Notes under the pieces: model-generated
The model's database searches: none
What the model was told of the DNA's origin: nothing
Seen by the model: the letters and a program-made list of their open reading frames with translations, nothing else
Part shown: one piece after another, positions 1-7,605 of the stretch
How positions within the stretch are numbered: position 1 is the stretch's first letter
Layout: every line of letters starts with the position of its first letter
Origin: a virus
Lineage: Duplodnaviria; Heunggongvirae; Uroviricota; Caudoviricetes
Virus record (IMG/VR): IMGVR_UViG_2693429676_000010
Location: 1-7,605 of that record
DNA length: 7,605 nt
Reading direction: 5' to 3' (one strand)
Position numbers and translations under genes: made by a program

Positions 1-73
1 CAAAGTGATCTACTATTCCGCGCAGCTATTTAGGAGTAGAGCGATAACGTGTTTTAATTCTGTCTCGTTCATT

Positions 74-229
74 TTACTCACCTGAATGTCTTCCCAACCA
101 ACGACGTGCGCCAGCTTCGGTTTTAAACGTTTTGCTTTTGGTATACGTCATGGCGGTGAATGTGCCGTCTTGATTGGGAAACACGCCACATACCAGAGAT
201 TCGTTGTTGCCAAGATCGATAGTATTCAT
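74..229 (-). CDS. small hypothetical prophage protein (51 aa from ATG at 229; the ORF extends to 292 only with a TTG start). Possibly YdaF-like, unverified
   Basis: ORF track 74..292 minus. Internal ATG at 227-229 is preceded by a GGGG Shine-Dalgarno-like run about 6 nt upstream, whereas the TTG at 292 has no recognisable RBS. Sits downstream of a terminator and a candidate promoter. No recognisable domain. Confidence 0.4.
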   Translation of the reverse strand: MNTIDLGNNESLVCGVFPNQDGTFTAMTYTKSKTFKTEAGARRWLGRHSGE

Positions 230-409
230 GTTGACCCCATTTCCCCTTAACGCCGGGTGGCGGAACGTTTTATCTACTGCGCTTTGTATCAATCAACAAC
301 TGCCGTCATGTTCGTATGCCTCAGGCTGGCTACTTAGCCCTGTTCAGTGACTGGATAACTCGAGGTATTGTCCTGCCGTTCTCTGGTGGGGCGTTGTTTG
401 GATATGCTT

Positions 410-438
410 ATTAAACACAATTTGTTTTCTTGTGTCAA
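410..438 (-). promoter_or_regulatory. candidate sigma70 promoter for the small leftward ORF (-35 TTGACA, 17-nt spacer, -10 TTTAAT on minus strand)
   Basis: Plus-strand TGTCAA at 433-438 is a perfect TTGACA on the minus strand; plus-strand ATTAAA at 410-415 is TTTAAT on the minus strand; the spacer 416-432 is 17 nt. Confidence 0.35.
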
Positions 439-479
439 CACGCAATGTGTTTTATGGTGAGTGTCATATGATGATGCTA

Positions 480-504
480 CAAAAAAGCCCGCTGATAGCG
501 GGCT
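480..504 (-). terminator. rho-independent terminator of the leftward repressor transcript
   Basis: Perfect 8-bp stem AGCCCGCT (486-493) / AGCGGGCT (497-504) with a 3-nt loop. The plus-strand A6 run at 481-486 is a U-tract directly after the stem on the minus strand. Located 30 bp past the repressor stop at 535. Confidence 0.65.
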
Positions 505-534
505 GATTGGCATATTACTGTGATAGCAAGATCA

Positions 535-954
535 TTATTCCGGTGGGGGATTATCTTTAATCCTGCCTCTCAAATATTTTTCTACATACTCATCGATTTC
601 TTTTAGCCGGACTTCAAATAGCTCAATCATTCGTTGTTGTTCTGAGCCCGGTAGCTGGTTAAACAACTCAAGAAGTTTTCGTTGGGATTCATTTAACCAC
701 AATTCAGAAGATTCCTGTTCTCCAAAGAGGAGCTCAGGAGGAGATATGCCAAGTGCCTTTCCCAATACGACAGCGTCATGTACTCCAACATTTCTGCTGC
801 CCGCCTCATAGTTACCTATACGCGATTGCGTCCATCCGCAGATTTCAGCAAGTTTTCCTTGAGATAAACCAAGCTTCTGCCTGCGCTCTTTAAGACGCAT
901 TGCAATTTTGTCATTGAGCCTACTAGCGGCAATTTTTTCGTTTTCTTTTTCCAT
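535..954 (-). CDS. prophage repressor, HTH XRE family (cI/RacR-type), 139 aa, no S24 peptidase domain
   Basis: ORF 535..954 minus. Helix-turn-helix signature LGLSQGKLAEICGWTQSRIGNYEAG in the N-terminal half; short helical C-terminal region; AAGGA RBS upstream on the minus strand; divergent from a Cro-like gene; followed by a terminator. Confidence 0.85.
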   Translation of the reverse strand: MEKENEKIAASRLNDKIAMRLKERRQKLGLSQGKLAEICGWTQSRIGNYEAGSRNVGVHDAVVLGKALGISPPELLFGEQESSELWLNESQRKLLELFNQLPGSEQQRMIELFEVRLKEIDEYVEKYLRGRIKDNPPPE

Positions 955-1050
955 TGCATCCTTGTATCACGAATCGTGATTTACATAAAACACAAAACAG
1001 CTTGGCTATATAACACAAGGTGTGTTTAAAATTGTCATCGGAGGTTTTCA
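955..1050. promoter_or_regulatory. divergent promoter/operator region between repressor and cro-like gene
   Basis: 96-bp AT-rich intergenic region containing a perfect 7-bp-arm palindrome ATCACGA-A-TCGTGAT (966-980) and an inverted repeat ACACA-AGG-TGTGT (1013-1025); TTTACA at 980-985 and TTGGCT at 1002-1007 are possible -35 elements. Exact promoter assignment not resolved. Confidence 0.5.
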
Positions 1051-1293
1051 ATGAACAAAATTTCAACATATCGAAAACAGCTTGGGCTGTCTCAAAGACA
1101 ACTTGCTGTTCAGTTAGGGTGGATACAAAGCCGACTGGCAAATTACGAAGCAAATTTTCGTACCCCTGGACTAGAGGAGTGCAGAAAAATTGTTTCTACC
1201 CTTAATCGGCTTGGCGCTCATTGTGGACTTGACGATGTATTCCCCCCAGACGGTAAGCATAGCGAAAACAGCATAGGAGCGGTTGATTCATGA
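1051..1293 (+). CDS. Cro-like HTH (XRE) transcriptional regulator, 80 aa
   Basis: ORF 1051..1293 plus. GGAGG RBS 6 nt upstream of the ATG; HTH signature LGLSQRQLAVQLGWIQSRLANYE; divergent from the repressor; its stop overlaps the next start (ATGA at 1290-1293). Confidence 0.8.
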   Translation: MNKISTYRKQLGLSQRQLAVQLGWIQSRLANYEANFRTPGLEECRKIVSTLNRLGAHCGLDDVFPPDGKHSENSIGAVDS

Positions 1294-1559
1294 AAATCAG
1301 GCATGAGCACATCGAATCAGTGTTGTTAGCCCTGGCAGCCGAAAAAGGGCAGGCGTGGGTCGCTAACGCAATTACTGAAGAATATCTGCGCCAGGGGGGC
1401 GGCGAATTGCCCCTTGTACCAGGCAAGGACTGGAACAATCAGCAGAATATCTATCACCGTTGGTTGAAAGGTGAAACGAAAGCGCAAAGGGAAAAAATTC
1501 AGAAACTGATCCCTGCGGTTCTGGCAATTCTTCCGCGNCGCTTGGCTCAGTGCGAATAA
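1290..1559 (+). CDS. ydaT: CII-like regulator (YdaT-type), copy 1, truncated: genuine homology ends at the N at 1538 and the last 7 codons are junction-derived
   Basis: The N-terminal 82 aa are near-identical to the 1994..2415 copy. From recall, resembles Rac prophage YdaT. The sequence after the N at 1538 is antisense of a RacR-like gene, so the stop at 1557-1559 is not the native one. Confidence 0.6.
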   Translation: MKIRHEHIESVLLALAAEKGQAWVANAITEEYLRQGGGELPLVPGKDWNNQQNIYHRWLKGETKAQREKIQKLIPAVLAILPXRLAQCE

Positions 1560-1706
1560 TCTTTTCCCCGCCGGCTGTGTTTCATCTCTTTCCCATTGAG
1601 AAATTGTTACGTGAGCCACTTTGACCAGCTTACCTAATGCGGCCTGAGACAGTTTTAATTTTTTACGCCTATGTAAGAGGCGAGCACCGAAGGTTTCGTT
1701 TTTCAT
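1539..1706 (-). pseudogene. racR: RacR-like HTH repressor, 5' fragment only (first ~56 codons), truncated at the N at 1538
   Basis: The minus ORF starts at ATG 1706 and reads MKNETFGARLLHRRKKLKLSQAALGKLVKVAHVTISQWERDETQ (HTH). Past the N it continues only as antisense of ydaT copy 1. Divergent from the ydaS-like gene, as in Rac. Symbol by recalled synteny. Confidence 0.55.
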
Positions 1707-1782
1707 ATTAGGGAATTCTAATTTTTCTTGACTTAGGTTTCTCTACGATCTAGTTTCCTTAGGAAAATCTAAGGAGCTCGAT
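1707..1782. promoter_or_regulatory. divergent regulatory region between racR-like and ydaS-like genes
   Basis: Minus-strand TAGAAT (plus ATTCTA 1715-1720) lies 8 nt upstream of the racR-like ATG with no SD, suggesting a leaderless transcript. TTGACT at 1728-1733. CTTAGG repeats at 1732-1737 and 1758-1763, CTAAGG at 1769-1774, and an inverted repeat TTTCC-TTA-GGAAA at 1754-1766. Confidence 0.4.
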
Positions 1783-2010
1783 ATGTTGAAAATTGATGCT
1801 ATAGCGTTTTTTGGCAGCAAAACAAAGCTTGCCAATGCCGCAGGAGTTAGGCTGGCAAGCATTGCTGCATGGGGGGAACTGGTTCCTGAAGGTCGCGCGA
1901 TGCGCCTGCAAGAGGCATCTGGCGGGGAACTTCAGTACGACCCCAAAGTTTATGACGAATATCGTAAGGCAAAACGACCTTGGAAGGTGATTCATGAAAA
2001 TCAGGCATGA
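1783..2010 (+). CDS. ydaS: YdaS-like Cro-type regulator, 75 aa
   Basis: ORF 1783..2010 plus. Strong RBS TAAGGAG 6 nt upstream; divergent from the racR-like gene; its 3' end overlaps the ydaT copy-2 start by 17 nt. Symbol from recalled Rac gene order. Confidence 0.75.
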   Translation: MLKIDAIAFFGSKTKLANAAGVRLASIAAWGELVPEGRAMRLQEASGGELQYDPKVYDEYRKAKRPWKVIHENQA

Positions 2011-2415
2011 GCACATCGAATCAGTGCTGTTGCCCTGGCAGCCGAAAAAGGGCAGGCGTGGGTCGCTAACGCAATTACTGAAGAATATCTGCGCCAGGGG
2101 GGCGGCGAATTGCCCCTTGTACCAGGCAAGGACTGGAACAATCAGCAGAATATCTATCACCGTTGGTTGAAAGGTGAAACGAAAGCGCAAAGGGAAAAAA
2201 TTCAGAAACTGATCCCTGCGGTTCTGGCAATTCTTCCGCGCGAGCTGCGTCACCGACTCTGCATCTTCGATACCCTGGAACGCCGTGCATTACTGGCGGC
2301 GCAGGAAGCGTTGAGTACGGCAATTGATGCGCATGATGATGCAGTCCAGGCCGTTTACCGGAAAGCGCATTTCAGCGGCGGCGGGTCTTCCGACGATTCT
2401 GTCATTGTTCATTAA
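1994..2415 (+). pseudogene. ydaT: CII-like regulator (YdaT-type), copy 2, about 140 codons, interrupted by a 1-nt deletion near codon 14
   Basis: Near-identical to copy 1, but GTTAGCC in copy 1 is GTTGCC here (around 2030), shifting frame from the ATG at 1994 into a stop at about 2168-2170. The ORF track recovers the remainder as 2110..2415 in another frame. Confidence 0.6.
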
Positions 2416-2478
2416 GCAAAAGTTTCCATGCTGTTTGTGCTTATTCTAAGCAACCGGGCAGCATCATACGGGGCAATT

Positions 2479-3627
2479 ATGGCCGCATTACCATACATGC
2501 AACTGTACATAGCTGATTACCTGGCTGACACCATGCATTTGTCAGCAGAGGAGCACGGCGCGTATTTGTTGCTGATGTTCAATTACTGGCAAACAGGAAA
2601 GCCAATACCCAAAAACAGGTTGGCAAAAATTGCCCGTCTGACTAACGAGCGATGGGTTGATGTTGAACCATCCTTGCGGGAGTTTTTTTGTGATAACGGC
2701 GACGAATGGATGCATCTTCGGATTGAGGAAGATCTGGCATCTGTCAGAGAAAAATTAACCAAAAAATCAGCCGCAGGAAAAGCATCTGTTCAGGCCAGAA
2801 GAAGCAGAAAGGAAGCAGATGTTCAAACAAAACAAGAGAGAAATTTAACAGGTGTTCAAACAGATGTTGGAGTGATGTTCGAACATGATGCCAACACAAA
2901 GGCAACTAATAAAGATACAGATAAAGATCTAAAAACAGATCTAACCCATCCCAAACCCTTCCCTTCCGGAAGGGAGTTTCGGGATTTTGTGGCTGGAGTG
3001 CTTGAGGGGAGATTATCTGGCGGTACTGCAGCGGAATTTTGTAATTCTGCGGTGGTTGCGTTGCAGGCTGCTGGCCTGGATGTCTGTCGTGAGTATCCGG
3101 TGCCAGAGCGTGGTGACGGTTGCGGAGGGCGGATTGATATCGTCGTGACTGACAGGAACGGTGTCCGGTGTGGGAGCGAGCTTGACCGAAATTCTCCGCG
3201 ACAGAAATCACTGCTCAAAATCGGTGCTGTTGAAACCGGGATATGTGTCTTGCGGCGCAGTGATATCGCAAGGCACACCGAGCAGGGAATTCTGGTTATC
3301 GGTGGGGCTGTTCGCCAGAAAAAATTTGACCCGTTGTCAGTTGATCTGCCCGACTGGTTGCCAGAAACACTCTGGCATGAGTGGGTCCAGTTCAGGCAGG
3401 CATTGCGAAAACCGATTCGAACGGAGCAGGGCGCTAACGGGGCGATACGGGAACTGGAAAAATTCCGTCAGCAGGGTTTTACACCTGAGCAGGTGATTCG
3501 ACACAGCATCGCCAATGAATACCAGGGCCTGTTCGCGCCGAAAGGTGTTCGGCCTGAGACGTTGCTCCGACAGGTTAACACCGTCTCGTTGCCGGACAGT
3601 GCGATCCCGCCAGGCTTCAGGGGGTAA
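2479..3627 (+). CDS. replication initiator / replisome organiser, N-terminal DUF1376 (YdaU-like), 382 aa from ATG 2479 (the ORF extends to 2428)
   Basis: ORF 2428..3627 plus. The conserved DUF1376-like N-terminus PYMQLYIADYLADTMHLSAEEHGAY sits 5 residues after the ATG at 2479, so I prefer that start. Low-complexity linker encoded by repeats; C-terminal domain conserved in the other copies; stop overlaps the SD of the DnaC-like gene. Confidence 0.8.
   Translation: MAALPYMQLYIADYLADTMHLSAEEHGAYLLLMFNYWQTGKPIPKNRLAKIARLTNERWVDVEPSLREFFCDNGDEWMHLRIEEDLASVREKLTKKSAAGKASVQARRSRKEADVQTKQERNLTGVQTDVGVMFEHDANTKATNKDTDKDLKTDLTHPKPFPSGREFRDFVAGVLEGRLSGGTAAEFCNSAVVALQAAGLDVCREYPVPERGDGCGGRIDIVVTDRNGVRCGSELDRNSPRQKSLLKIGAVETGICVLRRSDIARHTEQGILVIGGAVRQKKFDPLSVDLPDWLPETLWHEWVQFRQALRKPIRTEQGANGAIRELEKFRQQGFTPEQVIRHSIANEYQGLFAPKGVRPETLLRQVNTVSLPDSAIPPGFRG
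2787..2946. other. candidate phage origin of replication embedded in the initiator gene (iteron-like repeats plus AT-rich tract)
   Basis: TGTTCA at 2787-2792; TGTTCAAACA at 2820-2829 and 2853-2862; palindromic TGTTCGAACA at 2876-2885 (spacings 33, 33, 23 bp). Followed by a roughly 75% AT tract at 2906-2945 with two AGATCT/GATC sites (2925-2930, 2937-2942). Analogous to lambda ori inside gene O. Confidence 0.45.
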
Positions 3628-3633
3628 CAGACC

Positions 3634-4380
3634 ATGAAAAATATTGCGACAGGAGGCGTTCTGGAGCGTATCCGCAGACTGACCCCACCACATGTAACCG
3701 CCCCATTCAGAACGGTTGCGGAGTGGCGCGAGTGGCAACTTGCTGAAGGCCAGAAACGTTGCGAGGAGATCAACCGCCTGAATCGTCAGTTGCGGGTGGA
3801 AAAAATCCTGAACCGCTCCGGCATCCAGCCGTTGCACCGGAAGTGTTCGTTTGCGAATTACCGGGCGCAGAACGACGGTCAGCGACATGCACTGAGTCAG
3901 GCGAAATCCATAGCTGACGAACTGATGACAGGCTGTACGAATTTTGTGTTCAGCGGTAAGCCCGGCACCGGAAAAAATCATCTTGCAGACGCGATTGGCA
4001 ACCGGCTGATGGCGAAGGGGCGTAGCGTGATTATCGTCACCGTGTCCGATGTCATGAGCGTGTTGCATGAGAGCTACGACAACGGCAAATCCGGTGAAAA
4101 ATTTTTACAGGAGCTTTGTGGTGTTGACCTGCTGGTCCTGGATGAAATTGGCATGCAGCGGGATACGAAAAACGAGCAGGTGGTACTGAACCAGATTGTT
4201 GATCGCCGGACGGCATCGTTACGCGGTGTGGGGATGCTGACAAATATTAACCATGCAGCGATGAATACACTTCTCGGCGAGCGGGTGATGGATCGCATGG
4301 TCATGAACGGCGGGCGCTGGGTGAATTTTAACTGGGAGAGCTGGCGTCCGAATGTTAGCCATTCGAGGGTTGTTAAGTAG
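3634..4380 (+). CDS. ydaV: DnaC-like helicase loader (AAA+ ATPase, YdaV-type), copy A, 248 aa
   Basis: Walker A GKPGTGKN at 3955-3978, as in E. coli DnaC; Walker B DLLVLDEIG; C-terminal LGERVMDRM motif; GGGG SD overlapping the upstream stop, suggesting translational coupling. Symbol by recalled Rac synteny. Confidence 0.9.
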   Translation: MKNIATGGVLERIRRLTPPHVTAPFRTVAEWREWQLAEGQKRCEEINRLNRQLRVEKILNRSGIQPLHRKCSFANYRAQNDGQRHALSQAKSIADELMTGCTNFVFSGKPGTGKNHLADAIGNRLMAKGRSVIIVTVSDVMSVLHESYDNGKSGEKFLQELCGVDLLVLDEIGMQRDTKNEQVVLNQIVDRRTASLRGVGMLTNINHAAMNTLLGERVMDRMVMNGGRWVNFNWESWRPNVSHSRVVK

Positions 4381-4394
4381 TTTCAGGAGGATTT

Positions 4395-4620
4395 ATGGCG
4401 AAACCTTTTACTCCCGAACAGCGGGAAGAACTGAAGACGCGAATTGTGGAACTCGTGCATCAGGACGGTCGGGTCACGATTCGGCAGTTGTCAGATGAAA
4501 CAGGTATCAGTCGTGCGTCTGTCGGTCGCTTATGCATAGAACTGGTCGCAAGTGGTGATGTATATAATTCTGGCTACGGGGTATTTCCCTCTGAACAGGC
4601 TCGCAAGGACTGGCAAAGCG
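4395..4620 (+). CDS. small putative DNA-binding protein (HTH-like, YdaW-like), 5' portion; interrupted by the N-run at 4621
   Basis: AGGAGG RBS 6 nt upstream of ATG 4395; HTH-like stretch VTIRQLSDETGISRASVGRLCIELVASGDV. The ORF-track continuation through the Ns into (RG)n is an artefact of reading through the gap. Confidence 0.6.
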
Positions 4621-4637
4621 NNNNNNNNNNNNNNNNN
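4621..4637. other. run of 17 N (assembly gap or masked bases)
   Basis: Directly visible. Flanking sequences are not contiguous in homology. Confidence 0.95.
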
Positions 4638-4638
4638 A

Positions 4639-4680
4639 GAGGAAGAGGAAGAGGAAGAGGAAGAGGAAGAGGAAGAGGAA
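4639..4680. repeat. hexanucleotide microsatellite (GAGGAA)x7 immediately after the N-run
   Basis: Seven perfect tandem GAGGAA units at 4639-4680. Not in frame with any credible gene. Confidence 0.9.
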
Positions 4681-4694
4681 GATCTAAATACTGA

Positions 4695-5030
4695 TCTCCC
4701 CCTCGCCAAAAACGAGCGTCTAAAAAATTCGAGCCGGAGGCTATTGAGCTGCCCGATTGGTTGCCGGAAACACTCTGGCATGAGTGGGTCCGGTTCAGAC
4801 AGGCATTGCGAAAACCGATTCGAACGGAGCAGGGCGCTAACGGGGCGATACGGGAACTGGAAAAATTCCGTCAGCAGGGTTTTACACCTGAGCAGGTGAT
4901 TCGACACAGCATCGCCAATGAATACCAGGGCCTGTTCGCGCCGAAAGGTGTTCGGCCTGAGACGTTGCTCCGACAGGTTAACACCGTCTCGTTGCCGGAC
5001 AGTGCGATCCCGCCAGGCTTCAGGGGGTAA
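4695..5030 (+). CDS. 3' fragment of a second, diverged initiator gene (C-terminal domain only), copy B
   Basis: In-frame stop at 4692-4694, then 111 codons. From LPDWLPETLWHEW onward it matches the copy-A C-terminus almost exactly (one Q-to-R change); upstream of about 4745 the sequence is unrelated to copy A. No upstream initiator body is present in the window. Confidence 0.5.
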   Translation, partial: SPPRQKRASKKFEPEAIELPDWLPETLWHEWVRFRQALRKPIRTEQGANGAIRELEKFRQQGFTPEQVIRHSIANEYQGLFAPKGVRPETLLRQVNTVSLPDSAIPPGFRG

Positions 5031-5036
5031 CGGACC

Positions 5037-5783
5037 ATGAAAAATATTGCGACAGGCGGCGTTCTGGAACGCATCCGCCGACTGACCCCGCCACATGTAA
5101 CCGCCCCATTCAGAACGGTAGCGGAGTGGCGCGAGTGGCAACTTGCTGAAGGCCAGAAACGTAGCGAGGAGATCAACCGCCTGAATCGCCAGTTGCGGGT
5201 GGAAAAAATTCTGAATCGCTCAGGCATCCAGCCGTTGCACCGTAAATGCTCGTTTGCGAATTACCAGGTGCAGAACGACGGCCAGCGATACGCGTTAAGC
5301 CAGGCGAAATCCATCGCCGATGAACTGATGACCGGGTGTACAAATTTTGCGTTCAGCGGAAAACTTGGTACCGGGAAGAATCACTTAGCGGCAGCTATCG
5401 GGAATCGCCTGCTGAAAGACGGTCAGACAGTGATTGTGGTTACCGTGGCTGATGTTATGAGCGCCCTGCACGCCAGCTATGACGACGGGCAGTCAGGCGA
5501 AAAATTTTTGCGGGAGCTGTGCGAAGTGGATCTGCTGGTTCTTGATGAAATTGGCATTCAGCGCGAGACGAAAAACGAGCAGGTGGTGCTGCACCAGATT
5601 GTTGATCGCCGGACAGCGTCGATGCGCAGCGTGGGGATGCTGACAAACCTGAACTATGAGGTGATGAAAACATTGCTCGGCGAGCGGGTGATGGATCGCA
5701 TGGTCATGAACGGCGGGCGCTGGGTGAATTTTAACTGGGAGAGCTGGCGTCCGAATGTTAGCCATTCGAGGGTTGTTAAGTAG
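5037..5783 (+). CDS. DnaC-like helicase loader, copy B (diverged paralog/allele), 248 aa
   Basis: Same length and architecture as copy A. About 30 of 248 residues differ by manual alignment; the nucleotide differences I checked in the first 66 nt are all synonymous. Walker A reads GKLGTGKN (P to L). Confidence 0.85.
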   Translation: MKNIATGGVLERIRRLTPPHVTAPFRTVAEWREWQLAEGQKRSEEINRLNRQLRVEKILNRSGIQPLHRKCSFANYQVQNDGQRYALSQAKSIADELMTGCTNFAFSGKLGTGKNHLAAAIGNRLLKDGQTVIVVTVADVMSALHASYDDGQSGEKFLRELCEVDLLVLDEIGIQRETKNEQVVLHQIVDRRTASMRSVGMLTNLNYEVMKTLLGERVMDRMVMNGGRWVNFNWESWRPNVSHSRVVK

Positions 5784-5797
5784 TTTCAGGAGGATTT

Positions 5798-5995
5798 ATG
5801 GCGAAACCTTTTACTCCCGAACAGCGGGAAGAACTGAAGACGCGAATTGTGGAACTCGTGCATCAGGACGGTCGGGTCACGATTCGGCAGTTGTCAGATG
5901 AAACAGGTATCAGTCGTGCGTCTGTCGGTCGCTTATGCATAGAACTGGTCGCAAGTGGTGATGTATATAATTCTGGCTACGGGGTATTTCCCTCT
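5798..5995 (+). CDS. YdaW-like small HTH gene, 5' portion, truncated at the N at 5996
   Basis: Identical to the start of the 4395 copy, with the same AGGAGG RBS; homology ends at the N. Confidence 0.55.
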
Positions 5996-5996
5996 N

Positions 5997-6095
5997 CTGT
6001 TCGCGCCGAAAGGTGTTCGGCCTGAGACGTTGCTCCGACAGGTTAACACCGTCTCGTTGCCGGACAGTGCGATCCCGCCAGGCTTCAGGGGGTAA
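5997..6095 (+). CDS. 3' tail (last ~32 codons) of the initiator gene, copy C, beginning at the N junction
   Basis: Matches 3529-3627 of copy A, ending in the same TAA and SD context. Confidence 0.45.
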   Translation: MFAPKGVRPETLLRQVNTVSLPDSAIPPGFRG

Positions 6096-6101
6096 CAGAC
6101 C

Positions 6102-6848
6102 ATGAAAAATATTGCGACAGGAGGCGTTCTGGAGCGTATCCGCAGACTGACCCCACCACATGTAACCGCCCCATTCAGAACGGTTGCGGAGTGGCGCGAG
6201 TGGCAACTTGCTGAAGGCCAGAAACGTTGCGAGGAGATCAACCGCCTGAATCGTCAGTTGCGGGTGGAAAAAATCCTGAACCGCTCCGGCATCCAGCCGT
6301 TGCACCGGAAGTGTTCGTTTGCGAATTACCGGGCGCAGAACGACGGTCAGCGACATGCACTGAGTCAGGCGAAATCCATAGCTGACGAACTGATGACAGG
6401 CTGTACGAATTTTGTGTTCAGCGGTAAGCCCGGCACCGGAAAAAATCATCTTGCAGACGCGATTGGCAACCGGCTGATGGCGAAGGGGCGTAGCGTGATT
6501 ATCGTCACCGTGTCCGATGTCATGAGCGTGTTGCATGAGAGCTACGACAACGGCAAATCCGGTGAAAAATTTTTACAGGAGCTTTGTGGTGTTGACCTGC
6601 TGGTCCTGGATGAAATTGGCATGCAGCGGGATACGAAAAACGAGCAGGTGGTACTGAACCAGATTGTTGATCGCCGGACGGCATCGTTACGCGGTGTGGG
6701 GATGCTGACAAATATTAACCATGCAGCGATGAATACACTTCTCGGCGAGCGGGTGATGGATCGCATGGTCATGAACGGCGGGCGCTGGGTGAATTTTAAC
6801 TGGGAGAGCTGGCGTCCGAATGTTAGCCATTCGAGGGTTGTTAAGTAG
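6102..6848 (+). CDS. ydaV: DnaC-like helicase loader, copy C (protein identical to copy A)
   Basis: The ORF-track translation is identical to 3634..4380; the whole unit is offset by 2468 bp from copy A. Confidence 0.85.
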   Translation: MKNIATGGVLERIRRLTPPHVTAPFRTVAEWREWQLAEGQKRCEEINRLNRQLRVEKILNRSGIQPLHRKCSFANYRAQNDGQRHALSQAKSIADELMTGCTNFVFSGKPGTGKNHLADAIGNRLMAKGRSVIIVTVSDVMSVLHESYDNGKSGEKFLQELCGVDLLVLDEIGMQRDTKNEQVVLNQIVDRRTASLRGVGMLTNINHAAMNTLLGERVMDRMVMNGGRWVNFNWESWRPNVSHSRVVK

Positions 6849-6862
6849 TTTCAGGAGGATTT

Positions 6863-7231
6863 ATGGCGAAACCTTTTACTCCCGAACAGCGGGAAGAACT
6901 GAAGACGCGAATTGTGGAACTCGTGCATCAGGACGGTCGGGTCACGATTCGGCAGTTGTCAGATGAAACAGGTATCAGTCGTGCGTCTGTCGGTCGCTTA
7001 TGCATAGAACTGGTCGCAAGTGGTGATGTATATAATTCTGGCTACGGCTTATTCCCGTCTGAACAGGCTCGCAAGGACTGGCAAAGCGCCCGCAAAAAAC
7101 TCTCGAGAGTAAAGGTGAGGAAACCGGTTGTTGTTGATCCGGACCTTATCTGGTCATTACCTGACGGAGAAATACGCCGCTACGACAGGCGCCTGAATAT
7201 AATCTGTCGCGAGTGCCGGAAGAGCGAAGCT
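6863..7231 (+). CDS. YdaW-like small HTH gene, longest copy (123 codons before the N at 7232; native 3' end not determinable)
   Basis: Same start and RBS as the other copies, with a GVFP to GLFP variant near 7045. The continuation past the N is junction-derived. Confidence 0.6.
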
Positions 7232-7233
7232 NT

Positions 7234-7605
7234 ATGGCGAAACCTTTTACTCCCGAACAGCGGGAAGAACTGAAGACGCGAATTGTGGAACTCGTGCATC
7301 AGGACGGTCGGGTCACGATTCGGCAGTTGTCAGATGAAACAGGTATCAGTCGTGCGTCTGTCGGTCGCTTATGCATGGAACTGGTCGCAAGTGGTGATGT
7401 ATATAATTCTGGCTACGGGGTATTTCCCTCTGAACAGGCTCATAAAGACTGGCAAAACGCCCGCAAAAAGCTATCGAGGGTAAAGGTGAAGAAACCGGTT
7501 GTGGTTGATCCTGACCTTATCTGGTCATTACCAGACGGAGAAATACGCCGCTACGACAGGCGCCTGAATATAATCTGTCGCGAGTGCCGGAAGAGCGAAG
7601 CTATG
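7234..7605 (+). CDS. YdaW-like small HTH gene, further variant copy starting right after the N; open to the window end
   Basis: ATG at 7234-7236, no stop through 7605. Several substitutions relative to the 6863 copy (for example I to M at 7378, R to H and S to N around 7441-7456). Preceded by coding sequence, not by the usual RBS, so the placement is likely an assembly join. Confidence 0.45.
   Translation, partial: MAKPFTPEQREELKTRIVELVHQDGRVTIRQLSDETGISRASVGRLCMELVASGDVYNSGYGVFPSEQAHKDWQNARKKLSRVKVKKPVVVDPDLIWSLPDGEIRRYDRRLNIICRECRKSEAM

Follow-up and report, generated by a model that had tools for sequence, protein, structure and literature searches.

A draft scaffold that probably joins two Rac-like prophages with different immunity cassettes and near-identical ydaT sequence

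The window analysed here, the whole stretch of 7,605 nucleotides at the start of IMG/VR record IMGVR_UViG_2693429676_000010, is very probably a short-read draft scaffold, with Shigella sonnei or a closely related E. coli as its probable source, of at least two Rac-like prophages that carry near-identical ydaT-ydaU-ydaV-ydaW genes but different immunity cassettes. BLAST aligned window positions 1284-1537 with 1988-2240 as a stretch of 254 nt containing 1 mismatch and 1 single-base gap (E = 8e-128), confirming that near-identical ydaT sequence follows both immunity modules, as had been described in an initial annotation of this DNA. The proposal in that annotation that the window samples two immunity types of one prophage family was also supported, in the form of two prophages in one genome brought together by assembly, by an N junction between the modules and by a complete genome that contains both arrangements.

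Scaffold junctions and the continuation of each prophage

The window consisted of five segments of ACGT sequence with Ns between them, and each segment overlapped its neighbours in homologous sequence. The two immunity modules, A and B, are separated by a single N at 1538 that joins an A-prophage contig to a B-prophage contig, and each flank of this N continues otherwise in complete genomes. The first copy of ydaT (1290-1537, plus strand) was the A-prophage allele, in frame and identical to the ydaT of VL40 over this stretch, and it contained codons 1-82 only, stopping exactly at the N. Beyond the N the second repressor gene was cut at 1539 with the first 56 of its 135 codons kept (1539-1706). 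As the N and the truncated genes on both sides interrupt the sequence, no uninterrupted stretch crosses the duplication junction to establish the two modules as physical neighbours. Position 1537 was the last base of a 122-nt stretch that is identical in the A and B prophages, and the next position (2241) differs between them. Querying 5,426 complete E. coli genomes with the junction-spanning sequence (1051-2010) at a coverage of at least 80% returned no match. The tandem layout reported in the initial annotation, in which the N had been missed, therefore held for the modules themselves, as both are real, but not for their adjacency, which is a scaffold join.

A real tandem, that is one prophage with two immunity regions in series that arose through unequal recombination between two ydaT copies, would take up the duplicated ydaT, which was correctly observed, and the order of the pieces is compatible with the product of an unequal crossover. 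This explanation was ruled out by the N junction, the truncated genes and the absence of the arrangement from the 5,426 closed genomes, and we consider its probability negligible. The junction coincides with the N itself, the point where the ydaT fragment stops is a repeat branch point and not a plausible crossover, and the dicA-like gene is cut in the middle of its codon string, where the join has no homology to ydaT. N-joined repetition of this kind also runs through the remainder of the window. The contigs at 5997-7231 and 7233-7605 (plus strand) are likewise joined by single Ns and repeat ydaV/ydaW alleles, and the window as a whole contained three to four ydaW alleles and three ydaV copies with 0.4-11% divergence. 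These features are like the collapsed-repeat and scaffold mis-joins of short-read drafts, in which N-separated contigs duplicate one another's sequence, contigs end where near-identical paralogues branch and alleles are mixed across short identical stretches, and nothing set the window apart from this usual artefact. The assembler would have broken or crossed contigs within the shared stretches, and the scaffolder would then have strung the alternative contigs together in a row, separated by Ns, which would produce the apparent order of A cassette, ydaT fragment, N, truncated B repressor, B cro and ydaT.

Colinearity with other prophages was used to follow each contig to its likely continuation. 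VL40 was colinear with window 31-1537 and 2241-4620 at 99.6-99.7% identity, and the true molecule of prophage A would probably run from 1-1537 to 2241-4620. This continuation of segment 1 encodes a ydaU-like gene (DUF1376), ydaV (DnaC/IstB-like) and the 5' part of ydaW (DUF977) by Pfam (2428-4620, plus strand), and the Pfam scan gave no match in the middle of the 399-aa ydaU-like protein. Prophage B would probably run from 1539 to about 2093, through a B-type ydaT/ydaU that is missing from the window, and on to 4638-5995. Segment 3 (4638-5995, plus strand) contains the 3' end of the B-prophage ydaU, ydaV and the 5' part of ydaW, the sequence in which the B immunity module truly continues, and was 99.6-99.7% identical to two loci, L010 and L033, that are both colinear with window 1539-2413. 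S. sonnei 53G and CP061367.1 were colinear with 1539-2093 (100%) and with 4638-5995 (99.6-99.7%), and in CP061367.1 the exact segment-3 ydaV allele was located 3' of the DicA/DicC pair.

The A and B arrangements were found together in the complete genome FDAARGOS_944 as two distinct Rac-like prophages with about 716 kb between them. Segment 1 matched at a median of 2 sites per complete genome and at as many as 7, indicating that several Rac-like prophages per genome are normal. Both observations bear on the explanation that the two immunity types came from two strains in a mixed or contaminated sample. Such a mixture could also yield three to four ydaW alleles and three ydaV copies that are this far apart, but it is very unlikely given that both cassette types occur on a single closed chromosome and that multiple Rac-like prophages per genome are common. 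In addition, the A cassette was present in S. sonnei drafts of the same accession series and the B cassette in the closed S. sonnei 53G genome. A scaffold of collapsed paralogous prophages makes the gene order, copy number and ydaT pseudogene status in this record unreliable, and neither a dual-immunity prophage nor a duplication should be annotated from the apparent tandem immunity regions.

The second ydaT copy

Neither copy of ydaT had an intact frame. Copy 1 was cut at the N after codon 82, and copy 2 (1994-2415, plus strand) was full length, with its frame shifted by the loss of 1 nt between 2031 and 2032. This deletion was also present in 10 B-prophage loci (L009-L018, from nine complete genomes and one draft contig). 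An error at the join was ruled out as the source of the frameshift, as the same C-plus-deletion allele was found 3' of the DicA/DicC cassette in the nine closed genomes and the draft contig, and the frameshift is native to the Shigella sonnei B prophage.

The 5' end of ydaT copy 2 was the B allele and the rest of the gene was the A allele. Window 1539-2093 matched B (L010) at 100% identity and window 2032-3175 matched A (VL40) at 100%, so that in segment 2 the B-type sequence extends no further than 2093 and the A-type sequence begins no earlier than 2032. The switch occurs inside a 62-nt stretch that is identical in the A and B prophages (2032-2093), a chimeric structure that the initial annotation had not picked up. 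If the N junction is artefactual and segment 2 is a true contig, it would represent a genuine recombinant prophage in which a DicA/DicC-type cassette and the 5' B ydaT were joined within 2032-2093 to an A-type ydaT-ydaU-ydaV. Segment 2 is without N or ambiguity from 1539 to 4620 including the B-to-A switch, and a stretch of 62 identical nucleotides suffices for an occasional exchange of the RecA or Red type. Immunity and replication modules do reassort around ydaT in nature: the A cassette was found with both ydaU types (DUF1376-type and 262-aa-type), and the B cassette was accompanied in PPompW/Stx2a phages by another cII-like gene. We nevertheless judge a recombinant prophage unlikely. Segment 2 was found end to end in no complete E. 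coli genome and its best matches start at the YdaT-box, while among the 10 loci with an identical DicC-type protein and the deletion allele, 8 (7 of these from complete genomes) had B-type replication genes directly next. The true B-type continuation is moreover in the window itself as segment 3, with its exact ydaV allele linked to the B cassette elsewhere, and the A-specific SNPs at 2094-2118 recurred at 1390-1414, which is what double use of a single A copy would produce.

The other two of those 10 loci were L016, with an intervening IS insertion, and L015, without a ydaV call. Another mixed combination was seen in four sister draft assemblies, in which the B-type C/deletion allele followed the A cassette, and this points to other collapsed assemblies, though it could also reflect genuine gene conversion between resident prophages. 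Among deposited phages none had either whole arrangement at high coverage, the best match being a record of 8 kb named 'Escherichia phage Rac' (85.6% identity).

Immunity cassettes A and B

Cassette A (271-1283) is a non-homologous block between conserved flanks, with similarity to the B prophage ending at 270 and resuming at 1284. The left flank is common to A- and B-type prophages (window 33-270, 96% identical to B prophage L002) and contains a DUF1391 gene (ydaF/ydfA-like; 74-229, minus strand; Pfam PF07151, 98.8 bits) that is annotated as a 51-aa protein in L001 and L003. The cassette encodes an XRE family repressor of 139 aa (535-954, minus strand; Pfam HTH_3, 49.4 bits) and a small cro-like HTH protein of 80 aa (1051-1293, plus strand; Pfam HTH_3, 39.3 bits), divergent with 96 nt between them and upstream of ydaT copy 1, in agreement with the XRE repressor/Cro pair first assigned to 535-1293. 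The repressor scored 57 bits on the NCBIfam DicA model, under the cut-off of 101, and appears to be a distant DicA relative. The stop codon of the cro-like gene overlaps the ydaT start (ATGA). A pattern search detected two OL-like palindromes of the form AACAC-N5-GTGTT at 414-428 (1 mismatch) and 437-451, and an OR-like palindrome, AACACAAGGTGTGTT, at 1012-1026 in the divergent intergenic region (955-1050). These 3 matches in the window compare to 0.21 expected, and at least 3 matches were obtained in 0 of 200 shuffles. Just 3' of the repressor gene a terminator-like hairpin was present (486-504, minus strand; 8-bp stem with 6 GC pairs and a T-run), which is a consensus match only, and a scan of 230-2100 for sigma-70 promoters and terminators gave a number of sites no higher than in shuffled sequence.

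In module B, too, the repressor and cro-like genes diverge, from an intergenic region of 76 nt. The 5' fragment of the repressor (1539-1706, minus strand), truncated at the N and with an HTH hit in Pfam, was 100% identical to the S. sonnei 53G locus L010, and the gene is complete in L002 and L010. The full-length homologue from L002, which aligns ungapped against the window fragment, scored 237.3 bits on NCBIfam DicA (cut-off 101). The cro-like protein of 75 aa (1783-2010, plus strand) scored 153.8 bits on NCBIfam DicC (cut-off 130) and matched Pfam P22_Cro, and its gene has a 17-nt overlap with ydaT such that its last 7 codons traverse the YdaT-box. Compared to K-12 Qin, the repressor was 62% identical to DicA and the cro-like protein 74% identical to DicC, indicating by protein homology that module B is DicA/DicC-type. 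The initial annotation had recognised a second immunity pair at 1539-2010 and had labelled it RacR-like/YdaS; a divergent pair upstream of ydaT copy 2 was indeed present, but a RacR/YdaS pair was ruled out. BLASTP of the A and B repressors against K-12 RacR gave only E = 2.9 and 2.1, the cro-like proteins gave no alignment with YdaS, and the score on Pfam YdaS_toxin was 20.4 bits, below the cut-off of 30. Two operator-like palindromes of a B type, TTAG-N6-CTAA, were located in the divergent intergenic region (1708-1721 and 1759-1772; 2 matches versus 0.07 expected), and a third, OL-like copy was found left of the repressor gene in L010. Module B shares the divergent arrangement and the DUF1391 neighbour with K-12 Qin dicA-dicC, but what comes after dicC is a ydfX-type gene in Qin and the PPompW/Stx2a phages and ydaT in the window.

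Modules A and B had zero nucleotide similarity and their cro-like proteins had no detectable similarity. The repressors, however, were homologous (30% identity over 127 aa, E = 5e-17), and the earlier claim that nothing detectable is shared between the modules thus applies to the DNA and the cro-like proteins but not to these distantly related repressors. By its sequence each cassette is self-contained and brings a repressor, a cro-like gene, putative OL- and OR-like operators of its own and a separate RBS for ydaT.

The YdaT-box at the boundary of homology

Homology in the ydaT region started with TGATTCATGAAAATC, at 1284 in the first copy and 1988 in the second. In all four cassette types (A, B, K-12 Rac and D) homology began at the same nucleotide, 6 nt 5' of the ATG and at base 2 of the published YdaT-box, followed by ydaT genes that were 91.5-99% identical. 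This common breakpoint supports the exchange of immunity cassettes at a conserved boundary near the ydaT start, as originally proposed, with the coincidence of breakpoint and YdaT-box resting on a sample of four cassette types. The boundary had been placed at the ydaT RBS/start, which was close for the start, but homology begins 3' of the Shine-Dalgarno of each cassette and the RBS is therefore cassette-specific and not common to the cassettes. The boundary corresponds instead to the experimentally mapped YdaT-box.

The YdaT protein of the window matched PF06254 (44.4 bits, cut-off 21) as well as PDB 3c4r and 8bt1, and had 97% amino-acid identity to K-12 YdaT. Its gene has the layout of a cII-type gene, directly 3' of cro and followed by a DUF1376 ydaU and an IstB/DnaC-like ydaV (Pfam). 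Published work has established YdaT as an equivalent of CII (PMC11879457, PMC9986795). In K-12 Rac this CII-like activator binds the YdaT-box, ATGATTCATGAAAATCAA, which has been footprinted and functionally tested, and turns on a leftward PRE-like promoter for repressor synthesis (PMC11879457). The box was footprinted and functionally tested in CP-933P as well (PMC9986795). The toxin-antitoxin label of YdaS/YdaT, which comes from Pfam naming, is disputed, and the published roles are those of cro- and cII-like regulators (PMC5917428, PMC11879457). In the window, box copy 1, TTGATTCATGAAAATCAG (1283-1300, plus strand), had 11 of the 12 specified bases of TTGATT-N6-AATCAA with the ydaT ATG within the spacer, as in K-12, and copy 2, GTGATTCATGAAAATCAG (1987-2004, plus strand), had 10 of 12. 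Matches to this pattern at up to 2 mismatches are not rare alone, with at least 2 found in 22 of 200 shuffles. By analogy with K-12, YdaT would be expected to act on both window boxes.

The layout of the window matches that of K-12 Rac racR-ydaS-ydaT, with a divergent repressor and cro-like gene followed by ydaT, ydaU, ydaV and ydaW (PMC11879457; PMC5917428), and the box over the ydaT ATG matched at 16 of 18 positions. The differences from Rac are that neither window cassette is homologous to RacR or YdaS, that the first base of the box is T or G in the window and A in K-12, and that ydaT copy 1 is truncated by the N and copy 2 is frameshifted. In the CP-933P paaR2-ydaS-ydaT region of E. coli O157:H7 the recognition sequence of a YdaT-family CII equivalent, TTGATT-N6-AATCAA, lies where the cro-like gene ends (PMC9986795, PMC8630535). 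The box of the A cassette agrees with this consensus at 11 of 12 positions, but the CP-933P YdaT is only distantly related to that of the window (PDB 8bt1, E = 1.2e-5) and the upstream module of CP-933P is the toxin-antitoxin-linked PaaR2 system.

The exchange seen here is classic lambdoid immunity-cassette exchange. Lambdoid mosaicism of these prophages is known biology, and the prophages are already annotated in thousands of genomes. In the imm434 and imm21 substitutions of lambda, and in the modular theory, the repressor, operators and cro form a block that is exchanged while the flanks on either side stay conserved, and the cII gene together with its site of action lies in the conserved right flank. 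The prophages of the window are like these phages in that the repressor/operator/cro block is swapped and the activator and its site are in the conserved right flank. They differ from lambda in that the POU-like tetramer YdaT takes the place of CII, and in that the boundary falls at about the first base of the activator site, overlapping the start codon. As the YdaT-box is at the start of the conserved right flank, YdaT and its binding site travel with the replication genes and can adjoin any immunity cassette. A breakpoint at about the first base of the box in four cassette types fits a regulator and its cis site being swapped as a unit. We tentatively suggest, as one possibility that we do not yet favour, that exchange may occur preferentially, and under functional constraint, at the left edge of the YdaT-box, such that a CII-like activator, its own site and the replication genes form a portable unit behind unrelated repressor/cro cassettes (A, DicA/DicC, RacR/YdaS and D). 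If this is true, YdaT could drive establishment transcription into any cassette, with each cassette bringing its own leftward promoter.

Gene content of the window and the junction at position 1538

The genes of the window are those of a Rac-like lambdoid prophage early region, in the same order as in K-12 Rac. A DUF1391 gene (74-229, minus strand) and cassette A, consisting of a 139-aa HTH_3 repressor (535-954, minus strand) and an 80-aa HTH_3 cro-like protein (1051-1293, plus strand), precede ydaT codons 1-82 (1290-1537, plus strand). Cassette B consists of a repressor fragment (1539-1706, minus strand) and a 75-aa P22_Cro/DicC-type protein (1783-2010, plus strand) and is followed on the plus strand by a ydaT frameshifted by a 1-nt deletion (1994-2415), a DUF1376 ydaU-like gene (2428-3627), an IstB/DnaC-like ydaV (3634-4380) and a DUF977 ydaW (from 4395). 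The sequence is not continuous. Five ACGT segments (1-1537, 1539-4620, 4638-5995, 5997-7231 and 7233-7605) are separated by Ns at 1538, 4621-4637, 5996 and 7232, and each segment shares homologous sequence with its neighbours. The 5' end of ydaT is present twice, and this repeat, reported in the initial annotation, was confirmed as a 254-nt match between 1284-1537 and 1988-2240 with one mismatch (T1323 versus C2027) and one single-base gap (A1328, missing after 2031). The ydaU 3' end, ydaV and ydaW are present three to four times in N-joined contigs (3319-7605, 89-99.6% identity) with at least three distinct ydaW alleles, suggesting that the source genome probably carried three or more related prophage replication modules.

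Several features of the replication genes were also recorded. The ydaU-like ORF is intact in the window (399 aa, DUF1376 at residues 22-104); where FDAARGOS_944 and VL40 have this sequence, RefSeq annotates a YdaU pseudogene in two incomplete pieces. A Pfam scan gave no match in the middle ~140 aa of the protein (2905-3330), which looks like an inserted segment. The ydaV allele at 5037-5783 encodes the Walker-A motif GKLGTGKN as compared to GKPGTGKN in the other two copies in the window, and a sequencing error was ruled out by the presence of the exact protein in 155 collection blocks and in a closed genome, CP061367.1. A stretch of poly-Glu in the B-type ydaU-like protein is encoded by a (GAGGAA)n hexanucleotide repeat at 4638-4680, beside the 17-N gap. 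In different closed genomes, alignments of this region start at 4638, 4644 or 4656, indicating that the copy number differs between strains, and the repeat is probably the reason for the assembly gap.

At the junction, ydaT copy 1 runs right up to the N at 1538 and the sequence that follows opens in the middle of the minus-strand repressor gene, with 56 of its 135 codons left. A query spanning the junction (1051-2010) was covered to at least 80% in 0 of 5,426 complete E. coli genomes. In E. coli VL40 the equivalents of window 31-1537 and 2241-4620 follow one another directly and in colinear order (99.6-99.7% identity), the base after the equivalent of 1537 running on as window 2241 and not 1539. 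Window 1539-2093 was 100% identical to S. sonnei 53G (HE616528.1) and other closed genomes, in which the repressor gene goes on for 79 more codons where the window has its N and, after a further ~490 nt, colinearity resumes with segment 3 (4638-5995, 99.6-99.7%). The exact segment-3 ydaV allele was also found downstream of the B repressor/cro pair in CP061367.1 and several drafts. This colinearity argues that the window represents two prophages, assigning 1-1537 and 2241-4620 to prophage A and 1539 to ~2093, a stretch absent from the window and then 4638-5995 to prophage B. A and B are identical over a 122-nt stretch whose last base is also the last of segment 1, and they next differ at 2241; a short-read assembler would be expected to end a contig there. 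Segment 2 matches B at 100% as far as 2093 and A at 100% from 2032 onwards, so that the change of prophage falls within a 62-nt identical stretch. Scaffolding and gap-filling pipelines typically leave single-N joins between contigs that should overlap. The juxtaposition of A and B is a scaffold artefact and the tandem layout is not a biological feature, as the initial annotation had allowed in offering mis-assembly as one explanation.

Four sister drafts (CXCS01000143.1, CXCN01000169.1, CXBH01000247.1 and CXBQ01000281.1) carried another mix, in which the A cassette is followed by the B-type ydaT allele (C and the 1-nt deletion) and then by A-type sequence. This is either the expected product of repeat collapse in a shared pipeline or real gene conversion between resident prophages. 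The accession series matches the S. sonnei drafts of Holt et al. 2012 (per PMC5447701).

Identity of the cassettes and their putative operators

A full-length homologue of the B repressor scored 237 bits on NCBIfam DicA (cut-off 101 bits) and the B cro-like protein 153.8 bits on DicC (cut-off 130 bits). Their identity to the K-12 Qin proteins was 62% (DicA) and 74% (DicC). BLASTP detected no similarity of the module B proteins to K-12 RacR or YdaS. Module B is by sequence a DicA/DicC-type pair and not the RacR-like/YdaS pair first proposed. The A repressor scored 57 bits on DicA, under the cut-off, and shared 30% identity with the B repressor over 127 aa (E = 5e-17), which points to a distant DicA relative. 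The modules had been described as without detectable similarity, which is correct for the cro-like proteins, found to be unrelated, but not for the repressors.

Each cassette carries its own palindrome. AACAC-N5-GTGTT occurs in A at 414 and 437, left of the repressor gene, and at 1012, between the divergent genes (three matches against 0.21 expected; none of 200 shuffles reached three). TTAG-N6-CTAA occurs in B at 1708 and 1759 (0.07 expected), with a third copy in S. sonnei 53G to the left of the repressor gene. We infer that these are operators at OR- and OL-like positions, and their cassette specificity would imply that A and B differ in immunity specificity. Over 1,507 nt, segment 1 differed from VL40 at only four positions (432, 443, 460 and 1005), all in the non-coding regions bearing operator-like palindromes and none in repressor, cro-like or ydaT coding sequence.

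The YdaT-box at the cassette boundary

Four cassette types (A, B, K-12 Rac and one from strain ERL03-1416) were aligned around the ydaT start. The four showed no nucleotide similarity upstream of the boundary and 91.5-99% identity in ydaT downstream, and all four switched at the same nucleotide, 6 nt before the ATG (xTGATTCATGAAAATCA, x being T, G, A or T), bearing out the proposed modular exchange at a conserved boundary. The start of homology had been placed at the ydaT RBS, but the Shine-Dalgarno sequences differ from cassette to cassette (A has AGGAG and B has GGAAGG), so the RBS is not the conserved element; that element is the YdaT-box. A DNase footprint in K-12 Rac puts YdaT on ATGATTCATGAAAATCAA with the ydaT ATG inside the spacer, and when the box was mutated, the ~29-fold activation by YdaT was lost both at PracR4, the leftward promoter equivalent to PRE, and for racR expression (PMC11879457). 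In CP-933P, the homologous protein binds TTGATT-N6-AATCAA where the cro-like gene ends (PMC9986795). The window YdaT is 97% identical to that of K-12, and YdaT-boxes are predicted at 1283-1300 (TTGATTCATGAAAATCAG) and 1987-2004 (GTGATTCATGAAAATCAG). On the left, the cassette boundary (window 270/271, equivalent to 6601/6602 in the B prophage locus L002) is ~40 nt upstream of the start codon of the DUF1391 gene.

In K-12 Qin (L031, 2121-2137) and phage PPompW (L032, 3940-3975), the gene after dicC is of the ydfX type rather than ydaT, and its start codon again lies inside a box-like sequence, TTGAACAATGAAAATCAC. YdfX resembles YdaT over a short stretch around the recognition helix (41% over 29 aa, E = 6e-7) and could be a diverged, second CII-equivalent that has a similar site.

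Cassette exchange among Rac-like prophages

Both arrangements occur in the closed E. coli chromosome FDAARGOS_944, confirming the suggestion of two prophages in one genome. Its A-type prophage at 5.01 Mb (139-aa repressor, 80-aa cro-like protein, ydaT) and B-type prophage at 4.29 Mb (135-aa repressor, 75-aa cro-like protein, ydaT) lie ~716 kb apart and share a left flank of DUF1391/Rha/YdaE and a right flank of ydaT-ydaU-ydaV-ydaW. Both cassettes are common: at least 80% of segment 1 was present in 153 complete genomes, and the exact A and B cro-like proteins were found in 19,110 and 753 collection blocks. The A cassette occurs with the DUF1376-type ydaU in VL40 and FDAARGOS_944 and elsewhere with the 262-aa ydaU-like gene typical of B prophages, and PPompW and Stx2a-converting phages have the B cassette (1539-1973, 97.2%) next to another cII-like gene. 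Modules do reassort around ydaT. The S. sonnei B prophage has a frameshifted ydaT and many IS elements in the region, indicating a decaying, cryptic element. A partial E. coli Rac-like A cassette with ydaT (97% identity) was also found in PP818812.1 (6321-7563; Actinobacillus phage vB_Apl-pPE4), whose recorded host, Actinobacillus pleuropneumoniae, is odd for Rac-like sequence and may reflect contamination or mislabelling.

The initial observation was confirmed in part and its interpretation was largely right, apart from the name of module B, the claim of no similarity and the missed N at the junction. Publications already cover immunity-module mosaicism, the immunity genes of Rac and Qin and the YdaT-box, both arrangements are already annotated in closed genomes, and nothing here goes beyond known kinds. 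The only mildly new point is that in a small sample of four cassette types the breakpoint is exactly the first base of the YdaT-box. Reading the layout, domains, palindromes and box by homology to K-12 Rac and analogy to lambda, we propose that the repressor would keep the divergent promoters off via cassette-specific operators and that the cro-like protein would oppose it. YdaT, made from the same rightward transcript, would bind the box at its own start codon and stimulate leftward, repressor-establishing transcription. The cro-like gene and ydaT overlap by ATGA in A, where ydaT translation may be coupled, and by 17 nt in B. The exchange logic is that of the lambda imm434 and imm21 substitutions, the classical immunity swaps. 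Because YdaT and its box sit in the conserved flank, recombination there would exchange the whole repressor-operator-cro unit with no protein parted from its site.

Follow-up and report, generated by a model that had tools for sequence, protein, structure and literature searches.

In the Rac prophage of E. coli K-12, depletion of the repressor RacR is lethal via expression of YdaS and YdaT (PMC5700377, PMC5700373), and ectopic expression of ydaT is toxic (PMC5700377, PMC5700373, PMC11879457). Both proteins were re-read as Cro-like and CII-like regulators and not as toxins (PMC5917428, PMC9986795, PMC11879457). YdaT is a tetrameric CII-like activator, in which residues ~4-96 constitute a POU/HTH DNA-binding domain and helix alpha6 (~residues 100-124) forms a four-helix bundle (PMC9986795). 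Residues H56 and R57 are essential for binding, the K-12 protein activates a reverse promoter inside ydaS and thereby yields more repressor, and its footprint-mapped YdaT-box, ATGATTCATGAAAATCAA, spans its own ATG (PMC11879457). For prophage CP-933P of E. coli O157:H7 the box consensus is TTGATT-N6-AATCAA (PMC9986795). The YdaT proteins of Rac and CP-933P cross-activate each other's boxes at only ~30% identity (PMC11879457). The YdaS-YdaT switch of CP-933P and the cI-cro-cII region of lambda follow the same functional logic as the locus described here: the repressor is expressed from a reverse promoter, which is driven by a tetrameric CII-like activator bound to an inverted repeat where cro and cII meet (PMC9986795, PMC8630535, PMC11879457). 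The dicA-dicC region of the K-12 prophage Qin (Kim) combines a 135-aa DicA-family repressor with a divergently transcribed P22-Cro-type DicC of 75-76 aa.

The window, i.e., the whole stretch of 7,605 nucleotides that was analyzed, very probably comes from a mis-scaffolded draft assembly of Shigella sonnei and shows the early switch region of a cryptic lambdoid prophage of Rac-like type. All features are summarized in Table 1, where A and B denote the two prophages from which the window was composed. With K-12 Rac the locus shares the gene order repressor, divergent Cro-like gene, ydaT, ydaU and ydaV. YdaT, YdaU and YdaV are true orthologues of the Rac proteins (97-98%, 89-95% and 83% identity, respectively), and the YdaT-box over the ydaT start codon is conserved. 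Unlike in Rac, the repressor and the Cro-like protein of the window show no sequence relationship to RacR and YdaS, the prophage B copy of ydaT is frameshifted, and the YdaU homologue is enlarged by an additional segment of ~127 aa. With Qin the locus has in common the divergent dicA-dicC pair, the same TTAG-N6-CTAA half-site design together with a TTGACT -35-like hexamer in the intergenic region, and a DUF1391 gene, which in S. sonnei lies beyond the repressor. It differs from Qin in a Rac-type ydaT downstream of dicC, where Qin has a ydfX remnant, and in a leftward operon that is cut by IS elements in S. sonnei. Judged by the 62% identity of the prophage B repressor to K-12 DicA, the immunity specificity of prophage B may differ from that of Qin. 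The CP-933P YdaT is more distant, reportedly only ~30% identical to Rac YdaT (PMC11879457), and lambda CII is not homologous to YdaT at all. The PDB entries 8bt1 and 3c4r match the window YdaT weakly (E = 1e-5 to 1e-6). Prophage B is a case of ordinary lambdoid mosaicism, with a Qin-type dicA-dicC pair placed before a Rac-type ydaT-ydaU-ydaV block, and a DicA/DicC/YdaT lambdoid switch with one pseudogene is of an already known kind.

Table 1. Features of the window and of the two corresponding prophages of S. sonnei 53G. Positions refer to the window unless stated otherwise.
Feature	Position	Strand	Remarks
Prophage A	~1.95 Mb in 53G (L028)		139-aa XRE repressor, 80-aa Cro-like protein, intact 140-aa YdaT, 399-aa YdaU, YdaV
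Prophage B	~0.77 Mb in 53G (L009)		135-aa DicA-type repressor, divergent DicC, ydaT with deletion, B-type ydaU, ydaV
Segment 1	1-1537		prophage A, 100% identical to 53G L028
Prophage A immunity cassette	535-1293		repressor and Cro-like protein
Prophage A repressor	535-954	-	XRE-type, 139 aa, intact
Prophage A Cro-like protein	1051-1293	+	HTH, 80 aa, intact
YdaT-box, prophage A copy	1283-1300		TTGATTCATGAAAATCAG; 1 mismatch to TTGATT-N6-AATCAA
ydaT copy 1	1290-1537	+	5'-terminal 248 nt; gene is intact in prophage A; allele GTGTTGTTAGCC
Scaffold join, single N	1538	.	contig 1 (prophage A) / contig 2 (starts in prophage B)
Segment 2, first part	1539-2093		prophage B, 100% identical to 53G, deletion included
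DicA-family immunity repressor, first 56 codons	1539-1706	-	HTH_3; abuts the N at 1538
dicA-dicC intergenic control region	1707-1782	.	76-bp spacer
Operator-like TTAG-N6-CTAA sites (n=3)	1708-1721, 1733-1746, 1759-1772		spaced 25-26 bp
TTGACT, -35-like hexamer	1728-1733		assigned by eye
AAGGAG Shine-Dalgarno	1771-1776		
DicC-family regulator	1783-2010	+	P22-Cro-type, 75 aa, intact
YdaT-box, prophage B copy	1987-2004	+	GTGATTCATGAAAATCAG; spans ydaT ATG; 2 mismatches to TTGATT-N6-AATCAA
ydaT copy 2, chimeric	1994-2415	+	1994-2093 prophage B including deletion; 2094-2415 prophage A alleles
A/B-identical stretch	2032-2093		62 nt; contig switches from copy B to copy A within
Segment 2, remainder	2094-4617		prophage A alleles, including 16/16 informative sites in the ydaT 3' part
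YdaU homologue	2428-3627	+	399 aa, DUF1376; prophage A replication gene
YdaV homologue	3634-4380	+	248 aa, DnaC/IstB-like; prophage A replication gene
Segment 3 (contig 3)	4638-5995	+	ydaU-B 3' part, ydaV-B, DUF977 5' part; 99.6% identical to 53G L009 7124-8481 versus 90% to prophage A
Contigs 4 and 5	5997-7605	+	extra prophage A-type copies: ydaU 3' end, ydaV, DUF977; single N at 7232
Segment 4 (contig 4)	5997-7231		98.7% identical to prophage A (53G L028)
Segment 5 (contig 5)	7233-7605		100% identical to prophage A (53G L028)

Four runs of N (1538, 4621-4637, 5996 and 7232) divide the window into five contigs, which are largely repeats of one another at 75-100% identity. These segments were assigned by comparison with two loci of S. 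sonnei 53G (Table 1). Finished S. sonnei chromosomes were reached via exact-protein look-ups and comprised HE616528.1 (strain 53G) as well as CP032523, CP044151 and CP022672 (lineages 2.1 and 3.1.1). On the basis of the segment assignments, one scaffold is seen to interleave two paralogous prophage early regions, which lie ~1.2 Mb apart in the finished 53G chromosome. Contig 4 is 100% identical to a sibling draft (L005). Contig 1 ends one base short of a position where prophage A has C and prophage B has T, as is typical of an assembly graph that forks in a repeat. Because the ydaT-ydaV block is repeated, the assembler would have broken and cross-joined contigs there. Contig 1 runs through prophage A up to a fork inside ydaT and is linked by a single N to contig 2, which begins within dicA, comprises dicC as well as the initial 100 nt of ydaT from prophage B, and then continues in prophage A sequence.

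The two prophages possess unrelated repressor/Cro pairs followed by a nearly identical ydaT-ydaU-ydaV block. In finished 53G, module A is followed by the intact 140-aa YdaT and then by the 399-aa YdaU, and the intact YdaT was called in three long S. sonnei assemblies, 53G being one of them (L028-L030). The 80-aa Cro-like protein of module A was listed in 19,110 blocks of the exact-protein look-up; in all ten places listed it was found beside the 139-aa repressor, in Rac-type context and with an intact 140-aa YdaT. By BLASTP the window YdaU is 95%/89% and the window YdaV 83% identical to the K-12 proteins.

The earlier note had described the 56 codons before the N at 1538 as the beginning of racR. 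The fragment is present on the minus strand as described; its identity is a different one. Its 56 aa are 100% identical to the full-length 53G orthologue of 135 aa, which scored 237.3 bits against the NCBIfam DicA model NF007257 over residues 1-135 of 135 (cutoff 101). No similarity to K-12 RacR was detected by BLASTP for either of the two repressors of the window, and neither the 135-aa nor the 139-aa repressor matched the RacR equivalog NF049929 at E <= 0.01, against which K-12 RacR itself scored 244.6 bits. The 79 missing codons (57-135) were looked for and are absent from the window. The full 135-aa gene was called in 9/10 related S. sonnei loci, all finished chromosomes included; the tenth locus is a draft contig (L017) with no gene called at the repressor position. 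Because position 1538 is an N join, the truncation of the repressor is a contig end, an assembly artefact and not a property of the genome.

The adjacent Cro-like gene had been taken for ydaS. The 75-aa protein was assigned to DicC with 153.8 bits by the model NF007282 (cutoff 130) and to P22_Cro (PF14549) with 49.7 bits (cutoff 30.2), while it reached 20.4 bits for YdaS_toxin (PF15943), under the gathering threshold of 30. It is 74% identical to K-12 DicC and showed no BLASTP similarity to K-12 YdaS. The exact protein was listed in 753 collection blocks, finished S. sonnei chromosomes among them.

For the spacer between dicA and dicC, the TTAG-N6-CTAA motif was scored. Three of the four matches in the window cluster in this region. 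We are aware that the whole-window count of four is not significant alone, as it was reached in 13/200 shuffles. We read the sites as operator-like because of their clustering, their even spacing and their conservation in K-12, and they are candidate operators of a lambdoid CI-Cro-type switch. A search for inverted and direct repeats in both intergenic regions was uninformative for module B; with 4 nt, the arms of the operator-like sites are shorter than the seed length of the repeat finder. A generic sigma-70 and terminator scan of positions 900-2500 found no promoter in the dicA-dicC spacer and one promoter-like site in module A. Since this outcome was at or below shuffled expectation, promoter elements were assigned only by eye.

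Similarly, the YdaT-box pattern with up to 3 mismatches was found 5 times versus 4.6 expected, which is chance level. We nevertheless attach meaning to the two hits at the ydaT starts, as the K-12 site mapped by footprinting has the same position.

The two ydaT copies of the window are identical over 209 nt, from 1329/2032 until copy 1 ends. Upstream of this stretch, copy 1 (GTGTTGTTAGCC) and copy 2 (GTGCTGTT-GCC) differ by one T-to-C change and one missing base. A 1-nt deletion had been proposed near codon 14 of copy 2; it was confirmed as the third base of codon 13, between 2031 and 2032, in 10/10 S. sonnei loci carrying the exact DicC, across lineages 2.1, 2.8.2 and 3.1.1. The assignment of copy 2 to ydaT also held, with 44.4 bits for PF06254 (cutoff 21) and 97-98% identity to K-12 YdaT. 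What did not hold is that it represents one gene copy, as it is a chimera of the two prophages: 2/2 informative sites upstream of the A/B-identical stretch are B-type and 16/16 downstream are A-type. The deletion is the sole lesion of the prophage B gene. Re-insertion of an A restores an open frame of 140 codons, a single nucleotide distinguishes the repaired gene from the intact one of E. coli FDAARGOS_944, and the repaired product is 97% identical to K-12 YdaT. With the deletion, the frameshift leaves an out-of-frame product of 58 aa and a remnant open reading frame of 101 aa (2110-2415, TTG start at 2110), which is 98% identical to residues 40-140 of K-12 YdaT. A restart at this TTG, the best available, would lack residues 1-39 including alpha1 and alpha2. 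With the whole DNA-binding domain lost through the frameshift at codon 13, the B-copy YdaT would be non-functional, as judged from the known structure. The gene dicC and the post-deletion ydaT share the same phase; a YdaS-YdaT fusion by readthrough of the TGA was considered and rejected as a coincidence with no supporting feature.

The sibling drafts contain related anomalies. Six of them (L004-L007, L034, L036) carry the B deletion allele within an otherwise A-type contig, a combination found in none of the three long assemblies (L028-L030). This pattern of module A plus deletion could also represent real gene conversion instead of bubble-popping. A further draft (L032) leads from prophage A, across a single N, to a point midway in the ydaT of prophage B. 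Other A/B mosaics and A-to-B joins of one N occur among the sibling drafts and were found in no finished genome.

These observations bear on the origin of the chimeric gene. The switch from B to A within ydaT might be a real recombination or gene conversion event in the isolate. One molecule would then carry dicA-dicC, the frameshifted 5' end of ydaT, an A-type ydaT 3' end and the 399-aa ydaU, and a contig end would remain the explanation of the truncated repressor. The A/B-identical stretches of 62-209 nt could support homologous exchange, and the mosaics in several drafts would fit such an event. Nevertheless, we consider it improbable. All three long assemblies with the 399-aa YdaU keep module A together with the intact allele, module B is followed by downstream sequence of B type in each of the ten DicC loci, and the two regions appear interleaved in the window despite their distance in 53G. 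A collapsed repeat is preferred because, in addition, downstream sequence of B type occurs in the window as a contig of its own, and the contig with the A-type 5' part of ydaT ends at the fork. Much less probable still is a coupled decay, as the earlier note had suggested, in which inactivation of the toxic ydaT compensated for, or permitted, the loss of the repressor. The toxicity upon derepression that it stated for Rac agrees with the literature (PMC5700377, PMC5700373), although the toxin label is disputed (PMC5917428), and the lethality of RacR depletion in K-12 (PMC5700377, PMC5700373) implies that loss of the repressor would select for inactivation of ydaT. However, the full 135-aa repressor was called beside the deletion in all finished chromosomes of the set and in nine of its ten loci overall, which refutes both the loss of the repressor and its coupling to the inactivation of ydaT. 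Moreover, the truncation coincides with the N join, the repressor is DicA-type and not RacR, and a second, intact ydaT is present in the same genome (53G). We therefore give this scenario hardly any credence.

An error of sequencing or assembly had been offered as the other explanation for both defects. It is correct for the repressor truncation at the N join and fails for the ydaT deletion, for which an intact underlying gene is extremely unlikely. The deletion allele was found in none of the 833 complete E. coli genomes holding the stretch, but this collection does not include Shigella, and ten independent S. sonnei genomes carry the deletion, with finished chromosomes from different centers, platforms and lineages. 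The zero in the E. coli collection first pointed to an error and is explained by the absence of Shigella from it. Judged by its distribution among these genomes, the deletion in the prophage B ydaT is a genuine inherited mutation and the gene an ordinary pseudogene. X-XXA-AAG motifs are shifty in E. coli, and the sequence CCG-AAA-AAG (2042-2050) is located ~13 nt downstream of the deletion. A -1 slip at this position, by ribosomes initiating at the regular ATG, would bring back the YdaT frame and give a near-full-length protein changed only in residues 14-19, so that the frameshifted gene might be decoded at low or trace level; the toxic CII-like activator would in this case persist in traces and not be lost. 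Only the mutant frame places the A-AAG lysine motif in the proper register. On the other side, the motif is imperfect with G instead of A at the first position, there is no Shine-Dalgarno-like stimulator upstream, the downstream RNA fold is no better than shuffled (z = 0.04), and the intact paralogue makes selection for such decoding unnecessary. We regard this slippage as very unlikely. For the inherited pseudogene, neutral decay in an IS-riddled cryptic prophage is probably the cause, and it is the simplest one because IS elements cut the left arm of prophage B.

Prophage B would keep intact DicA and DicC, the operator-like sites and the YdaT-box. The intact YdaT of prophage A could act in trans on the prophage B box, because the YdaT proteins of Rac and CP-933P cross-activate at ~30% identity. 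S. sonnei offers a pair of ydaT genes in which one copy bears a natural frameshift, present at every locus examined, and the second copy in the same genome is intact. With repressor, operator-like sites and YdaT-box retained beside the frameshifted copy, this is a modest footnote to the Rac/YdaT literature and no new system. In a wider sense, repeat-collapsed prophages in short-read drafts of Shigella and E. coli give rise to spurious "truncated" genes at N joins and also to chimeric paralogues. Six public drafts place the real frameshift of prophage B into the gene of prophage A, and analyses of pseudogenes and pan-genomes would be led astray by this.

The deletion allele, the 1-nt loss in codon 13 of prophage B ydaT, was found in otherwise prophage A contigs of six public drafts (L004–L007, L034 and L036; GCA_001260675, GCA_001251255, GCA_001253915, GCA_001250835, GCA_001253635 and GCA_001252175). 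Because the allele was placed in prophage A contigs, a 58-aa frameshift product was called at ydaT in all of these drafts. All three long assemblies examined for this region kept the intact ydaT allele behind module A, the XRE repressor and Cro-like cassette of prophage A. The placement of the deletion allele in the drafts was probably due to bubble-popping at a collapsed repeat, and such an assembly step would yield false pseudogene calls.

The start of the repeat common to prophages A and B coincides almost exactly with the YdaT-box, the inverted repeat spanning the ydaT start codon. The mosaic junction that joins the immunity cassettes to the ydaT block thus lies at a regulatory site. Segment 4 of the window was 100% identical to the sibling draft L005 but only 98.7% identical to prophage A of S. 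sonnei 53G, and an allele switch was observed in the final ~40 nt of segment 2. This pattern hints that DUF977 may occur in a third copy of the region, or that there is additional mosaicism where contigs end.

Features discussed in this part and their positions
Feature	Sequence	Position	Remark
YdaT-box at start of shared repeat	window	1283–1300, 1987–2004	
Prophage A YdaU homologue	window	2428–3627	399 aa; extra segment ~residues 172–297
Allele switch, end of segment 2	window	4580–4620	
(GAGGAA)n, prophage B ydaU homologue	window	4639–4680	adjoins 17-N gap
Segment 4	window	5997–7231	
IS elements and truncated Rha gene	L009, L008–L016	~2000–5100 (locus)	upstream of repressor
ydfX	L037 (K-12 Qin)	2847–3137	downstream of dicC

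Within the prophage B ydaU homologue, a tract of (GAGGAA)n repeats codes in frame for poly-Glu. Its length ranged from 18 to 66 nt (3–11 units) in related genomes (L001, L008–L017). The tract behaves like a VNTR and may be the source of the differing gene-caller lengths for the ORF. The window copy of 42 nt was possibly shortened by the neighboring gap. The prophage A YdaU homologue contains ~127 residues that K-12 YdaU (285 aa) lacks, and no Pfam match was obtained for this extra segment. A PD-(D/E)xK-like pattern seen there by eye (GRIDIVVTD...SELDRNSPRQK) suggests a putative nuclease-like domain inserted in this DUF1376 replication protein.

Several IS elements, with transposases of the HTH_Tnp_1/rve type, and a truncated Rha gene occupy the leftward arm of prophage B in S. 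sonnei. The leftward arm of an intact E. coli relative, L002, carries dicB and DUF1482 genes. Finally, K-12 YdfX showed weak similarity to YdaT residues 50–78 (E ~5e-6), which suggests that a CII analogue of the YdaT type was formerly present at this position in Qin as well.

Follow-up and report, generated by a model that had tools for sequence, protein, structure and literature searches.

Gene content of the window and features within ydaU

The stretch of DNA analysed here (the window; 7,605 nt) is a scaffold of short contigs of Rac-type prophage DNA of E. coli. It is interrupted by runs of N at 1538, 4621-4637, 5996 and 7232, and several of its segments are duplicated or triplicated. The contig spanning 1539-4620 carries four genes and is the site of the repeats and the AT-rich tract described below. 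The genes of this contig and the features located among them are the following:

1783-2010: ydaS-like gene
2110-2415: ydaT
2479-3627, plus strand: ydaU-type initiator gene (DUF1376), assigned from the list of open reading frames, Pfam and identity to K-12
2643-2683, unstranded: remnant of array A, within the region coding for the predicted recognition helix
2787-2796, unstranded: weak copy TGTTCAGGCC, a half-site only, its first base polymorphic among Rac-type sequences
2818-2829, unstranded: extra iteron copy GATGTTCAAACA, present in Rac-type genes only, where it adds 11 nt compared with other genera
2851-2898, unstranded: main iteron array (array B), four tandem units of 11-13 bp with TGTT/AACA dyad cores
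2904-2944, unstranded: A-rich, AT-rich tract of the sequence AACTAATAAAGATACAGATAAAGATCTAAAAACAGATCTAA, a candidate DNA-unwinding element
2941-3339, plus strand: inserted module (domain of unknown function, phrog_1347), in frame, absent from K-12 ydaU
3346-3624, plus strand: C-terminal domain resembling the C-terminus of DnaT, with the tail PDSAIPPGFRG (2ru8, 9zbt, phrog_678)
3634-4380, plus strand: ydaV, encoding a DnaC-type helicase loader (Pfam IstB/DnaA ATPase; DnaC match)

The open reading frame of ydaU begins at 2428, and the ATG at 2479 (MAALPYMQLY...) is the start that is common to the homologues. Its first ~510 and last ~290 bases are 96% identical to ydaU of E. coli K-12 MG1655, with an extra ~400 bp in frame between these two parts; as judged by this identity, the DUF1376 gene of the window is ydaU of the Rac prophage. 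In a complete genome with the same ydaU allele, the genes follow one another as repressor, cro-like gene, ydaT, ydaU, ydaV and DUF977, which represents the natural order. The encoded protein consists of the DUF1376 N-domain (aa 1 to ~113), a linker whose coding sequence contains the putative origin, the inserted module and the DnaT-like C-terminus. PF07120 (DUF1376) matched YdaU with 87.6 bits (gathering cut-off 30.1; E 7e-25) and was the sole Pfam domain found on the protein of the window. The inserted module, which starts at the 3' edge of the AT-rich tract, had no match in solved structures or in Pfam.

A preliminary description of the window had placed four copies of a short motif within the initiator gene, upstream of an AT-rich tract. 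All four copies were located where claimed (TGTTCAGGCC at 2787, TGTTCAAACA at 2820 and 2853, TGTTCGAACA at 2876), but the copy at 2787 is a mere half-site that is not present beyond Escherichia and Citrobacter braakii, and it is probably not a functional repeat. The perfect palindrome reported at 2876 does exist in the window, but as the rarer allele; TGTTTGAACA is found in K-12 and in most Rac-type sequences. The dyad pattern TGTTNNAACA had three matches in the 7.6-kb window, all of them within 66 bp (2820-2885); the expectation from shuffled sequences was 0.17, and three matches were reached in 0 of 200 shuffles. The units of array B are GGTGTTCAAACA (2851), GATGTTGGAGT (2863), GATGTTCGAACAT (2874) and GATGCCAACACA (2887). 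The array includes an imperfect dyad of 32 bp (2865-2896), and the extra copy at 2818 is located 33 bp upstream of it.

The tract that follows the repeats is AT-rich, as had been stated (27.5% GC at 2900-2939), and contains the two expected AGATCT/GATC sites (2925-2930 and 2937-2942). The 40 nt with the lowest G + C content of the whole window lie at about 2904-2944, where the coding strand has a strong excess of A. Repeats and tract are situated between the parts of the initiator gene that code for the N-terminal and C-terminal domains; they correspond to aa 114-141 and aa 142-155, respectively, with the helix of the modelled N-domain reaching to about aa 113. The first three copies of the motif are translated as SVQA, DVQT and GVQT, and the fourth is read in another frame (MFEH).

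Repeat arrays in related initiator genes

The comparison comprised about 110 related loci. A tblastn search of phage genomes with the N-domain yielded 35 records, and a scan with one genome per species contributed 80 further loci from enteric bacteria (Escherichia, Citrobacter, Kluyvera, Enterobacter, Klebsiella, Pantoea, Serratia and Rahnella) and from Pseudomonas, Propionivibrio, Methylococcaceae and Alphaproteobacteria; viral loci were scanned as well. An initial protein search had matched only near-identical sequences of E. coli. In three isolated Pseudomonas phages, a gene with 55-70% identity is located between genes of the cI/cro/cII type and a DnaC-like loader gene.

The homologues of gamma- and betaproteobacteria contain three to four dyad units at the same position of the gene (nt ~355-400), with the consensus G-N-N-C-GTT-S-AAC-G, and these units are followed by AATAAAGATACAGATACAGATCTAAAAGA or a near variant. 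The TGTT-NN-AACA motif of Rac is a diverged form of CGTT-S-AACG, in which both half-sites have changed symmetrically. At 21 loci of other genera, gene nt 350-399 contained an average of 3.3 copies of the half-site CGTTSA/TSAACG and gene nt 150-199 an average of 2.3 copies; the flanking DNA (about 98 kb) had a background of 0.06 copies per 50 nt, so that the enrichment amounts to 37- to 54-fold. Of the 21 spacings within array B, 19 were 11 or 22 bp. This phasing places the repeats on one face of the helix. Because the spacing is a multiple of 11 bp, the repeats fall into all three reading frames, and exact copies of GTTSAAC were found in codon phases 0, 1 and 2 inside single genes.

Another array (array A) is located about 185 bp upstream of array B, within the region that codes for the N-domain. 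In other genera it is composed of three CGTTG(A/G)A units with a spacing of exactly 11 bp in 23 of 23 cases. It spans the codons for ...DRW..VE.SLK... and shows fixed codons in three frames (CGT TGG, GTT GAA and TCG TTG). The array has largely decayed in Rac; the window has retained one good site, TGTTGAAC at 2661-2668, with a T flank of the Rac type. This site falls outside the range 2780-2950 covered by the preliminary description.

Other lineages of the family carry other repeats. Alphaproteobacterial homologues have different 9-mers at the same gene position, likewise spaced by 11 bp (AGCAATGCT, GCAATCGCA and CGCAATGCG), and the same spacing and position were observed for the 9-mers of further distant homologues (TGCGAACGC, GCTGCGGCA and CGTATTACG). 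The repeats of the distant homologues are followed by a hexamer-periodic tract of lower G + C content. In a sister class (class 2; loci L032-L035 and L038), the DUF1376 domain is 75-81% identical to that of Rac and a T5orf172 domain is inserted in the protein. The class-2 genes contain no GTTSAAC at all; in its place, clusters of CGTAG/CTACG occupy nt 400-480 and 584-655, and the same GATACAGAT tract comes next. The repeats of class 2 thus differ while their arrangement is the same, which means that the layout (two arrays about 190 bp apart, then the AT tract) has been conserved and the repeat sequence swapped. Overall, the repeat sequence co-varies with the lineage of the initiator. Such repeats were not found in the short DUF1376 genes of the Bradyrhizobium type, and the arrangement is therefore common in the DUF1376 family but not universal.

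Constraint on the DNA and domains of the initiator

The preliminary description had named, as an outcome that would speak against an origin, repeats that are conserved among homologues no further than the protein demands; the homologues presented the opposite picture. The proposal that the low-complexity linker is constrained as a cis-acting DNA site agrees with the codon phases, the 11-bp spacing and the enrichment of the repeats, and also with codon choice. In the D-x repeat tract, which was defined by its amino acids, aspartate is encoded by GAT in 81 cases and by GAC in none, and all codons for threonine (47), lysine (10) and proline (9) end in A or T, with not a single one ending in G or C. 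The D, T, K and P codons of the GATACAGAT-type tract end in A or T in 147 of 147 cases, compared with roughly half or fewer of the D, T and P codons in the rest of the same genes (Fisher 5e-24 and 4e-20). The invariant residues Asp13, Asp17 and Thr18 of the N-domain are encoded by mixed codons in the same 26 sequences. Synonymous positions in other parts of the gene are scrambled. Conservation of the tract for the sake of a D-T-D peptide alone was rejected because of this codon usage.

In nearly all of the 5-kb loci examined, the tract falls within the 0-2% of windows with the lowest G + C content, and this holds also in Pseudomonas and Azotobacter hosts with a G + C content of 56-66%. Among 82 Rac-type sequences, the AT tract was variable at 1 of 35 sites, and the TGTT/AACA cores were variable at 2 of 40 positions versus 14 of 43 positions in the spacers (p = 0.0017). 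The iteron region of the Rac-type genes as a whole has 18.9% variable sites, versus 10.9% in the part coding for the N-domain; its variation avoids the cores. The comparison shows that repeats and tract have been kept as DNA across genera, from E. coli to Pseudomonas, independently of the encoded protein.

The N-domain of YdaU models as a winged helix, and the nearest folds are the winged helices of replication initiators. The N-domain clade that accompanies the CGTT-type repeats stays the same while the C-terminal domain changes between at least four unrelated types, and this constancy suggests that the repeats are read by the N-domain. The earlier suggestion of an iteron-binding role for the DUF1376 N-domain is plausible, although class 2 combines a very similar N-domain with quite different repeats. 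In our own residue-by-residue comparison of Rac with class 2, about 94% of aa 1-53 were identical, as against 4 of the 15 residues of aa 54-68, the segment that includes the predicted recognition helix (H56-67). The same segment is also encoded by the DNA of array A, and either circumstance could explain the divergence between the classes. No code relating residues of the recognition helix to the repeats was readable in the distant homologues, where the helix is too variable.

The C-terminus of YdaU matched DnaT of E. coli (PDB 2ru8) in a phmmer search (E 1.9e-4; identical tail motif); 9zbt was matched as well, as was phrog_678, annotated as 'replication initiation O-like' (E 1.9e-23). PF17948 (DnaT) remained below threshold on the YdaU protein of the window but was detected on its class-2 relatives. 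The DnaT-like domain presumably provides the contact with the helicase or its loader. YdaV aligned over its full length with DnaC of E. coli (6qel; E 1.7e-74).

A candidate replication origin and its relation to known systems

Phased dyad repeats next to a meltable tract, inside an initiator gene that is itself located beside a helicase loader gene, constitute the signature of a replication origin. From these sequence features, we consider it highly likely that the cis-acting replication origin of this lambdoid prophage of the Rac type lies at positions 2640-2945 of the window, inside the gene for its own initiator, ydaU. Points that speak against an origin here are the variability of the iteron region as a whole within Rac-type genes, the decay of array A in Rac, a recent preprint in which Rac is called replication-deficient and the DUF1376 genes of the Bradyrhizobium type that lack such repeats. 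In the proposed mechanism, dimers of YdaU would attach to the repeats with the winged helix of the N-domain and form oligomers on the array, which might also bridge the distance of about 185 bp to array A. The oligomer would then strain and open the neighbouring AT tract, and the DnaT-like C-terminal domain would bring in host DnaB in complex with the DnaC-like loader YdaV. Where the host is Dam-positive, the GATC sites of the tract may add a control by methylation or SeqA. A DnaA-dependent origin of the oriC type was rejected because the region from 1793 to 3476 lacks a cluster of DnaA boxes; it contains no match to TTWTNCACA with up to one mismatch. Scans of the region for IHF sites and promoters found nothing either, and these searches therefore offer no alternative reading of it.

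It is barely credible that the repeats are a functionless by-product of a low-complexity linker composed of VQT and DTD repeats. The first three Rac copies do share one frame, and the GATACAGAT tract is always translated as D-T-D, but copies in all three frames occur in the window and its homologues, and the codons of the tract end in A or T without exception while those elsewhere are mixed. Moreover, the array in the folded N-domain has fixed rare codons (TCG TTG) in class 1, whereas class 2 encodes the conserved residues W59, L66, E68 and FF of that region with other codons. A cis function other than replication, with the repeats acting as operators that autoregulate the replication operon or as a module junction that promotes recombination, is improbable. 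The AT tract does lie exactly where the C-terminal module changes and where the insert of the window starts, and conserved boundary sequences have been proposed at the module junctions of lambdoid phages. However, the region has no promoter-like site, a recombination linker would not need repeats that co-vary with the lineage of the initiator, and the combination of phased dyads and meltable tract in this gene neighbourhood is that of an origin. We regard it as very improbable that the true origin of Rac is located elsewhere, for instance within ydaV. The published 'oriJ' PCR primers (PMC3945230) do anneal within ydaV, some 700 bp further downstream, but they served only as a copy-number probe, and their amplicon has a G + C content of 50-57% and no repeat array. 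The sole extended low-GC stretch of ydaU-ydaV in K-12 is the tract (33-37% GC over about 150 nt). As pointers to the origin, primers located in ydaV are uninformative about its position and were set aside.

A further alternative accepts the origin but assigns the reading of the repeats to another part of YdaU, to another protein of the phage operon or to a host factor, leaving DUF1376 with a general role in oligomerisation, melting or single-strand binding. This alternative draws on class 2, whose DUF1376 domain is so similar to that of Rac and whose genes nevertheless lack GTTSAAC, combining a T5orf172 domain and CGTAG/CTACG clusters with the same two-array layout. It is unlikely in our view, since no other DNA-binding domain is recognisable in the class-1 proteins and the same repeat type stays with the N-domain clade whatever the C-terminal type. 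The divergence between Rac and class 2 is, moreover, concentrated in the predicted recognition helix, and the N-domain is modelled with a winged-helix fold like that of initiators. The contrast between the two classes also suggests the exchange of a specificity cassette. It is possible, though doubtful, that the origin is bipartite and self-referential, with array A in the codons of the recognition helix (aa 54-68) and array B about 185 bp downstream by the unwinding tract. The helix segment and the arrays would then be swapped together as the cassette, and the initiator would bridge the arrays and wrap or loop the DNA between them.

An origin of E. coli K-12 designated oriJ has been known from genetics since the late 1970s. 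It is reported to be an active origin of Rac and to be capable of driving plasmids (PMC3945230; Potrykus 2000, cited in PMC11014345); a recent preprint describes Rac as replication-deficient. The element in ydaU belongs to the same prophage type and the same replication region, and it is probably the sequence basis of oriJ. A search of the openly readable literature found no fine mapping of oriJ and, apart from the primer pair in ydaV, no pointer to it at sequence level, and it returned almost nothing on the function of DUF1376 or ydaU. If confirmed, the results would provide oriJ with a sequence address and assign an origin-binding initiator function to DUF1376, which is widespread in proteobacterial prophages and phages. 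They would also define a simple origin signature (repeats of the CGTT-S-AACG type, phased by 11 bp, upstream of a GATACAGAT-type tract) that could be used for the annotation of phage origins and for replicons in Pseudomonas and enteric hosts. The evidence at the codon level represents a clear case of a coding sequence shaped by an overlapping DNA function.

The DnaT protein of E. coli resembles YdaU in its C-terminal domain, with which the C-terminus of YdaU aligns down to the tail PDSxIPPGFRG, and the gene order ydaU-ydaV parallels dnaT-dnaC. In contrast to YdaU, DnaT has no DUF1376 domain and is not known to have a sequence-specific origin. The modelled N-domain has its counterparts among the iteron-type initiators of plasmids and phages and other initiators, namely in the winged helices of 4pta (the initiator of a staphylococcal multiresistance plasmid), of the DnaD N-domain and of ORC/Cdc6.

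The closest likeness in architecture is that to the origin of phage lambda, whose O protein brings in DnaB complexed with P, the scheme proposed here for YdaU and YdaV (PMC7466680). The preliminary description had drawn this parallel, and the layouts do agree, the annotated iterons of lambda lying at nt 349-433 of O and the array at nt 342-420 of ydaU. In lambda and the Stx phages, too, the origin occupies the central portion of the initiator gene, where the linker between the domains is encoded, and its direct repeats, each with internal dyad symmetry, have nearly the same location in the gene. In both systems, a tract that is A-rich on the coding strand follows immediately downstream, and the next gene encodes the partner that recruits the helicase; additional iterons lengthen the protein, as they do in Stx phages. 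In contrast, a BLASTP comparison revealed no similarity between YdaU and lambda O (E 1.9), and the partner of YdaU is a paralogue of DnaC instead of lambda P. The iterons of lambda are 18 bp long and 20-24 bp apart, whereas the ydaU-type repeats are units of 9-12 bp with 11-bp phasing, and the relatives of ydaU possess a second array about 185 bp upstream in the region coding for the N-domain. The candidate origin would thus follow the known plan of iterons and an AT tract within an initiator gene, realised in a non-homologous family of initiators with shorter, 11-bp-phased repeats and usually two arrays.

The candidate origin within ydaU

The proposed oriJ of Rac lies inside ydaU, the DUF1376 candidate initiator gene, as an iteron array followed by an AT tract. 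In E. coli ECMA0423 (L008) and Shigella flexneri SFBU1023 (L009), IS2 is inserted in the iteron array from about position 2916 of these loci onward, directly after ...CATGATGC, where it separates the repeats from the AT tract and shortens the initiator gene to 196 aa.

In enteric (Dam-positive) hosts the AT tract has gathered GATC sites (window 2925-2942; homologous tracts in loci L013, L021 and L023). The window has two, 12 bp apart, and loci of Serratia and Pantoea have up to three; Pseudomonas versions of the tract contain one or none. On its bottom strand the tract may resemble the GATCTnTTnTTTT 13-mers of oriC.

The 'oriJ' PCR primers of PMC3945230 anneal inside K-12 ydaV (K-12 MG1655 locus, 13122-13276). 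The candidate origin lies approximately 700 bp upstream of this stretch, which contains neither repeats nor an AT-rich tract.

Insert and repeated segments

Features of the window
1290-1537 and 1994-2240, duplicated segment pair
2941-3339, in-frame ydaU insert of about 400 bp, immediately 3' of the AT tract; K-12 ydaU lacks it
3634-4380, 5037-5783 and 6102-6848, three copies of ydaV, two identical and one variant

The ydaU insert matches phrog_1347 (function unknown) and shares 41% identity with a portion of the 'replication protein O' from Providencia phage PSTCR7lys; searches of Pfam and PDB gave no match. The insert-bearing gene of E. coli FDAARGOS_944 is annotated by the NCBI pipeline as two pseudogene pieces, yet its ORF is intact.

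The window scaffold consists of short contigs joined by N (1538, 4621-4637, 5996 and 7232); the 17-N gap (4621-4637) is bordered by a (GAAGAG)n-type run. The 3' ends of ydaU and the 5' end of ydaT are also repeated within the window, and the repeated ydaU, ydaT and ydaV segments probably represent several Rac-like prophages of one draft genome.

Related initiators and the host DnaT-DnaC pair

Initiators of the sister class (L032-L035 and L038) combine DUF1376, T5orf172 and DnaT domains. Their loci lack the GTTSAAC motif and carry CGTAG/CTACG repeat clusters at gene nt 400-480 and 584-655; they share the two-array layout with the GTTSAAC-type genes and keep the same GATACAGAT tract. DUF1376 is also joined to HNH endonuclease domains (PF01844, PF14279) in metagenome proteins (P0160, P0168, P0182, P0189, P0194, P0204, P0207 and P0223).

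The ydaU-ydaV pair (window 3346-3624 and 3634-4380) mirrors the dnaT-dnaC pair of the host. YdaU ends in PDSAIPPGFRG, very similar to the PDSQIPPGFRG tail of DnaT, and the alignment of YdaV with host DnaC spans its full length.

Follow-up and report, generated by a model that had tools for sequence, protein, structure and literature searches.

Results

Gene content and organization of the window

The window, as we call the whole stretch of DNA that was analysed (7,605 nt), contains Ns at exactly 1538, 4621-4637 (17 N), 5996 and 7232; no ambiguity codes other than these were found in its 7,605 nt. The Ns cut it into five pieces: S1 (1-1537), S2 (1539-4620), S3 (4638-5995), S4 (5997-7231) and S5 (7233-7605). 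Two prophage loci of the complete chromosome CP061367.1, designated X (L018) and Y (L024), served as references for allele painting. The features, with their assignment to X or Y, are the following:

1-30: left scaffold end, formed by the final 30 nt of an IS insertion of 1,153 bp that is absent from VL40
535-954, minus strand: HTH repressor of prophage X, 139 aa (Pfam HTH_3, E=4.6e-13)
1051-1293, plus strand: Cro-like HTH regulator of prophage X, 80 aa (Pfam HTH_3); gene order matches complete genomes
1290-1537, plus strand: ydaT, 5' part only, with the intact allele of X (Pfam YdaT_toxin; piece 100% X)
1538: single-N junction; the true overlap of S1 and S2 is 254 nt
1539-2031: left part of S2, from prophage Y (100% identical to Y through 2093)
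1539-1706, minus strand: truncated Y repressor, in the left part of S2
1783-2010: P22-Cro-like gene of Y, in the left part of S2 (P22_Cro, E=3e-13)
2094-4380, plus strand: rest of S2, from prophage X; informative sites all X except 3528
start of the 2094-4380 stretch, plus strand: remainder of ydaT, X (S2)
2428/2479-3627, plus strand: DUF1376 YdaU initiator, X (DUF1376, 87.7 bits)
3634-4380, plus strand: DnaC-like loader, allele A (IstB_IS21, 66.1 bits; NCBIfam PRK12377, 503.8 bits at a cut-off of 389)
4395-4620, plus strand: ydaW/DUF977 fragment whose tail is an X/Y mosaic, with Y alleles at 4538 and 4603-4618 on either side of X alleles at 4580-4589
4621-4637: 17-N scaffold gap (N run)
4638-5030, plus strand: 3' part of the Y-type initiator (99.7% identical to Y; phrog_2509, replication initiation protein)
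4638-4682: GAGGAA repeat within the Y-type initiator (TRF, 7.5 copies)
4761-5030, plus strand: ORF of the shared C-terminal initiator tail (S3)
5037-5783, plus strand: DnaC-like loader, allele B, prophage Y (88% to A; all informative sites Y)
5798-5995, plus strand: ydaW fragment that carries Y alleles up to a final run of four X alleles (5983-5992), after which it breaks off
5996: single-N junction; S4 goes back by 1,064 nt within the module
5997-6095, plus strand: second copy of the initiator tail (S4)
6102-6848, plus strand: second copy of loader A (copy C, in S4; 248/248 to A)
6863-7231, plus strand: ydaW/DUF977, Y-type allele (DUF977, 96.1 bits)
7232: single-N junction between S4 and S5
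7233-7605, plus strand: ydaW/DUF977, true X allele (373/373 to Shigella sonnei 53G and to X of CP061367.1)

The genes that recur across the pieces are the initiator tail, the DnaC-like loader and DUF977/ydaW, with Pfam scores of 66-68 bits for IstB_IS21 and 96-101 bits for DUF977 across the copies. The units are colinear and all in the same orientation, and the pieces flanking each single-N junction overlap in content. In ungapped pairwise alignments, S2 3529-4620 and S4 5997-7088 agree at 1088/1092 positions (99.6%), S2 3319-4592 and S3 4722-5995 at 1152/1274 (90.4%), S3 and S4 at 89.3% over 1064 nt, and S4 6862-7231 and S5 7233-7602 at 95.7%. An additional duplicate spans the N at 1538 (1284-1537 versus 1988-2240, 97-100% identity, offset 703/704). 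Repeats this long and this identical cannot have arisen by chance.

The N positions and these alignments confirm the threefold recurrence of an initiator-tail/loader/ydaW unit with N-marked junctions that a preliminary description of the window had reported. The offset of exactly 2468 bp given there between units A and C is reproduced by the S2/S4 alignment, and their DnaC-like proteins are indeed identical (248/248); the loader of unit B, described as about 12% diverged, shares 218 of 248 residues (88%) with A, and the fourth ydaW variant noted from 7234 is a DUF977/ydaW reading frame with an ATG at that position. It also holds that every break in colinearity lies at an N; the boundary of unit A on its left side (about 3319-3342), however, is not an assembly break. 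Two unrelated initiator genes start to share their C-terminal domain there, and the edge is a biological module boundary.

The module is single-copy in complete genomes

In the best places among 5,426 complete E. coli genomes, 92% of the 7,605-nt query falls within 4,033 bp of chromosome. This collapse was seen for E. coli VL40 and for FDAARGOS_944, where S1, S2 (1988-4620), S4 and S5 all map to one locus annotated, in single copies, as HTH, HTH, ydaT, YdaU, ATP-binding protein and DUF977. In the window, as in the annotated genomes, a DUF1376 initiator, a DnaC-like AAA+ loader and DUF977 follow each other in order, downstream of repressor, cro and ydaT. The window collapses onto a single locus in S. 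sonnei 53G (HE616528.1) and CP061367.1 as well. No array of the module was found in the 5,426 complete E. coli genomes, nor in the complete chromosomes encoding exactly the loader A or loader B protein.

CP061367.1 encodes both exact loader proteins, at 3.04 Mb and 4.14 Mb; its X prophage (allele A) and Y prophage (allele B, with the exact loader B protein) are oppositely oriented and separated by about 1.1 Mb. FDAARGOS_944 also carries both module types, about 715 kb apart. The X prophage is present in S. sonnei 53G, and the X repressor gene is found in VL40, FDAARGOS_944 and S. sonnei 53G. In all complete chromosomes retrieved with the exact loader A protein, the loader is followed by an IS-truncated DUF977 of 138 aa, the non-hybrid form. 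In VL40, loader A is naturally followed by an S4-like ydaW with 4 mismatches.

Two allele sets account for the window

Painting assigned S1 (1537/1537) and S5 (373/373) entirely to X; window 1-1537 is 100% identical to L018 5071-6607. S2 is Y to 2031: it has the alleles of Y at 2027 and, after 2031 at the start of ydaT, the deletion of 1 bp found in Y. Thereafter it is X, except for Y alleles at 3528, 4538 and 4603-4618. The Y allele at 3528 stands isolated inside the X stretch. S2 itself is chimeric and combines the Y immunity region (to 2031) with the replication genes of X (from 2094 on). In S3, 124 informative sites carry the Y allele before the last 4 turn to X; in S4, 110 X sites precede 16 Y sites, and the Y-type ydaW joins the X loader across a 265-bp stretch in which X and Y do not differ. 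No aligned site carried a base private to the window: every difference was an X or a Y allele, with the unit count of the GAGGAA repeat (at least 7.5 versus 6 copies) as the sole exception. Because only two allele sets appear and no base is private, two modules suffice for the window.

The mosaic switches fall in stretches where X and Y are identical, the shortest switch interval being 13 nt (in S2), and three piece ends adjoin an X/Y difference to the base. S1 ends at the position equivalent to 2240, one base short of a variant (2241: C in X, T in Y). S4 starts one base past the site equivalent to 3528, the only variant within an otherwise X/Y-identical stretch of 232 bp. S5 and the window end exactly at the IS600 insertion point of prophage X, the right scaffold end; one base further, X departs from Y into sequence that matches the IS600 annotated in VL40 at 99.8% identity. 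The left scaffold end also lies at an IS copy, the window beginning 30 nt inside it. L018 3948-5100 can be recognized as an insertion because VL40 lacks that stretch; it encodes a 343-aa DDE_3 transposase, and from its size and transposase we take it to be IS630-type.

Overlapping pieces are not fully consistent with each other: the site equivalent to 5941/7377 separates S3 from S5, and 4 sites separate S2 from S4. The four ydaW "variants" are two real alleles (X in S5, Y-type in S4) and, in the tails of S2 and of S3, two X/Y mosaics. In S3, a 10-bp deletion puts the initiator tail in a different reading frame from the Glu-repeat; compared with the intact gene of FDAARGOS_944 (262 aa), the Y-type initiator differs by 10 bp. 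Both prophages look defective, Y by frameshifts in ydaT and in the initiator, X by IS600 in ydaW.

Contig collections and other drafts

The allele of the S2 tail, followed through a unique 43-mer, had no match in viral, genome or metagenome contig collections and no exact match in the 5,426 complete E. coli genomes (best 95%), which makes it an unprecedented sequence; the window itself is accordingly absent from the three contig collections. The sequences of 4538-4620 and 5941-5995 occurred in no genome examined. The junction 5980-6025, with any base allowed at the N, had no match in genome, metagenome or viral contigs, where stored Ns may escape such a pattern. The first 49 nt of the window matched only L006 and L013 in the contig search. 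S4, with loader A and the Y-type ydaW, is 100% identical to the N-free contigs L003 and L006, and since L003 runs on into Y-type downstream genes, this join could be real in some strains.

The same assembly defect is found in further public drafts of the Rac-like module. Draft L009 has single Ns flanked by redundant pieces of 91-99% identity and an orphan X-type ydaW tail with the same end base as the window, and in L020 (CXCR01000135.1) fragments of DUF977 and IstB are duplicated alongside runs of N.

Discussion

The threefold array is not a real feature. We consider it highly probable (about 0.93) that the window is an artefactual serialization of overlapping, partly mixed pieces of two related defective Rac-like prophages, which in genomes of the S. 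sonnei type are some megabase distant from each other, with no tandem array behind it. The preliminary description had already favoured an assembler tangle of related prophages over a tandem duplication, and the collapse onto single loci, the presence of both loader alleles in one chromosome and the breaks at Ns uphold this. Its further proposal, that the source carries at least 2-3 related modules whose diversity is real, stands as far as two modules are concerned; a third is unneeded given only two allele sets, and part of the diversity is artefactual. Assuming three or four distinct prophages is unnecessary for the same reason.

The data show that the window collapses to single loci, derives from two loci without private bases, switches between them in mosaic fashion and breaks at variant sites and IS edges; the type of assembler or scaffolder, and a source of one genome, not a mixture, we infer. 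The window would be a short-read scaffold, most likely from a draft genome of the S. sonnei type, and its source genome would have two defective Rac-like lambdoid prophages, X and Y, with a single replication module each (repressor, cro, ydaT, initiator, DnaC-like loader, DUF977/ydaW). X and Y are identical over 60-265 bp in places, next to stretches more than 15% different, as in the loader gene. The diverged parts would give separate contigs (loader A twice, loader B once), and the identical stretches would defeat phasing, such that contigs cross there between the prophages and isolated variant sites are filled with either the X or the Y allele. Contigs would halt where reads of the two copies conflict. 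The scaffolder would then chain overlapping contigs head to tail via read pairs in shared sequence, placing a single N where the estimated gap is zero or negative and 17 N at the low-complexity GAGGAA repeat. Two single-copy loci could in this way yield an apparent 3-4-fold tandem array. A plain de Bruijn path error is insufficient as the sole mechanism, as S2 switches across only 13 identical bases; because of such switches, we assume an additional consensus, greedy-extension or gap-filling step.

Colinear units in the same orientation would fit a source genome in which the initiator-tail/loader/ydaW unit was truly duplicated or amplified in tandem and the Ns are only local sequencing failures. 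A continuous sequenced junction would mark such an event, but every junction here is N, and neither the 5,426 complete E. coli genomes nor the complete chromosomes with an exact loader protein have an array. The copies moreover lack private mutations, being X/Y mosaics of loci 1.1 Mb apart, their starts and stops coincide with X/Y variant sites, and loader A would have to precede two different ydaW alleles (S2 versus S4). We regard a true array as next to impossible. The alleles could also stem from different cells (a mixed culture, a contamination or a two-strain metagenome) with one module each, as allelic mixtures yield identical graph tangles; the scaffold would remain an artefact. However, the single chromosome CP061367.1 has both modules and accounts for every base without private differences, FDAARGOS_944 has both types too, and S1 and S5 match S. 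sonnei 53G at 100% identity, IS edges included, which renders a mixed origin very improbable.

A further reading accepts the scaffold artefact and takes some X/Y joins (S4, possibly S2) as real, namely as reciprocal hybrid prophages formed by homologous recombination with an inversion of about 1.1 Mb. The opposite orientation of X and Y in CP061367.1 would permit this, the N-free contig L003 links the left part of X to a Y-type ydaW and Y downstream genes, and S3, with loader B, terminates in X alleles as a reciprocal product would. Yet the retrieved complete chromosomes with exact loader A all carry the truncated, non-hybrid DUF977, the disagreements between S3 and S5 and between S2 and S4 would demand four or more modules in a purely biological reading, and isolated single-site switches such as 3528 resemble consensus mixing. 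On balance real joins in this scaffold are unlikely, and it is doubtful that the source strain carries such hybrids (loader A with Y-type ydaW, loader B with X-type ydaW), be it by homologous recombination or gene conversion. If it did, its chromosome would be inverted over about 1.1 Mb relative to genomes of the S. sonnei 53G type.

These findings matter mainly for quality control. Taken at face value, this record would give wrong gene counts and wrong prophage boundaries, as well as spurious "expansions" of the replication genes and spurious new "alleles" of ydaW: loader A is counted twice, and at most two of the four DUF977 starts are real. The window also offers a recipe for recognizing such artefacts without reads, by single Ns between overlapping content, breaks on variant sites of paralogues and the lack of private mutations upon painting against a complete relative. 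The underlying biology, two defective Rac-like prophages sharing recombinogenic stretches in Shigella and E. coli, is already well known.

Among known systems, the Rac prophage region of E. coli K-12 (ydaS/dicC-ydaT-ydaU-ydaV-ydaW) has the same gene order and families, i.e. HTH repressor and cro, YdaT, DUF1376 YdaU, DnaC-like YdaV and DUF977, and Escherichia phage Rac (MN652886.1) is 88.6% identical to the window at the nucleotide level. No functional difference separates the two; the window differs in repeating the module through assembly. When E. coli or Shigella genomes with multiple lambdoid prophages are assembled from short reads, IS elements and prophage repeats interrupt the contigs, and the boundaries between the modules of lambdoid mosaicism become branch points of the assembly graph. 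The usual result is fragmentation or collapse, whereas here the scaffolder serialized the alternatives into a false array. The window is also close to the false scaffold duplications described as "duplicated overlapping/contained contigs" (Kelley & Salzberg 2010, PMC2864568) and to "heterotype false duplications" (Ko et al. 2022, PMC9516828), for which adjacent duplicates parted by gaps (Ns) are a listed criterion (PMC9516828). Adjacent N-separated pieces, collapse onto a single locus in complete assemblies and absence of private mutations are all found here. As in those cases (PMC2864568, PMC9516828), near-identical polymorphic copies of one locus went into separate contigs that became neighbours on one scaffold with gaps and form one locus in better assemblies. 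Unlike them, the "haplotypes" of the window are paralogous prophage modules of a haploid bacterium rather than diploid alleles, and its contigs are chimeric mosaics as well.

Collapse of the window onto single-copy loci

The Ns of the window, found solely at 1538, 4621-4637, 5996 and 7232, divide it into five pieces (S1-S5). The preliminary description had ascribed a threefold recurrence of an initiator-tail/DnaC-like loader/ydaW unit (units A, B and C, located in S2, S3 and S4) to related prophages mis-joined by the assembler, and our analysis supports this reading. In a search of 5,426 complete E. coli genomes, VL40 and FDAARGOS_944 were the two top-ranking records, in which 92% of the query (7,605 nt) falls within a chromosomal stretch of just 4,033 bp. 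Local BLAST stacked S1, positions 1988-4620 of S2, S4 and S5 on one single-copy locus, which is annotated in both genomes in the order HTH, HTH, ydaT, YdaU, ATP-binding protein and DUF977 with one copy each. S3 belongs to a second type of module, some 715 kb away from the first in FDAARGOS_944. The array itself is absent from these finished genomes.

Ungapped alignments bore out the colinearity of the three units. S2 and S4 are 99.6% identical over 1,092 nt and reproduce the offset of exactly 2468 given for units A and C, while S2 and S3 share 90.4% identity over 1,274 nt and S4 and S5 95.7% over 370 nt. As described before, units A and C encode the same DnaC-like protein (248/248), and the stated divergence of about 12% for unit B corresponds to 88% identity with both copies. 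Beyond the range 3342-7605 considered previously, 1284-1537 and 1988-2240 are 97-100% identical over about 254 nt spanning the first N, and constitute a further false duplicate.

Two prophages of CP061367.1 account for all alleles

The exact loader-A protein occurs in several complete chromosomes, among them HE616528.1 of Shigella sonnei 53G. CP061367.1 encodes the exact loader B plus loader A, with loader A at about 3.04 Mb and loader B at about 4.14 Mb. We used its two Rac-like prophage loci, X (L018, loader A) and Y (L024, loader B), as references to assign the bases of the window.

Pieces of the window and their assignment to X or Y
1-1537, S1: X, 1537/1537
1539-4620, S2: Y on the left, X on the right
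1539-2093, left part of S2: 100% Y, including the 1-bp ydaT deletion of Y at 2031/2032
2094 onwards, right part of S2: X at all informative sites except for Y alleles at 3528, 4538 and 4603-4618
2479-3627, DUF1376/YdaU initiator: X-type
4580-4589, tail of S2: back to X
4638-5995, S3: Y at 124 sites, then X at the last four sites (5983-5992)
5997-7231, S4: X at 110 sites (loader A), a 265-bp stretch identical in X and Y, then Y at all 16 ydaW sites
7233-7605, S5: X, 373/373

None of the aligned window bases is private with respect to X and Y, the sole difference being the number of GAGGAA units in a repeat. Two modules are thus sufficient, and of the at least two to three modules proposed earlier, two stand whereas more than two are not needed. 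The four ydaW variants are the X allele (S5), the Y allele (S4) and two X/Y mosaics at the ends of S2 and S3. The mosaic ending S2 had no match in three large contig collections and was not found in complete E. coli genomes, where the best match reached 95%. Accordingly, the allelic diversity taken as real signal holds for the X and Y alleles but not for the chimeric tails of S2 and S3.

Position of the breaks and weighing of alternatives

S1 ends one base short of the X/Y difference at 2241, S4 starts one base past the sole X/Y difference within a 232-bp identical stretch, and S5, and with it the window, ends one base short of the point where X and Y diverge. From the stretch lengths, we calculate a chance of 1/232 x 1/123 x 1/73 for these three exact abutments, which are very unlikely to be coincidental. 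S2 and S3 each end 11 nt short of the next variant site, and S3 starts within a hexamer repeat adjoining the 17-N gap. Both ends of the scaffold lie at IS copies. On the left, the first 30 nt of the window belong to a 1,153-bp DDE_3 insertion (L018 3948-5100), presumably of the IS630 type and lacking in VL40; on the right, the window edge (7605) coincides with an IS600 in the ydaW of prophage X (L018 9134-10396), which matches the IS600 annotated in VL40 at 99.8% identity. Breaks at X/Y variant sites, a repeat and IS edges fit a halt of contig extension followed by scaffolding. Extension would stop where reads of the two prophages disagree, scaffolding would then join contigs via common sequence, and a single N would denote an estimated gap length of zero or less.

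Alternatively, the join in S4 from loader A to a Y-type ydaW could be a real recombinant of some lineage. It is 100% identical to the N-free contigs L003 and L006, and L003 runs on into Y-type downstream genes; since X and Y face opposite ways, such a recombinant with an accompanying inversion might exist. However, all complete chromosomes retrieved with loader A continue with an IS-truncated DUF977 of 138 aa. Moreover, S2 conflicts with S4, and S3 with S5, at sites where every difference is an X or a Y allele, so that no fewer than four modules would be required to explain the window by biology alone. The alleles might also stem from mixed strains, but this origin is unnecessary. We conclude that the threefold array is not a real genomic feature, and that the biology beneath it, two defective prophages with Rac-like replication modules, is already known. 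In CP061367.1 the two modules are oppositely oriented, separated by about 1.1 Mb and identical over stretches as long as 265 bp, and could plausibly serve as substrate for inverting a large part of the chromosome.

Gene content and lesions of the Y module

The gene identities proposed earlier were confirmed for initiator, loader and DUF977. The loader is IstB/DnaC-like (NCBIfam PRK12377, 503.8 bits versus a cut-off of 389), the ydaW-like genes are DUF977, and upstream of the initiator lie HTH repressor and cro genes and ydaT. The X repressor occupies 535-954 and the Y cro gene 1783-2010, and QueH follows downstream of Y. Between its DUF1376 N-domain and the common C-terminal tail, X-type YdaU (382 aa) has an in-frame insertion of some 105 residues (aa 172-276, window 2992-3306) that matches phrog_1347, of unknown function. 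In VL40 and FDAARGOS_944, PGAP calls the same gene as two partial pseudogene pieces; the ORF in the window is continuous (399 aa). Two initiator types with unrelated N-terminal parts, DUF1376/phrog_6451 and phrog_2509, have an almost identical C-terminal domain in common (about 100 aa; 3319-3627, 4722-5030), directly upstream of the loader gene. Its onset is a lambdoid module boundary, and the domain may mediate contact with the loader. In the Walker A region (aa 109-116, gene 5037-5783), loader B has GKLGTGKN instead of the GKPGTGKN of loader A, a Pro-to-Leu change. Loader B in this exact form is widespread, with 155 blocks of the collection listing it.

The 5' part of ydaT appears on both sides of the N at 1538, first as the intact X allele (1284-1537) and then as the Y allele (1988-2240), in which a 1-bp deletion causes a frameshift. 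A 39-mer with this deletion (2027-2032) is found exactly in eight IMG/VR contigs, and the Y locus of CP061367.1 has the deletion as well, so it is a real allele rather than an error and ydaT is a pseudogene in the Y prophage. The Y-type initiator (4683-4760; L011 6020-6060) has a 10-bp deletion compared to the intact 262-aa gene of FDAARGOS_944, which places the C-terminal domain out of frame, and thus looks inactivated. Its linker contains the GAGGAA (Glu-Glu) repeat (4638-4682), which the 17-N gap truncates and of which no fewer than 7.5 copies are present; with six units in L024 and two to seven among strains, the repeat behaves like a VNTR. In one IMG/VR contig (L004 7417-8682), the N-terminal part of this initiator is disrupted by a roughly 1.27-kb element that matches the IS copies flanking X and Y at 99.9% identity.

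Similar assemblies

IMG/VR UViG 2671180603_000017 (L009) contains three single Ns (1044, 3595, 9606) with redundant, 91-99% identical pieces at each, and its terminal piece, an orphan ydaW tail of X type, stops at the very base where the window stops. CXCR01000135.1 (L020, 3922-7019) shows N runs, two DUF977 genes and extra IstB fragments near the same loader gene. Given these similar N-separated redundant pieces in other public drafts of the prophage region, the defect is systematic for this locus. The same situation has been described as adjacent 'duplicated overlapping contigs' on scaffolds (PMC2864568).

Follow-up and report, generated by a model that had tools for sequence, protein, structure and literature searches.

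Two copies of a gene for a DnaC-like helicase loader follow one another in the window, the whole stretch of 7,605 nt of viral DNA analysed here, and an almost identical initiator C-terminus precedes each of them. A preliminary description read the copies as neighbouring paralogs under purifying selection, each paired with an initiator end, and took the tail common to the initiators as the domain that contacts the loader. The locus raises two questions: whether the loaders form a genuine tandem pair, and what the tail might do. Taken as a whole, the window is very probably explained by a scaffolding artefact, lambdoid mosaicism, decay of the copy-B module, and a common phage initiator tail module whose terminal peptide is also the C-terminus of the bacterial restart protein DnaT. 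The biology is that of ordinary, already catalogued prophages: both loader alleles and both initiator types have exact or near-exact matches among catalogued Shigella and E. coli prophage genes, and the finding as originally posed matters little.

Layout of the window

The window is almost certainly a draft-assembly scaffold whose organism is Shigella sonnei. We infer that two related cryptic prophages of the Rac-like (lambdoid) kind offered an assembler alternative paths through their replication modules, and that it strung these together with N between them. The prophages, P1 and P2, are represented by the loci L012 and L002, respectively, both taken from the complete S. sonnei chromosome CP061367.1. 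Each module runs in the order repressor, cro, ydaT, initiator, ydaV, and DUF977. Outside the initiators and the first two loader genes, which are listed further below, the window is made up as follows:

1–1537: scaffold piece 1, P1 immunity region, 100% identical to L012 5071–6607 (CP061367.1, ~3.04 Mb)
535–954, minus strand: P1 repressor (Pfam labels from matching genes)
1051–1293, plus strand: P1 Cro-like gene (Pfam labels from matching genes)
From 1290: start of P1 ydaT
1538: single-N scaffold joint; the preceding 254 nt recur at 1988–2240
1539–2031: P2 immunity region, giving way to P1 sequence within the shared ydaT
1539–1706, minus strand: 5' part of the P2 repressor gene
1783–2010, plus strand: P2 P22_Cro-like gene
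1994–2415, plus strand: ydaT, as two overlapping ORFs of 58 aa and 101 aa
4395–4620, plus strand: 5' part of a DUF977 gene, truncated by the 17-N gap
4621–4637: 17-N scaffold gap, inside or adjoining a microsatellite
5798–5995, plus strand: 5' part of DUF977, second occurrence
5996: single-N scaffold joint
5997–7231, plus strand: scaffold piece 4, P1 up to ~7000 and P2 afterwards by block-wise identities
5997–6095, plus strand: tail fragment in scaffold piece 4
6102–6848, plus strand: duplicate of ydaV A, base-for-base identical to 3634–4380
From 6863, plus strand: DUF977 of scaffold piece 4
7232: single-N scaffold joint
7233–7605, plus strand: DUF977 again, P1 version, 100% identical to L012 8761–9133

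Several observations bear on this layout. First, repeated sequence flanks each of the N joints (1538, 4621–4637, 5996, and 7232), and the DUF977 stretch 4395–4592 is identical to 5798–5995. Second, nearly every 100-nt block away from the joints is 100% identical to L012 or L002 in a block-wise comparison; the blocks at 1601–1901 match L002 at 100% and have no counterpart in L012, and from 2101 on the identity is 100% to L012. Third, the path switches between P1 and P2 only at N joints or in sequence common to both prophages. The residual mismatches against CP061367.1 amount to six mismatches and one gap in 1988–4617 and four in 4644–5995; most lie at P1/P2 path switches, and some could be strain differences. 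The ydaT gene at 1994–2415 matches PF06254 YdaT_toxin (E=8e-12) and displays a 1-nt register shift between two repeat families; because it reads as two overlapping ORFs, it is frameshifted or hybrid in the window.

CP061367.1 carries copy A at about 3.046 Mb and copy B at about 4.149 Mb, each once per 16.7-kb locus, and the two prophages are separated by 1.1 Mb. An E. coli locus with the B-type module (L001) likewise carries a single ydaV. Judged by these sequence matches, copies A and B are alleles of one phage gene, the DnaC-like loader gene ydaV, and not tandem paralogs; the neighbouring paralogs of the preliminary description give way to alleles from two distant prophages, and their tandem layout to a product of scaffolding. 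A genuine tandem amplification, in which unequal recombination between prophages left three ydaV genes (A, B, and A) separated by incomplete initiator and DUF977 genes, is extremely improbable. The window as given does read in this way, with start-to-start spacings of 1403 and 1065 nt, and some E. coli genomes contain up to four matching places (places counted, whatever their positions). However, the supposed units meet only at N joints, and no gap-free linkage of the copies was found; the blocks are exact matches to two prophages far apart on a single complete chromosome; A occurs once per 16.7-kb locus in six complete S. sonnei chromosomes; and the duplicate at 6102–6848 is identical to A down to the base. 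The artefact is worth flagging, as such scaffolds could mislead a reader into inferring three loaders or a tandem duplication.

The two loader alleles

With the layout read as a scaffold, the loaders can be compared as alleles of one gene:

3634–4380, plus strand: ydaV allele A, DnaC-like AAA+ helicase loader with Walker A GKPGTGKN (NF009043; PF01695 IstB_IS21)
5037–5783, plus strand: ydaV allele B, L110 in Walker A (codon 5364–5366, C>T at 5365; NF009043)

Both proteins belong to the YdaV family NF009043 (YdaV/PRK12377), scoring 503.8 (A) and 507.1 (B) bits against a cutoff of 389 bits with positions 1–248 of 248 covered, and both contain the IstB/DnaC-type AAA+ ATPase domain PF01695 (66.1 and 67.9 bits; cutoff 24.1). 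They align over their full length with E. coli DnaC (PDB 6QEL; residues 2–242 versus 2–241, E=2e-73), with which they share the sequence around Walker A, FSGKPGTGKNHLAAAI, and in it the Lys that corresponds to K112. The DnaC equivalog NF005931, with a cutoff of 357 bits, gives only 305.4 bits for A and 302.7 bits for B, and the two YdaV proteins are best described as close relatives of DnaC, not DnaC itself. The ydaV genes further differ from dnaC in being prophage-borne, and allele B has Leu where DnaC has P108. The exact YdaV A protein occurs on ~420 contigs, named S. sonnei. A literature search on the function of YdaU and YdaV, including the biochemistry of YdaV, returned nothing specific.

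The alleles, both 747 nt long, align without gaps and differ at 109 of 747 nt and at exactly 30 of 248 residues, in line with the rough count of 30 given earlier. The codon differences comprise 58 synonymous and 30 non-synonymous changes, for a Nei–Gojobori dN/dS of 0.115 (dS 0.605, dN 0.069), far from the value near 1 that would have spoken against purifying selection. The five differences previously reported in the first 66 nt are found at positions 21, 33, 36, 43, and 54, and they are all silent, because the first amino acid difference is at residue 43. Divergence is concentrated at nt 200–650 of the gene and reaches dS=1.07 in the loader core (codons 61–215), with zero differences in the last 33 loader codons and the following 198 nt. 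The distribution has the form of ordinary lambdoid mosaicism: the AAA+ core carries old, constrained divergence, and the identical flanks, including the initiator tail, go back to recent recombination. Purifying selection can thus be upheld as a long-term property of the loader family, but not as a sign of present-day function in both copies, since the B module looks broken in S. sonnei.

The initiators and their common tail

The genes upstream of the loaders contain the following features:

2428–3627, plus strand: initiator A, 399 aa, with DUF1376 (aa 22–104), linker, insert, and C-terminal tail
2818–2887, plus strand: candidate origin iterons, GRTGTTCRAACA three times plus one overlapping minus-strand copy, in the linker-coding part of initiator A
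2992–3306, plus strand: insert of initiator A, ~105 aa (aa 189–293), phrog_1347
3316–3624, plus strand: C-terminal tail of initiator A (aa 297–399)
4638–4682, plus strand: (GAGGAA)n microsatellite (TRF period 6, 7.5 copies, 100% matches)
4722–5030, plus strand: tail B, with ~75 aa predicted to form a helical domain and a DnaT-type motif at the C-terminus
4971–5027, plus strand: DnaT-type motif of tail B, RQVNTVSLPDSAIPPGFRG

Initiator A is a member of the DUF1376 family (PF07120, 87.6 bits against a cutoff of 30.1), matches phrog_6451 (E=2e-116), and has its gene called at the same length, 399 aa, in complete S. sonnei genomes; its insert has no Pfam or PDB sequence match. The type-B initiator has a different N-terminus, of the phrog_2509 type, and is not counted as a DUF1376/YdaU member because its complete form in L001 has no Pfam match. 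The lambda O family, Phage_rep_O (PF04492), matches neither initiator A nor the type-B initiator. The microsatellite encodes the poly-Glu linker of the type-B initiator, whose full gene is present in L001 and L002 and whose N-terminal two thirds are missing from the window.

The iteron GRTGTTCRAACA has four matches where 0.21 are expected, and none of 200 shuffles reached four. Considering the position of ori-lambda inside gene O, we infer that these repeats may be an origin. By analogy with the lambda O-P and DnaA-DnaC pairs, we propose that the variable N-terminal domain of the initiator would bind the origin inside its own gene. In the same analogical sense, the common C-terminal module, with a proposed docking peptide at its end, would assist in delivering host DnaB to the opened DNA while YdaV or host DnaC holds the helicase.

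Over 89 codons, the tails (4761–5030 versus 3358–3627) differ by 3 nt and one amino acid, and the near-invariance noted earlier is real. It does not, however, speak for a special constraint: synonymous sites are equally invariant (dS=0.03 in the tail versus 1.07 in the loader core), and the identical block also extends over the final 33 codons of the loader and 198 nt beyond it, so that the near-invariance marks a recent recombination block. The sequence 5' of the tail, described as unrelated between the copies, is so in part. Similarity does end ~40 nt further upstream, and the N-termini differ (DUF1376 versus phrog_2509), but a 17-N gap lies ~85 nt upstream of the start of tail similarity, and the unrelated 5' sequence of B is for this reason partly a gap artefact.

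Retention of the tail across otherwise different initiators is borne out on a wider scale. An exhaustive representative search yielded a tail family of 2666 related clusters, and the N-termini among 126 tail-family representatives are HTH_36 (29), DUF1376 (24), Phage_rep_O (12), or unannotated; the tail-bearing proteins of Gifsy-2 and mEpX1 have the Phage_rep_O domain. A protein homologue search with the tail gave 23 candidates, mostly fragments, and a related-locus search with a single tail gave 80 near-identical type-B loci. The AF2 model of tail A (pLDDT 82) displays three main helices, and the predicted helical domain of ~75 aa is common in phage O-like initiators.

A terminal peptide in common with DnaT

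The tail carries the DnaT motif, RDVNxVSxPDxxIPxGFRG, at its very C-terminus. Against DnaT residues 160–179, the terminal motif scores 19.4 bits as an hmmsearch domain, and the profile-profile comparison gives E=5e-5 with 83% identity over 18 columns; the residues of the peptide do not vary across 105 DnaT sequences. E. coli DnaT (primosomal protein 1; PDB 2RU8, 6AEP, and 9ZBT) has in common with the tail the C-terminal peptide R-D-V-N-x-V/I-S-x-P-D-x-x-I-P-x-G-F-R-G and also the gene order, in which a peptide-ending protein is followed by a DnaC-type loader: dnaT lies directly upstream of dnaC in one operon (PMC13377028). DnaT is no origin-binding initiator. Initiator C-terminal domains of at least four kinds, unrelated to one another, terminate in this peptide, and a full DnaT-like C-terminal domain is found in some phage initiators (five loci).

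Homology of the whole tail to DnaT was the first reading after the PDB match, and it weakened on testing. In a pairwise phmmer comparison, tail residues 10–102 align to DnaT 92–179 (E=2e-5), and the collinear PDWxP and ALRxPxTxE motifs in tail and DnaT are only suggestive. The tail-family profile matches neither DnaT nor any PDB chain, and its peptide-bearing subset matches only DnaT 160–179. Once the last 20 aa are removed, hhalign against DnaT gives E=0.15–0.44 (0.44 in the profile-profile comparison), and Foldseek of the tail model (pLDDT 82) against the PDB gives no match. The DnaT equivalog NF002770, with a cutoff of 201 bits, is matched at 15.5–17.6 bits over model positions 161–179 only, and neither the helical nor the N-terminal domain has significant similarity to DnaT. 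Because whole-tail homology weakened in the profile, profile-profile, and Foldseek tests, only the terminal motif is claimed as DnaT-like: by these alignments, the last 18–20 residues are the one part of the tail that matches DnaT significantly.

The 18–20-aa terminal peptide appears to be a more plausible docking element than the helical domain. By extension, RxVNxVSxPDxxIPxGFRG might be a portable docking peptide, common to DnaT and phage initiators, that engages the DnaB-DnaC(-like) complex or PriA, an idea we put forward as speculative and rather unlikely. The sharper hypothesis would place the conserved element in the peptide shared with DnaT, not in the whole 90-aa tail, and a docking peptide, if true, would offer a concrete handle on how DnaT recruits DnaB/DnaC. 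How the primosome contacts DnaB/DnaC is stated to be still unknown (PMC13377028, PMC11087952). The latest cryo-EM proposal assigns recruitment of DnaB/DnaC to the DnaT N-terminal domain, not the C-terminus (PMC13377028), which counts against the docking-peptide part of our explanation.

Possible roles of the tail

The C-terminal domain of lambda O binds lambda P, as textbooks record, and the ~90-aa tail may similarly be a domain that specifically binds the DnaC-like loader and hence travels with ydaV across initiators; we regard this reading, close to the original one, as possible but doubtful. A DnaC-like gene lies immediately downstream in 14 of 14 IMG/VR loci with this tail type and the motif, and the tail and the loader N-terminus fall in one recombination block. 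In eight diverse phages, the gene downstream of the tail is IstB/DnaC-like in five, lambda-P-like in one, and neither in two, so the neighbourhood of the tail does not single out DnaC-like loaders. The helical domain is also found beside a lambda-P-type loader in phiES15 and with no adjacent loader in phiE125, and Klebsiella ST11-OXA245phi3.2 has the DnaT-type motif without an adjacent DnaC-like gene. Adjacency is moreover the default for initiator and loader genes and is therefore no proof of contact. Among motif-bearing loci, a DnaC-like gene follows in 41 of 79, a bare count from which no association is claimed.

Alternatively, the tail might act like the DnaT C-terminal domain, coating ssDNA at the opened origin and/or docking on host PriA, and so enlist the host restart machinery with no direct loader contact. 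This can be entertained only tentatively. On ssDNA, the C-terminal domain of DnaT assembles into a filament, and it also docks on PriA (PMC13377028); removal of DnaT 154–179 lowers both the affinity and the cooperativity of ssDNA binding (PMC4132743). The terminal 18–20 aa common to tail and DnaT are consistent with such a role, as are the five loci in which phage initiators have a full DnaT-like C-terminal domain. The helical part, in contrast, does not significantly resemble the three-helix, ssDNA-binding bundle of DnaT, residues 84–153 (hhalign E=0.44); neither Foldseek nor the family profile matches a PDB chain; and, in our reading of the pairwise alignment, the tail positions opposite F124, Y127, W128, K143, and R146, the ssDNA-contact residues of DnaT, are mostly not conserved.

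P110L and probable decay of the copy-B module

Within our preferred explanation, the tail is one part of a mosaic module, and copy B of that module carries further changes, among them one in the loader and one in the initiator:

4696–4697, plus strand: 10 nt (TCCCCCTAAA) deleted at this site, by alignment with E. coli relatives in which the gene is intact

Allele A has a canonical Walker A (G-x-P-G-x-G-K). In allele B, GKLGTGKN (Leu codon CTT) stands in place of GKPGTGKN (Pro codon CCC in A), as first noted; the Gly and Lys residues are kept, and the change of Pro to Leu departs from the canonical form. Position L110 is equivalent to P108 in E. coli DnaC. Allele B is one nucleotide away from an E. 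coli allele with Pro. The exact L-variant of YdaV B is found on ~140 contigs, named mainly S. sonnei, and the Pro form on at least 1000 contigs; from this distribution, P110L seems specific to the S. sonnei lineage, and it may be harmless.

The 10-nt deletion puts tail B out of frame with the rest of initiator B, and the earlier view that each copy has its own initiator end fails for copy B. The complete S. sonnei chromosome has this deletion as well (L002), and no gene is called there between cro and ydaV. The P2 prophage also has a frameshifted ydaT and many IS elements, and the copy-B module in S. sonnei looks to be decaying or dead.

It could be argued that the P110L loader is instead a selected variant, such as a toxin or regulator that has impaired ATPase activity and acts by sequestering DnaB. 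All of the ~140 contigs, named mainly S. sonnei, have the variant fixed in a reading frame that is otherwise intact, and it affects a P-loop position that is Pro in YdaV-A, E. coli DnaC, and IS5376 IstB. Yet it is a single C>T change in an allele otherwise identical, the adjoining replication genes of the prophage are broken, and a clonal lineage can fix a variant without selection. S. sonnei is rich in IS elements and pseudogenes, and IS genes are visible in the loci studied here. Selection of P110L is, on balance, improbable.

Comparison with known replication modules

Rac: The module ydaS-ydaT-ydaU-ydaV-ydaW of E. coli K-12 and its relatives has the same order and families as the modules described here, namely YdaT_toxin, the DUF1376 protein YdaU, the DnaC-like YdaV (NF009043), and DUF977. 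With ydaU of 'Escherichia phage Rac' the tail has 93% identity, and the PGAP labels of the E. coli homologues are ydaV and 'YdaU family'. Initiator A differs by its ~105-aa insert, which is absent from the 285-aa YdaU-type proteins, and module B differs by a Pfam-less N-terminal domain (phrog_2509) with a poly-Glu linker.

Lambda O/P: The lambda system is alike in its two-domain initiator, its variable linker, the likely origin inside the initiator gene, and a loader gene immediately downstream, and the N-terminal domain of O, Phage_rep_O, is the one present in 12 of 126 tail-family representatives. The lambda O C-terminus was considered as a relative of the tail and set aside: the tail profile does not match lambda O itself, whose C-terminus has been assigned to a different family, Phg_2220_C (Brezellec et al., PMC5509034). 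Lambda P is unrelated to DnaC-type AAA+ loaders.

DopC/DopE: In Cellvibrionales and Oceanospirillales, Brezellec et al. 2017 (PMC5509034) report an O-like protein that combines an HTH_36 N-terminus with a 'DnaT Cter motif' (HHpred >95% to 2RU8). The likeness extends to gene arrangement, in that the O-like protein is encoded beside a helicase loader (PMC5509034). There, however, the protein has a lambda-P-like partner and both belong to a domesticated chromosomal pair, whereas the partner here is DnaC-like and prophage-borne.

Loader copies and gene content

The window (7605 nt) contains three DnaC-like open reading frames, listed here with the segments discussed below.

Features of the window
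2818-2887: GRTGTTCRAACA repeats, three direct copies and one overlapping minus-strand copy
2909-2928: (ATAAAG)3 run
3568-3624 and 4971-5027: DnaT-type terminal motif
3634-4380: DnaC-like reading frame, copy A, 747 nt
5037-5783: DnaC-like reading frame, copy B, 747 nt
6102-6848: DnaC-like reading frame, third copy, 747 nt, every base as in copy A

The gap-free alignment of copies A and B shows 109 nucleotide differences over 747 positions and 30 residue differences over 248, the differing codons comprising 58 synonymous and 30 non-synonymous cases. Within the first 66 nt there are five changes, none of which alters the protein. The counts in the preliminary description were thus accurate. Its P-loop substitution is likewise read directly, GKLGTGKN (CTT codon) in copy B and GKPGTGKN in copy A. 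The leucine stands where E. coli DnaC has P108; G110 follows two residues later, and the Walker lysine K112 four residues later. Nei-Gojobori estimates are 0.605 for dS and 0.069 for dN (dN/dS 0.115).

The genes of the window are already catalogued. Both loaders pass the NCBI curated YdaV-type model NF009043 (504 and 507 bits, cutoff 389); with the DnaC equivalog model they reach 305 and 303 bits, short of its 357-bit cutoff. They match Pfam IstB_IS21, and their alignment with E. coli DnaC spans the full length (E=2e-73). The N-terminal domain of initiator A is DUF1376. In E. coli, the full-length relative of initiator B is a 262-aa protein without a Pfam domain. This relative is a member of phrog_2509 and has a poly-Glu linker followed by the same tail as in A. 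With the neighbouring repressor, cro, ydaT, and DUF977, the genes are arranged as in the replication region of the Rac prophage.

Two prophages in one scaffold

The exact copy A and copy B proteins are both present in public collections, under the name Shigella sonnei. The finished chromosome CP061367.1 encodes both on opposite strands, copy A at ~3.046 Mb and copy B at ~4.149 Mb, each occurring once per 16.7-kb locus in different IS-riddled lambdoid prophages (P1 and P2, respectively). The window was split into 100-nt blocks, each of which was compared with the two loci, and nearly all blocks away from the N joints are 100% identical to one or the other.

Source of window sequence and non-ACGT sites
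1-1537: P1
1538: 1 N
1539 to ~2031: P2
~2032-4620: P1
4621-4637: 17 N
4638 to ~5900: P2
5996: 1 N
5997 to ~7000: P1
~7001-7231: P2
7232: 1 N
7233-7605: P1

Each N site is flanked by long direct repeats. Because the blocks match two separate prophages, and the switches fall at an N or within sequence common to both, there are two loader genes and not three in a row. The layout is a scaffolding artefact in which alternative paths of a repeat tangle were chained together, and the diverged paralog first proposed is an allele residing in another prophage, not a tandem copy. In E. coli, an intact relative of module B carries a single initiator and a single ydaV.

A public draft contig (CXCR01000135.1, 4400-7700) strings together an IstB fragment, DUF1627, ydaV, a 62-aa DUF977 piece, and a 138-aa DUF977, probably the same sort of artefact in another assembly. 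A (GAGGAA)n microsatellite at window 4638-4682 encodes the poly-Glu linker of the type-B initiator and varies in copy number, with three units in E. coli (locus L001, ~6008-6025), six in finished S. sonnei (the P2 locus, L002, ~7608-7645), and at least 7.5 in the window, where it adjoins the 17-N gap; assembly evidently failed at this repeat.

Allelic mosaicism and decay of module B

The tail is indeed nearly invariant between the copies, as first described: 3 nt and one residue separate the 89-codon reading frame upstream of copy B (4761-5030) from the final part of the 399-aa initiator A. Nucleotide changes between the two loader copies are unevenly distributed, clustering at nt 200-650 of the gene.

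Synonymous divergence (dS) between A and B
Tail: 0.03
Loader codons 1-60: 0.24
Loader codons 61-215: 1.07
Last 33 loader codons and next 198 nt: 0, no differences

A block without synonymous change is young rather than unusually constrained, so the invariance of the tail (0.03, against 1.07 in codons 61-215) reflects recombination and not constraint. Such a pattern is typical of lambdoid phage mosaicism, with an old allelic core between recently exchanged flanks. The dN/dS of 0.10 in the loader core shows that purifying selection has acted over the long term in the phage gene pool and is no proof that copy B functions here. Purifying selection, first proposed for both copies, holds for the loader family over the long term (0.115) and is not supported as present-day function of module B, which is decaying in this lineage.

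Relative to the E. coli gene, the window and the finished S. sonnei chromosome alike lack 10 nt (TCCCCCTAAA) immediately after the poly-Glu linker, which puts tail B out of frame with the initiator N-terminal domain; in CP061367.1, the interval from cro to ydaV of module B has no called gene. A further sign of decay in prophage 2 is ydaT, split into two overlapping reading frames of 58 and 101 aa (window 1994-2415; L002 6696-7117) and intact in P1 (140 aa; locus L012, 6360-6782). The copy B gene equals the E. coli allele except for a C>T change giving P110L. The Leu form occurs in ~140 contigs, mostly named S. sonnei, and the Pro form in at least 1000 contigs across Enterobacteriaceae. The simplest reading of these sequences is that P110L and its broken neighbours represent neutral decay of a dead module.

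An apparently portable DnaT-type terminal peptide

The 102-aa tail, used as query in an exhaustive HMMER search (E<=1e-3, clustering at 50% identity), matched 2666 clusters. Among 126 of the best representatives, the N-termini include HTH_36 (29), DUF1376 (24), and Phage_rep_O (12), the remainder being assorted other DNA-binding domains or unannotated; retention of the tail across different initiators, noted at first for this pair, is therefore general. The AlphaFold2 model (112-aa query, 44-sequence alignment, pLDDT 82) has three main helices at residues 26-38, 46-61, and 66-75, followed by a less confident C-terminal extension.

That extension ends in RxVNxVSxPDxxIPxGFRG, which is also the C-terminus of DnaT. 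Searched alone against the PDB, the tail matched the DnaT C-terminal domain (2RU8, E=2e-5; 9ZBT, residues 92-179), and profile-profile comparison with DnaT gave E=5e-5, with 83% identity over the last 18 columns. Homology of the entire tail to DnaT was considered and is not supported: without those columns the comparison falls to E=0.44, a profile built from the peptide-bearing subset matches DnaT at 160-179 (19.4 bits) and nowhere else, the tail family profile matched no PDB chain, and Foldseek found no match for the tail model. Since the signal lies in the last 18-20 residues, we claim a shared terminal motif and not a shared domain. The peptide is present in just 12 of 147 tail representatives. 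Its residues R161, D162, S167, D170, I173, P174, G176, F177, R178, and G179 do not vary among 105 enterobacterial DnaT sequences. A 'DnaT Cter motif' had already been reported in the O-like DopC, neighbour of a lambda-P-like loader (Brezellec et al. 2017, PMC5509034).

Scanning viral contigs for a DNA pattern of the motif yielded 79 analysable loci.

Domain preceding the motif (79 loci)
'FEQVWxxYP' type: 28
Lambda-O-C-terminus-like: 27
Helical tail of this window: 14
Truly DnaT-CTD-like: 5
Other: 2
Fragments: 3

The motif terminates phage initiator-like proteins (loci L105-L184) with at least four unrelated kinds of preceding C-terminal domain. A DnaC-like gene lies immediately downstream in 41 of the 79 loci, including all 14 of the window's tail type. 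With this distribution, the peptide behaves as a portable element; it looks like a portable short linear motif, the sole lead of broader interest here.

The preliminary description had suggested that the tail is the loader-interaction domain. In a set of eight diverse phages that carry the helical domain, the initiator is followed by an IstB/DnaC-like gene in five (Gifsy-2, mEpX1, Klebsiella phage 6 LV-2017, Morganella IME1369_01, and Hafnia Pocitis76), by a lambda-P-like gene in one (phiES15), and by a gene of neither loader type in two (phiE125 and Klebsiella ST11-OXA245phi3.2), the last of which carries the DnaT-type motif. A phage-encoded DnaC-like loader beside the motif is frequent but not required. 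In DnaT, the C-terminal domain forms a filament on ssDNA and docks on PriA, and the authors of the structure proposed that DnaB/DnaC is recruited by the N-terminal domain (PMC13377028). Truncation of DnaT residues 154-179 lowers the affinity and cooperativity of ssDNA binding (PMC4132743).

Candidate origin and other features of initiator A

The GRTGTTCRAACA repeats lie in the linker-coding part of initiator A, with the (ATAAAG)3 run downstream. Four matches were observed against 0.21 expected by chance, and none of 200 shuffles reached four. We call these repeats candidate origin iterons because their position corresponds to that of ori-lambda inside gene O.

Initiator A also carries an insert of ~105 aa (window 2992-3306; phrog_1347) between linker and tail, without a Pfam match or a PDB sequence match; the insert is absent from Rac-type YdaU proteins of 285 aa (e.g., at locus L107). 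T5orf172/MUG113 or HNH domains occur in other members of the tail family, in P0050 as an insert in the corresponding region, and the site may be one where nuclease-like domains are preferentially inserted. Initiator A is damaged in some finished S. sonnei chromosomes: at L008 (6244-7462) it is interrupted by an IS (238 aa, then transposase), at L011 it is shortened to 382 aa, and at L013 no initiator A gene is called. The replication module of prophage 1 is also eroding in parts of S. sonnei.
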